Shown here: in pieces, positions 1 through 64,000 of the stretch
Layout of the letters: the number at the start of each line of letters is the position of its first letter
How positions within the stretch are numbered: the first letter of the stretch is position 1
DNA from: Candidatus Heimdallarchaeota archaeon
GTDB taxonomy: Archaea > Asgardarchaeota > Heimdallarchaeia > Heimdallarchaeales > Heimdallarchaeaceae
Reading direction: 5' to 3'
DNA: 64,000 bases
Assembly (NCBI GenBank): GCA_018238545.1
Contig: JABCTC010000010.1
Coordinates: 1 to 64,000 of the forward strand
The notes under the pieces: model-generated
The model's input: the letters and a program-made list of their open reading frames with translations, nothing else
What the model was told of the DNA's origin: nothing
Database searches by the model: none
Made by a program: the position numbers and the translations under genes

Positions 1-281
1 AAATTATCTCCAGATGCTTTTTCATCTAAGACTATAAGAAAATCACAATCAGATTCACCAGCGATGTGCTCTGCTGTGACATAACTTCCAATTAGAAGAA
101 GACTCTTAACTTCTTTAGACAATTCCTTTTTGATATCGTTTGTAAATCCATCAACCAGATTTTTGTATTCATCTCGCAATAAGATAGGTCCCATTGGCTT
201 TCCGTCAGGACCAAGTGGTCTGCCATCAGGACCGGCACGACGAATACCGGGACTAGGCGTTTTAGAGGGGGGTGTGCTCAT
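1..281 (-). CDS. Nucleotidyltransferase (Pol-beta superfamily, MNT/AadA-like) domain protein, partial (runs off the left edge)
   Basis: Not in the ORF track. Hand translation from ATG at 281: MSTPPSKTPSPGIRRAGPDGRPLGPDGKPMGPILLRDEY...KSLLLIGSYVTAEHIAGESDCDFLIVLDEK, with an intact hhGS...SDxD NTase motif and a Pro/Gly-rich N-terminus. Confidence 0.75.
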   Translation of the reverse strand, partial: MSTPPSKTPSPGIRRAGPDGRPLGPDGKPMGPILLRDEYKNLVDGFTNDIKKELSKEVKSLLLIGSYVTAEHIAGESDCDFLIVLDEKASGDN

Positions 282-453
282 AGTTAATCACTTGTAAATT
301 TTATTATTGTTTATCGCTAAACAAACAATTGTGGATACTCTCTTAAACTTTACTTAATTTGTAAAAGAAGTGTTGGTTGTTAAATATTTCTCAATATATC
401 AGCTTAAAGTTTATATTGCATAGCATTGTTAATTTCTTACCATAGCTGGTTGT

Positions 454-3354
454 GTGCCCATGCGAAAAAAAGCCAAGCAAACAGAATTTTTAACTCAAAA
501 ATACTTGTGTCCTCATCATCTTTCAGAAGATAAAATAAGTGGGGGACTCAATACTGATATCAGATTTGGTTTACATGATGATGAAGCAGTTAAACGATTA
601 AAACAATATGGTCCTAATGTAATTCCTAAAATCAAAGGATCAATTTGGGAGATATATCTAGCTCCATTGTTTAATTGGTTAATCAATATCTATCTGATTG
701 TTTCTTCTATTCTAATATTCATGGCAATATGGGTAGACGGCGTTATTGGGCAAATTGGCTTTTGGTTAATAATAATTGTTTTCAATATTGGTTTTACAAT
801 TTTTCAACAAATAAGAGCTCAATTCAAATTGGATGCATTACACAAGCTAGCTGCTCCGAGATCTACAGTAATACGAGATGGTGTCCCTAGACAAATAGTT
901 GCTGTAGATTTGGTACCTGGTGACTTAATTGAATTGGATCAAGGAGATAGGGTTCCTGCCGATGCAAGAATAATCTATTCAAGTAATTGTTTAGCAAATG
1001 AAAGCGCATTAACAGGAGAATCGGTAGCTGTTGAAAAGAATCACAAGCCCAAAAATACTCTTCAAGAAGATACTCCTATATCGCTTAGAGTTAATATGCT
1101 CTATACTGGTACATTTGTTGAAGTAGGTAGGGCAAATGCTATAGTAGTAAATACAGGCATTTATACAGAAATTGGAAAATTATCAACAGAATTACAAAAG
1201 ATAGGAACTACAGATATCCCGATTCGAGCTAAAGTAAACAGATTAGCTAAATGGTTGGGATTAACTGTTCTAGCTTATCTGGTGATTTCAATAATATACA
1301 AAACAATCTATTATTACACTATTGGAGGAGATATACCTCTACCAAATCAGATTGTAGATTCTATAACAACTTCAATGGCGATTATGCCTATTAGTATCCC
1401 TCTATTGACGACTTTGATATTACTTACTGGAGTATTATCGATGGCAAAAGACAGAGTGATAATTCGGAATCTTTCTGCGGTAGAGACATTAGGTAGAAGT
1501 TCTGTTCTATGCAGCGATAAAACAGGAACTATAACAACTAATATGATGACTATCCAAAGGATCTGGGATACAAGTCAATTTTATGGTGTGTCAGGAATAG
1601 GATACAGTAACAAAGGTGCTATAGTTCCTCTTGGTGATGAACCGGGAAATTTCTCGGAAGACATGTATATACCTGACACGATAAAACCTTTTGCAGAAGA
1701 TTCAAAATTAGAGTATTTGCTTGTTGGAGGTATGTTAAATAATAATGCTCATTTGATTGTAGAAGAAGTTTTCGAACCTCATCATCAAGTCTCTTGGAAA
1801 ACTACTGGAGATCCTACAGATGGGGCATTTTTAGCATTATTCAATAAATCAGGATTAAATGAGAAGGAAACTAAAAAACAATATGGATACATTATGGAAT
1901 ATAATTTTGATTCAACATTGAAACGAATGAGTAAAACCTATCAAGATAAGGAAGGGTACTCACTTTTTTGCAAAGGTGCAACAGAGACCATTTTACCTTT
2001 ATGTAATAGGATTGGTAGTCCATCAGATTACAAGGAATTAACAGTTGAAGATACTAGGAAAATAAATGATTATGTTAGTGAGTTTGCATCAAAAGGTTAC
2101 AGAGTAATTTCTTTAGCAATAAGACCAATGGATAAAGATACGCTGTTAAGTCATGATAGAGCAGAATCAGAACAAGAATTAATTTACAATGGTTTTGTTT
2201 GTATGTTAGATCCAGCTCGATATGGTGTTGGTGACGCAGTGAATGAGTGTTACAAAGCTGGTGTTACTACAATAATGATAACAGGCGATAGTCCACTGAC
2301 TGCAAAAGCAATTGCTAAAGATGTAGGGATAGTTCAAAAAGATGAACTAGCAATAGAAGGAAATGATATAGCAAAACTTTCAGACGAAGAATTCTTCAAC
2401 ACAAGAATATTTGCAAGAGTTTCCCCACAACATAAACAAGTGATCATAGCAAAATATCAAAGCAAAGGTAAAATCGTATCTATGACAGGTGATGGTGTAA
2501 ATGATTCCTTAGCCCTAACAATGGCTGATGTTGGAATTTGTATGGGAATTGCTGGTACTGAAACAGCGAAACAAGCTTCTGATGTTATCATAGCTGATGA
2601 TAGTTTTACCAGTACTGTTTTAGGTATCAGAGAGGGGAGGGGATTGTTTAACCGCATTAGAATTATGATTTTCTTTTACATTGCATTAAACATAGCTGAA
2701 GCAATTTTATATTTCTCTAGCTCTTTTATTCCTGATTTTGCACTTGTTACAAGTTTTCAGAGAGTTTATATTTTCTCCACTGCTCATTTAATCCCGCCCT
2801 TTGCCTTTATTTTTGATAGTATAACTCAGGAAATAATGGAATATCCTCCAAGAGATGATGAAGACATTTTCAACAGACGCTATATAGGCGCTCTTGTAGT
2901 ACTTGCACTTTCTCTAGCATTCGCAGCTGGATTGATCTACTTCTTAGCCTTTTTTGGTATTATACCTACAACAACTAACCCGTTGAATGAAGTTAGTCTA
3001 CTAGCAGATTTGCAACAAGCTAAAGCAAGAACTATGTTTATTTCAATAATCGTCATTTCAGAAAGTTTAGTTGTGTTAGTGCTACGTCGACTGAACAAAC
3101 CTGTTCATAGATCCATAAAAGAAGATTGGAGATGGGTAGTTATGTTACTTGTAATAATTGTGCCGATTCTACATATTTTCCTAATGTACTCTGGTTGGCT
3201 CCAAGACATTGTTCTCATATTCTTTGATGACCCTTATGTTTTTATGCCACTTGGATTTACGGATTGGTTGATTGTTATAGGTGCAATAGCTATTCCTCTT
3301 ACAGCAATAGAAATTTACAAATGGATTGTCAGAAGGAGGAATAAATACTTCTAG
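454..3354 (+). CDS. P-type ATPase, P2 (SERCA-like) scaffold with atypical transport site
   Basis: TGES, CSDKTGT phosphorylation site, KGATE, MITGD and TGDGVND motifs, about 10 TM segments. TM4 reads PISIP instead of PEGLP. Confidence 0.95.
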   Translation: MPMRKKAKQTEFLTQKYLCPHHLSEDKISGGLNTDIRFGLHDDEAVKRLKQYGPNVIPKIKGSIWEIYLAPLFNWLINIYLIVSSILIFMAIWVDGVIGQIGFWLIIIVFNIGFTIFQQIRAQFKLDALHKLAAPRSTVIRDGVPRQIVAVDLVPGDLIELDQGDRVPADARIIYSSNCLANESALTGESVAVEKNHKPKNTLQEDTPISLRVNMLYTGTFVEVGRANAIVVNTGIYTEIGKLSTELQKIGTTDIPIRAKVNRLAKWLGLTVLAYLVISIIYKTIYYYTIGGDIPLPNQIVDSITTSMAIMPISIPLLTTLILLTGVLSMAKDRVIIRNLSAVETLGRSSVLCSDKTGTITTNMMTIQRIWDTSQFYGVSGIGYSNKGAIVPLGDEPGNFSEDMYIPDTIKPFAEDSKLEYLLVGGMLNNNAHLIVEEVFEPHHQVSWKTTGDPTDGAFLALFNKSGLNEKETKKQYGYIMEYNFDSTLKRMSKTYQDKEGYSLFCKGATETILPLCNRIGSPSDYKELTVEDTRKINDYVSEFASKGYRVISLAIRPMDKDTLLSHDRAESEQELIYNGFVCMLDPARYGVGDAVNECYKAGVTTIMITGDSPLTAKAIAKDVGIVQKDELAIEGNDIAKLSDEEFFNTRIFARVSPQHKQVIIAKYQSKGKIVSMTGDGVNDSLALTMADVGICMGIAGTETAKQASDVIIADDSFTSTVLGIREGRGLFNRIRIMIFFYIALNIAEAILYFSSSFIPDFALVTSFQRVYIFSTAHLIPPFAFIFDSITQEIMEYPPRDDEDIFNRRYIGALVVLALSLAFAAGLIYFLAFFGIIPTTTNPLNEVSLLADLQQAKARTMFISIIVISESLVVLVLRRLNKPVHRSIKEDWRWVVMLLVIIVPILHIFLMYSGWLQDIVLIFFDDPYVFMPLGFTDWLIVIGAIAIPLTAIEIYKWIVRRRNKYF

Positions 3355-3582
3355 TTCTTTCTATCTCTCTCTCTTTTCTTTTTTACACTCTAGTTCTAGA
3401 AAGACTAACTGAAAAAGATGAACAACCTTTGAATGAATTATAACATTATAGAATTTTCAGAAAAGTTGAAACTCTACAGTAAAAACATAGTTTCTTGCTC
3501 GTTTATGAGTTGCTCTTACAAATAGTTTTATAATCAAAAATCGATATATGTAGCTTTAGGGTTCAATCATTTCACAAGCTGA

Positions 3583-4314
3583 TTGCTAATGGATTCAAAT
3601 CACAAAAAGAAACTACTTATTTGCCGCGAAACCGACATTATTTGTACGGGTGGAGTAGTATTCATTGGTGATGGTGCAGTTGGAAAGACTCATACAGCTT
3701 TGAATTTGGCTAGTTATAAGAAAGGATCATTCCATACTGCTGATTGTGCTAACTTATCCAAATCCGTTAATTTGGAATTCGATTACTTCATTCTCTATTC
3801 AAATATTGAAAAATACAAAGTAACTATAAGTTCTCAATTATTCATAATGCCTGGACAGAAAGGGAGAGCTGAAGCTGGGGAAGGATTAGCTTTTGAAGAT
3901 GCGGTTGACATGTACTTCAACGTAAGAAGTATAAATGATGTAATAGCACTAATGTTAACCTATAATCTTGCTGATATTAGAACCTTTCAAAATTTAGAAT
4001 ATTGGTTAAACAGAGCAATTGATCACGAGTTGATCTCAGATTATACTAGCATAATATTACTTGGAACACATCTTGATCATGTTATTTCATCGGATGTTTC
4101 TGCCAATATGGTTGCAGATGGTGAAGTTTTTGTCAGACAAAGAATAGATGATAAACTTGGTATAGATATGGGTTCGGATAGAATAAGTTCAGTGGAGATT
4201 TCTAATTTACATAGAACGGGAATTGATGAACTACAAGATAGCGTGTCAAAAGCCTTCTTCAGGGCATTTGAGATAGAAAAAGTAGTATATGGGGTAATAA
4301 GTCAAGATAATTAG
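3583..4314 (+). CDS. Divergent Ras-superfamily small GTPase
   Basis: G1 GDGAVGKT, G3-like IMPGQ, G4-like GTHLD, G5-like ISNL..TGI. Probable start is the ATG at 3589. Confidence 0.8.
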   Translation: MLMDSNHKKKLLICRETDIICTGGVVFIGDGAVGKTHTALNLASYKKGSFHTADCANLSKSVNLEFDYFILYSNIEKYKVTISSQLFIMPGQKGRAEAGEGLAFEDAVDMYFNVRSINDVIALMLTYNLADIRTFQNLEYWLNRAIDHELISDYTSIILLGTHLDHVISSDVSANMVADGEVFVRQRIDDKLGIDMGSDRISSVEISNLHRTGIDELQDSVSKAFFRAFEIEKVVYGVISQDN

Positions 4315-4453
4315 AAGCTTGCAAATGTAATAATCTTTATTATTTGCATGTTATATTGTTAAATACAATAATAGTACAAAATCTTAATAATTCAGATTAA
4401 AGAAATCTTGCGATAAATTGAGGTATTAGAAATCAAGTCTAGAAGAGGATATC

Positions 4454-7400
4454 ATGTCTAAAAATATGTCAAAATTATTATCAATTTTTATAGTTACATT
4501 ATTCGTCAGTTCACTAATCTATTTTGAACCTTCATTAAATAACGAAAATATAACTGATTCAGTATTTCCTAATGAACCTATTCTTCCAGACAATGATAAT
4601 GAATCTGATGAAAATATAAATGACGAGGATGATAGTGGAACAACTCCTATAAAGAAGTTAGAAATTCCCGGAGACTACAAATCTTTCGCTTTTTTCAGTG
4701 GCGGCGGAACAGAACAAGGACTAGAACTAATCGCTGATCCAGAAGGGGAAGAGCAAATCTACTGGGGTGATTCAAGAGAAAATGTTATCGTATGGGAAAC
4801 ATATGATGATATCAAAGATGATGCTTATTTGGCTAAGGAACTATACTGGAGAGCACTAAGTACAGCATCTCATACTTGGCCTACTCAAGCAAATGTATGG
4901 TTTCATATGCACGAACAAAATTACCCTGATGAACCTTCAAAAATGTTCAGTCCAGTTTTCTCTGAAGATTGGTATATAAGTGGAAGAGTACATTATTTAA
5001 CTTATCTTGAAACGTCAACTTTTTCTGAATCAATAACAATAGGTGTAAGATTAAGTGTTCACCTTTTCAACCCAGCTGATCAAAGCACCTCCTTAATTAC
5101 ATCAACAACATTTACCGTTCCAATATCTTATGCTATGACTCAAAGGACCTTTTCTTCTGACATAGCTTCACCAGTATTAATTCCTGCTGGCTATAGGTTA
5201 AAGTATGACATTGAGTTAAGATTTAGCAGTATCCCTACTACTGGTTCTGTACTAATGTTCACTGGATATCCTGTTGGTGGAGGAGGATCGATGACTTGGA
5301 ATATAGTCGATGGGATTTATTCCAACAGTTATACTTTATTAAACAGAACTAGGATGTCAGGTGTTCAGTTGTACATGAGGAAAGATGTTTATCCCGATAT
5401 ACAGATTTTCAATGCTGTAAATGAGACAGTATATTCTTCAGCTAGAGATATAACAATTGATGTAACAGATGGTTCAACAAGTAGTTTTAGATGGAATGGG
5501 AATCCTGTCTGGACTCCATTTGACAATGATACTTTAACTTCATTGCCTTTAGTACATGGATGGAATACTTTAGAAGTGAAAGCAAGCGATCCAATTTACA
5601 ATAACACGATAGTAGAGCTTTATCAGTTTGGTTATGATGAATCTCCAGTTAATGTTGTTTTAGATAATGCTATAAATAACTCAGTTATAGCTGGTGATTA
5701 TGATCTCCAGTTCAGCGTCTATAATATAACCTCTGCAAAGTATAGGTGGGATGGTAGTGGCCCTCAAATAGATTTCAATTCACCTTATAATATTACGGCA
5801 GATAATTTTGAAGGCTTACATGATTTAAGAATCATTACAACTGATTTCTATACTGAGGAGTCATATTATTACAAGTTCACTTTTGATTCTACGGCACCTA
5901 CCATGATTTTACAATCACCAAGCAATAATACTTTACAAGCTCCAAGAAAATCAATTAATATAGATGTTAACGATTCATCAGGAGTTGACGTAGTTACTTA
6001 TCACTGGGATGCAGATGCGGAAGCACTGTTGAACCTTATTGGTGGTATTACCTATAGAACATTCTTACCCTCTGCAGGAGGGTGGCATGATCTGTATGTT
6101 ACTGCAAATGATACCCATGGAAATCAAGTAACTTCATATTATACTTTCTTTACAGATCCAACCATACTTAATGTAGAATTAAGATATATGATAGATGATT
6201 CATATTTTGTTGGTGGTAATGATGTCGAGGTTACAATAACTTCTTCAAATGATACAATAAAATATCAATGGGATAATGATGTTTTTTGGAAAGATAAACT
6301 TGACGCAGTTTGGGATGGTACATATCTTAAACTTACGAATGTAGAAGGATTGCCTTCAACTCTAGGTGTTCACATTTTAAAAATTCGAACAGGTGATCTT
6401 TCACATGTTGAACATATTTTTACTTTTAAATTCACAGTAGATCAGCAAGCACCAGAGTATGATATTTCTGTGTTCAATTATAGTAATTTAAGATATTTGG
6501 GGTCTGAAGCACTCACGTTTACTGTAACAGACAATTATACACTTTCAGCTGAAATCTTAATGGACATTTCAGTCGATGGAGGATTTAATCAATCTCTATT
6601 GTTTCCTTTCATGCTACCACTATTTTCATTCTTTGATGGTAACCATAGCATTGTGATATATGTTTGGGATGTTGCCGGTAATGTGAACGTGACAACAATA
6701 TATGTTATAGTTGATAACACAGCTCCATATATAGATTATCTTATCACAGAACTAGTCAATTATATTCATGTAGATGGCAATAGATATGTACCAGCAGATG
6801 CTCTAGTTGATGTCACACTAACAGATGCGGATTCAACTCTTTTCAGTTATTATTCAATCAATGGAACAGCATTTTTACCATTCATTTCCGATTTTAATCT
6901 AGGTTTTCTTGAAGGTTTTCTAGAAGTAACTGTAAGAGCAAATGATAGCTTAGGTAATCAATTTGATTTGCTTTTTAGTTTAATTCTTGATAATAGTCCT
7001 CCAACATTGAATCTCATCTTTCCATTTAACTATATTTCAGAAATAAATGACCTAACACCCTTGCAATTCAATACACAAGATCTTTCTGATAAAACAATCG
7101 ATTCAGTTGAATATGAATGGGATATCTTTCCAGGATTCACAGCAAATGCATATCCTGAAACAGATGGCGATTTCGAATTCAAACTGCTCTTATTTATACA
7201 AGATGCTTATGCACCAGGTAGTACTGCACAATTGACATTTTATCTTGAAGATATAGTTGGAAATATTGCTATAACTAAGTATAATTTTACTGTTGATAAA
7301 ACAAAACCAATTGATTCATTCTACATTTTTAATGAAACTATTCTAGACTATGAACACATTAGTCAGTTTTATTATGTACAAGGAAACACAGAAATTATTT

Positions 7401-9292
7401 ATGACAATACAGAAAATGATGATGTTCTTAAGCTGGAATATTATTGGGATGGAAACACATCAGAGGGAGCGGTTATAGTACTTCTGAATGGGACAAACCT
7501 ATTTCCGTGGTTCATAAATGTACCCACAATTGATGGAGAACACAATTTAACAATCAAGCTATATGATAATACAGGCGAAGATCAATATCCAAATATCAGA
7601 ACTGAAACTTATTTCTTAAAAGTCGATGATATAACGATTAACTATATTACACCCACTGATTTTTCAAACAACTACCATACAACAATCTTGTATGAGGAAA
7701 GTTTCAATTTTAGGATAAATGTTACAGATACTTTAGATGGGCAACCTCTTGATAATGTGAATATCTCTTATAACTACGATTCCACCTACAATCTCAGTTT
7801 TGAAATTGTCCAGATTGATAATATAACTTATGATTTTACAATAACGGCTTATAACGTAACAAATGGTTTAGAAACAGAAATTGAATTTTATATCTCTCAA
7901 TATGCTGACCATAAAGATATGATTGTTATACATCTTAGGGTTGATAAGAGAGAAGGGAATTTACTTGTCTTGCAAGGTGGTTATGATAGTCTTTACTATG
8001 ATAGTATAACCAATCTCACACTGCAATTGAATGATCATTTGAACATTTCTGCTCAAGAGATTCTAAGCATTACAGTAAATGGTACTGAAGTATCTTTTCT
8101 ATATTTTTCAGAAAATAAAACAGCAAGTATCTCTCTCTATATACCTGATTTTATTGATAAGCAAGGCAATTATACTTTCGAAATTTACGTAGAGTCCTCA
8201 GAATATTTTGATACAATGATTGATTCCTCTATTATTACTATAGATGTAAAACCAATGTTAGTTCTATTAGATGTATGGGTATTAAATTCAACAATTCTAG
8301 AAGGTAATCCTGTATCAATTATGGCAAATCTAACCTTAACGGATGGAACACCAGTAGCATTTGTGGAAATTTATTTTATAATTTATATCTACCTAAAAAC
8401 CAGTCCAGAACTTCCATCTACGGTTGTTCGACTATCTTTTGAGGATTCTGACTACAATGATACACAACATGCAGATACTGGATCTAATGGTTTGGCATTT
8501 TTATCTTATACTCTGAACTCCAACATTTCTTCAATCAAAATAGAAGCTGGATTTCTGGGTGATGACACACGGGATCAAACACAATTTACATTTGATGGCA
8601 TAGTGATTACATATCCACCTCCTGAAGCTGAAGAGCTCCCTGTCTGGCTATTAGCTTTAATAATAGGTGGAAGCATTTTAATTGCTGGAATCATCTCCTT
8701 CATTATTTACAAAGCTACACGACCTAAACCTTTCGAAGAATTAATGAAGAAAATAACTGATGAGGAAATAGTTCTAAATTATTCTATTCTCTCTCCTGGT
8801 ATTATGTTGTCAATATTTGATCAACGGAAAGGTCCGATTCCATTAGTAACTGATCATTCTTTGAGTGTTGGTCGATACTTGGGAAGAATGCAGATTGGAA
8901 TAGAAAATTTTCTACTTAAAATTGCAGATCAAGCTTATTCCAGCTTAGGTTTTGAGGAACATACCAATGAGAGGAGAGTTGGATCGATAGTACTACCTAG
9001 TGAGAAAATGATCGGATTTTTGCAAGGTATTCAACTAAAGAATCCTCAATCTCGAGGAGGTTTTGAGAATCTTTCTCTGATAGTTCTTGCTGATAGAGAA
9101 TATGGAAACCTACTTCTTAACTACCAAGAGTATCTTTATCCAAAAATAGATGAATTGGAAGTTGCACTCAAAGGTAAAGATACTCTGAAGAAAGTAGAAG
9201 AGTTGATGAAAGAAATCCGTAAGATATCTGTGATAATTGTCCTCGCTGCCCAAAAAGCTGAAAAAGCACAAGAAAACGGAAATAATTCATAA
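4454..9292 (+). CDS. Large single-pass membrane protein: signal/anchor, Ig-like beta-repeat ectodomain, TM helix, cytoplasmic uDENN/longin (folliculin-like) domain
   Basis: Hydrophobic N-terminus. Repeated 'Y.WD', 'G.H.L.....D..GN' and 'D.T.P' Ig-like motifs with many NxS/T sequons. TM LPVWLLALIIGGSILIAGIISFIIY at about 8636-8710, followed by LSIFDQRKGP and LKNPQSRGG. Confidence 0.8.
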   Translation: MSKNMSKLLSIFIVTLFVSSLIYFEPSLNNENITDSVFPNEPILPDNDNESDENINDEDDSGTTPIKKLEIPGDYKSFAFFSGGGTEQGLELIADPEGEEQIYWGDSRENVIVWETYDDIKDDAYLAKELYWRALSTASHTWPTQANVWFHMHEQNYPDEPSKMFSPVFSEDWYISGRVHYLTYLETSTFSESITIGVRLSVHLFNPADQSTSLITSTTFTVPISYAMTQRTFSSDIASPVLIPAGYRLKYDIELRFSSIPTTGSVLMFTGYPVGGGGSMTWNIVDGIYSNSYTLLNRTRMSGVQLYMRKDVYPDIQIFNAVNETVYSSARDITIDVTDGSTSSFRWNGNPVWTPFDNDTLTSLPLVHGWNTLEVKASDPIYNNTIVELYQFGYDESPVNVVLDNAINNSVIAGDYDLQFSVYNITSAKYRWDGSGPQIDFNSPYNITADNFEGLHDLRIITTDFYTEESYYYKFTFDSTAPTMILQSPSNNTLQAPRKSINIDVNDSSGVDVVTYHWDADAEALLNLIGGITYRTFLPSAGGWHDLYVTANDTHGNQVTSYYTFFTDPTILNVELRYMIDDSYFVGGNDVEVTITSSNDTIKYQWDNDVFWKDKLDAVWDGTYLKLTNVEGLPSTLGVHILKIRTGDLSHVEHIFTFKFTVDQQAPEYDISVFNYSNLRYLGSEALTFTVTDNYTLSAEILMDISVDGGFNQSLLFPFMLPLFSFFDGNHSIVIYVWDVAGNVNVTTIYVIVDNTAPYIDYLITELVNYIHVDGNRYVPADALVDVTLTDADSTLFSYYSINGTAFLPFISDFNLGFLEGFLEVTVRANDSLGNQFDLLFSLILDNSPPTLNLIFPFNYISEINDLTPLQFNTQDLSDKTIDSVEYEWDIFPGFTANAYPETDGDFEFKLLLFIQDAYAPGSTAQLTFYLEDIVGNIAITKYNFTVDKTKPIDSFYIFNETILDYEHISQFYYVQGNTEIIYDNTENDDVLKLEYYWDGNTSEGAVIVLLNGTNLFPWFINVPTIDGEHNLTIKLYDNTGEDQYPNIRTETYFLKVDDITINYITPTDFSNNYHTTILYEESFNFRINVTDTLDGQPLDNVNISYNYDSTYNLSFEIVQIDNITYDFTITAYNVTNGLETEIEFYISQYADHKDMIVIHLRVDKREGNLLVLQGGYDSLYYDSITNLTLQLNDHLNISAQEILSITVNGTEVSFLYFSENKTASISLYIPDFIDKQGNYTFEIYVESSEYFDTMIDSSIITIDVKPMLVLLDVWVLNSTILEGNPVSIMANLTLTDGTPVAFVEIYFIIYIYLKTSPELPSTVVRLSFEDSDYNDTQHADTGSNGLAFLSYTLNSNISSIKIEAGFLGDDTRDQTQFTFDGIVITYPPPEAEELPVWLLALIIGGSILIAGIISFIIYKATRPKPFEELMKKITDEEIVLNYSILSPGIMLSIFDQRKGPIPLVTDHSLSVGRYLGRMQIGIENFLLKIADQAYSSLGFEEHTNERRVGSIVLPSEKMIGFLQGIQLKNPQSRGGFENLSLIVLADREYGNLLLNYQEYLYPKIDELEVALKGKDTLKKVEELMKEIRKISVIIVLAAQKAEKAQENGNNS

Positions 9293-9295
9293 CAA

Positions 9296-9311
9296 TTCCC
9301 TTTTTTTTCTC
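9296..9311 (+). terminator. Possible oligo-T archaeal terminator
   Basis: ttcccttttttttctc directly after the stop of the 1612-aa gene. Confidence 0.35.
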
Positions 9312-9392
9312 CAGCCTTCATCGATATATTGATATTTTAATATAACTCTATATTTTTAAAGAGGTCAACAACGCTGTTAGAGGTTACTACTT

Positions 9393-11123
9393 ATGTCATA
9401 CCTATTCGATGAAATATACGGCAAAAATGAAGAAGCTCCTGCTATCGAAGATAAGATTCTACTTATGGGTCTCCAAGCTGCAGGGAAAACCGCAATAAAA
9501 GACGTGGTTTTCTTCAATAAATCTCCAGAAGATATGGAAGATTACATGGCTACAGTACACTATCAACGTCATTTTATTGACGAAGAAAAATCAAGTATGG
9601 TTATTGATTCAGGTGGCCAAGAAAGTTATTGGAACGAAGCTGTAACACATTTTCGACATCTTGTATTTTCAAATGTCAAGTTACTTATGTGGATTGTTGA
9701 TGTCACTCATCCCGAGATGTTTGAAGAATCAGAAAGAAGATTCAGTTTTACAATACGACAATATAAAAAAGAAAACCCCAATGGAAAAATAACTGTATTG
9801 TGTCACAAAGTAGATCTTGTACCACCAGAGAGAATGGTAGTTATTCATCAACACATACGAGAATCATTTGATGATCCCCGTTTTGAAATAGATTATGAGA
9901 ATACAAGTATCTATTACGGAGAAAGTCTAAAGGAATTAGTTTTTACAATTATGGCTGAAGCTGGTATCGATACTAAACGATTTGAGTTAATTTCCAACTT
10001 AGGTCAGAAAGTGGAGGAAAGTGATGAGTTCCAAAGCTATCTTATGGAACATAAAGAAGATCCAAGAATTGAACAGCTTTTAGATTTTCTCAAACCTGAA
10101 GCTGATATTACATTACCCACATTTGGTAATTTAGATCTACAATTTGACTTAACAGAATATGGCATTGTAGAAATTGTTCTTATTGATAGGGACACATTTT
10201 CTCCTATAGTAGGTGCATCCTCTAAAACCGATGTTTCAACACAAAATTCAATGGATTATCTAATCGCTCTTCATGATTTCAAACGTTATGTTAAGGAGAA
10301 GAGTCAAGAGATTGAGCCCACGGGAACTATAGTTACATCATCAAATGAAAAAGTTCATGGAATGATTTTCAATCTTGCTAGTAATTTCTTACTTGTAACT
10401 TCTTTCTCTGAAATTACAGAAGAGAAAAAGAAAATGTTTTTTGAGCTTATACTCAAGTTTGCAAAATCAACTGCAGATTCAACTCAAGAAACTAAACCTG
10501 AACCAGCTCCTGTTGTTGTTCCAGAATCTGCACCAGTAACAGTTCCTTCAGTTCCTATTACTGAAGAAACAGTAACTGTTGATACTGAACCAATAGTTAT
10601 TGAAAAGACAGTGGAGGTTCCTCACATGGAGATAATAGAAACAGAGTTGGTTGTAGAAGAAGCTAATACTGTTGAACCAGAAATCATGTTACCACCCTCT
10701 CCATCTCCTGTTAAACTTGTTTCAGAGGAAACAGAAGGAGAGAAAGAACAAGTTAAATCAGAACCAATTGAAATAGAGCATATTGAAGAACCTGCTGAGA
10801 CACCAAAAATTCCTGTAGAATCAGAACCCACTATTGTCGAAGAAACTCTAGAAATTTTAACTGAGCCAACAACTCCATCAGTTCTAGAGTCCAATACTGT
10901 ATCAGATATTCTAGATTCAACTGAACCTGTAGCTACACTAAGTGGTATCGGAGATTCAAGTGCAATCAGTTTTTCAGCAGATGATATAAAGGACTTTGCT
11001 AATTTCTTAGTTAACAAGAAAGAAACAGTACTAGAAGAAATATCATTAGATGAGGTTAAAGGTATGTCTGACTTTCTGACAAAAGGATTAGTAGCTGAAG
11101 AAGATGATACAATTGAAGAATAA
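9393..11123 (+). CDS. Rag/Gtr1-family GTPase with roadblock/longin-like domain and acidic disordered tail
   Basis: KILLMGLQAAGKT, ATV, DSGGQ, HKVD and TSIY are Rag signatures (RagA: KVLLMGKSGSGKT, ATI, DCGGQ, HKMD, TSIW). E/P/T/V-rich C-terminal third. Confidence 0.9.
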   Translation: MSYLFDEIYGKNEEAPAIEDKILLMGLQAAGKTAIKDVVFFNKSPEDMEDYMATVHYQRHFIDEEKSSMVIDSGGQESYWNEAVTHFRHLVFSNVKLLMWIVDVTHPEMFEESERRFSFTIRQYKKENPNGKITVLCHKVDLVPPERMVVIHQHIRESFDDPRFEIDYENTSIYYGESLKELVFTIMAEAGIDTKRFELISNLGQKVEESDEFQSYLMEHKEDPRIEQLLDFLKPEADITLPTFGNLDLQFDLTEYGIVEIVLIDRDTFSPIVGASSKTDVSTQNSMDYLIALHDFKRYVKEKSQEIEPTGTIVTSSNEKVHGMIFNLASNFLLVTSFSEITEEKKKMFFELILKFAKSTADSTQETKPEPAPVVVPESAPVTVPSVPITEETVTVDTEPIVIEKTVEVPHMEIIETELVVEEANTVEPEIMLPPSPSPVKLVSEETEGEKEQVKSEPIEIEHIEEPAETPKIPVESEPTIVEETLEILTEPTTPSVLESNTVSDILDSTEPVATLSGIGDSSAISFSADDIKDFANFLVNKKETVLEEISLDEVKGMSDFLTKGLVAEEDDTIEE

Positions 11124-11211
11124 GAAGAACAAACTGTAGAATAAATTACTTCTAATCCAGAATCTTTTATGATTGTCTTTTTGTACAACTTTTGGATTTT
11201 TCTGTATTACT

Positions 11212-12441
11212 TTATACTGGTCGACTGTCACCATATCTTCTATATTCTAGTTGTGCATCTAGGAAGATTGGTATCTCTCGCATCTCTGTAACACATTCAT
11301 GAATAGGATAAATCTCAATAGATGTTGAACCAAATCCTTTCTGAACCTTAATCCCTCTTTCAAGTTGTTCAGAGTTTTCAACTGCCACATCAAGCATTGA
11401 TTTCTGCAGGTTTCTTCCACAAACATCGCACCTAAAACTAATTTTCTTGTCAACTCTTATTTCAACAACCTCGTCTTTAGGAATACTATTTTTTGCTAAA
11501 TAATTGATGAGAGTGTCTTTCATCTTGAGTTTAGCTCTTCCAAGAAGTTCGTCAGGTTGGAATAGTTGTTGCATCTCAACTGCTAAGGTATCGAAATATT
11601 CCTTTTCATTTACTATATCAGTTGCTGGAGGAAAAACGGTTGTTAATACTAAATCTTCATTTATTTCTTTCATATAGACTCTGTTTTCTTCAAAAGAAAA
11701 TATAACATGATCTAAAACTAAAGTTGGTGAAAACATTTTTGCAAGATCATTTTTCAATTTAATGAAATTATATCCAGCATACCTTTCAGGTTGAGAATAT
11801 AACATTAAACCTTGTGCTGTTGATAGCGCAATAAACACTAAATCTTGCTGTTGGAACTTTTCTTTAATTTTACTGGATTTACTGTCATCTTTTGGGTAAA
11901 CATAAGCTAATACTTGTTGCATTGCATCCCATATTGTATCTTCAAAAATTGATGTTCCAATGATTTCTGCGTTTGGGAAATCCTCAATTTCGAAAATCTC
12001 TTTAATTGATTGTAAAACCGATTCTCGTTTATTAGGTGGGACTACATCCATCTTATGTGCAAATACGTATATTCGTGCTTCTCCACTTATCTCTTTTGTA
12101 GATTTAACAGTAAGATCAAAATAGTATTTTGAACGCATGATATTTGATGCATCAGAGATATCAACAACAAAAATCAAAGCTTTTGCATCACTGAATGTTC
12201 TTTCTTTGTATTGATCAAAAACTTCGTTCAAGTAATTGCTCTGCCCGCCGACATCAAAAAGATTAATCGCACTACCTGCAAGATTAAACAATTTCCGGTT
12301 TATACGGACTGTGGCTGGGTTCATTGATGTTGCTTCGGGAGCAAATCCTTCAAAAACAACTTGGCGAATGGAGGTTTTCCCTGATTGAGATAAACCTAAA
12401 ACGACTATCTTCGATTCTAATTCACTAGTACCGCCGTACAT
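11212..12441 (-). CDS. Rag/Gtr1-family GTPase with roadblock-like domain and C-terminal Zn-binding domain
   Basis: GLSQSGKTS, ATV, DVGGQ, HKMD, TSIF; C-terminal CDVCG...HEC. Start moved to the ATG at 12441 (MYGGTSELESK), which follows a GTGAGG RBS-like sequence; the track ORF begins at 12510. Confidence 0.9.
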   Translation of the reverse strand: MYGGTSELESKIVVLGLSQSGKTSIRQVVFEGFAPEATSMNPATVRINRKLFNLAGSAINLFDVGGQSNYLNEVFDQYKERTFSDAKALIFVVDISDASNIMRSKYYFDLTVKSTKEISGEARIYVFAHKMDVVPPNKRESVLQSIKEIFEIEDFPNAEIIGTSIFEDTIWDAMQQVLAYVYPKDDSKSSKIKEKFQQQDLVFIALSTAQGLMLYSQPERYAGYNFIKLKNDLAKMFSPTLVLDHVIFSFEENRVYMKEINEDLVLTTVFPPATDIVNEKEYFDTLAVEMQQLFQPDELLGRAKLKMKDTLINYLAKNSIPKDEVVEIRVDKKISFRCDVCGRNLQKSMLDVAVENSEQLERGIKVQKGFGSTSIEIYPIHECVTEMREIPIFLDAQLEYRRYGDSRPV

Positions 12442-12851
12442 TATCCTCACAACTACAACGTTTTTTTTCTTATAAAAAATTAATGTTACTCCAAATAGTA
12501 TGTATTGCACTTCTTTATATACAATTTTTTCTAGATTAGAAAAATCAAACTATTATTCGAAATAAGAATTCGTGTTTATGATTCTTTAATTCTCAATGCA
12601 ATCTCATCCATTTGCCTTGTACTGGCATCTAGAACATTATTTTGGAGTTTGTATTAAGGAGATCTTATTAGAAGATATCTCTTCTTTCCGATTTATTTCT
12701 TTATTTCCCTAAGGACCTTCTTGTATCGGGCACCTTTTTAGTAGGTAACTAGCGTTGCATCATAATGAAACAGCGTATTTCAGAATAATCTTATTATTTT
12801 TTCAAATAACTTTATATTTCCATTTTTGATTGTACAATTTGAGTAGATTAC

Positions 12852-13634
12852 ATGAAGGACATTTTTAGTATAATGCATAATAGAAGGTCTATAAGAAAAT
12901 TTACTGATAAAGAAATCACAAAAGAGGTATTAGAGCAAATCCTAACAGCTGGTTTCCGTGCTCCTTTTGCAGCTCAATTGTGTAGTATAGTATATACATC
13001 AGATAAAGAAAAAATGAAGAAATTCAAAAGGATAGGTGTATACCCAACAACTCAGATTTTGATGATATTTTTTATTGATTACGATAGAATGGAGAAAATC
13101 ATTAAAGCGCGAGGATACGAAAATATCTTTGACGATAGTATGAGTCTTTGGTTAGGAATCCAAGATGCTACCTTAGTAATTGAAAATATTATTCTTGCTG
13201 CTGAAGCTTTAGGTTTGGGTTCTGTACTTTTAGGTGCCGTTCCACAGAGAGCTGATACTGTATCTGAAGTATTCAAGGTTCCACAAAGAGTTTTTCCAGT
13301 AGTGGGCTTATGTTTAGGTTATCCTGATCCTTCTGTGGAAACAGAAATACGTCCAAGATATCCTTTAGAGTACAGTGCGTTTGAAGAAGAATACAAAGTA
13401 TTGGATGAAACAGAAATCAAGGAATGCATGAAATCAATGGATGAAGGTTATATCACTCAAGGGTATTATATTAAGAACAAGGCAAAAATACCATTACCAG
13501 AAGATAAAGAAGACACAATTGATTATGATAAATATTCTTGGTCAGAACATATCTCTAGAAAACACTTGAGAAAAGGATGGGGAGATAAAACATTGATTGA
13601 TATAATAAGAGAACATGGGTTTAAAATAAAATAA
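12852..13634 (+). CDS. Nitroreductase family (NfsA/Frp-like) flavoprotein
   Basis: RRSIRKF, AAEALGLGSV.LG, PVVGLCLGYP and RPR motifs. Confidence 0.9.
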   Translation: MKDIFSIMHNRRSIRKFTDKEITKEVLEQILTAGFRAPFAAQLCSIVYTSDKEKMKKFKRIGVYPTTQILMIFFIDYDRMEKIIKARGYENIFDDSMSLWLGIQDATLVIENIILAAEALGLGSVLLGAVPQRADTVSEVFKVPQRVFPVVGLCLGYPDPSVETEIRPRYPLEYSAFEEEYKVLDETEIKECMKSMDEGYITQGYYIKNKAKIPLPEDKEDTIDYDKYSWSEHISRKHLRKGWGDKTLIDIIREHGFKIK

Positions 13635-13659
13635 GAAAATTTTATTATTCTAAGATTCA

Positions 13660-14331
13660 TTAAGCCGTTGAAAATTCCTGTTGGAAACGTTTAACTAACT
13701 CTGTAAGATTCTCAGAGGGAAGTTCATATACTTCTCCCATCATGAAAGAATTAACATATATTTTAGCCATCTTTTCAACTAACTGTGCACCAAAAACACA
13801 GTGTTTAACACTTCTTCCCACAATAATTAACCCATGATTAGCTAAAATGACCGCATTTTGTTTTCCCATCGCTTTCAAAGCATTTTTCCCCAATTGTTCT
13901 GTTCCAGCTTGAGCATATTCAGAGCATGGAACCCCTCCTCCTAAAAATACACCCATTTCTTCGAAAATCATTGGAAGAGCTTTTCTTTGAACAGCTAGTA
14001 TACTTGCATAAGTTGAGTGAGTATGAATAACACAATTTACTTTGGGTCGTTGTTTGTAGAAATACTTGTGAAGGAAGAATTCTGATGATGGGTTTTTTAT
14101 TGGTGAGAGAACTTTCCCTTCAAAGGTTATATGTACCATGTCTTCAGGTAAAGGATTTAGATAATTGTTCATTGAAGGAGTTATTACCATCTCCTCTTGA
14201 TTTTTAACCCTTAGACTGATGTTTCCCTCTCCTATATTAACTAGACCACATTTATAGATTTCTTTGGAAGCCCAGCACATCTGATTTTTCGTCTCGGAGA
14301 TACTTAAATTCATACAAAATAAAAACCACAT
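13660..14331 (-). CDS. Class II aldolase/adducin family (L-fuculose-phosphate aldolase-like)
   Basis: GNIS, ITPS, PSSE..LH, HTHS and LANHG motifs. Start may be at 14313. Confidence 0.9.
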   Translation of the reverse strand: MWFLFCMNLSISETKNQMCWASKEIYKCGLVNIGEGNISLRVKNQEEMVITPSMNNYLNPLPEDMVHITFEGKVLSPIKNPSSEFFLHKYFYKQRPKVNCVIHTHSTYASILAVQRKALPMIFEEMGVFLGGGVPCSEYAQAGTEQLGKNALKAMGKQNAVILANHGLIIVGRSVKHCVFGAQLVEKMAKIYVNSFMMGEVYELPSENLTELVKRFQQEFSTA

Positions 14332-14614
14332 TAATCAATATAAGTTTCACTCAATCAATGTGTAAGGTAAAGGAACAGAATTTTCCGGATTACATGGCAT
14401 TCCCAAACTCCAAATACTTCTTAAAATCAAATAGCAAGTCTCTAGCAAAATACTTTTAATTTTCTAAAACATTTGAAATACATGAGAAATCTTTCCCCAA
14501 TTAATTTTGAAAAACATTGTTTAGGGTAGGTGGAATATGTATTCATGATAAAAGATAATTTTGAACTTCAAAACTTTCAACTCTTTTATATTTAAAAAAA
14601 GAAAAGAATGAAGT

Positions 14615-16291
14615 CTATTTTATCTTTATTTCTTCAGGTAAAATCATCCATACATTCGTATTCTTAAATGGTTTAAGCCACTCCTCTAAAGTTAGATCAA
14701 TTTTTCCATCTTTATACCAAATAGGTGCTTCATGATCAGATTTGTAAATATCTACTATTCTATATTTTTCTGGTTTTAGATGAGCTAGCTCTGCTGCTTT
14801 TTCTATTGCTTTAGTAATACTTCCTAGTTCATCTACTAACCCTAGGTCTTTGGCATCTTCTCCCGTCCAAACTCTTCCTCCACAATGTTGTTCAAAATCC
14901 TTTCTTACCATCTTTCTAAATTCAGCAACATGATCGAGAAACAAGTCATAGACGCTAGTAATTTGCCTAACAACAATTTTTTGTTCCTCTTTTGTAAAAG
15001 ATTTTTCAGAACTAAAAATTCCTGCTTTTTCTCCTTTTTTAAGAAAGACTCTGTTGATTCCCTGTTTTATTAATGCTTCTTGAGTTATCATTTTTCCTGC
15101 TAAAACTCCTATAGAACCTGTTAGGGTCATAGGTTGAGTAACAACCCAATTAGCTCCAGTTGCGATGTAATATCCCCCAGAACCTGCTACATCGCTGAAG
15201 TAAACAACTAAAGGTTTGTTTTTTGCTAGTTCAATTGAAGCAGAACGCATAGCTTCAGAGGAAGCAGCAGATCCTCCACCTGAATTAACATGTAAAACAA
15301 CAGCTTTGATTTTTTTATCTTTAGTAACTTTCCTCATGTGCTCGACAATAGTTTGATCTCCTGATTGAACATCACCAAAGATAGGAATAGGTAACTTTAC
15401 AGGTGGCTTCTTACTTTTGCCGTCAACTATTGTGCCTTCAACACTAATTATAGCTATTTTTTTTCGTGATGGGGGTGGACGAGGAATAGTAAGCATTTTA
15501 AGTGATTTTTTCCAAGTAACAAGTTTAAATTTGCGGTATTTTGAATACTTATTCGTGATTATATCAATCAATTTTTCTTCATTTGTCAATTCTTTTACAA
15601 GACCCTTTTCAATAGCTTCTTCAGCAGTATATGGGGCATTGTTAACAATGTTAATAATTTCTTCTTGAGATTTGTTAAGTGAAAGACTCATGTCAGAAAC
15701 TAATGATTCAAATGAAGAATCAATAATACGCTGATATTGTTCTCTATCTTCATCAGAAATATCAGTTCTAGTAAACATGTCTAAGGCAGATTTATAAGGC
15801 GAAATAGGGATAGCGTCAAAAGAAAAGCCATACTTCTTCAAGACATCTCTCATAAGTAGTCTGGACAATTGAAAACCAATAATTGAAATACTGCCACCGT
15901 ATTGTAGGAAAATTGTGTCTGCAGCTGTTGCTACATAATAACTTCGGGTATCGTAATTATTTGCATAAACAATTATTTTTTTCCCTTTTTCTCTAAATCT
16001 TAGAATAAGATCTCTAAGAGATTGTAATCTAGCATTTCCATCAGGAATTGTACGTAAATGAAGAACTACTCCTTCTAGAGTTCTGACTTTTATTAAGCGT
16101 TTAAAGTAATCATCAAGAAAAGCAAGGTTAAGTATCTTTGTAGGAAAAAATCTTCTAGTAATGAAGTTTTTAGGTGGTTCTGGGCGTTCATTAAGGGAAA
16201 TATCTAAATCTAGATATATCCAACGTAATTTATTGGATTTAATCTTTCTTCTAATATTTCGGCATCCTCTTATAAATATCTTGTAAACCAT
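14615..16291 (-). CDS. sppA: Signal peptide peptidase SppA, two-domain (67K type, S49)
   Basis: YKSA, VNSGGGS, AGSGGYY, TGSIGV and GRVWTG.DA...GLVD.LG motifs. Confidence 0.9.
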   Translation of the reverse strand: MVYKIFIRGCRNIRRKIKSNKLRWIYLDLDISLNERPEPPKNFITRRFFPTKILNLAFLDDYFKRLIKVRTLEGVVLHLRTIPDGNARLQSLRDLILRFREKGKKIIVYANNYDTRSYYVATAADTIFLQYGGSISIIGFQLSRLLMRDVLKKYGFSFDAIPISPYKSALDMFTRTDISDEDREQYQRIIDSSFESLVSDMSLSLNKSQEEIINIVNNAPYTAEEAIEKGLVKELTNEEKLIDIITNKYSKYRKFKLVTWKKSLKMLTIPRPPPSRKKIAIISVEGTIVDGKSKKPPVKLPIPIFGDVQSGDQTIVEHMRKVTKDKKIKAVVLHVNSGGGSAASSEAMRSASIELAKNKPLVVYFSDVAGSGGYYIATGANWVVTQPMTLTGSIGVLAGKMITQEALIKQGINRVFLKKGEKAGIFSSEKSFTKEEQKIVVRQITSVYDLFLDHVAEFRKMVRKDFEQHCGGRVWTGEDAKDLGLVDELGSITKAIEKAAELAHLKPEKYRIVDIYKSDHEAPIWYKDGKIDLTLEEWLKPFKNTNVWMILPEEIKIK

Positions 16292-16581
16292 AATAATCAG
16301 TATAACTAATAAATAAGATTATTTTAATATTTACTAAAAAATCCCATATTTAGGTTTAAAAAAGCATAAAATACGTTTAAATTGGAAACTCGTATTTTGT
16401 CTTTGCTATTTTCTTCTAAATAATTACAATCGTTAATAACTTGAATCTCAAACCCTAGTTTTTTTCCTACCTTTCTTTATATTTCAATTAAGCAACTATT
16501 TTAATGATTAGAAAGCCTGCAGAACGTTTTTATTAATTGAAGAGTAATTGTTTTAATTGAAAAGAAGAGTAGAAAGGAAAC

Positions 16582-18405
16582 ATGAGAAAGAGGAAGATAT
16601 TAGCAATATTGATTATTGTTTTTGTAAGTATTTCTCCAGCATTAGCAGGTGACGACGAAGGAGATGAAAATAGACTAGCCATGTTTTCTATTTCATTATT
16701 GTCTCCTAATACGTTGGAAGCTAGAAATCAGTGGGCAGTGTTAATGCAGAAACAATTGCCCAAAATTGGCATAGATGTTTATCTTCATGAATCAACTGGT
16801 TGGGGGAATATCGATCCTCGTACATGGAACTACCCACTAATTGATTTTGATTATATTCCTACCTATGCAGAGGGTGGTTATGATATTCTTTCTGTTGGTT
16901 GGAATTGGGAGATGGACTTTAACCCAACAGGACATTATGACACGGGATGTTGGATTAGTAGCGAAAATTATTACCAATATTCGAATCCATTTTACGACGG
17001 CAAACTGAATGATTATTTAACCTCTTATAACCCCGATGAAAGAGATCAATTTGCCTATGAACTTCAGGCAATTCTCTATGAAGATTTACCTGCAATAAGT
17101 ATTCTTTATGAGTCGTCTCTTTTCCTTATTGACAATGGCATTTCAGGGATAGTCCCTCTTCTGCATAAAGTGCGATGTGATCATTCAGAAAATTGGAATA
17201 ATTCACTAAGTACTGATTTGATTTATTGTAATAAAAATGAACTAAATTCTTACAATGCATTTCAACTTGAGAAAGAAAATTTTGCTATTTCAAATCAGAA
17301 CTTTGATCATCTTTGGGCTCAATGTGTTTATGGTTCACTCTACAAACGTAATCTTCTGGATTATAGATGGGAACCTTCTATTGCAAAGAACGCAACTATA
17401 ATCCCCCATTATTATGATAGTAAGTATATTCGTAATGTGAGTATTTTTGTTGATATCGATCCAGAAGCGAAGTTTAGCAATGGTGATCCAGTTCTTGCAG
17501 AAGATATAAAATACTCATATGATTTACATTTTTCAACTTCTGCTCACTCAACCTACGGTAACTTACTCACTAAATATTTCTCCTCTAATGATTCCATTGT
17601 AGTAATTGATTCAGATACTGTTCGATTTGATTTTCGGTATATGTATAATTTTCCTTTCAGTCTACTGTCCTATAGTTTAATAGATAAAAGTACGGTTGAA
17701 CCAATTGTCTCTATTTATGGTTATGAAGTCTTAAAGGAAGCTCCATTTTCTGTGAATGCTAGTGATTCTTTAGTAACCTCTTGTGGTCCTTTCAAACTTG
17801 ATTCTTATAATGTTACAGAAAATAAAATAGTACTAACTAAAAATGAATATTGGTTTGGTTCTGCTCAAAAACTAAACAATATTACTTTCCTTTCTGTTCC
17901 CAATAGGGATGAAGCATTTTCTATGCTTGTTGAAGGAGAAGTTGATATTTTAGATGTAACTTATGATTATCTCTATTCTGAGGTTGTTAATCCCCCTGAC
18001 TTTGAATTATCTTATAAGGTGATATTGTGCGATTCTTTGTCCCATCAAGAGATGGGAATCAATATGAGACATCCTATGATAGGAACTGGTGAACTTACAC
18101 CAGTCGGTACTGCTGACGCCGGAAAATATCTTAGAAAAGCGATAAGCCATATAATACCTAGACAAAAAATAATTGACGAGTGCCTAGAAGGACTGGGAAT
18201 CCCAGGAGTAACACCTATACCTCATGGATGTGTAGGTTTCGATGAATCGTTAGATCCTTATGCTTATGCTTTGGAATTAGCAATTGAATATACTGAAAAA
18301 GCAGGATTTATTCTTTGTCCACCTTTGAGTACTTCCACCATATTGTTATTACCATTTCTCGTTAGTTTAGTCTATATTTCTATCTTAAAATGGAAGAAAA
18401 GATGA
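16582..18405 (+). CDS. ABC transporter substrate-binding protein, family 5 (peptide/nickel), with C-terminal membrane anchor
   Basis: Signal peptide, KFSNGDPVLAEDIKYS, GPFKL, GEVD and LRKAISH motifs, and a C-terminal hydrophobic helix followed by KWKKR. Confidence 0.85.
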   Translation: MRKRKILAILIIVFVSISPALAGDDEGDENRLAMFSISLLSPNTLEARNQWAVLMQKQLPKIGIDVYLHESTGWGNIDPRTWNYPLIDFDYIPTYAEGGYDILSVGWNWEMDFNPTGHYDTGCWISSENYYQYSNPFYDGKLNDYLTSYNPDERDQFAYELQAILYEDLPAISILYESSLFLIDNGISGIVPLLHKVRCDHSENWNNSLSTDLIYCNKNELNSYNAFQLEKENFAISNQNFDHLWAQCVYGSLYKRNLLDYRWEPSIAKNATIIPHYYDSKYIRNVSIFVDIDPEAKFSNGDPVLAEDIKYSYDLHFSTSAHSTYGNLLTKYFSSNDSIVVIDSDTVRFDFRYMYNFPFSLLSYSLIDKSTVEPIVSIYGYEVLKEAPFSVNASDSLVTSCGPFKLDSYNVTENKIVLTKNEYWFGSAQKLNNITFLSVPNRDEAFSMLVEGEVDILDVTYDYLYSEVVNPPDFELSYKVILCDSLSHQEMGINMRHPMIGTGELTPVGTADAGKYLRKAISHIIPRQKIIDECLEGLGIPGVTPIPHGCVGFDESLDPYAYALELAIEYTEKAGFILCPPLSTSTILLLPFLVSLVYISILKWKKR

Positions 18406-18455
18406 TGTCCTAATAATAGAAGAAAGTTTCTATATGAAAAACTGTAAAATATCTT

Positions 18456-19076
18456 ATGGTAGAACTTGCTTTAGTAAGATATATTGTCTTGATTTCATAT
18501 CTTGCTTTTTACCTTCTGGTTCATATCCCCTTAGACCTCTATATGCTAATACACAAAGGAAAAGCAAGTTATCCTCGATCATCTTTCAACTCTCTTTATG
18601 AAGGTATTTTAGTTGTTATACCAACTTCGATATTTTGGATTTTTCTTCTAGTAGCTCCCATAGTCTACTTTGTATCAGATAGTCCAATACTAACATTAAC
18701 TTTCGTTAATGATACTATACAATTACCAATTTTCATAATAGGTTCCATTTTCATGTTTTTAGGATTGATTGTTGGGTGTTTAGGTAGGATAAGTAGGGGA
18801 GTTTATCTAAGTAATGATGAACCTGAATTAGCTACGAAATTTGGACACGCGATTGTTCGTCACCCTTCCTATTTTCTCTATATCACAGGTTTTATTGGTC
18901 TCCCACTGGTTGCTTTCTCTCCCTATCTGTTTATTCTATTATTTGGAATCCTTGGATATTTGACCACTATCAAATATGAAGAGGAAGGGTTATTGGAATT
19001 CTTTGATGAGAAATATATTGAATACTGTGAAAATGTTGGGAAGATTTTTCCCAAAATAAGGAAAAGAAAATCTTGA
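18456..19076 (+). CDS. Isoprenylcysteine carboxyl methyltransferase / PEMT family membrane protein
   Basis: Multiple TM segments, VRHPSY and EE..L...F...Y..YC..V motifs. Confidence 0.8.
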   Translation: MVELALVRYIVLISYLAFYLLVHIPLDLYMLIHKGKASYPRSSFNSLYEGILVVIPTSIFWIFLLVAPIVYFVSDSPILTLTFVNDTIQLPIFIIGSIFMFLGLIVGCLGRISRGVYLSNDEPELATKFGHAIVRHPSYFLYITGFIGLPLVAFSPYLFILLFGILGYLTTIKYEEEGLLEFFDEKYIEYCENVGKIFPKIRKRKS

Positions 19077-20432
19077 TTAGTTAAATGGCCATTTCTCAAG
19101 CACTTTCAAATTATCTTCTAGATTTGCTTCCCTTAGAAGTGTGATTACTTCTTTCTCTGAAATTCTTTTGGGGAACTCGTCTATAGAAACAAACAACGTA
19201 AGAAAACTGAAAATGAATCCTAAAGCTAGTTTTGCATCTAGTTTTGTTATTTTATCAAATGTATCTGCTGAAGTGTGTCCATATCCTCGACCTGATTTAG
19301 GGTCTGGATTTTGACCGTAAATGCAAACGTTGGGAATCCCCTTGAGTAAAAATGGGTAGTTATCACTGGCAGTGATTATTGTTTTTAGTATTATAGGGTC
19401 ATAGAGTAGTTGATCTCTTATATTTTTAACGAGATGAACCATCTCCTCATAACCTCCACACGCCACAATTTTTGGGATATGTCCTACTAATCCATCTACA
19501 TTGATCATTGCAACAACATCACTTACATCTGTTTTATTGACATAGATTGTTGACCCTACGACACCGAATTCTTCAACTCCAAAAGCAATGAAACGTATCG
19601 TTCGTTTTGGAACATAATTTATTTCTTTCATCAGTTTAGTCAGTTCCAAAAGAGCTGCAACTGATCCTGCATTATCTGTTGCTCCTTGAGCCAAATCATG
19701 ACCATCATAATGACCACCAATTACAATAATTTCCTCTTTATCCTCTCCTTCAATTTCCCATATGATATGCTTTGAAGTGGTTGTTGATGCATGATTTAAA
19801 ATATAGATTTTTCCGTTAACATCCTCTTTTCTTCGTATTTGTTCTTTGATATACTCATAAGTTTCTTTAGAAATCCCTATAGCTGGAATCTCTCCCATTC
19901 TGTTTGATCTAACAGACCCAGTTGGGAACAGCTGACCAGGATTATGATTTGCAAATAGGAAAGCTTTTGCTCCGAATTCAACAGCAGTAGCATATTTTAT
20001 TCTTCGATGGAGCCATCCTTCCTCTGTTTGACCGGAATGAATCATTACTATGTTTCCTTTCACTTCTTCTTGAATACGCATTAATTCAGTTTCAGATCCA
20101 CCTCCGCCATCAACGATTTTTCCCACAAATCCTTCATCTTCCGTGGATGGAGAATATACTAATGAAAAAGCAGGGAAAGGTTTTGTTTCTTCAGCTTGTA
20201 AAAAGAAAATACACGTACCTCTATACCACCCCATGTATTCAAATTCATACTCTATGGGCTCTATACCTAAATCTCTGATGTAATTCTTCATATACTCTTG
20301 TGCTTCTTTTTCACTAGTGGTACCCGCAAATCTACTTCCAAGAAGACACAAATCTTTGATTGTCTCATAAATTGAGCTCGACGCAAAGATTTTACCGTGT
20401 CCAATCTCTGTAAACTTATCAAGATTATCCAT
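19077..20432 (-). CDS. M28 family Zn aminopeptidase with PA domain
   Basis: GGHYD, GATDNAGS, GVEEFG..GS, SDNYPF and HTSADT motifs. Confidence 0.9.
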   Translation of the reverse strand: MDNLDKFTEIGHGKIFASSSIYETIKDLCLLGSRFAGTTSEKEAQEYMKNYIRDLGIEPIEYEFEYMGWYRGTCIFFLQAEETKPFPAFSLVYSPSTEDEGFVGKIVDGGGGSETELMRIQEEVKGNIVMIHSGQTEEGWLHRRIKYATAVEFGAKAFLFANHNPGQLFPTGSVRSNRMGEIPAIGISKETYEYIKEQIRRKEDVNGKIYILNHASTTTSKHIIWEIEGEDKEEIIVIGGHYDGHDLAQGATDNAGSVAALLELTKLMKEINYVPKRTIRFIAFGVEEFGVVGSTIYVNKTDVSDVVAMINVDGLVGHIPKIVACGGYEEMVHLVKNIRDQLLYDPIILKTIITASDNYPFLLKGIPNVCIYGQNPDPKSGRGYGHTSADTFDKITKLDAKLALGFIFSFLTLFVSIDEFPKRISEKEVITLLREANLEDNLKVLEKWPFN

Positions 20433-20462
20433 AAGAGAAATTCTGCGTTAAGCCTTATATTT

Positions 20463-20723
20463 TTATCCCATAATCAGATAGAAATCTAATTGTTCCCTAA
20501 TGAATGCCTCATCAGCTGCTCCAATGATGCGCTGATTATTTGGTAAAATGACTGTTGGAATTGCTACAATTTCCATTTCTTCAGCTCTTTCAATATCTTT
20601 TGTGATATCTATTATCTCAAGTTCTAAATGGGGAGCCTCCTCTACTATCCTTTCTAATACTTGTTCAATGAATGGGCACCAACTACATGTTGCGCTTGTG
20701 AAGAATAGTATTTTCAATCCCAT
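20463..20723 (-). CDS. Thioredoxin-like protein with KaiB-like segment
   Basis: CSWC active site and IIDI.....RAEEMEIVAIPTV; starts 9 bp after the KaiC-like gene ends. Confidence 0.8.
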   Translation of the reverse strand: MGLKILFFTSATCSWCPFIEQVLERIVEEAPHLELEIIDITKDIERAEEMEIVAIPTVILPNNQRIIGAADEAFIREQLDFYLIMG

Positions 20724-20732
20724 TTTTGCTAC

Positions 20733-22148
20733 CTAACCTATTATCTCTATTAGTGGATATTTATCTTTGAATTTGACTACTTTTGGAAGGAAAGTTGCCC
20801 CTGTAGAGCTTTTCATACATTCTATATAATTTGTGTAATTAATTCTAGAGAATCTTATGATAATATCAGCTGTTGTTCTCAAACGTGCTAGAATCTCTCT
20901 GCTAATGGCATTATGGTTGATAAATGAAAAAGCGACAGCTCTTTTTTCTTTCACATTGAAAGATTGAAGAGCATAATATCTTAAGAAATCTGTCTCCGAG
21001 AGAATATTAACATCATCGGTTAAATCTCCATAAATTACAGAACTCTGTCCAGTTCTAGTGAAAGCTTCCATTAATTCAACTGTAACAGAAATCATGTCAT
21101 CAGTAGTCATCAGTTGGCTCATCTCTCTTGCTTCAACGGCTGTAACAGTTCTGTTGTATTTGTCAATAAAAACTAGATTACCTTCATTAAGATGGGAGGA
21201 TATGTCACATTCAACTCTATTGAATTCCTTCAATATCCTTGCTGAATGCATATGAACATTAGAATGGATAATTACTCCTCTGTTCTTTTTTAGTTGATGT
21301 AATAGTGTTGTTAGAAATAATGGAAAATAGTTTGTCTCTCCATCAATTTCAATAAGAATCACACTTCCTGCTGGTATCCCTCCTCCTAATAATTCGTCGA
21401 GTCTATCAATACCTGTCTTTTCTTCTTGGATATGGATAGTGGGAGGATTCTCTGATCGAAGAATCATTATACCTTCTTTGTTTATGATAAATCTGTTCTC
21501 AAAACTAATTGGTTGAGCTGATCTTAATTTAGGGACTGAAATTCTCTTAATAAGCTGATTATCTATAAGTTCGGTTCGTATTTTGATTACACCGTCAACT
21601 AGGAATTCCTCGAGTGTTGCATATTCCTCAGAAATTTGCGATTCAGCAGTAAGAATTAAAGCAGCATCCTCTTTAGTAATTTCTCTGATGAAATCCATAA
21701 ATCCGCTTCTAGCTGTTTTTTCAAATTCAAACTCTGCAATAAATGCAGAGATAGAATCAAATACAACAAGTTTTGCCTTAATTGATGCCATTTTAGCTTT
21801 GGTTCTTGCAATAATGGCTGATAAATCAAACTTATCCGTTTGGACAAGATTGACACCTTGGGGTTTAAGAGAAATTTTATCAACGACAAGAAGACCTTTT
21901 TTGATATAATCATCAAAATCCATCCCAAAGGATTTGACATAATCAATAATTTTTGAAGGGTCAACTTCTGTTGAAATGAAGAGCACAGGAATGTTTTGTT
22001 TAAGAGCACCCAAAGTCATGAAAAGTGACAAGACAGTTTTGCCTGCTCCAGCAGTTCCTTTTATGGCATAACATTGTCCAGTTCTTAATCCTCCATCAAT
22101 CATATTGTCTAATTCTTTTATCCCAGTTGAGATATTCATGATTCTCAA
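20733..22148 (-). CDS. Double-domain KaiC/RAD55-family ATPase
   Basis: STGIKELD...GG, Walker A GTAGAGKT, VVFDS, EEFLVDG and KLRS. The second domain starts KTGIDRLDELLGGG and has a degenerate P-loop. Confidence 0.9.
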   Translation of the reverse strand: MRIMNISTGIKELDNMIDGGLRTGQCYAIKGTAGAGKTVLSLFMTLGALKQNIPVLFISTEVDPSKIIDYVKSFGMDFDDYIKKGLLVVDKISLKPQGVNLVQTDKFDLSAIIARTKAKMASIKAKLVVFDSISAFIAEFEFEKTARSGFMDFIREITKEDAALILTAESQISEEYATLEEFLVDGVIKIRTELIDNQLIKRISVPKLRSAQPISFENRFIINKEGIMILRSENPPTIHIQEEKTGIDRLDELLGGGIPAGSVILIEIDGETNYFPLFLTTLLHQLKKNRGVIIHSNVHMHSARILKEFNRVECDISSHLNEGNLVFIDKYNRTVTAVEAREMSQLMTTDDMISVTVELMEAFTRTGQSSVIYGDLTDDVNILSETDFLRYYALQSFNVKEKRAVAFSFINHNAISREILARLRTTADIIIRFSRINYTNYIECMKSSTGATFLPKVVKFKDKYPLIEIIG

Positions 22149-22205
22149 ATTAGTAACTGTTAATCGGATATAAATTAGTTCAGATTGTTTTCATTGTGAA
22201 ACTAA

Positions 22206-22802
22206 ATGAACGTTATCTATTTAAATAATCAAAAACGGTTCTATTTGTCTATGTCACCGAAGTTTACAGCTCAATTCATTGGAAATAGAATAATTATATG
22301 GGATGTAACACAAGGTCAGTCTCTCTACAAAAATGGTTTTTATGGTAAACCAATAGGTGTTAGGAAGCCTCAATTAGGTGATGAATTTCGTGATCCTTCA
22401 GAGATATCGTTTTTTGAAGGACTTTATTTAATAGAAAAGAAAAAACTGAAAGTTCTTGATGAAAATGGCGTTCCTTTAACAAAGAAGTTGTTTCATGAGA
22501 GGTGTTTGACCAAATACACCGGTTTTGATAATAAAATGTTAGTATACAAACATCTTAGAAAAAAAGGATATGTAGTTAGACCAGGTTTAAAATTCGGTGT
22601 AGATTTCGCTGTTTATCTTAAAGGTCCTGGATTAGAACATAGTCCTTACATGGTTCAGATTATCGAAAGAGATGGAAATCTAGATCCAATTGAACTGGTA
22701 AGAGCTGGAAGATTAGCTACAACTGTTCGCAAAAATTTTGTTATTGCTTCAATTATCAAGAAGAAACCTCACTTTTTCGTTTTTAATAGATATAAACCTT
22801 GA
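22206..22802 (+). CDS. endA: tRNA-splicing endonuclease catalytic subunit
   Basis: VYKHLRKKGYVVRPGLKFGVDFAVY..GPGLEHS and GRLATTVRK, giving the Tyr/His/Lys triad. Start may be at 22251. Confidence 0.93.
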   Translation: MNVIYLNNQKRFYLSMSPKFTAQFIGNRIIIWDVTQGQSLYKNGFYGKPIGVRKPQLGDEFRDPSEISFFEGLYLIEKKKLKVLDENGVPLTKKLFHERCLTKYTGFDNKMLVYKHLRKKGYVVRPGLKFGVDFAVYLKGPGLEHSPYMVQIIERDGNLDPIELVRAGRLATTVRKNFVIASIIKKKPHFFVFNRYKP

Positions 22803-22856
22803 TTGTAATTGCTAACATAACCACAAAGCATTAAAGGAATAAAACAGTTTTTTTTA

Positions 22857-24044
22857 ATGTTTATGAGTTCTGTAAATGAATGGCAAGTTGATATTCTCGA
22901 AGCAGTACAACAATGTGTTTATTGTGGTTACTGTGCTGTATGTCCAACATTCAAAGAGTTGAAATGGGAAACTTACCATCCTCGTGGCATTTTAGACCAA
23001 ATAAAAACGTATTTTCTAGATACTACGAAAGAGGAACTCAAAGGTGACATCTCTAAATCACTTTTCGATTCAATTTTTGCTTGTACAATGTGCAAAGCAT
23101 GTGAAAATATCTGTATTGCAGACATCCCATTACTAAAAATATGGGAACAAGTAAGACAAGAATCTTTCAAAAGGGGTAGATGGAATCCTGATTTGCTTTC
23201 ATTATACAACAAAGTAAAAGACACACAAAATATCTTTGGTCTTCCAAAGGATGAGAGAGTTTCTTGGGCAGAATTAGCCAACATGGTCATGACAAAAAGA
23301 ACCCAGAGAAAAGCTTCATTAGCTTATTTTGTAGGCTGTCAAGCCTCATATTCAGGAAAGATGGAAGGCGTTGCAGCTAGTGTAGTAAAAATACTGCGAA
23401 AAGCCAGAGTTGATTTTACAATTCTAGGAAATGAGGAATGGTGTTGTGGATCTCCTGTGTTTTTAGCTGGAGGATACTCTGTTGGAAAATCTTTTGCAAA
23501 ACATAATCTTGATCAATTCAAAAAACTTGGTGTGAAGCGAATAGTGACTGCTTGTGCAGGTTGTTATAGAGCTTTCAAAATTGTTTATCCACGTATTCTA
23601 GGCGACAAATGGGACTTAGAAGTTTTGCATATCTCTGAACTTGTTGCTGAATTACTAGAACAGAATAAATTAAAATATAAGAAAACAATCAAGGAAAAAA
23701 TAACATTCAAGGATCCATGTGAATTAGCGAGACATTGTGGGTTAATAGAACCTCCAAGAGAAATTATAGAAAAAATACCAGGCGTTAGATACGAAGATCT
23801 TCCATCAAATCGGGAAGAAGCGCTTTGTTGCGGAGGTGGAGGTTTGCTCAAGCTTAATAACCCAGATTTAGCCCGACAAGTTAATTCACGATTAATAGAA
23901 GAAATAGAATATTCAGAAGCAGAGATTGTAGTAAATGGTTGTCCTACATGTCTAGATTCAATACAACAAGGTGTGAAAAAGAAAGGTCTTGACGTGGAAG
24001 TTATTGATATTGCTGAACTAATTAAAAGAGCAATAGGAGAATAA
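22857..24044 (+). CDS. Fe-S oxidoreductase (GlcF/HdrD-like; two 4Fe-4S motifs plus two CCG domains)
   Basis: CVYCGYC.VCP, CTMCKAC...C, CCG, CAGC, DPC, CCGGGG and CPTC motifs. Confidence 0.9.
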   Translation: MFMSSVNEWQVDILEAVQQCVYCGYCAVCPTFKELKWETYHPRGILDQIKTYFLDTTKEELKGDISKSLFDSIFACTMCKACENICIADIPLLKIWEQVRQESFKRGRWNPDLLSLYNKVKDTQNIFGLPKDERVSWAELANMVMTKRTQRKASLAYFVGCQASYSGKMEGVAASVVKILRKARVDFTILGNEEWCCGSPVFLAGGYSVGKSFAKHNLDQFKKLGVKRIVTACAGCYRAFKIVYPRILGDKWDLEVLHISELVAELLEQNKLKYKKTIKEKITFKDPCELARHCGLIEPPREIIEKIPGVRYEDLPSNREEALCCGGGGLLKLNNPDLARQVNSRLIEEIEYSEAEIVVNGCPTCLDSIQQGVKKKGLDVEVIDIAELIKRAIGE

Positions 24045-25453
24045 TGATAATGAATAAGAAAACTAGAACAAAATTTGTTAGATATCTGGGAAAACAGATG
24101 AAGGAAGATGTGGCTGCATTACAAATTTATTCTAGAGATATGTCAAAACTCCCTAATCTCACTAAGTTACTCTTCAACAGTACACCAGATGGTATCATCT
24201 TACCCAGAAATACTGAGGATCTTCAACGAATATACAATTTAGCTACTGAAACAAAAACTCCTATTATACCTCGTAGTGGAGGGACAACTGGTTTTGGAGG
24301 AAGTATACCTTACAACAAAGGACTAGTTATAGATTGTAAAGGATTGGATAGAGAACTTCTAATTGAACCTATTGATCAAACTGTTACAACATCTCCATCA
24401 ATCATCTTCTCCGAATTACAGAAAAAATTGAAGCTGCAAGGATTCTCTCTCTGTTCATATCCATCCAGTTACTATTCTGCTACTGTTGGTGGTTGGATTT
24501 CTCATGGTGGTCATGGTATTGGTAGTATAAAATATGGAAGCGTTGTTGATCAAATTGCAGAAATGCAAGTTGTTCTTCCAAATGGAGAAGTGCAGGTTTT
24601 TAGTGAAAAGAAGGATATATCCTTATTTTTTGGATCTAATGGAACCTTAGGCATTATTTCTGAGATAAAACTTAAAATCAAATTTGATATTCCTTTGAAG
24701 CAATTTGGTTGTATTTTTGATTCGCCTGTAGAACTAATGAAAGGATTGAAAGAATTGCAAGAAGTTGATCCATACTCTGTTTGGTTTCTAAATCCTTCTC
24801 AAGTTTCAGCATTTAATGATGCTTTTGGATATAATCTCCCTCATAGTTATGTTGCTATCATATCAAAAGAAATCAGCTATGAGGAGGAAGAACACACATT
24901 TAGTAATAATTTCAATAATACTATAAGAAAAGCAGGAGGGCAAATTCTAGATAGAAGATACATAATAGATATTTGGGATTTCCGATTCAAAACATTCGCA
25001 TTATTAAAGGAATATCCTGATTTCCTAGTCTCTGAAGTGATATTGCCAATTGAAACCAGCGCAAAATATCTTAAAAAATTAACCAGTCTTTTTGAAGGAT
25101 CATTAAGAGTTGAAGGTGAACTTATTTCCAATACTCATTATTCGCTCTTACTCTATCTTCCAATAGAAGAACCAATCAATGATTTCAAGAAAACTCTCCT
25201 AATGCTTAAAATCAATAAACACGTTTTAAAGAGTAAAAGAATAGGTGGATTTCCATATTCTACAGGTTTGTGGTTTGCTGGTTACTACTCCCAAATCTAT
25301 GGGAAGGAAATGTACAAACGTTATAAGAATTTCAAGAAAAAAGTTGATCCTAAAAATATAAGCAATCCTGGGAAAGTATGTTCACCTAAGATGAGAATTT
25401 TCCCGCTATTTAATCTAAAATTCGTTATAAGAATAGCAAGTGAGTTTTTATGA
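24044..25453 (+). CDS. FAD-binding oxidoreductase (GlcD/D-lactate dehydrogenase, VAO/PCMH family)
   Basis: PRSGGTTGFGG, ATVGG, GSNGTLGII and DPKNISNPGK motifs. Confidence 0.88.
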   Translation: MIMNKKTRTKFVRYLGKQMKEDVAALQIYSRDMSKLPNLTKLLFNSTPDGIILPRNTEDLQRIYNLATETKTPIIPRSGGTTGFGGSIPYNKGLVIDCKGLDRELLIEPIDQTVTTSPSIIFSELQKKLKLQGFSLCSYPSSYYSATVGGWISHGGHGIGSIKYGSVVDQIAEMQVVLPNGEVQVFSEKKDISLFFGSNGTLGIISEIKLKIKFDIPLKQFGCIFDSPVELMKGLKELQEVDPYSVWFLNPSQVSAFNDAFGYNLPHSYVAIISKEISYEEEEHTFSNNFNNTIRKAGGQILDRRYIIDIWDFRFKTFALLKEYPDFLVSEVILPIETSAKYLKKLTSLFEGSLRVEGELISNTHYSLLLYLPIEEPINDFKKTLLMLKINKHVLKSKRIGGFPYSTGLWFAGYYSQIYGKEMYKRYKNFKKKVDPKNISNPGKVCSPKMRIFPLFNLKFVIRIASEFL

Positions 25454-25890
25454 TAAACATAGAACAATATATCTTCCCCGATAACCTGCTTTATGTGACA
25501 GGAGAACCTGGACATATTTGGTTAAAGAAAAAATCTAACACTGAAGTTATTTTGGGTGTTGATGATTATGTATCAAAAAAAGCAGGAGACATTGAATATG
25601 TTCGTACAATGAAATTAGAAAAACGGGTGAAAAAAGGTCAGGTGATAGGGACATATGAAAGTGGGAAATGGATAGGGCAACTGAAAGCTCCTTTTGATGG
25701 AGTGATTATAGAAAAGAATGAAAAACTAAAAAATTCTCCAAATCTCTTAAATTCTGACCCATATGGTGAAGGGTGGATTCTTTCAATAAAAATAAAAAAC
25801 TTTGAAGCTGCCATTGCGGAAAATGAGACCATCGTACCCGTTGGAGAAAAACTAGAAGTATATATTCGCTGGAGAATTAGCCAAGAATAG
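25450..25890 (+). CDS. gcvH: Glycine cleavage H-like lipoyl-carrier protein
   Basis: HIW, YESGKW with the lipoyl-Lys, and NSDPYGEGW. Confidence 0.85.
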   Translation: MINIEQYIFPDNLLYVTGEPGHIWLKKKSNTEVILGVDDYVSKKAGDIEYVRTMKLEKRVKKGQVIGTYESGKWIGQLKAPFDGVIIEKNEKLKNSPNLLNSDPYGEGWILSIKIKNFEAAIAENETIVPVGEKLEVYIRWRISQE

Positions 25891-25924
25891 CTTTTTATAA
25901 CCATTTTTTCATTTTATTCTCGAG

Positions 25925-26746
25925 ATGCTTTTCTGGATACTTTTACTACTCGCTTTTATTCAAGGCATTCTAGAATGGTTACCTGTAAGTTCTGAAGGGC
26001 AAATAATAACTGTTTCAACTTTGTTAGGAATTCCTTCTAGCAGTGCTTTAGATCTTGCTTTGTGGCTTCATTTGGGGACGCTTATCGCTGTATCTGTAAA
26101 ATATCGAAAAGAAATTTATCTCTATATCAATCCAAAAGTTAGGGATTCTGTTACAGTACAATGGCGATGGTTTTTAGTTTTAAGCACCATTGGGACAATA
26201 ATCATTGGGGTGCCTTGCTTTCTCTTAGTTTACTATTTAACTCTTGACCCATCTATAGGTGAGTATATTATGCTAATTGTAGGAGTTGCGCTTCTTGTGA
26301 CAGCTGGATTTCTCTTCTACGCGAAAAAACAGCAGAAGGCGGGAAAGAAAATAGAAAATCTCTCAAAAAAAGAGATGACATTTATTGGTCTTCTACAAGG
26401 ATTCACAATCATCCCCGGCATTAGTAGATCAGGTGTTACAATGAGTGGTTTGTTATTCTTTTCTGTGAATAAAGAAGATGCAATTAAGGGGAGTTTTATT
26501 ATGAGTATCCCCGCTGTACTTGGAGGTTTTATTCTTAATCTTATAATCAAACTGATTAAACATGAAAGCGTATTTCCAGCTGATTGGTGGATGATTATTA
26601 TAGCAATATTGGTAACTGCTATAATCGGTTATCTCACTATGGAATTATTTGTCTTTATTGCACGCAAGTATAATTTCGCAATTGTTTGTATTATTCTAGG
26701 TGTTTTAATACTCATTCTATTTGCTTTAAGATGGATTCCAAGTTAA
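25925..26746 (+). CDS. uppP: Undecaprenyl(polyprenyl)-diphosphate phosphatase
   Basis: QGILEWLPVSSEG, LHLGT and PGISRSG BacA motifs. Confidence 0.92.
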   Translation: MLFWILLLLAFIQGILEWLPVSSEGQIITVSTLLGIPSSSALDLALWLHLGTLIAVSVKYRKEIYLYINPKVRDSVTVQWRWFLVLSTIGTIIIGVPCFLLVYYLTLDPSIGEYIMLIVGVALLVTAGFLFYAKKQQKAGKKIENLSKKEMTFIGLLQGFTIIPGISRSGVTMSGLLFFSVNKEDAIKGSFIMSIPAVLGGFILNLIIKLIKHESVFPADWWMIIIAILVTAIIGYLTMELFVFIARKYNFAIVCIILGVLILILFALRWIPS

Positions 26747-26911
26747 CCTTCAATCTCCGCCACTTGATAGTTTGGAATGACTTAAATACGATACACACAA
26801 TGTTAAAAAAGATATTACGAGTAGCGAAAACATTAAAATAATTAATAAGTATATTCAGTTGAACTAATAGTATGTCCAAGCTCCGTTACTGAAAACAAGA
26901 TAGGTGAAAAC

Positions 26912-27922
26912 ATGTCTTTCTATGAATTTCGAAAACGCATAATGGAAGAAAAAGCTAAACGAGAAAAACGAGGAAAAAAAACTCGGACAGAAGCAACATC
27001 TCAACAAGAATCAATTGTTGGAAGAAACAAATTTAGTGTAGCATTATTAGGGTTAGAAAGAGCTGGAAAAACATCGTTAGTTAAAAAATTATTAAAACAA
27101 GAAGATATTGTTGTTAGACCAACGTATGGTGTTAATCTAGAAAACTATCAATATCGAGATTTAAACTTTACTTGCTTTGATCTAGGAGGCCATCAGCCTT
27201 TCAGATTGAGCTTATGGAAAAAATTTATTGAGCGAGCCGATGCAGTAATTTACTTAGTAGATTCAGCTGATCATGTAAGATTTGATGAATCTAAGCAAAC
27301 TTTTTGGCATTATATTAATTTCGCAAAACAGAACGCTCCTGTATTATTCTTAGCGAACAAAAGTGATCTACCCAATTCAAAAGAATTATCTGAAATCAAT
27401 GAACATTTCGAACTAGATAAATTTTTAAGAAATCTCAGACCATTCAACATCAAAAAAGTTTCAGCTTTAACAGGTCAAGGAGTCTATGAAGCTTGGGATT
27501 GGATGGTGGACGTTCTATGCGGAGCAGCTCAGTGGAAGGTTAAGATAGGCGCTGCTGTTTTGACAGATATTTCAGGTAACATTATCTCTGAAGCTATTTT
27601 TGGTAACCCTAATGAGCAAGCTACTGTTGCAAACGATTTTAAGAAATTAAAAGAATTAACTAAAATGTTTGCAGTTGAAGCTAAGGAAAGTATTCAATCA
27701 ATAAAGCTAGAGAATTTATATAAAAAACACGTTAGTCATGTTAAACGTGGAGCGTATTGTCTTTCAGTAATGATCGACCCTATTGATCCTGTTACAAGAG
27801 CCCAACAGATTCAACTTCGAATTTTAGAAAATTTCAGTAGGAATCCTGCTGAAGTAAGTAAAGACTTAGGAGATGTCTTCGAAAGTAAGTTCCCACTTGA
27901 AGTAGAAGGAGGAAGACGGTAA
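26912..27922 (+). CDS. Arf/Sar1-like small GTPase fused to a C-terminal longin/roadblock-like domain
   Basis: GLERAGKT, PTYG, FDLGGH, NKSD and SALTG motifs; GGTGA RBS upstream. Confidence 0.9.
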   Translation: MSFYEFRKRIMEEKAKREKRGKKTRTEATSQQESIVGRNKFSVALLGLERAGKTSLVKKLLKQEDIVVRPTYGVNLENYQYRDLNFTCFDLGGHQPFRLSLWKKFIERADAVIYLVDSADHVRFDESKQTFWHYINFAKQNAPVLFLANKSDLPNSKELSEINEHFELDKFLRNLRPFNIKKVSALTGQGVYEAWDWMVDVLCGAAQWKVKIGAAVLTDISGNIISEAIFGNPNEQATVANDFKKLKELTKMFAVEAKESIQSIKLENLYKKHVSHVKRGAYCLSVMIDPIDPVTRAQQIQLRILENFSRNPAEVSKDLGDVFESKFPLEVEGGRR

Positions 27923-28912
27923 TTGAGTAATTATCTCTCGTTTATACGAGATAAGATGATGTCTGAGAAGAGTAGAAAAATCCCCCAAATTGTTATTCTT
28001 GGGCTAGAAGGTTCAGGAAAGTCAACCGTTCTTAATCGTCTTTTGTTTGGAACTATTGCTGAGGGACAACCTTCACAATCTACTTGTTTCGTTAATGTAA
28101 AATATGGTACGACCATTCTTTCAGTTATTGAAGCTAGTGAAGAAACAGCTCGTGAAAGTCCTTACTTCCAAGATATTCTTGGTGAGATAGATGGGGTTGT
28201 ATTCGTGATAAATTCTCAGTCACTTCGACATATAGAAGCCTCGTTTGAATATGTTTTTACCTTATTTGATAAAATCCCTCAAAAGACATCAATTCTTTTC
28301 CTTGCAAACAAAATAGACAAACCAGGTGCTGTTCCTTTTCCAGATTTACTTCAAGATCCAGCATTTCAAATAATTATGGACGATATCAATCGTTCTGTTT
28401 CAATTTATCCAATAAGTGCCAAAACCGGAGAGACTTTCTATACCGCTTTTGATTGGATTATTTCAAGAATGACAGGGAGGACACCTTTACGTGAAGATGT
28501 AACTCCAAAGAGAGTTATTATTCTTCAAGAAGGAGGAGTACCTGCATTTGATTATATCTTCGATGCTTCTGGCGAGGAGCATGATAGCACATTGCTTGGA
28601 GGATTGATTAGTGCATTAAATATAATGGCTACTACTATCTTTGAAAGCGAATCTGTGATGGATGTTGTAAAACTAGGCGCTATGAAGATGATTATACGAA
28701 AAGTAAGTGGATGGAGCATAGTATTATTCGTTGGTAGAGATGATAGTGAGTCTAAAGCACAATCTCTTGCCGAGGAGATTCTTCAAGCATTTATTGAAGA
28801 ACGGGATAGAGATCCGACTAAAGAAATGCCAAAACAAGTTAAATACGAAATTTTGCGCAAAATCCCTGAAATCGCGATTGCTTTAGATCAAGAACCAATA
28901 AAGGATGATTAA
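27923..28912 (+). CDS. Arf-like GTPase with degenerate G2/G3, fused to a longin-like domain
   Basis: GLEGSGKS, NKID and SAKTG are present; G3 is replaced by IEASEE. The C-terminal 'D..LLGGLISAL..M' segment is longin/roadblock-like. Confidence 0.8.
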   Translation: MSNYLSFIRDKMMSEKSRKIPQIVILGLEGSGKSTVLNRLLFGTIAEGQPSQSTCFVNVKYGTTILSVIEASEETARESPYFQDILGEIDGVVFVINSQSLRHIEASFEYVFTLFDKIPQKTSILFLANKIDKPGAVPFPDLLQDPAFQIIMDDINRSVSIYPISAKTGETFYTAFDWIISRMTGRTPLREDVTPKRVIILQEGGVPAFDYIFDASGEEHDSTLLGGLISALNIMATTIFESESVMDVVKLGAMKMIIRKVSGWSIVLFVGRDDSESKAQSLAEEILQAFIEERDRDPTKEMPKQVKYEILRKIPEIAIALDQEPIKDD

Positions 28913-28926
28913 AAGGAGAAAAATAA

Positions 28927-29697
28927 ATGATAAATCCAAATATTTCCAAAGAACCAACTTTGGTGTTCAGTATATTCAAAGATTATGGACCAGAAATATT
29001 ATTCAATAATTCTATATTAGATGAAAATACAGCTCTAACACTAGTTATGACAGGTATGACCCTTGTTGAAATGAACAAGCCTTCAATTGGCAGATTAGAT
29101 GGAAGTCAAAGACCAAAAATGCTTGGTCCCATACCTGTTCCAGATAATGAAACTTTGAAAGCTATAGCTATTCCGTTTGAAACTGAAATAACCTCATCTA
29201 CTGATGTGAGAATTGAGCAAGCAGGATACAGATTATGTGTCGCATATTTCTTATTTGAAGGCTCAGCTGTACGAGAAGTATTAGATAGTTATGGCCTAAT
29301 TATACCCTATTTCACATTAATTGCAAGAAGTCTTGGCACAGAAGCGAATATTAATCCTTCATCCATTAAACAGGTCTTCGTAAAAATGGTTGATATGTTC
29401 TCTGGAAAAATCCCCAGGATCTATGGTGTTAATCAAGATAATTCTCTGAAAGAAATGATAGGCAAAAGATTAGAATACGCAGATACATACCTTCTTTGTG
29501 ATTTGCACAAAAATGAGATGTACATACTTTTGTATAATCCTTCAATGGATGTGTGGAGAAGAAGAGAGATCTACAAAGTGGCGTCCGAGTTAAATTCTAA
29601 TATGTTCAAGAGTTCTATGAGAATAAAAACAGTTGAAGATGTTAAGGAAATGGTGAGGATTTTAGACATTCTTAACATAGAAATATCTCCCGTATAA
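28927..29697 (+). CDS. uDENN/longin-like domain fused to a gelsolin-like domain (putative)
   Basis: N-terminal LVFSIFKDYGP..., GPIPVP and TDVR; C-terminal DTYLLCD...EMYI.......RRREIYKVASELN resembles a gelsolin repeat. Confidence 0.5.
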   Translation: MINPNISKEPTLVFSIFKDYGPEILFNNSILDENTALTLVMTGMTLVEMNKPSIGRLDGSQRPKMLGPIPVPDNETLKAIAIPFETEITSSTDVRIEQAGYRLCVAYFLFEGSAVREVLDSYGLIIPYFTLIARSLGTEANINPSSIKQVFVKMVDMFSGKIPRIYGVNQDNSLKEMIGKRLEYADTYLLCDLHKNEMYILLYNPSMDVWRRREIYKVASELNSNMFKSSMRIKTVEDVKEMVRILDILNIEISPV

Positions 29698-29756
29698 GCA
29701 TATTCTCGCTTTTCTATTTTATTCCTTTTATTTCTTGTTGATTATGACATGAATTT

Positions 29757-29970
29757 TGTACAAATTCTTTAGAAGTGCCTGGGCACATCATGGGGGACGT
29801 CACATCCCCTCCTACACCGCCCACATCTTCTTGCAAAGATGCTTACGGTTCGCTTTTGGCAGTTCGTTGGATGTAGCCCCAAGGATCATCGTGAATTTGA
29901 TGCTTAGCTACAATCCTTCAAAGTATAATCTACACTGCCTTATTTAAACACCAAAAAAAATGTACAAATT
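29757..29970. repeat. 10-bp direct repeat TGTACAAATT flanking the GC-rich element
   Basis: Copies at 29757-29766 and 29961-29970. Confidence 0.6.
29770..29920 (-). ncRNA. Candidate structured non-coding RNA or small inserted element
   Basis: Locally GC-rich intergenic stretch with several stems, including a GCAA tetraloop hairpin on the minus strand. A TATA-like TTTAAATA lies at 29948-29941 on the minus strand. Confidence 0.4.
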
Positions 29971-30003
29971 GCAAGTTATAATTAGCACGTAATAAAATAA
30001 TCT

Positions 30004-30417
30004 TTATTCAGGTATATAGCTCATCATTTTGAGATCGTCTCTTACATACCAACCTATTTTTTTGTAAAACTCGATCACTCCTTCAGTATCATTTTCTACA
30101 AATAGATGAACTTTAACCACTCCTTTTATTAGAAACCTTTTATGCAACTCCACCATAATTTCCTTCCCATATCCCTTCTTTTGAAACTCAGGATCAACGG
30201 CTAAATGATGTACATATCCTCTTCTTCCGTCGAATGCACCCATTACAACAGCTATAATGTTGCCTTCAGCTTTCCCTACAATGAATAACTCAGAGTTATA
30301 CTCTAACAATCTTGCAACCTGTTCTTCAGTATCAGAAGCTGTCAAAGTAAGACCTGTTATCTCCCACAATCTGTGCACATCCTCATACATATCTATAGAA
30401 AAATCAGAGATTTCCAT
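30004..30417 (-). CDS. GNAT family N-acetyltransferase (YpeA-like)
   Basis: DGRRGYVHHLAVDPEFQKKGYG and FYKKIGW motifs. Confidence 0.92.
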   Translation of the reverse strand: MEISDFSIDMYEDVHRLWEITGLTLTASDTEEQVARLLEYNSELFIVGKAEGNIIAVVMGAFDGRRGYVHHLAVDPEFQKKGYGKEIMVELHKRFLIKGVVKVHLFVENDTEGVIEFYKKIGWYVRDDLKMMSYIPE

Positions 30418-30491
30418 AAATTAAATGAGAGTGTTTCCTTAAAGAATTTTTTCCTTATCTAAACATTCTAAAAGGTTGAAATTCAGATAAC

Positions 30492-31118
30492 TTGATGATA
30501 AACCGCAAAGTTATCTTGTTGTTGAGTGGTGGTTTTGATAGTAGTGTAGCAGGTTATCTACTTCAAGAACAAGACTATCAAATTATTCCTTTACACCTCT
30601 CTAATGTTGACTTTGCTGGTGAAGATTCAATAGATAAGAGTAAAGAAATAGCAAGGAATTTTGGGTGGGAGAAAATATATGTAATTGATATTGCCGATAC
30701 TCTCCAAACCTTTGTTGATAAGTGTAAACACTCTTACTATTTCGTACTGATGAAACGTTTCATGTTGAGATTAGCTGGAGAAATCGTTAAGATTGAAAAT
30801 GCATACTATATTGGGACTGGTGAGAGCCTTGGTCAGGTTTCAAGTCAAACTTTGGCAAACATCTCTGTTATTGAGCAAGCTGCAGAATACAGAGTTTTGA
30901 AACCACTGATTACGTTTGATAAAGAAAAAATTATCGATTATACTCGCTCATTGAAAATCTTTGATATTTCAGCTGGGCCAGAAATATGTGATTTGTTAGG
31001 GCCAAAACACCCAGTTACAAATGCTGTACTAGAAAATGCAATAAAGGAAGAAGGTAAATTGGATGTTCCTAGAATGATTGAAAATTCTATGAAAAACCTT
31101 CAAATGTTATCAAGTTAA
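30492..31118 (+). CDS. ThiI-like PP-loop sulfurtransferase catalytic domain (no THUMP domain)
   Basis: LLSGGFDS, TGESLGQVSSQTL.N, PLI.FDK..II and C....PKHPVT motifs. Confidence 0.85.
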   Translation: MMINRKVILLLSGGFDSSVAGYLLQEQDYQIIPLHLSNVDFAGEDSIDKSKEIARNFGWEKIYVIDIADTLQTFVDKCKHSYYFVLMKRFMLRLAGEIVKIENAYYIGTGESLGQVSSQTLANISVIEQAAEYRVLKPLITFDKEKIIDYTRSLKIFDISAGPEICDLLGPKHPVTNAVLENAIKEEGKLDVPRMIENSMKNLQMLSS

Positions 31119-31120
31119 TC

Positions 31121-32029
31121 TTATTCTAACCTTTTTAGAGATTCAAGTATTGTTTCTGCTATTTTTATGTAATCTTTCGATGCTAAGAATTGCAATCTAT
31201 CCAATTGTACTTTTTCTGCTGCAAGAGCCATACCAAATGCAATAGACAATTCAAGATCATCTGTTTCAACTAGTTTCGACAATATACCTGATACAAGTAC
31301 ATCACCAGCTCCAGTGGGGTCTCTCTCTATTCTAGATGGAGCAGATAACTTGTAATATCGTTCGTTTTTTGAAAATAACAACCCTTCTTTTCCAAGTGTT
31401 ACTATTTGAGTATTGTGAGAGGGTAACCCTTCCATGATATCAATGTATGATCTCTTCTGAGTATAGTGTTGTGCTTCGTTTAAAGAATACTTCACAAAGC
31501 TTGTATTTTTAGTTAATTCAGATAATAATTGTGGATTGTATAGAAGAATTATTTTGTTATTTGCATCTAAACCTCTCATAAAACCTTGAACATCTACTCC
31601 AATATAATCGTGTTCTTCGCATGCCCATTCTACAGTTGTTGACGTAACCTCGTGATAAACTGGAGATATTAAACAACCTTTAGCACCTGGAATTTTTGTT
31701 ACATATTCATCTAAATTTGATGCTTGTTTTAATAAATATAAAAATCTAAAGTCCTCGTAAATTTTGTGGAGAAACCGAGTGGTTTTTTCACTGTAATCAA
31801 ACTCAAAATGGCAATTTTTAATTTGTGAGAAGTACTCTAAATGCTCTTTTGGAAAATCCCTTCCAACTGTAGTTATACATCTCCCTTTAATTGATAAAAT
31901 AGGAAAAATAGTAGATGCAAAAGAGACTGGTCCCCCTAATTGATTTTTCACTTCTTTTTTATCCCCTTTTGTGAAAAATATTTTATTATCTAAAACTGCA
32001 TGACTAATTATATTGAGGTCAACATTCAC
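31121..32029 (-). CDS. PfkB family carbohydrate kinase
   Basis: GGPV, DVQGFMR, VTLGKEG and DPTGAGD motifs. Confidence 0.88.
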   Translation of the reverse strand: MNVDLNIISHAVLDNKIFFTKGDKKEVKNQLGGPVSFASTIFPILSIKGRCITTVGRDFPKEHLEYFSQIKNCHFEFDYSEKTTRFLHKIYEDFRFLYLLKQASNLDEYVTKIPGAKGCLISPVYHEVTSTTVEWACEEHDYIGVDVQGFMRGLDANNKIILLYNPQLLSELTKNTSFVKYSLNEAQHYTQKRSYIDIMEGLPSHNTQIVTLGKEGLLFSKNERYYKLSAPSRIERDPTGAGDVLVSGILSKLVETDDLELSIAFGMALAAEKVQLDRLQFLASKDYIKIAETILESLKRLE

Positions 32030-32126
32030 AAGTAATATTGCTCTGAATCCTTTCTTAAATCTTCTTGCGTGCTTAACCCTGTAATCCTAGCAAACATTTT
32101 TGAATAAGGAATAGAAATGAATATTC

Positions 32127-33629
32127 ATGACTGAACAAGAAGAAAAAAGAGTAAGAGATTTTGGATTAGTCTTCTACTTATGGGCTCTTTTAGCTCTTGC
32201 GGCATTGGCTTTAGGGGTTATTGCTATCGTAGAATTTGTCAGAAAAGACATCGGTTTTATAGATTATGCAATTGCTTTCATAGCTGATATAGATATCTCA
32301 ACAGTTCCAGGGCTAGTTCCAGATTTAAACGCAATAAAATACTGGATACTAGGCGGTGTTGCTGCTTTGTTCCTAATTGGAATTTCGCTAGCATATCTAG
32401 AAATTTGGATTATGAGCTTTATTGGTGCTGAATTTGTTAGTGCAGTTGTATTTGGTATTCCTCTAGCAATCTTAGGTGGAGGTATATATTGTATTATAGA
32501 TTTAAAACCGATTTGGATAGGAATTGGTATAGTCGCCTTAGCTGCTATGCTTATAATGGTGATACTTCTAGTTTCAAGAAGAATAGTTCTTGGAGCTAAG
32601 ATATTCGAAACAAGCTGTGAGGCAGTAAATGAAAATAAACGTACGTTGATTCCCATTCTGATTTTTGCTGTTGCATCAATTATCACATTCATTCTTGGAG
32701 CAGCAACAAGTGTGTGGGTCATAAACCTATCTTGGTTGAATGATCAAGAAACATGGGTTCAATGGTTAGTATTATTCCTTGTTATCTATGTGTATCTGGC
32801 AATTTACTGGACAACAATGTACTTCCTCGATGCTATCAACATTTGTATGTTCAAAAGATGGAATAATTACAAAGACGCCAGTATTCGTTATGCTATGAAG
32901 GAAGTTTGGAAAGTGAAAGGAAGTATAGTAATGTTTGGTATGTTCATGGCTTTCTTTGATTGGATTGTAAAAATAGTTCAATACTTTGGAGCGAAGAAAA
33001 TCAAAGAAACTTCAAAATTCTATAAAGCTTTTACTATCATTAAAAAGGTACTTTACTGGGTATTTATCCTATTCGTACTGCTCTTCAAATGGTTGTTCAA
33101 GATTATTAAATTCCTGAACTATTACACTTTAACAATTATAGTTGTAGAGAAACAAGGCTTCATTCGAAGTATTGCTAGATCTTCCGATTTAGCTTTAGAT
33201 TCTGGTGCAGATATCATCATAGGAAAAACTGGTGTAAATATTGCTAAAGGATTATTCTCAGTGATGACCTTTGCTATATTTGTTGTTGCAGGTTTCTTTG
33301 TTGGACGATATTGGTTCGGTATTTCAATCTCAGTTTCAACTGATTTTGGGGTTTTAGCTCTATTTGGAGTAGTTGTAGCAGTGTTCTTCTTCATCTTTGG
33401 TTATTTGCCAATGTCTGCATTGCTCAAACCACTAAATACAGCATATCAAACTATCCTATTCTTTTACATCACAGATCCATTCAGAGGAAAACCAGGACGC
33501 AAAACAAGGTTGTCAACTGATGTTCAAGAAAGCATATCAAAAGTCAGAGAAAACATCATGGAAAGTTACGATAAAGAAGAGAGAACCTCATGGTCATCAG
33601 ACAAGAAAGAACAACCAGCTGAGGTTTAG
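32127..33629 (+). CDS. Multi-pass membrane protein, choline transporter-like (CTL/SLC44) family (putative)
   Basis: About 9-10 TM segments; GSIVMFG and IIKFLNYYTLTIIVVEKQGFIRS resemble CTL family segments. Confidence 0.55.
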   Translation: MTEQEEKRVRDFGLVFYLWALLALAALALGVIAIVEFVRKDIGFIDYAIAFIADIDISTVPGLVPDLNAIKYWILGGVAALFLIGISLAYLEIWIMSFIGAEFVSAVVFGIPLAILGGGIYCIIDLKPIWIGIGIVALAAMLIMVILLVSRRIVLGAKIFETSCEAVNENKRTLIPILIFAVASIITFILGAATSVWVINLSWLNDQETWVQWLVLFLVIYVYLAIYWTTMYFLDAINICMFKRWNNYKDASIRYAMKEVWKVKGSIVMFGMFMAFFDWIVKIVQYFGAKKIKETSKFYKAFTIIKKVLYWVFILFVLLFKWLFKIIKFLNYYTLTIIVVEKQGFIRSIARSSDLALDSGADIIIGKTGVNIAKGLFSVMTFAIFVVAGFFVGRYWFGISISVSTDFGVLALFGVVVAVFFFIFGYLPMSALLKPLNTAYQTILFFYITDPFRGKPGRKTRLSTDVQESISKVRENIMESYDKEERTSWSSDKKEQPAEV

Positions 33630-33750
33630 ACCAATTTTTCTCCTTTCCTTTTTTTTATTCCATATTATATTTGTTTAATTACATAATAAAATTTAGAAAA
33701 ATCATTCTAAAGGATTATAAAGAGATGGAACATATTTATTTTGTGAGAAA

Positions 33751-35127
33751 ATGTCATCGCGTCTACAACGTAGAAGTTTGATTGGAAGTTATAGATATAG
33801 TGTCGTTATTAAACCAAATGAGAGTGAATTTAGTGAGCAAATGACGGGTGTTCTTGATTTATATGATGGCAAACATGTAACACAGACACACAAATATTCT
33901 TCGTTTGATCAACTAGTCTCGATTATAATTAATTTCTGGGAAAAAATGCTTGGATCTGAGGTGAATATTCACCGTTTTGCCAACTGGTTAGCAGAATACT
34001 TCTCAGATATAGGTGTTTCTAATATAAACTTCTATCAACTCATAGAAATTGTTAGAAATTTGGGTAAAGGTGTCTCTTTACACTCTTCTGGTATGAAGAT
34101 TAGAGAAACTAAAGTTGTTCCTGATCCCATTATACCATCTTCAAGGAAAAAGGAGATGACTACTGACGTTGAAAGCCTTATATCTCCAGTTACAGAAATT
34201 GTTAAACCAAGTGAACTATTCAAGAAAAAGGAAACAGTTTCTCCTAGTGTGAAAACTATGCCTCCAGTGAGAGTTGAGGAAGAGGAACCTGAAGCACCAC
34301 CTGTGAATACTTTACTGAAACCAAGTGAAGTAATAAAAAAGCATGATACAATTTTTGAAGCAGAAGCAACTAAACCAGAAACTCCGAAGAAAGTTATGGG
34401 AGATCCTATCGTCACACAACCCAGACCCAAAACAGAGAAGAAAGCTAAACCTGTTGATATACTCAAACCCACTCAGTATCTAAAAGGTCAAGAAACAATA
34501 AATGCAGTATCAGATACAATAGTTAAACCAAGTTTACTGTCACATGAAAAAACCATTGAATCCGCAAGAACTGAAACAAAAACAGCGAAACCTGTTCAGC
34601 AACCATCCAAGAAAAAAGACGTAGTAGAACAGAAACTAACTCCTCCTAGTAATGTGTTGTTAAAACCTTCGGATTACCTCAAGGATAAGGATGTTGTATT
34701 TGAAAAAGTTGAACATCTGAGGAAGCCAAGTGAACTTATCAGAAATAAATCCGATGCTTTTATTCATCCTGTAAGAAAAATAGATCCTGAAGTAGATGTA
34801 ATCCCATTACCTCCTGGAAGTGAAAGGAAGAAAGCTGAAGGATTCCCATCTAGTAGCAAACCATCGGTAAAAACAAAAGAAGCCATGCCATTTGAAATAG
34901 AAGTAATGGATGATAGAGAAGAAACAAAATTCCCAATCGAACTGAGGATAACAGATATAATAGGAGTAGGAGAAAAAATTGCTATGTTACTCAAAGATGG
35001 TGGTATCGAAACAATTGACCAGCTTGCCAAATCCAAACCTGAAGAATTATGCAAAATAAGAGGTATAGGAATAACTTCAGCAAAGAAACTTATCTATGGA
35101 GCAAGTGCTTTAATCACAAGACAATAG
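33751..35127 (+). CDS. Helix-hairpin-helix domain protein with a repeat-containing disordered linker
   Basis: C-terminal IIGVGEK...L..GGIETIDQLA...IRGIG HhH pair; six hhKPS/T motifs in the linker. Confidence 0.75.
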   Translation: MSSRLQRRSLIGSYRYSVVIKPNESEFSEQMTGVLDLYDGKHVTQTHKYSSFDQLVSIIINFWEKMLGSEVNIHRFANWLAEYFSDIGVSNINFYQLIEIVRNLGKGVSLHSSGMKIRETKVVPDPIIPSSRKKEMTTDVESLISPVTEIVKPSELFKKKETVSPSVKTMPPVRVEEEEPEAPPVNTLLKPSEVIKKHDTIFEAEATKPETPKKVMGDPIVTQPRPKTEKKAKPVDILKPTQYLKGQETINAVSDTIVKPSLLSHEKTIESARTETKTAKPVQQPSKKKDVVEQKLTPPSNVLLKPSDYLKDKDVVFEKVEHLRKPSELIRNKSDAFIHPVRKIDPEVDVIPLPPGSERKKAEGFPSSSKPSVKTKEAMPFEIEVMDDREETKFPIELRITDIIGVGEKIAMLLKDGGIETIDQLAKSKPEELCKIRGIGITSAKKLIYGASALITRQ

Positions 35128-35208
35128 GACAGTTAAATCCTCCTCCAACTTTTTCTCGTCGATTCTTAATACATTATACTTAAAAAGTTAAATGAAAGTA
35201 TTAGTAAA

Positions 35209-35730
35209 ATGAAGAAATCAAGAATTGTACAGATTGTTGGTCTTTCAAATTCTGGTAAAACAACTTTAATTCTTGATATGATAAAAATTTTCGCAAAACA
35301 AAATCTTTCTGTAGCAACAATAAAATCTGCTAGAAACCATACTTCAGTCTCATCAGGTAAAGATTCAGACATATTTCTTACACAGGGTGCAATGTCTTCC
35401 ACCATCTCATTTTCGAATGTAACACAAATAACAACAACTAAGAAAACCACTTTGACTGAACTTATTGGAGATATTCAGTCACTGAGTGAGCCTGATATAA
35501 TTTTTGTGGAAGGTTTCAAAGGAGAAGAGGGCTATGACAAAATACTCGTTTGGTCTGAAAAATTTAAGGAAAATATCGATTTATTTAACCTTACTAATCT
35601 CAAGCTAGTTTATTGTCAAAAGGATAGATATAACACATATTCAGTTGCCCTAAAGAAACTTGAAAAAAGCCTATCCACAGTTGTACTGTCTGATCCATTT
35701 GATGCTTATTCCCACATAATAAATAACTGA
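35209..35730 (+). CDS. mobB: Molybdopterin-guanine dinucleotide biosynthesis protein MobB
   Basis: GLSNSGKTT, VATIK, GKDS and DIIFVEGFK motifs. Confidence 0.85.
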   Translation: MKKSRIVQIVGLSNSGKTTLILDMIKIFAKQNLSVATIKSARNHTSVSSGKDSDIFLTQGAMSSTISFSNVTQITTTKKTTLTELIGDIQSLSEPDIIFVEGFKGEEGYDKILVWSEKFKENIDLFNLTNLKLVYCQKDRYNTYSVALKKLEKSLSTVVLSDPFDAYSHIINN

Positions 35731-35731
35731 T

Positions 35732-36826
35732 TTGAGGATTGATATGCATAGTTCATTGAGAAACCTACTAGAAAAAGCACAAGAGAAAATCTCTAAACAT
35801 AAAGTAGATAGAACAAGCATATCTGGAATTATTTTTTGTTATAATGTAGATGATGATTCAACTAATTTAATCGTAAATAAGATATCTCTTTTACAAAAAT
35901 TCGTAAGCGAAATTGTATTAATTATCCCAAAAAACGACATTATTGATAATAAAAAAATTGATCAATTGAATTTTCCTATCAAAGTTCTGGAGTTAGAACA
36001 GAATATTCTTGAAAACGAAATTTTCGCTTTTGAGATGGCTTTAAAACGATGTATTAATGATAAAATAATAGTCATACCCACCTATTTGTCTATTGAACCT
36101 AAAAGAATAGAATTATTGGTCTATTACGGTTACCCTTTAACAACATATGTAGGCCAAAAGGGTGGCATCACCTCTAATTTGTTCTACTACGATAAATGGA
36201 AAAATAGGTTCATAGTGCAGTTATTGCGTTTAAATGGTAGAAAGAAACTAATCGAGTTATTTAGAATATCAAATAAGACCGCTTTTCTACGTATAAGTGA
36301 TAATGATAAAATTGTTAAAATATCCTGTGAGAATAATACTTCTGAAATAAGACAGAAAAAATCTGAAAAGAAAATCATCTCTCCAATTCTCTTTCAGAAT
36401 CCTATTGATGTGCAAGAAATTGTAAAATTAATTGCTCTACTCAACGTAATGAAAGATGATGTTATAGAAAATAGAACCATTACTTCTCACTTCAAGATTG
36501 GGTTACTACTAACACAAAGTCAGAAGCTTTTAGGTTTGGGTCATTATGGATTAGCCTTTCAAGCACCATTATTCTTTAGTAAAATTGCAGAAAAAATAGA
36601 TAAATATCCACCCGATTGGGATTTTGCTAAAACGCTTGAACTAGGAAAAATTTCACTGGAAAAGGAGCAGAAGCGCTATTCTGTTGAGGGAATTGAAAGT
36701 TTACAATTAGTCTGCTTAAAGGATCTTCAAGTGTTGGATTCTAGAAATTCTAATGAAATAGATCGTATAGAACAAGAGATAAAATTATTGAAAGAGCAAT
36801 TACTTCAAGACAATATAGAATTGTGA
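35732..36826 (+). CDS. Hypothetical protein, possibly a degenerate MobA-like N-terminal fold
   Basis: Long ORF coupled to mobB. SGIIFC and ALKRCINDKIIVIP weakly recall MobA, but the LAGG motif is absent. Confidence 0.4.
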   Translation: MRIDMHSSLRNLLEKAQEKISKHKVDRTSISGIIFCYNVDDDSTNLIVNKISLLQKFVSEIVLIIPKNDIIDNKKIDQLNFPIKVLELEQNILENEIFAFEMALKRCINDKIIVIPTYLSIEPKRIELLVYYGYPLTTYVGQKGGITSNLFYYDKWKNRFIVQLLRLNGRKKLIELFRISNKTAFLRISDNDKIVKISCENNTSEIRQKKSEKKIISPILFQNPIDVQEIVKLIALLNVMKDDVIENRTITSHFKIGLLLTQSQKLLGLGHYGLAFQAPLFFSKIAEKIDKYPPDWDFAKTLELGKISLEKEQKRYSVEGIESLQLVCLKDLQVLDSRNSNEIDRIEQEIKLLKEQLLQDNIEL

Positions 36827-36889
36827 TTCATTAGGGAAAATGGTCCTTTAATGTAATCTCTTCTTACCATCATACATTTAAATGAAGAA

Positions 36890-38326
36890 TTGTTTTTTAT
36901 CATAATGAGCCATAAGTCGAGTTCAAGTGTAATTCCTTTACTTATCAGGGTAGTTTTTGGATTAATTTTGCCGTTGTTACTTGAAATTTTAATCTATATA
37001 GTGTATACGGGACTTAGAACTGGTGATTTTCAGTTTTCAGCAATTCTCTACTATACTTTTCTAGTTATTCCAATCCTTTTTCTCTATCTATTAACACCAA
37101 AACTACTTTTCCAAATAGGAGGAGTTAAGAATCATATAACTCAAAATCTTACCGAAAATTATGATGAAATCTTTTTGAAACCAAGAAAATTCAGATTTCA
37201 AGAGAAAGCTGTTCCACTTATCTCCATGGAAATAAAATTGAAAAGAGATGAACAAGAGCTCTTGGAGAGAAAGATAAAGAAGGATCTAATACCTGAATTA
37301 TCCAAGGAAGCACAGAATCAATATAATCAAAATTTCATAGATCGAACACATACTACAAGAAATGAGAAATTATTGACATATAATGAGTCTTTGTTCCTTT
37401 TTAGCTTAGTTTCATCAATTTTACTCTTACTCAACTTTATTCTAGTGATAGTTATGAGATTTACAACTATTAAACTGGATTTCATTGAACTTGATCAGAT
37501 AACAAATCTAACAAATGTGATAATCTTTGCATGTTTGTTTGGAATTCTCCTAGGATTTAGCATATATCTTTTATATGCTTCCTCAAAGAATCTGTGTTCA
37601 TTAATCCCTAGAGTTCTCCCAATAATTTATTTTGAGCTAGAAGAGGAAAGAGAAAAAAGAATTTTGCAAATTCTAGCAATTGCTGAATTCCCAATCAGCA
37701 ATTTATTTGTCAGAAGAACACAAAGAGAACTTTTTGGAATAATTGATGAAGCTAAAAAACAGCTTCTTTTTGTTAAACTGGTTGAGACAATTTCCTGGCA
37801 TTATCGAGATGAAATGGCAAAATCCATAGCCTGGAAGCTATATAAGGAGGTATTAGAAGAGATTAAAATTCCTGAGGAAACAAGAGAGAAAATTGAAAAA
37901 CAATTCAAGTTTGACCCATTAGCTCACCTAATATCCAGCGAGATACTTACTGCAACCGAGGAACAAGCAATTAAAGCTGATTTAGATTATATCAAGGAAA
38001 AGATAGTGAATTGGGATAAAATTAGAAGTGAAGAACAAACCTTATCTTTTCTCTTAATCTATAGAAGTCTTGAAACAATTTTCAGAAGATCACTATCAAG
38101 CCTAAAAACAGATGCTGAAGATGACGAAATAAATTTCTTAAAACTAATCGATATTCTAGAAAAGAATAAAATGTTAACAAAAGATGAGGTTACTCTTTTG
38201 CATGAGATAAGGTTCAAACGAAATCTTCTATTCCATGAACCTGGAAAATCAATAGACATAGGTAAGAATACTATGGAAAGACTCCTCATGTTAATAAGTA
38301 AGATTCTAGACCGTTTGAATAAATAA
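36890..38326 (+). CDS. Membrane protein (4 TM) with a C-terminal HEPN-like domain
   Basis: Two TM hairpins; C-terminal YRSLE....R...LHEIRFKRNLLFH containing Rx4H. Confidence 0.65.
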   Translation: MFFIIMSHKSSSSVIPLLIRVVFGLILPLLLEILIYIVYTGLRTGDFQFSAILYYTFLVIPILFLYLLTPKLLFQIGGVKNHITQNLTENYDEIFLKPRKFRFQEKAVPLISMEIKLKRDEQELLERKIKKDLIPELSKEAQNQYNQNFIDRTHTTRNEKLLTYNESLFLFSLVSSILLLLNFILVIVMRFTTIKLDFIELDQITNLTNVIIFACLFGILLGFSIYLLYASSKNLCSLIPRVLPIIYFELEEEREKRILQILAIAEFPISNLFVRRTQRELFGIIDEAKKQLLFVKLVETISWHYRDEMAKSIAWKLYKEVLEEIKIPEETREKIEKQFKFDPLAHLISSEILTATEEQAIKADLDYIKEKIVNWDKIRSEEQTLSFLLIYRSLETIFRRSLSSLKTDAEDDEINFLKLIDILEKNKMLTKDEVTLLHEIRFKRNLLFHEPGKSIDIGKNTMERLLMLISKILDRLNK

Positions 38327-38341
38327 CATGAAGGTGAGAAA

Positions 38342-39157
38342 TTGTATCAACCTATTTGGAAAACTTCTGGAATTCCTTTCCTTAAAGGTAAAAGACCTCT
38401 GGTGATGGCTCATCGAGGAAGAAGCGTTTTCACACCAGAAAGTTCATTTTTGGCATTTAATGAGGCATATGATGTAAATGTTGATGTTTTGGAAACAGAT
38501 ATTAGAATCACCAAAGATTGCACCCCAGTTATATTTCATGATGAAACTTTAGACAGAACTACCAATGGCAAAGGAAAAATCTCAGATTTTAATCTGGATG
38601 AGCTTATGGAGTTTGATCTTGGCTATTGGCACACAAACAAGGGGAAAGATGATTATCCTTTCAGGAATAAAGGATTACATATTTTGCCTCTTTATACATT
38701 CTTCGAGAAATTTCCAAAAGTGAAAATTAACTTGGATATCAAAGATGATTTCAAACAAGCTCCTTCTATATTATTCGAAACAATAAGAGAAAGTGGAGCT
38801 GAACAAAGAGTTTTGGTAAGTTCATTCCACAATAAACAAATTCTTAGATTTAGAGATATAAGCAAGCATTCTGAAATACCAACTAGTGCAAACAAAAAAG
38901 AAGTTTTAGCTTTTGTTTCCAATCTTTGGATATTCTCGAAGAAGGATTACTGCGCATTACAAGTTCCTTTAACACATTCTTTTATTAGAATTGTAACTGT
39001 TAATTCTATAAAGAAGGCTCATCGAAATAATATTGCAGTGCATCCATGGACAATAAACAGTAAAGAAAACATGCTTTCTTTATTGTCATGGGAAATTGAT
39101 GGAATCTTTACTGATGATCCAGAATTATTGATTGAAATTCTTGATGCTACAGATTGA
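38342..39157 (+). CDS. Glycerophosphodiester phosphodiesterase
   Basis: AHRG, PE, ETDIRITKD...VIFHD..LDRTT, WTIN and DGIFTD motifs. Confidence 0.93.
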   Translation: MYQPIWKTSGIPFLKGKRPLVMAHRGRSVFTPESSFLAFNEAYDVNVDVLETDIRITKDCTPVIFHDETLDRTTNGKGKISDFNLDELMEFDLGYWHTNKGKDDYPFRNKGLHILPLYTFFEKFPKVKINLDIKDDFKQAPSILFETIRESGAEQRVLVSSFHNKQILRFRDISKHSEIPTSANKKEVLAFVSNLWIFSKKDYCALQVPLTHSFIRIVTVNSIKKAHRNNIAVHPWTINSKENMLSLLSWEIDGIFTDDPELLIEILDATD

Positions 39158-40004
39158 AAAAGGATTGTATCTGCAAAATATATTCTTTTGGTACAGAAAC
39201 TCCACCCAGTGTTCCTTTGTCACCATGAAAATCACTTCCTCCAGTTACCAATAAATCATTTTGTTTACAATAATCTAAAAGAAACTTTGTAACTTTTTGA
39301 ATCTTCTTTGCAGGAAAATTTGAGAAAGCGTTTTCATAATTATAATATACTTCAATTCCCTTCAACCCCCATGAAATAAGCATATCTAATAATTCTTCCA
39401 TTTTCTTCAAATCGTGTTTTTCAACGAATAGTGGGTGGGGAAGAACTGCTATCCCTTTTGCTTTATTGATTTGTTGAATGGCTTCTTCTGGTTCTATAGT
39501 CAGTCTAGGCACGTAAGCCGGTCGCCCCTCTGCTAGATATTCATTAAAAGCTTCTTTAATAGAACTCACATACCCTTTTGTTTTTAGTGCTCTGGCAAAA
39601 TGTGGTCTTCCTGGGCTAGAGGCATCACCGATTTCTTTGATTACATCATCAAAAATAATATTTAATCCAATTTCTTGAAGTTTTGCTAGTATTTTGTGTG
39701 TCCTGTCTCTTCTAGCGTTTTGTAGTTTCACTAAACTTTGTTTAAAAGTAGAATTATTGGCGTTGAAATTGTAACCAAGTATCTCGATTTTTTCTTGTTT
39801 ATGTCTAGCAGAAATTTCTATTCCTGTAATATATGAAAAGGAGTAGTTTACTGAATCCCTACTTGCAATTGCTGTTCCCTTAATTGAATCATGATCTGTT
39901 ATTGAGAAAATGGTGAGTCTCTCCTTTTCTGCCATTTCTAGCAGTTGTAGAGGTGTAAATATTCCATCTGAAAAACTAGAATGGCAATGCAGATCAATTT
40001 TCAT
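39147..40004 (-). CDS. PHP-domain phosphoesterase (TrpH/YciV-like)
   Basis: DLHCHS..SDG, ITDHD, GIEIS, GRPH and TGGSDFHG motifs. Confidence 0.92.
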   Translation of the reverse strand: MKIDLHCHSSFSDGIFTPLQLLEMAEKERLTIFSITDHDSIKGTAIASRDSVNYSFSYITGIEISARHKQEKIEILGYNFNANNSTFKQSLVKLQNARRDRTHKILAKLQEIGLNIIFDDVIKEIGDASSPGRPHFARALKTKGYVSSIKEAFNEYLAEGRPAYVPRLTIEPEEAIQQINKAKGIAVLPHPLFVEKHDLKKMEELLDMLISWGLKGIEVYYNYENAFSNFPAKKIQKVTKFLLDYCKQNDLLVTGGSDFHGDKGTLGGVSVPKEYILQIQSFFNL

Positions 40005-40008
40005 GTTT

Positions 40009-40422
40009 CTATACCTCTACTCTGTATAATCTCTTGTTTATTTCGTCTACTTCAACAAATGTCTGGTAGATAAGACAAATAACTACCATAATCCAAGCAA
40101 TACCTACAAGGATGAAAGTAAGGGCACTAAATTTGTTAACAAGTGTTGAAATTCCATAAACTATTGCTTCAAGTGCTGCTAGAATAGGTATGGATAGAAG
40201 CAGTATTGGCAGAAAGTTGATTGTTCTGGTAACATTTAAGCAATTATTTTCTTCTTTCACATAGAATGTGATAATTGATGCTGGTATAACTATGAAACAG
40301 ATTATTTTCATTTCATTGTCAGTTCTTTTTTTTTGTTTCAATGTACTTCTTTTTCTTGATATCTTAGCTATCATATCAAAAAATTCTTCGGTTTTTAGGG
40401 CTAAAAACTGAAACTTCTTCAT
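40009..40422 (-). CDS. Hypothetical membrane protein
   Basis: Hydrophobic segments; sits in an operon between pcp and the PHP gene. Confidence 0.6.
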   Translation of the reverse strand: MKKFQFLALKTEEFFDMIAKISRKRSTLKQKKRTDNEMKIICFIVIPASIITFYVKEENNCLNVTRTINFLPILLLSIPILAALEAIVYGISTLVNKFSALTFILVGIAWIMVVICLIYQTFVEVDEINKRLYRVEV

Positions 40423-41051
40423 TCTCTATTCTCCTCTTGTAAATGTTTAATTGTTGTTGTTATTGCAATTTCTAGAGCGTGGATAATTAATTCTAATGTC
40501 ATTGATGGGGAATTTTTACCAATAACCTGCTCAGGGAGTGAAGGAACATGAATGAATCCAGCGGGAATATTAATCTCATTGTTATTTATAAACTGCATTA
40601 AATGGTAAAAAATCTGATTACATCCAAATGTGCCTGCTGAATTCGATATTTCACATGGGATTTTATTTTCTTCTAGACACTCCTTGATTTTCCTAATCGG
40701 TAATGTGGAGAAATACCCTTCTTTACCATTATCCTCTAATATTTCATCGATTGGTTTTGTACCACAGCTATAAGCAGATTTTTCTAAGCTAGCGATATTT
40801 ATCGCAATTCTTTCTAAAGAAATAACTGATCTTGGTGATTGACCAGTACATATTACTATTTCCGGTTTTTCTTCTGTCAAAATGCGCTCAATAATATTTT
40901 TAATTTCATTATAGCGTAGTGGAATCTCAATAGCTTTTATTTTGTATCCATCTATAATCTTCTTATTGAAAGCTTTACATGCTACTATTGAAGGATTAAC
41001 ATCTGATCCCCCAAAAGGCTCGAAACCGGTTAATATTATCCTTTTTGACAT
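40419..41051 (-). CDS. pcp: Pyroglutamyl-peptidase I (C15)
   Basis: TGFEPFGG..VNPS, ERIAIN, SAGTFGCN and GFIHVP motifs. Confidence 0.95.
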   Translation of the reverse strand: MSKRIILTGFEPFGGSDVNPSIVACKAFNKKIIDGYKIKAIEIPLRYNEIKNIIERILTEEKPEIVICTGQSPRSVISLERIAINIASLEKSAYSCGTKPIDEILEDNGKEGYFSTLPIRKIKECLEENKIPCEISNSAGTFGCNQIFYHLMQFINNNEINIPAGFIHVPSLPEQVIGKNSPSMTLELIIHALEIAITTTIKHLQEENRE

Positions 41052-41215
41052 ACTATATCAATTCTTTAGCTTAGATTTGCGTTTGAGACTAGTTTTAATT
41101 AGCAAAATAAAAGCTTTCACGTTTTTCTTATGATACATTCAGTAGATAAAAACTTTGCAATCTAAAGATTTTTAAAAAGAATCATCTCAATTTTGACATT
41201 CAGAAGGGTTACGCA

Positions 41216-42061
41216 ATGGTAATTAATGAAATTGAAAATATTAGCGGAATTGGACCCAAAGCAGCTAAAACACTTGTAGATTGTGGTTTCAACACTATAG
41301 AAAAACTAGCAAAGGCTACAGCAGATGAATTATCACAATTACCTGGTATAGGGAAATCAACTGCTGAAAAAATGATTCTAAATGCAAATGAAGCATTAAC
41401 TTCAAACAAGAAACCTGTTACTAAAGCAGTCACAAAGAAAGCTGAAGTTAAACCAAAGGTAAAGAAAGTAGATAAAGAGTCAATTCCTAAACCTCCGGCT
41501 TTGAAGAAAAAAGCAGATGAAACATCCATACATCCATCAGTCAAAACTACTAAACCAGTTGCTAAAACCCCACCTAAAAAGCCTGCTGTTAAAAAACCAG
41601 CAATAAAAGCTGAAACAAAGAAACCAATAACTAAAAAACCCGCAGTCAAACCCAAAGCAACTATCGCTGTGAAGAAAGGTATATCATCAGCTGCTAGAAA
41701 AGCTATTAAACAAGCATCTGGTATGCCAAGGATAAAATCTAAGACTTCTAAAAAGAAATCGAAAGTTAAGAAAAAGGTTACTTTGTCTAAAACATATGGA
41801 ATTGTCCATTCTGTTCTCCATGATGCTTCAGGTAGATCTTCTAATAGAGCAGTGATATTACATCTTTATGATATGGAACTGCCAATTTACAGTTACTTAG
41901 GAAGAAAAGTAAGCCTAAAATATGCTAAATCAGATAAACAACTGACTGGAACAATATCACGTGTCCATGGTAAGAAATCTTCCAGAAATAATGCTGTTAT
42001 AGTACGTTTCCAAAAAGGAGTAAGCCCACATATACTATCTGCAAGAGCCACCTTAAAATAA
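41216..42061 (+). CDS. HhH domain, Lys/Pro/Ala-rich linker and ribosomal eL33 (L35Ae)-like C-terminal domain
   Basis: ISGIGPKAA/LPGIGKSTA HhH; KKPAVKK-type repeats; YLGRKV...LTGTISRVHG....AVIVRFQKGV resembles archaeal L35Ae. Confidence 0.7.
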   Translation: MVINEIENISGIGPKAAKTLVDCGFNTIEKLAKATADELSQLPGIGKSTAEKMILNANEALTSNKKPVTKAVTKKAEVKPKVKKVDKESIPKPPALKKKADETSIHPSVKTTKPVAKTPPKKPAVKKPAIKAETKKPITKKPAVKPKATIAVKKGISSAARKAIKQASGMPRIKSKTSKKKSKVKKKVTLSKTYGIVHSVLHDASGRSSNRAVILHLYDMELPIYSYLGRKVSLKYAKSDKQLTGTISRVHGKKSSRNNAVIVRFQKGVSPHILSARATLK

Positions 42062-42105
42062 ACTACCCCAATAATTTTAAAAGGGATTATCTATAGTGAA
42101 ATACA

Positions 42106-42471
42106 ATGGTGACTAAACAAGGTTATATCAGAATTAGTCAGGGAATTTCAATAGGTGGAGGTATACTATATATTATAGGTGGTATCATTCTAATTGTAGA
42201 CTTTTTTATGCCTAGTTTTGAGCTGCCCCCTGTTGCAATTGGACTGATAATTGGAACCCCCTTTTATATTATACAGCTGGATATTTTAATCCTAACTGTT
42301 ATTTGTATAGTAATTGGGGCTTCAGCGGTAATTTTCGTGAGTAGGGAAAAGCATATACTGCTTGGAGGCATATTTGTTATTATAGCAGGTCTTATAGGAT
42401 TAGGTATTCCAGGCCTGGTAATTATTGTAGGAGGAAGCATCTACATTGTTGCTTCGACGAGAAATCGTTGA
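42106..42471 (+). CDS. Small Gly-rich membrane protein
   Basis: 3-4 hydrophobic helices with GG motifs; paralogous to the next gene. Confidence 0.7.
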   Translation: MVTKQGYIRISQGISIGGGILYIIGGIILIVDFFMPSFELPPVAIGLIIGTPFYIIQLDILILTVICIVIGASAVIFVSREKHILLGGIFVIIAGLIGLGIPGLVIIVGGSIYIVASTRNR

Positions 42472-42536
42472 TATGTTTTTTTAAAAACAAATCCATTTTC
42501 CTATAAATTTAAATATAAATACCATTTTCTATTAAC

Positions 42537-42893
42537 ATGGCAAAACGAAATAAATCACTTTCTAATGTAGGATCCATTCTAGCTGTTCTAGGAGGAGCAA
42601 TTGAAGTCGTTGTAGGCGTTTTAATGCTGATAGGGGAAACCTTAGGTGGTATTGTTGATATTTTTAACACTGCAAACTGGCTAGGTGATCTAGTTGGAGG
42701 ATTAGGAGCAATAGTTGGTGCTATAATACTAATTGTTATTGGTGTTCTTTCCATTCTCTTGGCACTTGGAAGATTCGGATTAGATTGGATAGTTTTAGGT
42801 ATCCTATTAATTGTGCTCGGTGTTGTAGGAAGCGGAATCGGTGGGTTATTAGTAATAATCGGTGGAATACTATTCCTAATTGCTGGACTGTAG
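42537..42893 (+). CDS. Small Gly-rich membrane protein
   Basis: GxxxG-rich TM helices; C-terminal GGLLVIIGGILFLIA resembles PGLVIIVGGSIYIVA in the previous gene. Confidence 0.75.
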   Translation: MAKRNKSLSNVGSILAVLGGAIEVVVGVLMLIGETLGGIVDIFNTANWLGDLVGGLGAIVGAIILIVIGVLSILLALGRFGLDWIVLGILLIVLGVVGSGIGGLLVIIGGILFLIAGL

Positions 42894-42969
42894 AAAGAGT
42901 TTACAACTCTTTTTTTTTATACCCTAATTCATTTTACAATAGTTTTTATACATTGATTCTTCTTTTTAA

Positions 42970-45963
42970 TTGAAGAAGATGACAGAGAAAAATGCACAGA
43001 ATCCATCGATGCATATTGGAAAAGAACATTCAACACAAGAAGATGTTTATTTGCCTGTTAAAGCTTTGAGCAAACATATCAGTGTTTTTGGTCAGAGTGG
43101 TTCAGGAAAAACTGTAGTATGTAAAATCCTTATTGAAGAAGCTGTAAGGAATAACATCCCAGCGATTATAATTGATCCTCAAGGGGATATTAGTAGTCTT
43201 GTTATTGTTGAAGATTATGATAAATTGAAACCTTATGGCATCTCTAAAGCGTTTTTTGAACAATACAAAGATAAGGTGGAAGTCGTTGTTTTCACTCCAG
43301 CATCGGAGAAAGGAATACCTCTTTCCATAAACCCACTAATCATGCCTCCCCAAGAGTTGGACAGAGAAGAAAAGATTCTTGCAATAGATGGAATTGCAAC
43401 AACCATTGCTAATGTTTTGGGCTATAAACTAAATTCTGAAAAAGGAGGAGCAATTAAAGCTTATTTAGTGTCTCTTTTTGAACAGTGTCTGATCAAAGAT
43501 ATTCTGATTGCAGATTTTGAGATGTTGATTGATTTAATAAAAACAGAAATTGCATACTTACCAGAAAATATCCGAACACTGCTCTCACAAAAAGAAAAAG
43601 CTTCGTTGATTAAGAGAATAAAATCTATTAATGTTGGAGCACCTTCTTTGGTATTCAATTTAGGACCAAAGCTCTCAATTCAGACTCTAATAAAACCAAC
43701 CAATCCTAATAAAGTAAGAATTTCAATAATTTATCTAAATACTTTAACAAATTTAAGGCTGAGGGAAATCTATATTACTACTTTAGCTCAAAGCCTCTAT
43801 ACATACATTAGATCCAATCCTTCACCAGATCCTCAACTGATTTTTTACATTGATGAATTGGCAGGACCACCACAACTTATACCACCTCATCCAAAAAATC
43901 CTGTAACAAAACAATGGTTGCAATTATTATTCAAACAGGGACGTAAATTTGGTTTATCAATGCTTGTTGCAACGCAAAATATCAGTGATGTCGACTACAA
44001 AGCTTTTGGACAAGTTAGTACTTTCTTCTTCGGTCGTTTTGTCACTCCCCAAGATCTTAGAATTGTTGATAATATGCTGCAATCTCATCCAGACGCACGG
44101 TTTATTGTTGACCAGTTACAACAATTCAAAAGCGGTGAATTTTACATTCTTTCACCTGATGTCTTCCCAGAACCAGTTCACATAAGCACTCGCAGGCTCT
44201 ATTCAATCCACAAAACTCTTTCAGATGAAGATGTCGCTAAAATGTATGATTTTCCCCCACCAACGTTATGTAAACAAATTGGAACTTATGATCACGATAT
44301 CGACTCAATGGATTTAGAGGATATTTCAAAGGAACTAAATTTGGATGATTTAGAGAAAGAATTATCTTCAATAAGAAAGTTTTCTAGTAAAACAAGTCTC
44401 TTGGATAAACAAGCAGGAATCGATAAGGCAGAAACTTCTGATTCAGAATCAGAAACTCAACCTGAAGGGCTAGAAGCATTACCCATAGAAACTAAGGAAG
44501 GTTTTCAAGAAGTAATTGAAAAGGAACCAGAGATGGAACCAATCGACTTTTCCAATATAATAAAAACAATGAAAGATCAGTATCTGAAATATGAACCAGT
44601 AGAATTTAAGGAATTATTAGAAAAATTCTTTGGGAATAAAAAATTAAGTTATCTCGGGACTCAAAATCTAGAATTGGCCTATATACCATTTTTGTATTTG
44701 GATTTTAGAATTAAAGCTCAACGAAGAATTCAAGTAAACTATGCCAATGCTGATCGTTGGGGTGAAGTAACTCTTGATCTACCAATTAAACGAATATTCC
44801 CATTACTAGATAAAATTGAGTTAGGGGGAGAAGAAAAAATCTGGGGTCAGAAATCCATACCTATTCAAGCTGAAGAGGTATTTGATGAGCTCATTTCAGT
44901 CCTTCCTCTGAAAAACCTTGGTAGTTTATATGGCACTAAATCCTCAAATATCAGAAAGCTAGAAATTCAAAGAACTCCTGAAACAATATTGGAATCCTTC
45001 CACGATGTGTTGCTTAATGATGAAACTTTCTATGGACAAGCATGGAAGAAAGCTATTGAAGAAGGATTAGTGAATATTGAAAATGAACATAAAGCTGAAA
45101 TTAATCACTGGGCAGAAGAATTACAAAAAGAAAGAAAAGATATTTTCACTGTAATTGATAGTAAGCGAAAAAGAGTGAAGAAATTCAAAGCTCAAATTGA
45201 GAAAGCTAAAGGAATTTATGTTGCACTGAAACCTTTGATGACAGACAAATACAAATTTAAGAGCAACCGTGATGTTGGGGATTACAACAAAGCTCTAGAA
45301 ACAATAAAGTTTGGTCCTGAAGTAATTAAGAATCATATAAAGGAAATTGAAGATGGAGTTGAAAAAATTAAATCAATAGATACTCAGCTTAAATCATATC
45401 CAAGAGTTAAGCTTCTTCAAGATAGCAATTTTACTCTAAGTAAGAAAGATTTTAGCATTCCAAAAGCTAGCGAAATTAAAGATATTTATGCTGCAATAAT
45501 TTATATTCCTGTTTCACTCGCAGAAATATCTATAGTAGATGAGAAAGGCAATAAATTATTGCTTGAAGGGATTGCTGAATCTACTTTAGGCACTGAAATT
45601 CATCTTCTATGTGAAATATGTCTAGAACAGAAATCTTCCAAGATGTTATTTGTTTCCACTCCAGATGTTTGTAGTGTTTGTGGAAAGGTTTTATGTCAAG
45701 ACCATTCTATAGAAGGTTCTATATCAAAAAACATAATTTGTACAAATCATGCTGTCGTGTGTACATCGTGTAAAAATGTTGTTTCTACCGAATATGCAGA
45801 GAAATGCGAATTCTGTGATAATTTTACTTGTAATGATCATATTCAAAAATGCTCTCGATGCGGAAAAGTTGTTTGTAATAAGCATGGAAGAGAAGTAGTT
45901 AAAAAGAGTCTTTTCAAAGAAGAAACAGTGATACTCTGTCCTGATCATCAGAAAAGGAAGTGA
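42970..45963 (+). CDS. HerA/FtsK-VirB4 superfamily ATPase with coiled coil and Cys/His-rich Zn-binding C-terminus
   Basis: GQSGSGKT, IIDPQGD, FYIDE, QGRKFG and ATQN motifs; C-terminal CxxC...CxxH repeats. Confidence 0.88.
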   Translation: MKKMTEKNAQNPSMHIGKEHSTQEDVYLPVKALSKHISVFGQSGSGKTVVCKILIEEAVRNNIPAIIIDPQGDISSLVIVEDYDKLKPYGISKAFFEQYKDKVEVVVFTPASEKGIPLSINPLIMPPQELDREEKILAIDGIATTIANVLGYKLNSEKGGAIKAYLVSLFEQCLIKDILIADFEMLIDLIKTEIAYLPENIRTLLSQKEKASLIKRIKSINVGAPSLVFNLGPKLSIQTLIKPTNPNKVRISIIYLNTLTNLRLREIYITTLAQSLYTYIRSNPSPDPQLIFYIDELAGPPQLIPPHPKNPVTKQWLQLLFKQGRKFGLSMLVATQNISDVDYKAFGQVSTFFFGRFVTPQDLRIVDNMLQSHPDARFIVDQLQQFKSGEFYILSPDVFPEPVHISTRRLYSIHKTLSDEDVAKMYDFPPPTLCKQIGTYDHDIDSMDLEDISKELNLDDLEKELSSIRKFSSKTSLLDKQAGIDKAETSDSESETQPEGLEALPIETKEGFQEVIEKEPEMEPIDFSNIIKTMKDQYLKYEPVEFKELLEKFFGNKKLSYLGTQNLELAYIPFLYLDFRIKAQRRIQVNYANADRWGEVTLDLPIKRIFPLLDKIELGGEEKIWGQKSIPIQAEEVFDELISVLPLKNLGSLYGTKSSNIRKLEIQRTPETILESFHDVLLNDETFYGQAWKKAIEEGLVNIENEHKAEINHWAEELQKERKDIFTVIDSKRKRVKKFKAQIEKAKGIYVALKPLMTDKYKFKSNRDVGDYNKALETIKFGPEVIKNHIKEIEDGVEKIKSIDTQLKSYPRVKLLQDSNFTLSKKDFSIPKASEIKDIYAAIIYIPVSLAEISIVDEKGNKLLLEGIAESTLGTEIHLLCEICLEQKSSKMLFVSTPDVCSVCGKVLCQDHSIEGSISKNIICTNHAVVCTSCKNVVSTEYAEKCEFCDNFTCNDHIQKCSRCGKVVCNKHGREVVKKSLFKEETVILCPDHQKRK

Positions 45964-45980
45964 AATAAATAAGTTCTCGA

Positions 45981-46544
45981 ATGGGTAGAAGAGCTCCTTT
46001 AGTAATCTTGTTAGCAGGATTACCTGGAACTGGTAAATCGACGTTAGCTAGAAAACTTGCTAGAAAGTATAGATTGGAGCATATAAGTACAGATTCTGTC
46101 AGAAAAAGAATCTTCCGTGATGTCAAACAAAATTCTTTTGGTAGAGGATCTTATTCACAAAGACAGAGGAATGTGGTTTATGATACTATCTGCTATGTTC
46201 TCTATACTCTTCTGAAACATGGAGTCGGTTGTGTATTAGATGGAACATTTTACCAAGATAAACTTAGGAGCAAGGTAGGTAGAATCTGTGCACGTTTTGA
46301 TGCTACATTTGTATTAGTTATAGTAGAAGCCCCAGAAGACTTAATACGCAAGAGGTTTGAAGAGAGAGCGAAGAGAAACAGAAGAACTTTAAGTGATGCT
46401 GATATAAAAGTTTTAGAAAAATACCTAGATCTCTTTGAATCAACAAATCTCCCACATATTGTAGTCAATATGGCAGATGATCACTACAAAACACTTGAAA
46501 TGATTGGAAATGCTATCTCAAAAAGAAGTAGTAGAAAAACTTAG
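45981..46544 (+). CDS. P-loop kinase (AAA_33 family)
   Basis: GLPGTGKST, STD.VRK, VLDGTF and SDAD motifs. Confidence 0.88.
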   Translation: MGRRAPLVILLAGLPGTGKSTLARKLARKYRLEHISTDSVRKRIFRDVKQNSFGRGSYSQRQRNVVYDTICYVLYTLLKHGVGCVLDGTFYQDKLRSKVGRICARFDATFVLVIVEAPEDLIRKRFEERAKRNRRTLSDADIKVLEKYLDLFESTNLPHIVVNMADDHYKTLEMIGNAISKRSSRKT

Positions 46545-47499
46545 AATCCCGTCAGCTTATCCACACGAGGTTCTAGAAAATATTGATGTAATTGAAACAA
46601 ACATTAGTTGGATTTTTCTTACTGGAAACTACGCCTATAAAATGAAGAAATCTATCAAATTTGGTGATGTTTTGGATTTCACATCCTTAGAGAAAAGGCA
46701 CGAAACAATAAACGCTGAGTTAGTATTAAACAAAAGAATGGCTCCAGATTTATATCTAAGTGTAGAAATGGTTAATTCTCAAGGAAAAATAGGTTTGACG
46801 TCTGATCCTATAGAATATCTTGTAAAGATGGTTCAACTTCCTCAAGCTTCCTTACTTCTAAATATTTTGAAGGATGAAGGTTCCATAGATAACAGTATTC
46901 TACAGAAAATAGCAGATGAAGTATCTGCATTTCATAAGCAAAATATCGTTTATCCTGAATTCTCAATATATGATAGCATTTTTGAGAAATGGGATGAGAA
47001 TTTCAGAACTACTAAAACGTACCTTGGATTTCCATATGATAAAAGTTTAGAAAATAGAGTTTACACGTTCCTAGAGACAAATAAGGAAACCTTCGATAAA
47101 AGAAAGGACGAGGGAAAAATAGTAGATGGACATGGAGATTTAATTGTAGGAAATATATTCTATAATCAAAATGAAATAATAATTTTTGACTGCATTGAAT
47201 TTAACAATATGTTGCGGATTCAAGATATTTTAGAAGAAGTAGCTTTTCTTTCCATGGATTTAGACTTTCACAAACAGGTTCGATTATCTGAGTTCTTTAT
47301 TCAACAATATATGAAAAATATGGGGGAAAAGATCGAAAATCATATCGAACTACTTTATTTTTACAAATCATATCGTGCTTATGTTAGAGCCAAAGTTTAT
47401 TATTCTTTAGCCTTACAAGAAGATTCAAATAATCAAAAACAAAAGCTAAAATCATTGACATCAGATTATATGGTTCTTGCATCATCCTATAATTTCTAA
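46504..47499 (+). CDS. Aminoglycoside phosphotransferase-like kinase
   Basis: ETNISW.FL...AYK.KK, DGHGDL..GNI, FDCIEFN, FL.MDLD and YRAYVRAKV motifs. Start probably at 46510. Confidence 0.88.
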   Translation: MEMLSQKEVVEKLRIPSAYPHEVLENIDVIETNISWIFLTGNYAYKMKKSIKFGDVLDFTSLEKRHETINAELVLNKRMAPDLYLSVEMVNSQGKIGLTSDPIEYLVKMVQLPQASLLLNILKDEGSIDNSILQKIADEVSAFHKQNIVYPEFSIYDSIFEKWDENFRTTKTYLGFPYDKSLENRVYTFLETNKETFDKRKDEGKIVDGHGDLIVGNIFYNQNEIIIFDCIEFNNMLRIQDILEEVAFLSMDLDFHKQVRLSEFFIQQYMKNMGEKIENHIELLYFYKSYRAYVRAKVYYSLALQEDSNNQKQKLKSLTSDYMVLASSYNF

Positions 47500-47576
47500 A
47501 TCATTTCAGTAATCAAGTAAGTCTACAAATACTTTATTAGTCATTTGTCACTAGTTGCGTATCATCATTTGAGATA

Positions 47577-48437
47577 GTGAAAGAATTGGTTGATGAAATG
47601 AATATTGGTTGTCATGTTTCTATCGCAAAATCTGTTGATCTGGCATTTGATAGAGCTAAAAAAATTGGCTGCTCGACATTTCAAGTTTTTTTAAAAAATC
47701 CTAGAGGGTGGGCTTTCAAAGAAATTTCCAAGGAGGAAACTGAGCGTTTTAAGAAAAAGTATTCGAATTATAATATCTCACCAGTTGTAGCTCACATATC
47801 TTATCTTCCTAATCTAGCTTCACTAGATGATGAAATTTACACTAAATCCATGGATTCATTTCGTCAAGAAATAGAACGATGTGTAATTCTAGGAATTCCT
47901 TATTTTGTTATTCATTCTGGTTCTTATAAAGGCGGGACTTTTCAAGAAGGTTTTGAAAAATATGTTGAATCTATTCAGAAGGGTATTGATTTTGGAAAAC
48001 GCAAAGTTACTATTTTAGTTGAAAACTCGGCTGGGGGAGGAAGAACTCTTACTGGCTCTTTTGTTAATATTAATGCTATTCTCAAGGAAATTAATGATTC
48101 TAAAGTAAAAGTTTGTTTTGATACATGTCATGCTTTTTCTGCAGGATATGATATCAGCAGCCAATTAGGTGTATCTAATTTCATTGCAGAAATAGAAACA
48201 ACAATAGAGATGGAATCAATAGCAATAGTTCACGCAAATGACTCAAAAACAGGAGTGGGATCAAATCGAGACTTACATGAACATTTGGGTTTGGGGAAAA
48301 TAGGCAAAATAGGCTTCTCTGAATTGATTAATGATTCAGATCTGAGAAAGAAACCATGGATTCTTGAAACTCCTATCGACGAAAGACGTACAGATGTAGA
48401 AAATATCAATTATCTTCGTTCTTTAATAAACAAATAG
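47577..48437 (+). CDS. nfo: Endonuclease IV (AP endonuclease 2)
   Basis: GCHVS, Q.F.KNPRGW, ENSAG, DTCH.FSAGYD, HANDS, DLHEH and ILETP motifs. Start probably at 47598. Confidence 0.95.
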   Translation: MKELVDEMNIGCHVSIAKSVDLAFDRAKKIGCSTFQVFLKNPRGWAFKEISKEETERFKKKYSNYNISPVVAHISYLPNLASLDDEIYTKSMDSFRQEIERCVILGIPYFVIHSGSYKGGTFQEGFEKYVESIQKGIDFGKRKVTILVENSAGGGRTLTGSFVNINAILKEINDSKVKVCFDTCHAFSAGYDISSQLGVSNFIAEIETTIEMESIAIVHANDSKTGVGSNRDLHEHLGLGKIGKIGFSELINDSDLRKKPWILETPIDERRTDVENINYLRSLINK

Positions 48438-48460
48438 AATAGAAGAAAGAGAATCTTCTC

Positions 48461-49045
48461 TTAAATTGGTGGGAAGATATTAGAAAACACAATAATAAAC
48501 ATAGCTGCGAGGATAATTGTGTAACTACCAGCTAAAAATGAAGGGGCAAGTTTTGCAATACGTTTCTCTCCAGGTCTAATATCTGTATCAACAGCTTTAC
48601 CTGTAGTTTCGTCAAGAGCTTGACCTGTAGCCATTTCTTTTACTATTTTCTCTTTTCTCTTCGCTTGAACTTCGAGTTTAGCATCTTCAAAAGTAATTTT
48701 TTCTTTTGAGAACCATCCTTTAATGAATTTTCCAACAACACTGAAGAAATCTAAAGATGCTGATATACCATACAATAAAGCTGATGCTCCATATATGAAT
48801 AGGAACAAAATAGTAGAAGATAATGATGTACTACTAAAGCCTAAGCCTAATAAAACTCCTGTAACCATAGCTGAAAACCAGAGCATTGCTGCTAACAACC
48901 ATGAATTAAGAGGCATTTGCATCATTTTATCATAAAATATGGCTGTTTTTCCAACTTCAAATGAATAACCACAATAACTGCATTTAAAGGTAGAACCATC
49001 TTCTAACAAATCGATTTTCTCAAGTTTACAGAATTTACAATCCAT
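48461..49045 (-). CDS. Zn-ribbon membrane protein
   Basis: CKFC...CSYC followed by three TM helices. Confidence 0.7.
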   Translation of the reverse strand: MDCKFCKLEKIDLLEDGSTFKCSYCGYSFEVGKTAIFYDKMMQMPLNSWLLAAMLWFSAMVTGVLLGLGFSSTSLSSTILFLFIYGASALLYGISASLDFFSVVGKFIKGWFSKEKITFEDAKLEVQAKRKEKIVKEMATGQALDETTGKAVDTDIRPGEKRIAKLAPSFLAGSYTIILAAMFIIVFSNIFPPI

Positions 49046-49120
49046 TAATAATCACCACGAAACTCAATTTTAAGTAAATTTAATGTCTTTATATTCTTTG
49101 TGGAAGGAACTTCTTTTCTC

Positions 49121-50038
49121 TTACAATTTTTTCTTTGGTAAATGGTCGCTCAACAGTGCATTCAATTCTGTTGTCAAATCCTTATGTTCATCTTTCAGAT
49201 ACTCATGTAACACTATAGAAAGTCTACGGGCTTCTGGTAATGCTTCTTCTCGATCTACAGCGATGAGCACAACATGGTCATCAATCTCCGAAATAAAGAA
49301 ATGGTTTTCATCAACTTTCAGAACTTTAAACCGCTCATGCCCTAGAATCTCGTTTGCAAATCCGCTCAAAGCTTTAATGTAACCTACAAACATCCCTGTG
49401 TCTTGTGCAATTTCATCAGGGTCATGAATGTATAATGGGTTTCCAAAAATGTCAGAGATGATGAGTGCCTTGAATTTCTTAAATTGAAGTTCCCTAAAAC
49501 GTTTAATCTTTGAAGTAAACCATTTAAAAGCAAGCTCAATATTTTCTTCATTTCTTACTGATATTTTGAAGAATTGGAAAGAAATATTTGGATATGAAGA
49601 CATTTCATCCAGTTTCATGTCACTAATTATTTTATCAAGACTAAGAGCTGTTTTCAGATCAGATTTATTAGCAAGAAAAAGGATGGCTTTATCTGAATAA
49701 GATTCACCTAACCATTCTTTCACTATTTTCCAGTACCAAGTGGAAGCTTCTTCTAATTTTGAAGTATCAGAAGAATCAATAACAAAAATAATGCCCATGG
49801 ATGTTAGCACATTGGATTCCCACATATTCTCTCGAGAAGATTCTTGCCCTGATATATCGTAAATATTGAAAAGTATATTGCCTATCTTTATGTTTTCAAC
49901 AACCATTCCAACAGTAGGTTTAGGGCGAGTAAATCGTTTATTCTTAAACCAGTTGACAAGTGTTGTTTTTCCAGCATATTGAAGCCCAACAATTACGATT
50001 GGCACTGTATCTTGTTCATACCGAAATAGGTTCTCCAT
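49121..50038 (-). CDS. Arf-family small GTPase fused to a C-terminal longin/roadblock-like domain
   Basis: GLQYAGKTT, PTVG, YDISGQ, NKSD and ISV motifs; C-terminal GNPLY...GMF.GYIKAL..FA. Confidence 0.9.
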   Translation of the reverse strand: MENLFRYEQDTVPIVIVGLQYAGKTTLVNWFKNKRFTRPKPTVGMVVENIKIGNILFNIYDISGQESSRENMWESNVLTSMGIIFVIDSSDTSKLEEASTWYWKIVKEWLGESYSDKAILFLANKSDLKTALSLDKIISDMKLDEMSSYPNISFQFFKISVRNEENIELAFKWFTSKIKRFRELQFKKFKALIISDIFGNPLYIHDPDEIAQDTGMFVGYIKALSGFANEILGHERFKVLKVDENHFFISEIDDHVVLIAVDREEALPEARRLSIVLHEYLKDEHKDLTTELNALLSDHLPKKKL

Positions 50039-50077
50039 ATTGCTTCCCTAATTATCTAATCATTGAATTTTGAGTGT

Positions 50078-52411
50078 TTAAAGGTTAAGTATGAGGTAAT
50101 CCAAAGTTGAAATCATATCAGAGTATGGCGGTTCTTGTCTTTTTCTTCTGTTTCGTATAGAGGAGGCATTTTCTCGGCAGAACAATGAAAGTTGGTAAAT
50201 GAATTTTGGAAGCTCTGCTTGATCTTCTAAATAATTTATGATTTTACCCATAGATTCACTAACTTCAAAGAATAATTTGTTAGCTCGATTGTAACTGCCT
50301 TCAGCTCTGGTCATTTTGTTACTTTTTGCAAAAAGTTCTCCCAAAATGATATGTTCGACTGCTTCAACCATTATTTTAATAGAAGGTATGAAAACTTCTC
50401 TTCTTCTAACAAAATCAAAATTGATGGCATTACCTTTTATTGAAACGTTTTCATTAGCTGCTAATAGTTCTTGTGTATCGAGTAGAATTAAGTCAAGCAA
50501 CTCATGGAAGTCTGTTTTTTCATTGAACTGAGCTTCAACGGATTCCGCAATAAACTCTGGTAACTCCTCTGCTTCAATAACAAGGGTTATCATCTCTTCC
50601 ATCAATGCTCTCTTAGTATTCTTATAGGAGCTTTGAAGCCCTAAAGAAACTAAATTAGATTCTGTAACCATTCCGGAAATTTTTGTTTCAACCAATCTTT
50701 GATTAATTAATTTCTTTAGCTCTTTTTCTCCTTTTTTAATCTCTGATATGCTCTGCTCTGCTTTCTTTACATAATAGTGAGCTCTGGCTCTTAAAATTAA
50801 ATCTAGGACTATATTGTAATCACTGTATAGGTAGATTTTATTCTCTGCAATTATTGATTTGATATAATTTCTCATGGCATGGATTTTATTTCTTTGCGCA
50901 TCTTTTTCCTGAATGAACTGTGGTAATAGTTCTATTGCCCTTTCCAAATAAGAAAGTTTTTCATCTATTTCTTGCAATTCATCTAAACTAGCCATTGGAT
51001 TGTCGTGATTAACTTTAATGTGCGCTATTGGTACATCAGATAATGCAGTACTCATAGCTCTTAATGGAAAGTTAAATTGGGAAATCAACCTGTCGATAAC
51101 ATTGAAAGTTACATTTTCTTGCGTAAGTAAATCATTTATCATAAAAGCTGCGGATGAATAAGTTACACTAACCCCATAAATATATGGAAGTGATCCTGCA
51201 CCCTCAATATTTTTTAGTATTTCTGTTATTTCCATACAAGATGTTAGAGCTCCCTCAGTATCTTGAGCATATAACTTATCAACTATCTCTGTATATTTTA
51301 AAGCAAGCTCTGTGATGGATTTTAGGATTTTAAGTTCAGATTCTTCAGCTTTTATTCTTTTGTAAAGATTCTCACTCTGAGAACTTTCTGATTTCTTTAG
51401 AATTTTGTAAGCTTTCTTGTATTCAGACAATGCTCTCGAATAATATCTAGATGCATGACCAAGATCTCCTCCTTCAAGTGCGCTTTCTGCAAGTAATTTG
51501 AAATGTTGGACCATCGAAACAGAACTTTGTGCATCAACTATAGGCATAAAATCCATCTTGATTGCCATCCCCTTACTTCCTACAGATTCTGGAGCTTTAT
51601 TCCACAACTTGATAACTGTCTTAAAATGCTCCTTTGCATGATTTAGGATGGACAGTTCGGAAATAGGATCTGACCACCAAAAATCTTGAGATGTTTTTCG
51701 GGAGATATCTATGATATGAGTTAATAAAGTGACACCTTGAAGGTAATCATATTCTCCTTTCTTAGAAAGCACTCTAGGATCGGTATTACTATTAGGTAAA
51801 CTATCATAAAGAGGTAACAATCGCTTCAAATTTTCCAATTGAACTAAAGGCATAATAACATCAAGAAGATCCTCCCTTGTTGGGGTGGGAGTTAGCCCAG
51901 AAATTTCGACATCTGGTAATGAATCGGTTAGGATTCTATATAAAATTCGATCAATTGATTCTTTTGCTATAATATAGTACGTATATTGACTTGTTGCTGG
52001 TTTATGATTGAATACTCCTCTATTTCTCACCTGGGAATAAACATAGGTTAAAACTCCTAGCTGTAATTCAAATTTATTCAAAGCCATTATTTGATTTGGA
52101 AAATCACCATAGAGTAATTCATGAAGAGCTAATGGATTATCTTTCCCTTGCTTAATGTCTTGATAAACGTCATATATTCTTTCTATTGCCATATCTGCTA
52201 AACTGTTTATTGCTGACAAGTTTTTTGAACATGATTCAGCAAATGTAACCCACGCTTCAGATATTTCCTTTGGTTCATCTAATTGAGTAAATGAACTGTA
52301 GAGATTATCTCTTTCTAGCTCCATCTCAACAAATTTGTTGAATGGTCTAGTGTCCAATAGTGATAAGTTCATAGCTAAAAATAGTACTTTCCAAAAATAA
52401 ACCTTTTGCAC
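50078..52411 (-). CDS. Large alpha-helical (TPR/solenoid-like) hypothetical protein
   Basis: All-helical pattern with A..YY..A..EY and AE..Y..A..LF segments; co-oriented upstream of the Arf-like GTPase. Start may be MNLSLL. Confidence 0.6.
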   Translation of the reverse strand: MQKVYFWKVLFLAMNLSLLDTRPFNKFVEMELERDNLYSSFTQLDEPKEISEAWVTFAESCSKNLSAINSLADMAIERIYDVYQDIKQGKDNPLALHELLYGDFPNQIMALNKFELQLGVLTYVYSQVRNRGVFNHKPATSQYTYYIIAKESIDRILYRILTDSLPDVEISGLTPTPTREDLLDVIMPLVQLENLKRLLPLYDSLPNSNTDPRVLSKKGEYDYLQGVTLLTHIIDISRKTSQDFWWSDPISELSILNHAKEHFKTVIKLWNKAPESVGSKGMAIKMDFMPIVDAQSSVSMVQHFKLLAESALEGGDLGHASRYYSRALSEYKKAYKILKKSESSQSENLYKRIKAEESELKILKSITELALKYTEIVDKLYAQDTEGALTSCMEITEILKNIEGAGSLPYIYGVSVTYSSAAFMINDLLTQENVTFNVIDRLISQFNFPLRAMSTALSDVPIAHIKVNHDNPMASLDELQEIDEKLSYLERAIELLPQFIQEKDAQRNKIHAMRNYIKSIIAENKIYLYSDYNIVLDLILRARAHYYVKKAEQSISEIKKGEKELKKLINQRLVETKISGMVTESNLVSLGLQSSYKNTKRALMEEMITLVIEAEELPEFIAESVEAQFNEKTDFHELLDLILLDTQELLAANENVSIKGNAINFDFVRRREVFIPSIKIMVEAVEHIILGELFAKSNKMTRAEGSYNRANKLFFEVSESMGKIINYLEDQAELPKFIYQLSLFCRENASSIRNRRKRQEPPYSDMISTLDYLILNL

Positions 52412-52472
52412 ATTCTTTTCGACTTATATTTGAATGCAAAACATCTAAATATGGTAATTTTAAACGGACGAT

Positions 52473-53558
52473 GTGAAACCTCTAGATTTTAAGAAAAGAC
52501 AATCGACTATTGTAGAAGATATGAATAAGTCAGAAATAGATTTATTCCTTATTACTCCTTCAATAGATTTTGGTTATCTGTTTAAGTCATTTATGTCTAT
52601 AAGTGAGAGACTAATATGTGGTGTTTTGAGTATTCATGATGATGCTAAGATTATTGCACCTTCTTTTGAAAAAGAAAATATCAAAAATCATACTCCATTT
52701 GATGATGTGATAACTTGGAAAGAAGAAGAAGACCCCTTTGTAGTTCTCAAAGAATCTATCAATTTTAATGTGAAAAAAATCGCTTTGGAGCCAACATTAC
52801 CCTTTGAAATCTACACCAAACTAAAAAAACAATTTCCAGAAACTGAATTTATAGATGGGAGCTCGATTATAAGGAAACAAAGATCAATCAAAACAGAAGC
52901 TGAGATTGAACGTTTGGAAGAAGCTGGCAAATATACTATCGCAGGTATGATGAGCGCTTTGGAATTACTTAAACCAGGTTTAACAGAATTGGATGCTTTG
53001 AAAATATTCCAGAAAGAAATGACCTTACAATCAGGTGAACCAAGTTGGGTTCTTGTACAGTTTGATGAGAACAGTGCTGTTCCCCATGGACCACCCTCTG
53101 AAAGAAAAATGAAGGAAAACAGTGTTGTGCTCATTGATGCGGGAACGATGTGCGATCATTATTTTGCAGATATAACATTGACAACATTCTATGGAAACGT
53201 TACTGATGAATTTCTTAAAGTATATGAGATCGTCCAAGAAGCTAATGATGTAGCACTTGAAGTGTCAAAAGTGGGTGTACGATGTGAAGAAGTTGATTTT
53301 GCTGCTAGAAAAGTAATTGATAATGCGGGTTATGGACAATACTTTACACATCGTTTAGGGCATGGGCTAGGCTTAGAAGTACATGAGGAACCTTACATGG
53401 TAAAAGGAAATAAACGACAATTAGTCAAAGGAAATGTCCATACTGATGAACCTGGAATTTACATGCCAAATAAATTTGGTATAAGAATAGAAGATGACGT
53501 TCTTGTGGGAGATAAGTCTAAGAGATTAATAACATTTGATCGATATTTGTGGAAGTAA
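52473..53558 (+). CDS. Xaa-Pro peptidase (M24B)
   Basis: PHG, IDAG...YFADIT, HRLGHGLGLEVHE, DEPGIY and GIRIEDD motifs. Confidence 0.95.
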   Translation: MKPLDFKKRQSTIVEDMNKSEIDLFLITPSIDFGYLFKSFMSISERLICGVLSIHDDAKIIAPSFEKENIKNHTPFDDVITWKEEEDPFVVLKESINFNVKKIALEPTLPFEIYTKLKKQFPETEFIDGSSIIRKQRSIKTEAEIERLEEAGKYTIAGMMSALELLKPGLTELDALKIFQKEMTLQSGEPSWVLVQFDENSAVPHGPPSERKMKENSVVLIDAGTMCDHYFADITLTTFYGNVTDEFLKVYEIVQEANDVALEVSKVGVRCEEVDFAARKVIDNAGYGQYFTHRLGHGLGLEVHEEPYMVKGNKRQLVKGNVHTDEPGIYMPNKFGIRIEDDVLVGDKSKRLITFDRYLWK

Positions 53559-54337
53559 AAATGAATTACATCAATTTTGATAGAGTAGCAGGGGTTTATG
53601 ACCGAACAAGAGCCGTTCCTATGGAAATTATAGAAATATTAATCCAAGAGATAAACAAAAAACTGCAGGCTGCATTTGGGTCACCTCCCTATCAAATACT
53701 TTCTTTAGGAATAGGTTCTGGTAGAGTTGAGAGCTACATTTCCTCTACAAACAACCATCTTTTTGGTATTGATATTTCAGAATTAATGTTGAAAGAACTG
53801 AAAAAAAAGGATGCAGTTGAGGGTATTTCTATACTGCAAGCTGATGCATGTAATCTTCCATTCCGAGGTAAATTTCATCTAACTATAGCCATTCATGTGA
53901 TTCATTTAATAAAAAACCAAAAAGAATTTCTGAGTGAGATAATAAGAACTTCTCAAATGGCTATTTTTGGTGATGTTTATACAGATGCATATCAAAGCAA
54001 ATTATATACATCATTCCTTAACATTTTGTCAACATTAGGTTGGACAAAACAAGAATCGAAGCTAAAAAACAGTTATATCGTAACTGAAATGTCAAAACAC
54101 GGATTTGGAGTTGAGGGATTTTCTGAAACAATCTCCACTTCCCAGACTCACGCTTCAATCTTTGAAAGTATAAAAAAGCGATACTTTTCTTGGTTATGGG
54201 ATGTTCCTGAACCAATCTACAAACAGGCAATAAAACTTCTGGAAACCAGAATTAGAAATGAAGAAATAAACCTGAATGAATCATATAATACAAACTCTAG
54301 TGTCAAATTGCAAGTTTTCAAGAAATTAGATGATTAA
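53549..54337 (+). CDS. Class I SAM-dependent methyltransferase
   Basis: FDRVA..YD.TR, LGIGSGR, GIDIS..ML and ADACNLPF motifs. Start probably at 53561. Confidence 0.88.
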   Translation: MEVKMNYINFDRVAGVYDRTRAVPMEIIEILIQEINKKLQAAFGSPPYQILSLGIGSGRVESYISSTNNHLFGIDISELMLKELKKKDAVEGISILQADACNLPFRGKFHLTIAIHVIHLIKNQKEFLSEIIRTSQMAIFGDVYTDAYQSKLYTSFLNILSTLGWTKQESKLKNSYIVTEMSKHGFGVEGFSETISTSQTHASIFESIKKRYFSWLWDVPEPIYKQAIKLLETRIRNEEINLNESYNTNSSVKLQVFKKLDD

Positions 54338-55701
54338 GGTAGAGTATGTTTGTAATGCTGATCGGTTTCAGTATAATCTTTGCCATCAAAAACTAAATAT
54401 TCAGCATGAACATCATGAATATCTCCATATTTTTGGTACCATGGAGATGTACTCAACATTGACCACTTCTCAACAAGCTCTCTTGTAACAGTAATAGGCT
54501 GTTTCCTTAATTCAGCTATCTTCATAGCTTCAATGAAGGATAAACTAGCAGCCAAAATAACGGAAGTTGGTGTTCTTCGAGATATATGTAAGTTCCATAG
54601 TCTTGTTTTTTCTACTAATATTTTTATTAGTTTTCTGGGAAATAACCCTTCATCAATATTGGAAAGGTGTAATAAATTCTCGATTAATTCATAATACTGG
54701 TCACCAGAAAATGGATATTCTTTGCTAATGTCGAATAAATCAAATCTATTTTTTGTAAAACTGGGTATATCTTTACCCCCTGAAATAATTAAATATGAAA
54801 TTCTAGCTTCAGTAAATTTCTCTTCCATTTTTTTCTCCAATAAACTCAGTTCAACATCTACTTCATCCAGAAATATTACCACTTTAGGAGTTGAAATGTT
54901 CTTGATTAACCAGTATGCTACTTCTTCGCTCACATTTTCTGGATTTGTTTCAATATCTTTATAGAGTCCATTCTTATCCTTCCAAAACTCAGATCTGTAG
55001 ACGAACGGTAATTTGAGTTCTTTACATAATTTCATTAAGGAATATATTATCTGTGTTTTTCCTGAACCACCATATCTGCCATAAATATGTGCAAATTTCT
55101 CTGGCTGAATTCCATTAACTACTTTTTCAAACTCTCCCCTTAGAATGCCAACAATTGAATGATTTATAGTAAAGTTGTGCCTTTGCCAGCAGCATTCTGG
55201 ATCGATTAAAGGTTGATATTTCTTATACCTGTTTGCAATATCCTTTGCTTCTTTTCTAGTCAAACCAATACTGATTTTTAGAATTTCCTCTTTGTTATGT
55301 GGGAAAGACATTTCTTCTATAATATCCTTGCCATAAACTAAAACACCAGTTTCTCTTAGGTTTAATTGATCCTCAGGTAGCAAGCATTGTGGATTTTGAA
55401 CATTAATATGCCATAAATTTGCTTTTGTTCTAACATAATTCCTCGAGAAGGAAGTTGCTAATTCTAAGCCTCCTTCCCATCCAAACTCATCTTGGATTGA
55501 ATCATAGATTAAATCAATTAATATGAAATTTTGAGCAGAAAAATCTCTCCCTTCTAAGATTATTACTAAGCCATTCTTATCCTTAAGCAAATTATCAAAC
55601 TGGGAAATATCCCTTGTAAAACTATATACTGAGATTGTATCTGGTGCAACTAATAGAAGTTTCTCTATAAAAGATTGAAGTGCTTCTTCTCTAAATTTCA
55701 T
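54334..55701 (-). CDS. Degenerate NTase-like N-terminal domain fused to a P-loop (AAA-type) ATPase
   Basis: Walker A GRYGGSGKT and Walker B IFLDE; the N-terminal part has an 'LRETGVLVYGKDI' MNT/AadA-type segment. Confidence 0.6.
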   Translation of the reverse strand: MKFREEALQSFIEKLLLVAPDTISVYSFTRDISQFDNLLKDKNGLVIILEGRDFSAQNFILIDLIYDSIQDEFGWEGGLELATSFSRNYVRTKANLWHINVQNPQCLLPEDQLNLRETGVLVYGKDIIEEMSFPHNKEEILKISIGLTRKEAKDIANRYKKYQPLIDPECCWQRHNFTINHSIVGILRGEFEKVVNGIQPEKFAHIYGRYGGSGKTQIIYSLMKLCKELKLPFVYRSEFWKDKNGLYKDIETNPENVSEEVAYWLIKNISTPKVVIFLDEVDVELSLLEKKMEEKFTEARISYLIISGGKDIPSFTKNRFDLFDISKEYPFSGDQYYELIENLLHLSNIDEGLFPRKLIKILVEKTRLWNLHISRRTPTSVILAASLSFIEAMKIAELRKQPITVTRELVEKWSMLSTSPWYQKYGDIHDVHAEYLVFDGKDYTETDQHYKHTLP

Positions 55702-55709
55702 GATAGTTC

Positions 55710-56612
55710 CTATCGCAGATTATCAATTATATTATGTACTTCCATGAAAACTCGGCTGAAATTTGCAATATCATTTTCCACCTTCATCAAATCTTTCAAG
55801 TGTGTCATTTGGATTCCCTTTATTCTAAAAGCTCTTTCTAATGCAAACATCATTAATTCTCTAGATTTAGGTACAATTTCCATTATGCTTGTAAGCGATA
55901 TGTTTCTTTTGCGACAATTTGCCACTTCTACTACAAAATCACCCATTCTTCCAGGATATTCATTTGTAAACCAATAAGCACTTTTCATCTTACCGATTAG
56001 ATTATTGTTTTTCAATGAATGTAGAAGAAATGGAAACCACAAAATCCAATCCATCGCTTTTTCATAGTTTGGTGATTTTGTATGTTGAAATGGAAAGTTC
56101 ATAGATGCTTTTTCCAATTTCGAAAACCTTTCTAAAAACTCATACCAAAAGCCCTCAACTGGCGGTATTGGAAAATGTTTTTTTAAATCCTCTCCATAAA
56201 GAACATGGCTTTTCTCGCGAATAAGAAAATCATCTGATTGCTCAAGAGGATACTTATTTATGATTTCTTGCTGCAACTTACGGACAATAATACCTTCAAT
56301 ATCATCATGTGCTACTCTAGTATCAGAAAGCATGGCGTAAGGTATGAAAAATATTTTACAAATATGAGCAAATTCTTTGTTAACGATGACCATTCGATTT
56401 ACTAGTTCATCTATCTTATCGTAATCTTTATCCCAAAGATTTTTTTCTAGAATAATTACAATATCTATGGTACTATATCTTTTTGAAAAATCATCTAGAA
56501 CAATATCTCCAGCTAGAATAATAGAACGGGTTTGTAAAGTTGTAACTGCGTATTCTACGAATAATTTCAAGAATCTTGGTAATTCTGGATATCGTTCGTA
56601 AGTGACTTTCAT
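55710..56612 (-). CDS. AadA/ANT-like nucleotidyltransferase-fold protein, degenerate active site
   Basis: ILAGDIVLDDF....STIDIV (consensus YGS.A.GDF..SDID), VLYGED and GK..SAYW motifs. Confidence 0.65.
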   Translation of the reverse strand: MKVTYERYPELPRFLKLFVEYAVTTLQTRSIILAGDIVLDDFSKRYSTIDIVIILEKNLWDKDYDKIDELVNRMVIVNKEFAHICKIFFIPYAMLSDTRVAHDDIEGIIVRKLQQEIINKYPLEQSDDFLIREKSHVLYGEDLKKHFPIPPVEGFWYEFLERFSKLEKASMNFPFQHTKSPNYEKAMDWILWFPFLLHSLKNNNLIGKMKSAYWFTNEYPGRMGDFVVEVANCRKRNISLTSIMEIVPKSRELMMFALERAFRIKGIQMTHLKDLMKVENDIANFSRVFMEVHNIIDNLR

Positions 56613-56715
56613 AATATGAACACTACTAATTACATTATTAGGTTTTCGTCAGTGCTAATTGATAATTATCATAAAAGACATAAAAAATAAAAGAAAAAAA
56701 GGAAAGTTATAGTGT

Positions 56716-58518
56716 TTAAACAGAATCTATAACAAAAGTTTCCCAACCGGTAAATATAGGACTGGAAATATATATTGATATAGTGAAAGTTATACCTGTT
56801 GGTTTATCTCCATAATCAAATTGTATTGTTATGTGATGATCTAATGTAGCAGTGATATTAACACCACCTTGTGATTGTGCGATATTATAGGTAGTATCTT
56901 CTACATATGGACCACTTCCACTATCCAACCAATATTGTGCTGTACTATCATCATAAACTGAGTCGATTTCAGTTATTCTGTTGCTACCTTCCCAGTTTAC
57001 CGTAATCTGTTCTAAAGTAAGATAATCAGGTACCAAACATTGGAGGTTAAACGATAATATTCCTCTTCTTCTAAAGAAGAATCCACCCCTACCATCTGTC
57101 GCAGTTGCTCCATATAACTTCATAACATCATTGTCTACCTCTACAATATCAACAACCGCAGAAGCTCCATTCCCACTTGAAGATAAGTCATATACTTGAG
57201 CTACGATAGAGTAATTATCATCAGGCAAAACAAAACTATTGAAGTATAAAACCCATTTATTTTGATTTGCAATATATGTCGCTTCTCCTTGAACGCTTTG
57301 TTGATAGAGATAAGTAAAAGATGAAGAGAAACTGAAGAAATACACATCAAATCTGTTTGTATCGATGCCAGATGGGTCAGAAGCATAGACCTCAATGAGA
57401 ATAGTGTCTGATTTGCTAGTATCATTTTCAGGCGAAATAAAATATGCTATCGGAGCAGTGTTATCGATTAATGAAAAAGTATCTCCTGCACTGTTAAGAT
57501 TACCTGCTTCATCCTTAACGAACAAAGTAAAAACTAAGTCATCTTCAGCCATCTGTAAAGTTTCTGCACCAGTTAGAATGTATTCTGTTACAGTGGCTTC
57601 AGTTGAAGTGAAAACTTGTTGGTATGGAAAAATATTACCACCAAGGACCAATGTTTGATTAATCAAATCAGCACCATCGATAGTAAATGTCCATGAGGCA
57701 CTTAAGAAATCACCAGGATTTATACTTGAACTGTTTACTCCAAAAGTTATTCCTATATAGTCATTATCTATACCAAAAGTTCTTCTGATTGTAGATGATT
57801 GACCAAGACTATCCTCAACGTAAAAATCTATTTTATAGAGATCTTCATCTGGATATAGTGTGGAATCGATATTATGTGTAATTGCTTGATCAGCAAGAAC
57901 AACAGTGTCATCTGGTAGAAGGAAATCATAAGTTATCGCGGATGTATTAAATCCACCTATGGCAATAGCTTGAGGGTCTATAATCCCACTTACCCAACTG
58001 CCATCTATAGGATTGAGAACGGTCAAATCTAGTGGCTCAATAATATCAGTATGTCTGAGATTATCAGGGGCAAAGGATGTTAAATCGTTATCGTAAGTTA
58101 TTCTAATTCTAAATATATTCTCTCCAATTTCTACTTTACTTGTTGGATCAAAAACGAGTACTAAATCTACTCTCTGCGTTGTGTCTATAGACAACGGCAT
58201 ATCATAACCTTGAACAAATGCGTTGAGTATGTCAGTTTCATTTTGCGTATCTGTATTGATGGTCACATTAAGACCTTTTACAATAGCCGCCGCCGTTCCT
58301 GAATTTTGTAGAGTAACATAAGCTACATCAGTAACAGAGTCTCCATCTCTATCAAACCATTGAACTGTAAGTAAATCTACATCAGAACTGCCTCTTAACA
58401 TAGGTACAACTAAAAAATAAACCATCGCACTAGCTGCTACAACAAGACTAATCAACATCACTGTAGCTAAAACAGGTGAAACGGCTCTCTTTGATTTTCT
58501 AAAATTTGGTAGTTTCAT
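56716..58518 (-). CDS. Archaeal type IV pilin/archaellin-type N-terminus with Ig-like domains (large pilin/adhesin)
   Basis: Class III signal peptide KRA/VSPVLATVMLI followed by a hydrophobic helix; D.LG and D.AGN Ig-like repeats. Confidence 0.85.
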   Translation of the reverse strand: MKLPNFRKSKRAVSPVLATVMLISLVVAASAMVYFLVVPMLRGSSDVDLLTVQWFDRDGDSVTDVAYVTLQNSGTAAAIVKGLNVTINTDTQNETDILNAFVQGYDMPLSIDTTQRVDLVLVFDPTSKVEIGENIFRIRITYDNDLTSFAPDNLRHTDIIEPLDLTVLNPIDGSWVSGIIDPQAIAIGGFNTSAITYDFLLPDDTVVLADQAITHNIDSTLYPDEDLYKIDFYVEDSLGQSSTIRRTFGIDNDYIGITFGVNSSSINPGDFLSASWTFTIDGADLINQTLVLGGNIFPYQQVFTSTEATVTEYILTGAETLQMAEDDLVFTLFVKDEAGNLNSAGDTFSLIDNTAPIAYFISPENDTSKSDTILIEVYASDPSGIDTNRFDVYFFSFSSSFTYLYQQSVQGEATYIANQNKWVLYFNSFVLPDDNYSIVAQVYDLSSSGNGASAVVDIVEVDNDVMKLYGATATDGRGGFFFRRRGILSFNLQCLVPDYLTLEQITVNWEGSNRITEIDSVYDDSTAQYWLDSGSGPYVEDTTYNIAQSQGGVNITATLDHHITIQFDYGDKPTGITFTISIYISSPIFTGWETFVIDSV

Positions 58519-58636
58519 CTATATACCTCTAACTGGTCACTAAACATATTATGAAGTTTAAGGTAATAAATTTTGTTGCTGTGCTAGTGCCTAAGATAGT
58601 TGAATGGAATAACTTATAATCACCTCAAAGCGTTCG

Positions 58637-59299
58637 TTGCATGATAATATGCCCTCAGAGAAAAAAGTTGTAGTGAAGAAGCATGCATATCAAGTAAATG
58701 ATGAACTTGCGGATAAAATTAGAGAATTAATGAAGAGTAAGAACAAACTATTTTTCAATATGATGGGCTCAATCGGGGCGGGAAAAACTCTAATATTAGA
58801 GCAGCTGGCTGCAAAACTCTCTTCGAAATATCGAGTCTTTGTTATCAATGGAGATGTAGCTACTACGATAGATGCTGATAGAATAGCTAAACAGGGAGCA
58901 ACAACAGTACAGATAAACACTGGTGGTGGTTGCCATCTGAGCGCAAAACTAATCCAAAATGAATTAGATAAAATAAATATTGATGATTATGATATCTTCA
59001 TCGCTGAAAATGTAGGGAATCTAATTTGCCCAGCTGCTTGGGATATTGGCGCACAGCTCAACATTACTGTTGTTAGCATAACAGAAGGAGAATATGTTGT
59101 TAAGAAACATCCTATAATCTTTAAAGATGCAGAAATTGCAATAATCAATAAATGTGATCTCGAGGGAATGGGTTTTGAATCTGCAGTCTTAGCAGAAGAT
59201 GCTGCAAAAATAAAATCTGGCATGAAAGTTATTTTAACCAGTGCAAAAACTGGTCAAGGGATAGATGAACTTATCAAAACACTTGGAATTTCAATCTGA
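58637..59299 (+). CDS. hypB: Hydrogenase nickel incorporation GTPase HypB
   Basis: GSIGAGKT, GDV....DA, TGGGCHL, ENVGNLICP, KHP, NKCD and SAKTG motifs. Start probably at 58649. Confidence 0.95.
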   Translation: MHDNMPSEKKVVVKKHAYQVNDELADKIRELMKSKNKLFFNMMGSIGAGKTLILEQLAAKLSSKYRVFVINGDVATTIDADRIAKQGATTVQINTGGGCHLSAKLIQNELDKINIDDYDIFIAENVGNLICPAAWDIGAQLNITVVSITEGEYVVKKHPIIFKDAEIAIINKCDLEGMGFESAVLAEDAAKIKSGMKVILTSAKTGQGIDELIKTLGISI

Positions 59300-59311
59300 A
59301 GGACGATAAGA

Positions 59312-59686
59312 ATGCATGAATATAGTGTTGCTTCTGCAATTGTTGATCAAGTGAAGGTGATTGTAGAAGAGCACAAAGCTACCCAAGTGAAAAAGATTAT
59401 CGTAACTGCAAGTCCATATGATGTGATTATACCCGAGCTTCTAGTTGAAGCGTATGGAATAATAATTCATGGGTTGGATAAATTTAAAGATTCCACACTT
59501 GAAATACAAATCAGTAAGGCAGAGATTAGGTGTATAGACTGTGATTACGCGGGAGAACCTGATGAAAAAGGTGACCCTGAGTTTGCTTACAATTTCATTT
59601 GTCCAGAATGTGGTTCAAGGGACACTCATGTTAACATGAAAAATCTAACAATAGAAACTGTAGATTTAGTGATCCCCGATAATTAA
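59312..59686 (+). CDS. hypA: Hydrogenase maturation nickel chaperone HypA
   Basis: MHE N-terminus and CxxC...CPxCGS. Confidence 0.93.
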   Translation: MHEYSVASAIVDQVKVIVEEHKATQVKKIIVTASPYDVIIPELLVEAYGIIIHGLDKFKDSTLEIQISKAEIRCIDCDYAGEPDEKGDPEFAYNFICPECGSRDTHVNMKNLTIETVDLVIPDN

Positions 59687-59717
59687 TAGAGATTTAAATG
59701 ACAATTAATCTGCTTGG

Positions 59718-60767
59718 CTATATTAGATGTTCTGATTCTTCAGAAACTATGGCGTTTGTTTGCGCATAAGGCAAAATCTCACTTAGTTCCCCTCTTAAAT
59801 CATTGACTCCTTTCTCATGGAAGAAATTGAGATACAGCATACCAAATAGATACAATGTTCCAAAAGCTAATATCGTTACGATTAGTATTCCTGCAATAGC
59901 CATAAAGAATATAGCCACTTTAGCTGCAAATTTATCACCAAATGACGTCATTTCTTCAGCTAAAGTTTTGAAGAAACTGAATCCAGCTAACCAAGCAGAT
60001 ATGCCAAAGAACATGCTTACAAGACTTCTTCTTACTTTGTCTGCTAACTCGTTATTACGATTATTTGTTTTACTATACTTAATTTGTGAATCTCTTATAG
60101 TCCAAACAACTGGTGTTAACCAACATATGAGAATGGGCGAAAATAGTAATACAAGGGATCCTGTTATGAATCCAATAGAAGGATCTGATATAGCAGATTT
60201 AATTATAGTTGCAATGAGAAATCCTATTCCAAGAGAAGCCGAGATTATATCATATAATCTTGTACCTACAAACGATTTGAAACTCCCAATATCAATACTA
60301 TGTGTTTTTTCCTCCAAATAGTACTTTGAATCTGGTGTTAAATCAAAACCAAACAGAAGAGCAATAGAAATGCGAAAGAAACCAAATTTATGATATTTCC
60401 TATCTTTTTTTAGTTTGCCTAAGGTTTCTCGTATTTCCCCTTTTTTCTCATGTTTAGTTTTTAATGTTTCAAATATCAGTTTCTTAGAGACCCATCCACC
60501 AACCTTTTTCCAGAGAAATAAACCTAAAAGTGGAGAAGCTATAGAAGCAACGACGACTAAAATTGCGATTAAAAGTTTTTGTGAAGGGTTATCTGTGCCA
60601 CTTAGAAACCAGATAGATAAAAACCATGCTACATAACAACTGAGAAATATTAACACACTAATGAACCACACTTTTTTTGAAGGCTTAATAACTTTGAAAA
60701 AGAAATTCTTTGTGTCTAGCTCTTTTAGCGGAATCATATATTCCAAGTCTTTTTCCATTGAAATCAC
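59718..60767 (-). CDS. Hypothetical multi-pass membrane protein
   Basis: About six hydrophobic helices; no recognised motif. Confidence 0.6.
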   Translation of the reverse strand: MISMEKDLEYMIPLKELDTKNFFFKVIKPSKKVWFISVLIFLSCYVAWFLSIWFLSGTDNPSQKLLIAILVVVASIASPLLGLFLWKKVGGWVSKKLIFETLKTKHEKKGEIRETLGKLKKDRKYHKFGFFRISIALLFGFDLTPDSKYYLEEKTHSIDIGSFKSFVGTRLYDIISASLGIGFLIATIIKSAISDPSIGFITGSLVLLFSPILICWLTPVVWTIRDSQIKYSKTNNRNNELADKVRRSLVSMFFGISAWLAGFSFFKTLAEEMTSFGDKFAAKVAIFFMAIAGILIVTILAFGTLYLFGMLYLNFFHEKGVNDLRGELSEILPYAQTNAIVSEESEHLI

Positions 60768-60826
60768 TTATACTATTCTAAATCTAACAAATTTAATAAA
60801 CATTATGAGAACTGCAATGAGAAAAG

Positions 60827-62398
60827 CTAGTGAAAAATGTGCTTCTCTTCAAAGTCTGCAGTTTTAAACTTGTTTTTAGCAATTAAGATAAATGGTAACA
60901 CAAAAGATAGAGCAAAACCAATCGCAAGAAAAATTGCAAAGTAGAAATTATCACCATAATAATTTACTATCCCTAATAGATCTAATGTTGAAATCACTGT
61001 AAGACCAAAGAATATAATCCCAATTGCAGAAAAGATTGCTCCCCATAAGCCTAATTTTAGTTTTTTATTCCATTCACTTTTCTTTGATCTGAATAGAGAA
61101 CTGAATAATCCATCTAGAGCTGCAAGTTTTAGATATGGTGAAGCCAACCCTCCAAAAATAACATAGAATGGAACATTATAGGCTTTAAGTTTAAGAAATT
61201 TAGATTTAATGAAATAGATAATCATAATGGCAAATGTTCCTCCATAAATAATCATGATTAGTATGGGCATAATAATTTGTGAAAGTGAGTCCAAACCTAA
61301 GGCTCGAAAGTAGGGTGTTTTGAACAAATACATGAAACCATAAACAAATCCAAGTTCATAGAAACTTGTGACACCGAATATAATAGTGGATGTAAAGAAT
61401 AAATCTGCTGATTGTTTAAAGCTTAATCTCCCCATAAGAATGTCCTTAATATGAGCAACAAAGGAACCATTTTGTCCTTTTATCCACCGATACAATTGTG
61501 ACATCTGATGATCTAGGGTACTTGGTAGTAATGTTTGAGCTGCAAATTCATCTAAGAAGTAACCTTGTTTCTTTTGAGTCATAAGAGAAATTGAGTGGGA
61601 ATAATCTTCTATAACAACATTCTCAGGTATGTTTTGAACTCCACTCCTGCGAAAACAAGCAGATGCTCCTTGGAAAAGAACTGCTCCAAAAGTACGTCGT
61701 GCATTTTGAGAACAAAAAATCTGACTAGTAGTCATTGCAGACCAAACATGAAGCACATTGGTTGCATTGCGAAATCCATACTTCGCTTGAACAAACTCAT
61801 ATTCCGGATATTGATTTAGAATTGCAACAAATTTCGTGAGAATACCTTCAGTTGGAACATGGTCTACATCAAAAAATGAAACATAATCTCCTTTTGTTTT
61901 TGGAATAACAAGATTTAACATCCCTGCTTTAAGATTCTTATTTTCTGCATAAAAGTATGTGAAATTATATCTTTTACAGAGATTTTCATATTTTTTCCTT
62001 AGGTTTTCATCAGGACTATCATCACCAACCCAAACATCGAAATTTTTGTATGTTTGTTTGGTTAAACCCACTAAAGTTTCCTCTAAAACGGGGATTGGAA
62101 CATTGTGAATGGGTATGATAACACTAACTTTCTTTTGCTCATCTATTGCATTAATATCGTAATCCACTTCACCTATTTTGAGAAAGCCATCAATAAGTTG
62201 GACTAGGAAATAGATCATATAAATCGGACCCAATATTTCTAAAATCAATGATAAAATATTCAAGATGATACCTCCTGCACCTAATAGAACACTTTCCCGA
62301 ATGATAGAAATAAGAGATAGAACAAAGTAAACAGCAAAGGTAATATAGAATAGAATACCAATCAAGTGATTGATTTTGTGGATGGCTTTACTGGACAT
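60827..62398 (-). CDS. Processive GT2 glycosyltransferase (cellulose-synthase-like)
   Basis: DDS, KAG.LN, FDVD, IED and QLYRW (D,D,D,QxxRW) with flanking TM helices. Confidence 0.9.
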   Translation of the reverse strand: MSSKAIHKINHLIGILFYITFAVYFVLSLISIIRESVLLGAGGIILNILSLILEILGPIYMIYFLVQLIDGFLKIGEVDYDINAIDEQKKVSVIIPIHNVPIPVLEETLVGLTKQTYKNFDVWVGDDSPDENLRKKYENLCKRYNFTYFYAENKNLKAGMLNLVIPKTKGDYVSFFDVDHVPTEGILTKFVAILNQYPEYEFVQAKYGFRNATNVLHVWSAMTTSQIFCSQNARRTFGAVLFQGASACFRRSGVQNIPENVVIEDYSHSISLMTQKKQGYFLDEFAAQTLLPSTLDHQMSQLYRWIKGQNGSFVAHIKDILMGRLSFKQSADLFFTSTIIFGVTSFYELGFVYGFMYLFKTPYFRALGLDSLSQIIMPILIMIIYGGTFAIMIIYFIKSKFLKLKAYNVPFYVIFGGLASPYLKLAALDGLFSSLFRSKKSEWNKKLKLGLWGAIFSAIGIIFFGLTVISTLDLLGIVNYYGDNFYFAIFLAIGFALSFVLPFILIAKNKFKTADFEEKHIFH

Positions 62399-62526
62399 GT
62401 TTCACAATAGTCTCAAGGATACTATTAAATGTTATATTGAAAAAGTGAAGGAAGGATTATTTATAATGAAGGAGAGTTTTTTATTATTTATCTAAATTTA
62501 AATAGTTTAATCAGTAAGTGTGTGTG

Positions 62527-64000
62527 ATGGAAGTAAGCAGGAAGAATAGAGTGAACAAAATACTATCAAATATCTTCTATTACTTATTTGTAGTTCTAAT
62601 TTTCGGATTTCTTGGCTTATCGTTTTTCATTGATGAATTAGGGTTACTGTATGATATATTATTTGTTGCATTGATTGTAAACTCATTCGTAATTACCTTT
62701 TATCTCGCAATTCAGATGTTAAGGTATAATATCAAAGTAAACAAGAAGGTGCAGATCGGAATTTTCCTTATAGTACTAGGCTTTCTACTAATTCTTACTT
62801 CCTTAAGTAAAAGCATAACTTTCACTAGTGAATTACTATCAGAAATATTAACGTATGAATTCTTTGTTTATTGGGGAATAGGTTTTGTTTTGTTAGGCTT
62901 TCTTATAGAATTAACATTGTTTGATCAATGGTTTTGGGATAATCTTCTGGTTAAACCCGCCAAGAAGATTTTTAATGCAATCAAATCATTTCTCTTGCTA
63001 ATTCGAAAACATTGGAAAGGTATAATATTTGAATTACTTAGATTATTAGGGGTTGCTGGTGGAGTTGTATTAATCTACTTTGGTTACGTTTTACCTGAGT
63101 TCAATTGTTTCATATGGATAGGAATCCCTGTTATAATAGTAAGTGAAACACTTACAAGAAAATCAGTTTTAGTGTTTATTAAGAATACAATTATCGCAAT
63201 AGGAAAATCTGTCAAACGTTTGTTTGTGACCTTATGGAATAAAGCGAAAGAAGTGATAAAAAAGACTCTTGAATCTTTAAAAACATTCTTTTTTAATCTC
63301 TGGAAGTTCTTTAAAAATAATTATGTGACAATTCTACTTGAATTGGGGAGATTGATACTCGCAGGAGGAGGGGGCTACCTTATCTACTTTGGTTTAGTTG
63401 AAGAGTCATTTCGATATTTTATTATAATCGGATCTGGCATAATACTCCTTTTTGAAATAATATTGAGAAAATCTGTTCTCAGAATATTATTTGAATATCT
63501 AAAAGCCTTAGGTCGATTATTCAGAGAACTTGGAATACTCTTCTGGAAACTACTAAAACTATTGTATCAGCCCTTTAAATTCTTAATTAGACACTGGGTA
63601 AAAGTAATTCTCTATACTTGTGATGTTGTAGCGATAGGTTCCATAGCAACCACAATTTATTTCACATTTAGTATACAATTCTATTGGTGGTATATTGTCA
63701 TCCTATCAGCAAGCGGTGCTTACTTAATCATACATCATGCAAGAAGTATCTGGAAAGCGGTAAGATATGTGTTTGTAGATATATTTTATGGAATTATAAA
63801 AGAGATATACTTACTAATTGAAAGATTCTTTACAACAATTGGCAGATTTCTCAATAAACATTGGAAAACAATTGTGAAAGAGCTAATTAGGTTAGTTTTT
63901 GTCGCAGGAGGAATATCACTAATTATTTTTGGTGATGAATTTGAACCAACTATAATAGGAACCGTTATGGTGTGGTCAGGAATAGTAATAATCCCAATTA
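62527..64000 (+). CDS. Large polytopic membrane repeat protein, partial (runs off the right edge)
   Basis: Not in the track. Open frame from the ATG at 62527 (MEVSRKNRVNKILSNIFYYLF...) to the window end, with internal repeats of the form KHWK.I..EL.RL...AGG..LI.FG. Confidence 0.8.
   Translation, partial: MEVSRKNRVNKILSNIFYYLFVVLIFGFLGLSFFIDELGLLYDILFVALIVNSFVITFYLAIQMLRYNIKVNKKVQIGIFLIVLGFLLILTSLSKSITFTSELLSEILTYEFFVYWGIGFVLLGFLIELTLFDQWFWDNLLVKPAKKIFNAIKSFLLLIRKHWKGIIFELLRLLGVAGGVVLIYFGYVLPEFNCFIWIGIPVIIVSETLTRKSVLVFIKNTIIAIGKSVKRLFVTLWNKAKEVIKKTLESLKTFFFNLWKFFKNNYVTILLELGRLILAGGGGYLIYFGLVEESFRYFIIIGSGIILLFEIILRKSVLRILFEYLKALGRLFRELGILFWKLLKLLYQPFKFLIRHWVKVILYTCDVVAIGSIATTIYFTFSIQFYWWYIVILSASGAYLIIHHARSIWKAVRYVFVDIFYGIIKEIYLLIERFFTTIGRFLNKHWKTIVKELIRLVFVAGGISLIIFGDEFEPTIIGTVMVWSGIVIIPI

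Follow-up and report, generated by a model that had tools for sequence, protein, structure and literature searches.

A P2A-related P-type ATPase from a Heimdallarchaeon, and its Asgard relatives, with a conserved substitution pattern at the membrane ion-binding positions

The window analysed here is a stretch of 64,000 nucleotides from a Candidatus Heimdallarchaeota archaeon (contig JABCTC010000010.1). It carries a gene for a P-type ATPase, with the following features. The motif coordinates were checked by translation.

454 to 3354, plus strand: P-type ATPase gene, stop codon included; 966 amino acids counted from the GTG at 454
1012 to 1023, plus strand: TGES (T187–S190), the A-domain dephosphorylation motif, of P2/P3 type as opposed to the DGET of P4
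1387 to 1401, plus strand: TM4 motif P312-I-S-I-P316, where TM4 unwinds; P-I-N-I-P in the family consensus
1516 to 1530, plus strand: DKTGT phosphorylation motif (D355), as read from the translation
2488 to 2505, plus strand: GDGVND hinge motif of the P domain (G679–D684), then S-L-A-L in place of the A-P-A-L of P2A pumps
2689 to 2700, plus strand: TM5 N746-I-A-E749 (NIAE), both being P2A site-I ligand positions that are kept
2758 to 2796, plus strand: TM6 from Q769 to P781, QRVYIFSTAHLIP, with the H778 codon at 2785–2787
3061 to 3063, plus strand: TM8 E870, in a column that is Glu or Gln in P2A-like pumps

The true start is probably the ATG at 460, which would give 964 amino acids, because the closest relative (96% identical) begins with MRKK. 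Pfam assigned the domains Cation_ATPase_N, E1-E2_ATPase, Cation_ATPase, Hydrolase and Cation_ATPase_C. The protein has the hallmarks of the P-type (E1-E2) ATPase superfamily, namely DKTGT, a TGES-type loop, a GDGxND hinge and a HAD-like P domain, and it scored 243 bits on TIGR01494 (cut-off 62). TGES was found in all 119 family sequences covering the A-domain region. An earlier note on this DNA had described the catalytic machinery as intact, and translation confirmed TGES, DKTGT with D355, and GDGVND. The AF2 model (mean pLDDT 81.8) has the ten-TM P2 fold, with the TM4 helix broken at residues 311–314.

Residue equivalences in the membrane were obtained from a HMMER alignment to Listeria LMCA1 and from column counts against 41 P2A-like proteins. 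In TM4, Ile313 replaces the Ca2+-ligand Glu of PEGLP (Glu in 40/41), and Ser314 stands where 39 of the 41 have Gly. The replacement of PEGLP by M-P312-I-S-I-P, noticed at the first reading, was borne out by the translation and by the alignment columns. TM6 carries Phe774 (Asn in 40/41), Ala777 (Thr in 39/41) and His778, the last at a position that is Asp in 39/41 P2A-like, 2/2 P3A and 4/4 P3B rows. The proposed equivalences to SERCA (N796→F, T799→A and D800→H) agreed with the LMCA1 alignment and the 41 P2A-like proteins. N746 and E749 of TM5 are common to the pump and the P2A proteins. They had been taken as the only ligands left; both are retained, but E870, which the earlier note did not list, falls in the Glu/Gln column of TM8. 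Of the five site-I positions of SERCA, the pump keeps three.

Conservation was assessed in 116 full-length relatives. P312, I313, I315, P316, E749 and H778 each occur in 116/116, and N746 in 115/116. Position 314 is variable: Asn, Ser, Thr, Ala and Met all occur, with Asn in 88 relatives (PINIP) and Ser in 23. On the suggested check of the conservation of PISI and His778, His778 is invariant and PISI is a local variant. E870 is present in 40 of 44 family representatives and is replaced by Ile in one subclade. The membrane-site pattern is common to about 45 representatives (clusters at 50% identity), and it changes abruptly to PEGLP/N..E/N..TD among relatives at ~470 bits. About 20 more family-specific positions differ from P2A; GDGVNDAPAL, for example, ends in (A/S)LAL, and DDNF becomes DDSF. 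Because it is conserved over the whole family, the membrane-site pattern is far beyond chance. The firm core of the site would comprise Glu749, His778 and mostly Asn746 only. The earlier note would have taken substitutions unique to this sequence as a sign of decay, but they are conserved across the Asgard homologues. Family-wide conservation ruled out decay or a pseudogene as the cause of the substitutions.

Among 300 genomes sampled from the phylum of the window, 210 contain a relative; for the high-quality ones the figure is 71 of 89. Three other archaeal phyla, represented by 251, 201 and 201 genomes, yielded none (0/653). At least one family cluster was labelled Korarchaeota. The family is apparently large, mostly Asgard-archaeal and uncharacterised. 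The genome of the window also encodes one canonical P2A pump (PEGLP, N..E, NLLTD) and three CPC-type P1B pumps. Since a separate canonical Ca2+ pump is retained, the gene studied here is a paralogue that has a role of its own. Paralogues within the family are kept both in tandem and dispersed. The surroundings of the gene were compared by clustering 21 loci and scanning the neighbours with Pfam. Synteny proved to be lineage-specific only, and the neighbours are functionally unrelated. In the family of the window they include a nucleotidyltransferase and a KaiC-like gene; in another family, a subtilase, a UFM1-ligase-like gene and a pantoate transferase. Neither a partner subunit nor a metal regulator, a chaperone or a lipid enzyme turned up in the Pfam scan of the neighbours at the 21 loci. 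Among the sequencing runs listed, none was of RNA.

The earlier note had proposed a phylogeny with P2A, P3A, P4 and P5 pumps. The tree was built with P2A-like, P3A, P3B and P1B rows and contained no P2B/C/D or eukaryotic rows; P4 and P5 rows were likewise absent, and these types were compared by NCBIfam profile scores instead. In the search for true P2C pumps (TIGR01106) nothing exceeded the cut-off, which left the tree without a P2C row. A profile search of contigs with the family alignment returned only ordinary P2A pumps (28–35% identity) among the matches listed, and these were reused as tree references. With P1B as the root, the family formed one clade (SH-aLRT 100) that grouped with the P2A-like rows (support 98), and P3A and P3B fell outside. 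The family clade persisted (support 88) after the columns of TM4, TM5-6 and TM8 were removed. Sequences with PIS, PIT, PIA or PIM formed a terminal clade of seven rows (support 100) inside the PIN sequences.

The best profile matches of the pump are P2A models, all under the equivalog cut-offs: 420 bits on the PMR1-type TIGR01522 (cut-off 798) and 384 bits on the SERCA-type TIGR01116 (cut-off 703). Canonical P2A representatives scored 658–821 bits on the P2A equivalog models. The P3A model TIGR01647 gave 305 bits (cut-off 615). Among solved structures, LMCA1, SPCA1 and SERCA come closest in sequence and fold, with 25–28% identity to solved chains. The P2A Ca2+-ATPases (Listeria LMCA1, PDB 6zhf/9euq; SPCA1/PMR1; SERCA1/2) have the same five-domain set as the pump, and they share TGES, DKTGT, GDGVND, the ten-TM fold, the PxxxP of TM4, the N..E of TM5 and the Glu of TM8. 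They differ in PEGLP, which is PI(N/S)IP in the family, and in the N..TD of TM6, which is F..AH; the family also forms a separate, well-supported clade.

We favor a reading in which the family is a distinct subfamily that branched from the P2A-type Ca2+ pumps, and in which the protein is a functional P-type (E1-E2) transport ATPase moving one small non-Ca2+ cation at a site-I-like Glu-His pocket. We consider this combination probable; its transport part is deduced from sequence. An ordinary cycle would be expected, with phosphorylation of Asp355, dephosphorylation driven by TGES, and TM4 unwound at the proline. The side-chain ligands of site II have all given way to hydrophobic or small residues: Ile stands for the PEGLP Glu, and Phe and Ala for the TM6 Asn and Thr. 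Site I retains its positions as the Asn and Glu of TM5 and, usually, the Glu of TM8. The central Asp of TM6 is exchanged for the invariant His, and TM4 has gained an Asn (Ser in the lineage of the pump). This putative pocket geometry follows from the alignment to the P2A ligand positions. It is the rebuilt membrane site that makes a single small non-Ca2+ cation the most likely substrate.

Among candidate cations, we would place H+ first, because the P3A pumps are also hydrophobic at the E309 position and have a single protonatable TM6 residue. A borderline metal favoring His, Glu and Asn ligands (Mn2+, Fe2+, Zn2+, Ni2+ or Co2+) would come second, and Na+ or K+ third. The P3A H+-ATPases (AHA2/Pma1 and the cyanobacterial and methanogen homologues) keep the second Pro of TM4, like the family, with PVAMP or PIAMP where the family has PINIP. 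They too have few polar membrane residues, and their one key protonatable residue lies at the same TM6 position. However, that residue is Asp in both references and His in the family. The family keeps the N..E of P2A TM5 and lacks the TM5 Arg of P3A (position 742 is Tyr or Phe). It also lies outside the P3A+P3B clade, and the pump scored under the cut-off of the P3A profile. We know of no characterised P2 or P3 pump with His as the central residue, so the analogy for the His site is weak. As a separate observation, Glu749, His778 and mostly Asn746 are few ligands for a divalent metal, which counts against the explanation we favor.

It is the membrane site that defines a P-type ATPase subtype, and so far every new one has meant a new transport chemistry. 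To our knowledge, a strictly conserved Glu-His pocket has no precedent among characterised P2/P3 pumps. A bolder reading, which we hold tentatively and rate well below the favored one, is that the PINIP/His clade represents a new P-type subtype, in which the substrate would be carried at the Glu-His site in a way that no characterised P2/P3 pump uses for it. One option under this reading would be a His-based electrogenic H+ pump; another would be a transition-metal pump on a P2 scaffold.

The pump could still transport Ca2+ (or Ca2+/Mn2+) at a single site formed by the Asn and Glu of TM5, the Glu of TM8 and backbone carbonyls from the unwound TM4, with the His in a hydrogen-bonding role. The three retained site-I positions are in line with this, as is the fact that the best HMMs and folds overall are Ca2+ pumps; relatives are also labelled 'Ca2+-transporting ATPase', by automatic annotation. 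We nevertheless regard it as unlikely. The TM6 Asp of the P2A-like, P3A and P3B rows is an invariant His in the family, every Ca2+ equivalog model scored far under its cut-off, and a canonical P2A pump is already encoded elsewhere in the genome. Moreover, the known one-site Ca2+ pumps, LMCA1, SPCA and PMCA, retain site II and not site I. The statement in the earlier note that this is not a Ca2+ pump is thus a reasonable inference, with the site II ligands gone and the substitutions conserved.

Slightly less likely still is an organic cation or some other solute that is not a metal (e.g., a polyamine), bound by the Glu/His/Asn pocket as in the P5B pumps. The site is novel, a carboxylate with His and Asn can hydrogen-bond amines, and the P5 model score of the family (198–285 bits) is not negligible; canonical P2A pumps, however, obtain the same P5 scores (218–265 bits). 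The PPxLP motif and the P5 architecture are absent, and the bulky Ile and Phe would occupy the site instead of opening it.

It is improbable that the protein transports nothing and serves as an ATP-hydrolysing sensor or regulator, or cycles with the His as a built-in cation. Most ligands are lost, and built-in positive charges do stand in for ions in some pumps, a TM5 Lys or Arg replacing them in KdpB, H,K-ATPase and P3A. Against this, the catalytic and coupling machinery and the polar membrane residues are strictly conserved in a phylum-wide family, and tandem and dispersed paralogues are kept. This strict conservation and the retained paralogues suggest a selected transport function.

The alternative that fares worst is a lipid flippase or proto-P4 ATPase, in which the TM4 Ile would gate the head group of an (archaeal) lipid, as in the PISL flippases. 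P4 pumps (ATP8A1, Drs2, Dnf1) are marked by a TM4 PISL without the second Pro, DGET in the A domain and a TM5 Lys. The pump resembles them in the aliphatic Ile after the TM4 Pro and, in its own Heimdall-group lineage only, in the Ser that follows, so that P-I-S stands at the PISL position; the site II ligands are also lost. The earlier note had read PISI as a link to the P4 flippases, but the family as a whole has PINIP as its consensus, and PIS is a derived variant confined to one terminal clade inside the PIN sequences. P3A pumps, too, are hydrophobic at the E309 position (PVAMP in the references), so this trait is no P4 hallmark. P316 is kept, giving PxxxP as in P2/P3 pumps; the A domain has TGES; and TM5 lacks the Lys (position 745 is Val, Ile or Leu). 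In Pfam, PhoLip_ATPase_N and PhoLip_ATPase_C are absent, and the P2-type Cation_ATPase_N and Cation_ATPase_C are present. The P4 model TIGR01652 rates the pump (91.5 bits) and the family (86–114) no higher than ordinary P2A pumps (91–110), with a cut-off of 431, and no P4 structure is among the top 50 fold matches. The invariant, presumably buried Glu-His pair with Asn would point to an ion or proton site and not to a lipid groove. CDC50/LEM3 (PF03381) had no match in the 92%-complete genome, and the control genomes gave no match either. We found no support for the suggested intermediate between P2 and P4, and a prokaryotic forerunner of the P4 flippases appears very improbable.

Full-text searches of the literature gave no description of the PINIP/His clade. 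A census of Asgard transporters gives only 'orthologs of a putative Ca2+ ATPase (TC 3.A.3.2.21)' (PMC7997004), and a 2023 review treats P4 and P5 pumps as lacking prokaryotic counterparts and does not mention the clade (PMC10654040). Its existing annotation reads merely 'cation' or 'Ca2+' ATPase. On present evidence, the origin of the lipid flippases is not explained by the clade. Identification of the substrate would correct an annotation that spans the phylum and would give a textbook pump family a further specificity class. Among known archaea, the Asgard group is the one most closely related to eukaryotes, and the substrate would also bear on ion handling or membrane energising in the archaeal ancestors of eukaryotes. 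If the pump does carry H+, Asgard archaea would gain a eukaryote-style, P-type means of energising the membrane that is independent of P3A.

The P-type ATPase gene translates without a stop into 966 residues from a GTG. ATG 460 is probably its true start, because P0002, the closest relative (96% identical), begins at a Met two codons downstream of the GTG. The product contains the full P2/P3-type Pfam domain set (Cation_ATPase_N, E1-E2_ATPase, Cation_ATPase, Hydrolase, and Cation_ATPase_C). Codon translation placed each residue named in the earlier note at the position claimed for it.

454..3354, + strand: P-type ATPase open reading frame
Residues 187-190: TGES
TM4: P312-I-S-I-P316
D355: in DKTGT
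Residues 679-684: GDGVND
TM5: N746, E749
TM6: F774, A777, H778

The residue equivalences to the Ca2+ pump were checked in two ways, by aligning the protein with the Listeria Ca2+ pump in HMMER and by counting columns against 41 P2A-like proteins, and both confirmed them.

Ion-site columns of the pump and the P2A-like rows
Position 313: I in the pump, E in 40/41
Position 314: S in the pump, G in 39/41
Position 774: F in the pump, N in 40/41
Position 777: A in the pump, T in 39/41
Position 778: H in the pump, D in 39/41

Ca2+ site II has lost its side chains, with Ile replacing Glu, Phe replacing Asn, and Ala replacing Thr. The central TM6 Asp, also present at position 778 in 2/2 P3A (H+ pump) and 4/4 P3B references, has become an invariant His, and a new Asn or Ser lies beside the unwound stretch of TM4. 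Three site-I positions are kept, namely the TM5 Asn and Glu, common to the pump and P2A as had been proposed, and the TM8 Glu. The column of the latter (E870), presumably the SERCA E908 position, holds Glu or Gln in P2A-like pumps. All the requirements of the E1-E2 cycle are present and conserved.

Decay of a single gene, which substitutions unique to this sequence would have indicated, does not fit the relatives. A word-indexed search yielded 120 of them (42-96% identity), with the source names Heimdall-, Hod-, Thor-, Odin-, and Promethearchaeota. Among the 116 full-length members, P312, I313, I315, and P316 are invariant, E749 and H778 occur in 116/116, N746 in 115/116, and Q769, Y772, and P781 are likewise conserved. 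Conservation of both PISI and His778 in Asgard homologues had been the suggested check; it held for the His and failed for PISI, since 88 members have Asn at position 314, 23 have Ser, and 2 have Thr. The alignment thus presents the altered site as a conserved family trait. An exhaustive HMMER search over 1.84 billion cluster representatives found the same pattern in about 45 clusters (50% identity), whose TM4 reads Px(N/S)x(P/V), whose TM5 has N..E, and whose TM6 has the His; the named distant clusters were from Promethearchaeota, Helarchaeota, and one Korarchaeota. The change was sharp at about 470 bits, below which the matches were ordinary PEGLP / N..E / N..TD pumps. With the same query throughout, a relative at E <= 1e-150 was present in 210/300 sampled genomes of the phylum (71/89 high-quality ones), and three other archaeal phyla, sampled with 251, 201, and 201 genomes, gave no match at E <= 1e-140.

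In an IQ-TREE phylogeny built from 94 rows (44 family, 41 P2A-like, 2 P3A, 4 P3B, and 3 own-genome P1B rows as the root), the family formed a single clade (SH-aLRT 100), which joined the P2A-like rows with a support of 98, excluding P3A and P3B. Since the family rows had been chosen by motifs, the columns for TM4, TM5-6, and TM8 were removed and the tree rebuilt; the family was still a single clade (support 88). The phylogeny proposed in the earlier note, with P2A, P3A, P4, and P5 pumps, is answered here for the P2A-like, P3A, P3B, and P1B classes. About 20 more positions outside the membrane site distinguish the family from P2A-like pumps; for example, GDGVND(A/S) is followed by Leu in place of Pro, DDNF has Ser for Asn, and the TPL loop has Ile for Thr. 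The AlphaFold2 model (mean pLDDT 81.8, pTM 0.75) predicted TM4 to be unwound at 311-314. Among PDB entries, Foldseek matched the model best to SPCA1, SERCA, LMCA1, and the Na,K- and H,K-ATPases (TM-score up to 0.79), and the best 50 matches contained no P4 or P5 entry.

The link to P4 lipid flippases, drawn from the PISI motif, did not survive. Rows with S/T/A/M at 314 around the query make up a terminal clade of 7 rows (support 100) deep inside the PIN rows, and P-I-S is a local variant. The motif keeps the second TM4 proline of P2/P3 pumps, and in the P3A references (PVAMP) the first proline is likewise followed by a hydrophobic residue; both count against a P4 link. The A domain reads TGES in every family member spanning the region, the TM5 Lys of P4 pumps corresponds to V/I/L, and a Pfam scan of the pump detected no P4-specific domains. 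The NCBIfam P4 model scored 86-114 bits on six family members versus 91-110 on four canonical P2A pumps, and the P5 model 198-285 versus 218-265 bits; the family therefore has no added affinity to either eukaryote-only class. A search for CDC50 genes, run without a positive control, found none.

What stands of the earlier interpretation is that the site is conserved, departs from the canonical one, and probably does not serve Ca2+. In the subclade of L139, L150, and L151 (from genomes G255, G102, and G207; TM4 SVVPINIP), the TM8 Glu-Ser/Thr is replaced by Ile-Pro. The membrane site there is therefore Asn/Glu/His only, and the firm core of the family is Glu749-His778 with Asn746. Judged by sequence, this invariant buried pair of a carboxylate and an imidazole marks a site for ions or protons rather than a lipid groove. 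We rank H+ first as the putative substrate; P3A pumps have a similar layout, in which the E309 position is hydrophobic and a single protonatable residue occupies the same position in TM6. A metal favoring His/Glu/Asn ligands (Mn, Fe, Zn, Ni, Co) would come second, and Na+ or K+ third.

The same genome encodes three CPC-type P1B pumps and a canonical P2A Ca2+ pump, so the pump studied here is a paralogue with a different site and not the sole Ca2+ pump. Some families have two pump-family copies, at times in tandem.

G000:C11:26711-30283 (L003): canonical P2A Ca2+ pump (AVPEGLP, NFDE, NLLTDALP), own genome
L148:7806-13714 (G263:C18): tandem pump-family duplicates
G025:C86:1223-7492: tandem pump-family duplicates

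The L148 copies have different residues lining the pocket (MDLLPINIP/NVFE/TVHIFPG versus MGIMPINLP/NLME/IVHSLPA). In family f14, many genomes have two copies, and this pairing suggests sub-specialization.

The neighborhoods of 21 loci offered no functional clue, only lineage-specific synteny with unrelated genes.

Window 3583-4314, + strand: small-GTPase-like gene, weak Ras/Roc match
Window 4454-9292, + strand: 1612-aa open reading frame, sole Pfam match a weak Big_13 Ig-like domain
Window 9393-11123, + strand: Gtr1/RagA-family gene, clear match (E 1e-25), 576 aa, long C-terminal extension
Window 11212-12510, - strand: Gtr1/RagA-family gene, clear match (E 1e-32), 432 aa, long C-terminal extension
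L138:10725-12710, + strand: E3 UFM1-protein ligase 1 domain match (E 1.5e-10)

The three small-GTPase-like genes adjoining the pump are typical Asgard 'eukaryotic signature' GTPases. Two more genomes of the same family, at loci L133 and L134, have a relative of the 1612-aa frame (cluster 20) after the pump. The UFM1-ligase-like gene, whose match is to a component of a eukaryote-type ubiquitin-like system, lies directly downstream of the pump in one Asgard family (L138; counterparts in L140, L146, and L152).

A full-text literature search found no description of the clade, an absence that is no proof for the literature at large. In a census of Asgard transporters, the only mention is of orthologues of a putative Ca2+ ATPase (PMC7997004), and a 2023 superfamily review does not list the clade (PMC10654040). 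The pump is a member of a phylum-wide, apparently uncharacterized, P2A-derived subfamily, and its substrate is worth testing at the bench.

Follow-up and report, generated by a model that had tools for sequence, protein, structure and literature searches.

A four-gene cassette in heimdallarchaeial DNA encodes an adhesin-like cell-surface protein together with a divergent small GTPase and two Rag-like GTPases. The cytoplasmic tail of the surface protein is best read, from its predicted structure, as a longin domain of the FLCN/SMCR8/NPRL2 GAP type and hence as a candidate arginine-finger GAP. That the protein is an arginine-finger GAP anchored in the membrane and acting on the Rag-like GTPases of its cassette is, in our estimation, an evenly balanced proposition. 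It draws on the topology given by hydropathy, the fold, the catalytic-site motifs and the linkage of the four genes, all of which the cassette has.

The four-gene cassette

The heimdallarchaeial origin of the window, that is, the whole 64,000-nucleotide stretch that was analysed, was borne out, and ORF analysis recovered the four adjacent genes that an earlier note on this DNA had listed as a small GTPase, a 1612-aa protein and two Rag-signature GTPases. On the forward strand these are GTP0, a divergent Rab/Ras-like small GTPase of 243 aa (3583-4314; Pfam Ras, E 8e-6), the 1612-aa type I membrane protein with its longin tail (4454-9292), defined by its ORF, hydropathy and homologues, and the 576-aa Rag1 (9393-11123). 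The 409-aa Rag2 (11212-12441, reverse strand) is convergent to the other three, and its start is taken as the ATG at 12441, which has a ribosome-binding site upstream and is matched by the orthologues. Both Rag genes were assigned from their ORFs, Pfam Gtr1_RagA and sequence comparison. The stretch is also covered piecewise by contigs from four DNA runs.

The earlier caveats that the second Rag gene is convergent and that an oligo-T tract follows the receptor gene were confirmed, the latter as a T8 tract at 9301-9308 (forward strand), a possible terminator that is not conserved, the longest T run in the second family being 2-4. A conserved intergenic motif identified by locus comparison lies 62-71 bases ahead of where Rag1 starts (9320-9337, forward strand). 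It occurs in 17 of 25 loci from two families, is not enriched genome-wide, and is probably a regulator site or the promoter of Rag1 itself; as a regulator site common to all four genes it was rejected, being absent upstream of the other three. A scan for sigma-70 promoters and terminators, with a model unsuited to archaea, returned chance-level results. With Rag2 convergent and Rag1 carrying its own upstream motif, the cluster is not one operon, as judged from its sequence.

The surface protein

Read from its N-terminus, the surface protein begins with a signal helix and a jelly-roll, continues through about 11 Ig-like repeats, and ends with a single transmembrane helix and a conserved cytoplasmic longin, all on the forward strand. 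Hydropathy places the N-terminal hydrophobic helix, a signal peptide or anchor, at residues about 5-26 (4466-4531) and the single transmembrane helix, followed by basic residues, at about 1397-1420 (8642-8713). The jelly-roll beta-sandwich (residues about 75-310; 4676-5383) is seen in a predicted model and its fold matches, and the repeats, of about 90 aa each, span 5384-8617. Hydropathy, models and repeat motifs agree with the earlier description of a single-pass protein with a large Ig-like ectodomain and an intracellular domain.

The ectodomain carries 40 N-glycosylation sequons, and residues 65-480 were modelled with a pLDDT of 90. Within this model the jelly-roll resembles the PepX/CocE C-terminal domain (Z 13.0, rmsd 2.9, 155 aligned to 8yzn_A; Z 11.5 to 6nff_A) and is a candidate ligand-binding tip. 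The first two Ig-like repeats were modelled and match Ig/Fn3 domains; the remainder were counted through recurring sequence motifs, with a weak Pfam Big_13 match, and self-BLAST of the protein did not pick the repeats up. Fold matches of the ectodomain include the adhesins SiiE and SraP, as well as PTPRM, PTPRK and Eph. The protein has 75 homologues of similar length, with names mostly of Heimdallarchaeota. Among homologues the tail is far better conserved than the ectodomain (53-74% against 24-45% identity).

The longin tail

The model of the tail (residues 1425-1612; 8726-9289) has a pLDDT of 93. Its best fold matches are Lst4 (Z 11.9) and C9orf72 (Z 11.8), and it also matches active FLCN (8dhb_J; Z 11.6, rmsd 3.0, 136 aligned; Foldseek E 5e-4) and FLCN 6nzd_H (Z 11.5, rmsd 2.5, 132 aligned), whereas SNARE, TRAPP and adaptor longins score below these GAP-complex longins (Z 9.4 or less). 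The fold check proposed earlier thus returned an FLCN-type longin, although fold alone cannot tell a GAP from a platform because the top matches include the non-catalytic C9orf72 and Lst4.

Only F1455, G1460 and R1534 are invariant among 149 homologues, down to 20% identity, with P1461 kept in 136 of them. The F1455...G1460-P1461 motif lies in the beta1-beta2 turn (8816-8836, forward strand) and Arg1534, the candidate arginine finger, in the beta4-beta5 loop (9053-9055, forward strand); in longin GAPs the GP motif is defined as lying at the start of beta2. In SMCR8 the counterparts are F63 for F1455, G68-P69 for G1460-P1461 and the arginine finger R147 for R1534, by an alignment (E 1.5) from a family profile in which this protein is included; the alignment is weak alone and is backed by the fold match. 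Only this mixed alignment reached SMCR8 in PDB profile searches, and FLCN was reached neither with receptor-only alignments nor from one Loki longin. Pfam Folliculin matches 52 of the 149 family members weakly, and the tail encoded in the window has no Pfam match. One distinct class of paralogues has neither the GP nor the Arg, and Arg-less paralogues occur in the tandem arrays of another family.

No more than about 15 residues follow the last helix that matches the FLCN longin, and all homologues end at this same point. The intracellular domain had been called folliculin-like, of uDENN-longin type; the longin fold, GP motif and arginine uphold this description, and the rest of the DENN module is absent. 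The suggested fusion of a GAP-like domain to a cell-surface ectodomain stands, with the longin tail and Ig-rich ectodomain in one chain.

The GTPases

Rag1 and Rag2 score above the Pfam Gtr1_RagA cut-off (E 1.6e-25 and 1.1e-32), and the predicted Rag signatures HKxD and TSI[Y/F] take the form HKVD/TSIY in one and HKMD/TSIF in the other. Of the 12 PF04670 matches in the 3.6-Mb genome these two are the best, and they flank its only strong match to the tail's longin profile, an arrangement far beyond chance. In both proteins G1-G5 are intact and the catalytic Gln is kept. Rag1 has a G domain (about 19-190), a roadblock-like region (about 250-360) and a variable acidic/Pro-rich tail, and in Rag2 the G domain and roadblock-like region (about 185-300) are followed by a C-terminal domain with an invariant CxxC and HxC, a probable zinc site. 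The sequence pattern fits a roadblock; Rag2 aligns to human RagA through residue 231, and a feature search placed it with Gtr1/RagA clusters at 0.82, which serves as a lead only.

Do these genes represent a RagA/B-RagC/D pair, as had been proposed? Rag1 scores 1e-14 against Gtr1/RagA and 2e-8 against RagC/Gtr2, and Rag2 3e-23 and 9e-12, respectively, such that both resemble RagA/Gtr1 and the proposed equivalence is not supported. The G-domain tree was built without eukaryotic sequences and with one row left out for a wrong start. Rag1 and Rag2 may form a heterodimer through their roadblock-like regions; complex prediction for the tail with Rag1 (14-362), Rag2 (5-300) and GTP scored 0.00 and tells neither way.

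GTP0 has an intact P-loop, a G3 without Asp (PGQ) and a G4 of THxD, motifs that are conserved in 17 orthologues, and its PDB matches are to Rabs, all weak.

Conservation of the neighbourhood

The synteny proposed earlier held, with the receptor gene beside two Rag-like genes across about 30 related genomes and immediately 5' of Rag1 in 28 of the 31 that carry Rag1; these genomes are kin and not independent samples. The cassette genes are retained, absent and decaying together while their flanks change. All four are retained in G005 despite rearrangement and missing from G002, G004, G007 and G017 (90-95% complete), and in G072 the receptor, GTP0 and Rag2 are all broken. In G003 GTP0 stays with the receptor and the Rag pair is located apart. 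Beyond the cassette, short Rag2-clade GTPases adjoin four of eight solo receptor paralogues examined, although most short Rag2-like genes do not adjoin receptors. In the third family a Rag-like pair falls within the examined stretch at 3 of 20 receptor-paralogue loci, most of which have no adjacent GTPase.

Possible mechanism and alternatives

The tail of this adhesin-like membrane protein would act as a FLCN/SMCR8/NPRL2-type longin GAP on the Rag-like GTPases encoded alongside, most likely on the G domain of Rag2 when paired with Rag1. By comparison with eukaryotic longin GAPs, two longin domains would form a paired platform, with the GP loop docking the G domain and Arg1534 entering the GTP site, so that GTP hydrolysis would be triggered at the membrane patch that holds the surface protein. 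More speculatively, clustering of ectodomains by a surface, a partner cell or a glycan might bring tails together and gate the GAP in a plexin-like manner, although control by an outside ligand, argued by analogy, is put forward tentatively. Equally doubtful is the full scheme of a prokaryotic receptor-GAP, where ligand or contact at the diversified jelly-roll/Ig ectodomain would dimerise FLCN-type tails and switch the co-encoded Rag-like pair, making it a membrane-wired relative of the FLCN/GATOR1-Rag ancestor that predates lysosomes and TOR.

The output would not be TORC1; the likeliest is remodelling of the membrane or the cytoskeleton at sites of contact. Searches of the own genome (92% complete) gave no match to Raptor_N, FRB or PI3_PI4_kinase and a blank for the Folliculin family, both with uninformative controls, nor to FNIP_N, whose control also matched nowhere; according to Liu et al., Asgard archaea have no homologue of the mTOR kinase. 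The placement upstream of TORC1 in the earlier note is thus not supported, and of its overall interpretation the fold, motifs, fusion and neighbourhood endure without the RagA/C-type pair and the TORC1 link. Of the three refuting conditions set in that note, the two on fold and neighbourhood were checked and neither came true.

Rather than catalyse, the tail could serve as a docking platform or a GEF-like scaffold, with the GTPases steering delivery, clustering or membrane-skeleton anchoring of the surface protein and the Arg serving in binding. TRAPP and Mon1-Ccz1 longin dimers are such GEF platforms (PMC10933270), the closest folds include C9orf72 and Lst4, the ectodomain resembles a repetitive adhesin (SiiE and SraP), and giant receptor paralogues, reaching about 10,000 codons, are mostly without GTPase neighbours. 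However, in the available text of PMC12290439 a GP plus arginine finger is specific to GAP longins and typifies catalytic subunits rather than GEF longins; the Arg is invariant (149/149), and the paralogue class that has lost GP and Arg is what non-catalytic partners would look like. Such a platform is judged unlikely.

A GAP might also serve a different client. In every intact cassette, the rearranged G005 among them, GTP0 is co-oriented with the receptor gene and immediately precedes it; it stays by the receptor in G003 where the Rag pair has moved off, and its rewired G3 may depend on a catalytic residue supplied from outside. Client choice is flexible, given that SMCR8 acts on Arf, and one longin-family member is fused to a Rab-like GTPase. 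Yet GTP0 orthologues are missing beside solo paralogues and from the third family at the loci examined, and Rag-like genes adjoin or are fused to this longin in three settings, leaving GTP0 an improbable client. Least probable is that the genes form a surface and signalling island that is inherited together although its products make no direct biochemical contact, the client of the tail being encoded elsewhere. The lack of a single operon and the dozens of small GTPases in the genome, including an Arf-like pair 15 kb away, would suit this reading; the way the genes stay together after rearrangement, go missing together and decay together amid changing flanks, and the existence of longin-Rag fusion proteins, argue against it.

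Relation to known systems

The GAP reading for the Rag-like GTPases has close eukaryotic counterparts. With FLCN-FNIP (yeast Lst7-Lst4), the GAP for RagC/D in human nutrient sensing, GATOR1 NPRL2-NPRL3, the GAP for RagA/B, and the Arf GAP SMCR8-C9orf72, the tail shares the longin fold, the GP motif and an arginine in the equivalent loop, and Rag-like GTPases are its probable clients. Unlike these complexes, the tail has no DENN module and is fused to a transmembrane helix and a 1400-aa ectodomain, and an FNIP-like partner, TOR and Raptor were not detected here (weak controls). Eukaryotic longin GAPs are recruited by Ragulator, WDR41 or SLC38A9, whereas here the longin is built into a membrane protein. 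Plexins and the RPTP-mu/Eph receptors are likewise single-pass, with an ectodomain and an intracellular GAP or enzyme, and the latter share a jelly-roll tip on an Ig/Fn3 stalk; this is analogy, with no homology claimed. The plexin GAP has a RasGAP fold and is gated by ligand.

Within the Asgard archaea, FLCN-like and NPRL2-like proteins have been described in the available text of bioRxiv 10.1101/2020.10.19.343400, and GP/Arg longins of the same family, motifs and lineage, with a GAP role already proposed, in that of PMC12290439. Of the architecture that the earlier note took to be undescribed, the GP/Arg longin in Heimdallarchaeia is already published, and only the membrane fusion and the cassette appear new. 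Neither of these texts, as available, contains a single-pass surface fusion or a client-naming cassette, and literature searches, mostly of the main text of open papers, found no account of either. Asgard small GTPases are hard to pair with GAPs or GEFs as operons are rarely shared (Tran et al., PMC10933270), and the available text of Novak et al. (PMC12290439) leaves open whether GP/Arg longins serve Arf- or Rag-like GTPases. Because the cassette points to three possible clients and a single catalytic residue, four small soluble proteins would suffice to test both questions. It is proposed as a testable archaeal, membrane-wired Rag switch; if true, longin-GAP control of Rag-like GTPases would be older than eukaryotes and would have been linked to the cell surface before its move to the lysosome.

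Rag-like G domains with roadblock tails, resembling the G domains and roadblock-like regions of the cassette, are found in the MK-D1 Rag-like gene pair and in Lokiarchaeial longin-GTPase-roadblock proteins (PMC10933270), whose fused longin is of the same GP/Arg family. The Lokiarchaeial fusions are soluble single chains, whereas in the cassette the longin sits on a membrane anchor and the GTPases are separate proteins. Fusions of this Arg-bearing longin to wHTH, V4R and Rab-like domains also exist, which makes it a promiscuous domain and counts against the GAP reading.

Architecture of the receptor and its gene cassette

The gene cluster is real, and its proposed receptor-GAP role is directly testable. 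Its four open reading frames lie where an earlier note had placed them, and encode a 243-aa small GTPase (GTP0; 3583-4314, + strand), a 1612-aa surface receptor (4454-9292, +) and two Rag-like GTPases, Rag1 (576 aa; 9393-11123, +) and Rag2 (409 aa; 11212-12441, - strand). The receptor, whose named homologues are mostly from Heimdallarchaeota, has a hydrophobic N-terminal helix and one transmembrane helix at about residues 1397-1420, so that hydropathy upholds the single-pass topology, and its outer side carries 40 N-glycosylation sequons. The large Ig-like ectodomain is likewise recovered: residues 65-480 are modelled (pLDDT 90) as a jelly-roll of about 235 residues that resembles the C-terminal domain of PepX/CocE (Z 13.0), with Ig-like repeats behind it; counted from recurring motifs, the repeats number about 11 in the stalk. 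Across 63 full-length homologues, identity averages 24-45% in the folded ectodomain and 53-74% in the cytoplasmic tail. Distant homologues retain the same transmembrane helix and tail while their ectodomains vary widely in length; this pattern fits a variable sensor or adhesin mounted on a constant output domain.

Upstream of the receptor, GTP0 is indeed a divergent small GTPase, with Rab/Ras-like matches and G3 (PGQ) and G4 (THxD) motifs that are kept in 17 orthologues. The two Rag genes are likewise confirmed: Rag1 and Rag2 both exceed the Pfam Gtr1_RagA cut-off and are the top two among 12 matches in the source genome (3.6 Mb, 92% complete). In a G-domain tree eight of the other ten matches fall on a separate Rab-like side, one (contig C86) forms a long branch of unsure placement and one (C125) clusters with Loki proteins. 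Rag1 has a long, acidic, Pro-rich, low-complexity tail (about 10480-11030, +) whose length varies between orthologues, their open frames spanning about 500-700 codons. Rag2 ends in a domain of about 75 aa (11215-11430, -) that has no Pfam match; its invariant CxxC and HxC probably form a zinc site, and eukaryotic Rags are not known to have such a domain.

The cytoplasmic tail

Modelled from an alignment of 149 homologues, the tail (residues 1425-1612) forms a five-stranded longin sheet (pLDDT 93). Structure searches placed a Loki longin at the top (Z 12.4-12.8), followed by Lst4, C9orf72 and FLCN (Z 11.3-11.9), SMCR8 (Z 10.6) and the GATOR1 subunits (Z about 9), with SNARE, TRAPP and adaptor longins scoring at most 9.4; folliculin, SMCR8 and C9orf72 clusters are among its Atlas neighbours, and Pfam Folliculin weakly matches 52 of the 149 homologues. 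The only invariant columns are F1455, G1460 and R1534. A mixed profile of the receptor and soluble relatives aligned with human SMCR8 (E 1.5, weak alone), and by count along this alignment G1460-P1461 (GP) falls on G68-P69 and R1534 on R147, the arginine finger common to FLCN and NPRL2. PMC12290439 gives the GP motif as a mark of GAP longins. In its fold and motifs the tail works like FLCN, GATOR1 or SMCR8, yet it does not belong to the longin-DENN complexes: the longin half of the proposed folliculin-like uDENN/longin tail stands, whereas the chain stops directly after the longin helices and so has no DENN module. The architecture had also been thought undescribed. PMC12290439 already covers GP/Arg longins of Asgard archaea, together with the GAP role they may have, and PMC10933270 covers longin-Rag fusions and the MK-D1 Rag pair; the literature searched yielded no description of the single-pass fusion at the surface or of the cassette.

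Conservation of the neighbourhood

In 28 genomes from two families, out of 31 with a Rag1 orthologue, the receptor gene lies directly 5' of Rag1, which bears out conservation by synteny, although these counts are not independent since the genomes are kin. The complete order of GTP0, receptor, Rag1 and convergent Rag2 recurs in 12 fetched loci besides the window, with differing flanks and one or two receptor copies (three in one truncated locus). One genome (G005) has the block rearranged with all four genes still together, and G002, G004, G017 and the single-contig G007 (90-95% complete) have no orthologue of any of the four. Joint decay is seen in G072 (L052:4069-7858), where the receptor gene has a deletion of the ectodomain and a frameshift in the tail, GTP0 is frameshifted too, an internal deletion has removed the middle of Rag2, and Rag1 is still open with an altered G3. 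There are exceptions. In G003 the Rag pair is on a separate contig, and GTP0 remains beside a receptor gene that is split. Most receptor paralogues of a third family lack a GTPase neighbour, and a different Rag-like pair is nearby in 3 of 20 loci. As had been cautioned, this is a cluster rather than a single operon, given the convergent orientation of Rag2 and the separate conserved motif upstream of Rag1.

A P-type cation ATPase gene upstream (454-3354, +) has stayed close to the cassette in just some of the near relatives, so it counts as flank and not as a member. Some 15 kb from the cassette (26912-29697, +) are two neighbouring Arf-family GTPase genes, then a 256-aa gene without a Pfam match.

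Candidate client GTPases

Three lines of evidence, the cassette, short GTPases and longin fusions, point to Rag-like GTPases as clients of the tail. The short GTPases cluster with Rag2 (support 95/97) and adjoin four of eight fetched solo receptor paralogues; most copies of this family are located away from receptor paralogues. In one family outside the window's class, 103 of 106 genomes hold relatives detected by the longin profile. The five loci fetched from that family (L064, L065, L066, L069, L070) encode soluble proteins about 470-490 aa long; all three that were scanned fuse this GP/Arg longin to a Rag-like G domain (for instance L070:4145-5602, -), two exceeding the Pfam Folliculin cut-off. 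Among 120 longin-Rag-type proteins, several named Lokiarchaeota or Promethearchaeota, GP is present in all and the Arg motif in 116. The fusion is a candidate self-contained GAP-GTPase. Such fusions are widespread in Lokiarchaeia, usually annotated just as Arf-like or small GTPase.

Against an exclusive Rag clientele, fusions of the longin family with Rab-like, wHTH and V4R domains occur as well. L067:5030-5770 (+) and L071:229-1305 (+) carry fusions to a winged-helix DNA-binding domain and a Rab/Ras-like GTPase, respectively. In the source genome, a soluble 417-aa protein on contig C119 (L003:601-1854, -) has the same GP and Arg motifs and a V4R/TRAPPC3-like domain, and is possibly a soluble partner or second GAP. 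Nor should the pair be taken as RagA plus RagC, as in the eukaryotic RagA/B-RagC/D type: Rag1 and Rag2 are both closer to Gtr1/RagA than to RagC.

Proposed mechanism

The likeliest mechanism, to which we give roughly even chances, is one in which the receptor sets an arginine-finger GAP at the membrane, where the tethered tail would turn off local Rag-like GTPases. A position upstream of TORC1 is not borne out, as TOR and Raptor were not found in the 92% complete source genome; controls were weak, and the negative result agrees with Liu et al. The output of the switch would thus be something other than the TOR pathway.

Eukaryotic longin GAPs require two longins, FNIP2 V146 being needed alongside FLCN F10 and R164. 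Since each transmembrane helix carries one longin, tail pairing would hinge on the ectodomain, offering a route for control from outside, a decidedly more tentative suggestion. Relatives carry the receptor in tandem copies. Tandem triplets of transmembrane-longin surface proteins occur in the third family (L024:7374-19999, L025, L027, L035, L036), where the first protein can reach about 9,000-10,000 codons and the third, of about 1000 aa, has lost both GP and the arginine (checked in L024). The third copy resembles a non-catalytic partner and, like the tandem copies, fits a pairing of catalytic with non-catalytic longins.

Follow-up and report, generated by a model that had tools for sequence, protein, structure and literature searches.

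A Heimdallarchaeaceae operon combining an Arf-related GTPase, its degenerate sister and a longin–gelsolin protein, a candidate GAP

Three consecutive genes of a Heimdallarchaeaceae archaeon encode an Arf-related GTPase (gene 1), a degenerate GTPase paralogue (gene 2) and a protein joining a GP-motif longin to a single gelsolin-type domain (gene 3). We put the chance that gene 3 is a GAP, or the catalytic subunit of one, for gene 1, acting through its longin, at about one in two. A regulator role of some kind, as the earlier note on this DNA suggested, is its likeliest function. Coordinates are those of the window, the whole stretch of 64,000 nucleotides that was analysed.

Two Arf-like GTPases in a tightly packed operon

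26912..27922, + strand: gene 1, ORF of 336 aa with ATG start; Arf-related GTPase with C-terminal longin (Pfam, conserved motifs, PDB matches)
27542..27901, + strand: C-terminal longin of gene 1, about aa 211-330 (AlphaFold2 model; SNARE/adaptin-type topology, without GP motif)
27908..27912, + strand: GGAGG ribosome-binding site of gene 2, lying within the final codons of gene 1 (sequence)
27923..28912, + strand: gene 2, ORF of 329 aa with TTG start; degenerate GTPase paralogue
about 28490-28852, + strand: C-terminal longin-like domain of gene 2 (homology to the gene 1 longin)
28927..29697, + strand: gene 3, ORF of 256 aa with ATG start; GP-motif longin and single gelsolin-type domain, candidate GAP (model and fold searches)

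Intergenic gaps of 0 and 14 nt confirmed the tight packing noted earlier, and gaps in the family range from -11 to 18 nt. The TAA stop of gene 1 abuts the TTG start of gene 2, whose N-terminus is shared by close orthologues, and genes 1 and 2 may be translationally coupled. A sigma-70 promoter and terminator scan, with a model unsuited to archaea, gave hits at chance level. In three RNA runs from one sample, short contigs of relatives covered parts of all three genes; these were a small share and were not taken as transcription.

Gene 1 comprises a short N-terminal helix, a 25-residue charged linker, a G domain and the C-terminal longin. Pfam matched it to Arf (E 1e-39; 136 bits versus 28 for Ras and 25 for Gtr1_RagA), and its G-motif residues (G1 GLERAGKT, G2 Thr71, G3 DLGGH, G4 NKSD, G5 SA) are invariant among 32 orthologues, including the G3 histidine, His94 (32/32). 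Judged by these motifs, gene 1 is an intact Arf-related GTPase. Like Asgard ArfR/AArf proteins (10.1101/2024.02.28.582541; PMC11914678), it has an Arf-type G domain and an N-terminal helix without Gly2, and it matches structures of the HodArfR1/GerdArfR1 type (8ouk-8oun; E 1e-25 to 1e-26); unlike them, it has a C-terminal longin fusion, His for Gln and a tandem degenerate paralogue.

The Pfam Arf match of gene 2 (E 1.3e-17), alongside that of gene 1, bears out the earlier proposal of two Arf-like GTPases, one intact and one degenerate. The label 'Sar1-like' was not supported: it had only the G3 His behind it, and the available matches are not Sar1-specific. Sar1 was absent among the 60 best PDB matches of gene 1, which were Arf1, Arl1/3 and archaeal Arf structures. 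Because four other, unrelated GTPase-longin paralogues of the host genome also carry DxGGH, this His is not diagnostic of Sar1; the nearest Hodarchaeales relatives of gene 1 carry DLGGQ.

The gene 2 family retains G1 (GxxxxGKS/T) and G4 (NK in 36/36, D in 32/36), while the G2 Thr is lost and the G3 DxxGH is replaced by EASEE in lineage f1 or DxGKE in f6 (f1, f3, f4, f5, f6 and f9 label lineages of gene 3 homologues, f3 being Kariarchaeaceae-like). By these motifs, gene 2 is a paralogue that keeps G1 and G4 and has lost G2 and G3. The tree did not order the oldest splits between gene 1, gene 2 and further Arf-like paralogues, and we therefore do not claim a direct tandem duplication.

Of the 'longin/roadblock-like' C-terminal domains first described, the longin part stands, for gene 1 by fold and for gene 2 by homology to gene 1 (hhalign 94.5%, E 8e-8). 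The AlphaFold2 model of the gene 1 domain (pLDDT 81) has strands b1-b2, a helix, b3-b5 and two to three helices. VIA fold search ranked VAMP7 first (Z 12.4), with Sec22 (11.2) and AP-3 sigma also among longins spanning Z 10-12.4; the roadblock part gave way, roadblocks and Rag C-domains scoring 7.6-9.1. This search overruled a weak Rag lead for the domain from an ESM Atlas feature search (Gtr1_RagA at 0.79). As in Rag/Gtr heterodimers and the Rag-like operon pair of MK-D1 (PMC10933270), two paralogous GTPases lie side by side with a C-terminal dimerisation-type domain, but here that domain is a longin, not a roadblock, and one partner lacks G2 and G3. Membership of genes 1 and 2 in Rag/Gtr was rejected: Rag-type sequences formed their own clade (98/97) without them, and Pfam prefers Arf. 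The proposed N-terminal amphipathic helices are present by moment (best 11-mer 0.56 for gene 1 and 0.47 for gene 2), but their values do not exceed those obtained when these 18 residues are shuffled (p 0.19 and 0.36).

Longin and gelsolin domains of gene 3

28948..29406, + strand: longin of the FLCN/Lst4/C9orf72/NPRL2 class, aa 8-160 (VIA fold search)
28987..28992, + strand: Gly21-Pro22, the GP motif, where strand 2 begins (model strand 21-27); G21 in 74/74 and P22 in 73/74 of the family, at the position given in PMC12290439
29203..29211, + strand: Asp93-x-Arg95 in the b4-b5 loop, candidate arginine finger; 72/74 and 70/74 in the family
29407..29682, + strand: gelsolin-type domain, aa 161-252 (profile match, VIA, conservation)

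The gene 3 model (pLDDT 85.8) contains both predicted folds, a longin at residues 8-160 and a gelsolin domain at 161-252. The 'F...GP uDENN-type start' and DVR loop noted from the sequence are there as F17..G21-P22 and D93-V-R95, but 'uDENN' fits only in the sense of a longin, there being no cDENN or dDENN lobes. A full DENN module (uDENN-cDENN-dDENN) was rejected, as the gelsolin fold occupies residues 161-252 of a 256-residue protein.

In VIA searches the longin was closest to the Loki longin 8yqg (Z 12.7), with FLCN/Lst4 at 11.2-11.8 (Lst4 11.7, FLCN 11.2-11.4), C9orf72-SMCR8 at 10.4 and GATOR1 at 9.5-9.9, these last three at rmsd 2.7-3.4 Å over 125-137 residues. GAP-type longin chains outranked those of TRAPP, adaptins and DENND10; TRAPP, Mon1-Ccz1 and DENND10 scored Z 7-8.6. 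Gene 3 resembles C9orf72-SMCR8 (an ARF GAP), FLCN-FNIP/Lst7-Lst4 (a RagC/Gtr2 GAP) and GATOR1 NPRL2-NPRL3 (a RagA GAP) in its longin fold (Z 9.5-11.8), a GP motif before strand 2, a conserved b4-b5 loop Arg and a genetic link to Arf- or Rag-type GTPases. It differs from these eukaryotic longin GAPs in having a gelsolin domain instead of DENN lobes and DxR rather than DxxARG; the operon has no separate partner-longin gene, its other longins being fused to GTPases. By fold and motifs, the N-terminal domain falls in the same class as the Heimdallarchaeia longins described with a GP motif and arginine finger (PMC12290439) and the NPRL2-like longins of Asgard archaea (10.1101/2020.10.19.343400).

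Arg95 is present in 54/54 operon-linked homologues, from two distant subfamilies. Because the gene 3 longin profile alone did not reach FLCN or SMCR8 in the PDB, we used other, Pfam-Folliculin-positive Asgard longins as a bridge. The DxxARG of the bridge profile aligns with FLCN Arg164 (E 0.02) and SMCR8 Arg147 (E 0.49), and the profile matches the gene 3 family over the whole domain (hhalign 79%, E 1.5e-5), which places Arg95 in the loop of the FLCN/SMCR8 finger arginine. Since the gene 3 loop is five residues longer than in FLCN-type longins and Arg95 lies two columns before the finger Arg (hhalign), the equivalence is by loop and not by exact register. Pfam scans of gene 3 and its alignments were empty, with no match to Folliculin or NPR2, and Folliculin had no match in the host genome. 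An ESM Atlas feature search returned a weak NPR2 lead (a 19% cluster at 0.84).

The end of gene 3 is gelsolin-like, as the earlier note had read it, with a fold in the model close to ProGel. Its nearest relative by profile and structure is Thorarchaeota ProGel/1DGelX (PMC7444086), likewise a single gelsolin domain (7c2f profile E 1.2e-4; VIA Z 10.5, rmsd 2.7 Å, 85/88 ProGel residues). Unlike ProGel, it sits behind a longin and lacks the W-x-G of the DWG motif, which is replaced by L-Y-N-P while Asp192 is kept. Arg164, Trp210 and Arg213 are invariant in Arf-linked orthologues (Arg164 and Arg213 in 38), W210-R-x-R213 forming the start of a long helix; Arg164 and Arg213 are lost in Rag-linked homologues.

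Conservation of the locus and linkage to GTPases

Every fetched locus of sufficient length preserves the order 1-2-3, both in Heimdallarchaeaceae and in one family of another order (10 genomes). Across the two orders identity is 30-41% and all flanking genes differ; chance is excluded as the source of this gene order. Trees unite the orthologues of each gene across both orders. A separate gene 3 clade occupies a Hodarchaeales operon, found in all 16 loci fetched, that reads intact Rag-type, degenerate Rag-type, homologue, intact Rag-type; in one genome from a different class, a member of this clade has a Rag-type gene as its neighbour. Next to the Hodarchaeales relative of gene 1, genes 2 and 3 were not found.

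Homologues of gene 3 occur in 57/60 related genomes. Apart from those of f1, f6 and one f5 copy, most have no GTPase gene beside them; a GTPase neighbour is absent in f3, f4, f9 and the other copies in f5 and f6. The f6 locus has an extra, Rab-like GTPase downstream. The host genome encodes about 40 small GTPases and three actin-family genes. Among its 3072 non-GTPase genes, a PAS-GP/DxR longin alone has co-oriented small GTPases on both sides, and 1.2% of genes have one such neighbour. A binomial estimate for the repeated linkage gave P of about 0.016 for 2/16, a rough guide only, given the crude gene set.

A candidate longin GAP and its alternatives

Fold ranking, the GP motif, the invariant Arg95 and operon linkage together favour the GAP reading. 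The operon would then be a self-contained GTPase switch, with gene 1 as the switching Arf-related GTPase and gene 2 as a non-switching sister, probably still nucleotide-bound, that would serve as a scaffold through its longin. The gene 3 longin would cup the switch regions of gene 1 in its GTP-bound state and insert Arg95, in a role modelled on SMCR8 Arg147 (ARF1) and FLCN Arg164 (RagC). GAPs of this kind need a second longin. Gene 2 might supply it, or gene 3 might do so itself, two copies working together on a longin dimer of genes 1 and 2, and the gelsolin domain would most likely position the module on actin or an acidic surface. We infer that the two GTPases form a heterodimer and that the three proteins interact, with GAP activity and with binding to membranes and actin. 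A complex prediction (gene 1 residues 36-336, gene 2 residues 14-322 and GTP, with gene 3 as partner) scored 0.54 against 0.45 for the control and was counted neither for nor against binding.

Several observations count against a GAP. Gene 1 has His in place of the ARF1 catalytic Gln, a position at which Sar1 and SRbeta function with His. Gene 3 lies outside Pfam Folliculin and NPR2, most lineages of its homologues have no GTPase neighbour, and its gelsolin domain, better conserved between the two orders than the longin (46% versus 38%), may carry the main function. The longer b4-b5 loop, with Arg95 out of register, and the Hodarchaeales relative of gene 1 that stands apart from genes 2 and 3 also weigh against it. 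SMCR8-stimulated ARF1 hydrolysis needs the catalytic Gln (10.1101/2020.04.15.042515).

An alternative is that gene 3 is an effector or adaptor. Its longin would recognise gene 1 in the GTP state, much as SRbeta, a GTPase of the His type, is bound by the SRX longin of SRalpha, and its gelsolin domain would connect the two GTPases with actin while leaving hydrolysis unstimulated. Slow hydrolysis is what the G3 His suggests, the actin genes of the host and the invariant W210-R-x-R213 fit, and ProGel, the nearest relative, binds actin (PMC7444086). We nevertheless think this unlikely: a GP motif and an invariant arginine such as Arg95 characterise GAP longins, the gelsolin domain lacks the W-x-G and ProGel itself is weak on actin (Kd about 340 uM; PMC7444086). 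Still less probable is a GAP whose gelsolin domain supplies the catalytic arginine, Arg244 or else Arg164/Arg213, as a counterpart to the Sar1-like His of gene 1. The earlier note had pointed to such a Sec23-type arginine, and the pairing of a G3 His with a gelsolin-type domain in the putative regulator does recall Sar1-Sec23. The Sec23 gelsolin domain matches gene 3 (2nup_A, Z 7.6, 89 residues), but below ProGel and gelsolins. Arg244 lies, by the end of the aligned range, near the Sec23 finger (human numbering), yet it is Arg in only 22/28 members of the family and in 0/10 from the other order, leaving no conserved Arg at that position, and the otherwise invariant Arg164 and Arg213 disappear in Rag-linked homologues; Arg95 is the better candidate. 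Sec23 Arg722 is catalytic (PMC5889017), and Sar1 binding by Sec23 needs trunk and helical domains (PMC11914678) that gene 3 lacks. Membership of gene 3 in Sec23 was rejected, its 256 aa holding two domains and no zinc finger, trunk, beta-barrel or helical domains. No link to a coat, also raised in the earlier note, was found.

Longin pairs are more often GEFs (PMC12290439), and Liu et al. suggested such a role for another Asgard DENN operon. Gene 3 and the gene 2 longin might thus load gene 1 with GTP in the manner of Mon1-Ccz1, TRAPP or DENN; we consider this improbable, as GAP-type longins score above these relatives and the GP motif is described in GAP longins but not in those of TRAPP, adaptins or DENND (PMC12290439). 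There is a similarly slim chance that gene 3, though co-expressed with the other two, targets a different GTPase of the cell, or that the trio is not one module. The many small GTPases of the host, the widespread homologues without GTPase neighbours and the Rab-like gene at the f6 locus fit that picture; the short gaps, an order kept across orders despite changed flanks and a second, independent GTPase operon speak against it.

The GAP reading has a bolder form, which we hold only tentatively and think rather doubtful: an Arf-GAP module of pre-eukaryotic age, encoded by one operon, where a FLCN/SMCR8-type longin turns off an Arf-related GTPase held by a pseudo-GTPase, a gelsolin domain couples it to actin, and a paralogous GAP serves Rag-type GTPases in Hodarchaeales. 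If so, the split of longin GAPs into Arf (SMCR8) and Rag (FLCN/NPRL2) types would already lie among archaeal paralogues.

Heimdallarchaeia are archaea near the ancestor of eukaryotes. Our literature search found no description of this operon or of a longin-gelsolin fusion. Asgard GP-longins are already published, with ArfR or Rag as partner unknown (PMC12290439); the accessible text of that paper and of 10.1101/2020.10.19.343400 names no GTPase partner and mentions neither a gelsolin fusion nor the operon. According to PMC11914678, the regulators that Asgard Arf proteins have in their own cells are still to be identified, and gene order in MK-D1 was of little help in matching GTPases to GAPs (PMC10933270). 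The operon names a testable GTPase-regulator pair, and with its Hodarchaeales counterpart offers two concrete sets of small soluble proteins, Arf-type and Rag-type, with one candidate residue, Arg95. If the GAP activity is real, arginine-finger longin GAPs would predate eukaryotes, and if the gelsolin-actin link is real, a membrane-type GTPase switch would be tied to the archaeal cytoskeleton.

The operon and its two GTPase-longins

As the earlier note had it, the trio is tightly packed (gaps of 0 and 14 nt). A GGAGG site serving gene 2 sits within the end of gene 1.

Genes of the operon
26912-27922, co-oriented with genes 2 and 3: gene 1, Arf-related GTPase with a predicted C-terminal longin, 336 aa
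27923-28912, co-oriented with genes 1 and 3: gene 2, degenerate paralogue, 329 aa, TTG start
28927-29697, co-oriented with genes 1 and 2: gene 3, GP-longin and gelsolin-type domain, 256 aa

The flanks are unrelated to the trio (a BacA-family gene upstream; a GNAT gene on the opposite strand downstream), and the named close homologues are from Heimdallarchaeaceae, among them Ca. Heimdallarchaeum endolithica.

Other features of the window
4454-9292: 1612-aa Ig-like surface protein adjoining the next pair
9393-11123 (+) and 11212-12510 (-): convergent Gtr1/RagA-family GTPases with long C-terminal extensions
20733-22148 (-): KaiC-like protein (two RecA-type domains)
32127-33629 (+): choline transporter-like membrane protein (CTL, PF04515), of a family known mainly from eukaryotes; several members of the archaeal family also have it close to the operon
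49121-50038 (-): further Arf-like GTPase, G3 DISGQ, longin-like domain at the C-terminus

In Pfam, gene 1 matched Arf (E = 1e-39) with Ras and Gtr1_RagA far behind, and its 60 best PDB matches, comprising Arf1-6, Arl1/3, other Arf-like proteins and archaeal Arf structures, included no Sar1. All 32 orthologues share the G1-G5 residues, including Thr71 and G3 His94. Because DxGGH also occurs in four other GTPase-longin paralogues of the same genome, and DLGGQ takes its place in the closest relatives from Hodarchaeales, this histidine is no Sar1 signature here, and the description of gene 1 as Sar1-like is not supported. The supposed amphipathic N-terminal helix had a moment of 0.56, which shuffles of its own residues also reach. 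The C-terminal domain of gene 1, previously called longin/roadblock-like, is a longin in the predicted structure (modelled alone, pLDDT 81): VAMP7, Sec22, AP-3 sigma and sedlin scored Z 10-12.4, against 7.6-9.1 for roadblocks and Rag C-domains, with Foldseek listing both groups without separation.

Gene 2 (Pfam Arf, E = 1.3e-17) retains the P-loop and NKxD and has lost the G2 threonine; where the distant family has DxGKE, its G3 is EASEE. It probably binds nucleotide but would not be able to switch conventionally. Homology links its C-terminal domain with the gene 1 counterpart (hhalign 94.5%). In the G-domain tree, orthologues from the two orders join for gene 1 (95/91) and for gene 2 (99/98), and both groups are separate from the Rag clade (98/97); the tree resolves these groups but not the deeper branches.

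Domains and candidate arginine of gene 3

Gene 3 had no Pfam match, and its model (pLDDT 85.8; 74 homologues in the alignment) has two domains. Residues 8-160 matched a Loki longin (Z 12.7), Lst4 (11.7), FLCN (11.2-11.4), C9orf72-SMCR8 (10.4) and GATOR1 (9.5-9.9), with lower scores for TRAPP (8.6), AP-5 (8.5) and DENND10 (7.3). Residues 161-252 matched Thor ProGel (Z 10.5), also reached by the family sequence profile (E = 1.2e-4), and gelsolins. The reading as uDENN-gelsolin thus stands for the longin and gelsolin folds, and fails for DENN in that cDENN and dDENN lobes are absent from the model. Unlike gelsolins, whose DWG motif has been described (PMC7444086), this domain lacks the W-x-G.

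The GP-type start and DVR loop recur in nearly all homologues (Gly21 in 74/74, Pro22 in 73/74, Asp93 in 72/74, Arg95 in 70/74). The GAP longins SMCR8, FLCN and NPRL2 are reported to be distinguished by an arginine finger and by a GP motif ahead of strand 2, and Heimdallarchaeia longins likewise to have both (PMC12290439). As a bridge profile we used Asgard proteins above the Pfam Folliculin cut-off; they have DxxxRG, whose arginine aligned with FLCN Arg164 and SMCR8 Arg147 (counted from alignment starts 152 and 128). This profile aligned with the gene 3 family over the whole domain (79%, E = 1.5e-5), GP matched to GP; the b4-b5 loop has a 5-residue insertion, and Arg95 falls two columns off the finger. 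Arg95 therefore lies in the correct loop and is a candidate finger, its register short of exact equivalence.

Arf-linked and Rag-linked loci

Of 29 other family genomes, 28 have a gene 2 orthologue, as do 10 of 12 genomes of a family in another order. The order 1-2-3 holds in every sufficiently long locus. The genes are -11 to 18 nt apart within the family; in the other order the gaps widen to 93-171 nt and a Rab-like GTPase lies downstream of the trio. At one locus (L072, genome G016) the gene 1 orthologue is in two ORFs, which would reflect assembly error or inactivation. Gene 3 homologues occur in 57 of 60 relatives, are rare beyond the class and in most lineages have no adjoining GTPase gene. 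In family f4 (L042-L044) the gene after the homologue encodes a separate longin of 200 aa (Fuz/Mon1/HPS1 first longin, E = 1e-4), which may be its partner subunit.

In Hodarchaeales, 20 of 22 genomes have a gene 3 paralogue, and all 16 loci examined read Rag-type GTPase, degenerate Rag-type gene (P-loop ending GKD), gene 3 paralogue, Rag-type GTPase; two are cut by contig ends and one has an internal stop, the TAA within the paralogue at L144 (G060), which would reflect assembly error or inactivation. In another class, a relative of the paralogue directly precedes a Rag-type gene. The Rag-linked (100/99) and Arf-linked (100/99) clades are separate in the gene 3 tree; the design of intact GTPase, degenerate GTPase and GP-longin-gelsolin therefore occurs twice, with different GTPase classes, and the Hodarchaeales operon is the direct Rag counterpart of the Arf-linked trio.

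Related loci
Rag operon: L049:3512-7350, L062, L065, L132-L139, L142-L146 (Hodarchaeales); L130
Gene 1 relative/Folliculin neighbourhood: G073:C439, G060:C238, G046:C277, G058:C6, G050:C189, G070:C1, G048:C2, G067:C1 (L108-L117, L207)
PAS-longin locus: G000:C6:15780-18995 (L127); Arf-like GTPase 299 aa, PAS + GP/DxR longin 438 aa, Arf-like GTPase 323 aa

In Hodarchaeales, 5-6 kb separate the single relative of gene 1 (DLGGQ) from a 430-460-aa Pfam-Folliculin gene with DxxARG, with eIF-2B-family and Nre genes between them; this proximity may be incidental. Among 3072 non-GTPase genes of this genome, only the PAS-GP/DxR longin has co-oriented small GTPases on both sides. The locus adjoins PAS and response-regulator genes, and a second GTPase pair lies at C6:29908-31762; this suggests a similar module under sensory control.

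Proposed mechanism and alternatives

When SMCR8 acts on ARF1, a pair of longins encloses the switch regions, and the arginine is supplied by one of them (PMC8213707). By analogy, our favoured reading, with a probability of about 0.5, makes gene 3 a GAP, or the catalytic subunit of one, for gene 1. Its longin would act on gene 1 like SMCR8 on ARF1, the second longin being that of gene 2 or of a second gene 3.

That gene 3 is instead an effector or actin adaptor is rather unlikely; that it is an exchange factor, or that the three genes share no module, is less likely again. Equally improbable is a catalytic gelsolin-domain arginine of the Sec23 type, an analogy raised by the earlier note: conservation is poor at Arg244, the arginine nearest the Sec23 finger by Sec23A numbering, and Sec23 scored Z 7.6. 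By contrast, Arg164, Trp210 and Arg213 are invariant in all 38 Arf-linked orthologues and altered in Rag-linked ones; they may form a binding surface specific to that clade or, as a minor alternative, serve in catalysis.

Asgard ArfR proteins, GTPase-longin fusions, a Rag-like operon pair in MK-D1, GP-motif longins and single-domain gelsolins are already published; in the literature searched, thin on subscription papers and supplements, we found no description of the operon, the longin-gelsolin fusion or the parallel Rag operon. Whether the partners of such longins are ArfR or Rag GTPases is a question posed in the literature (PMC12290439), and the value of the operon is that this question becomes testable.
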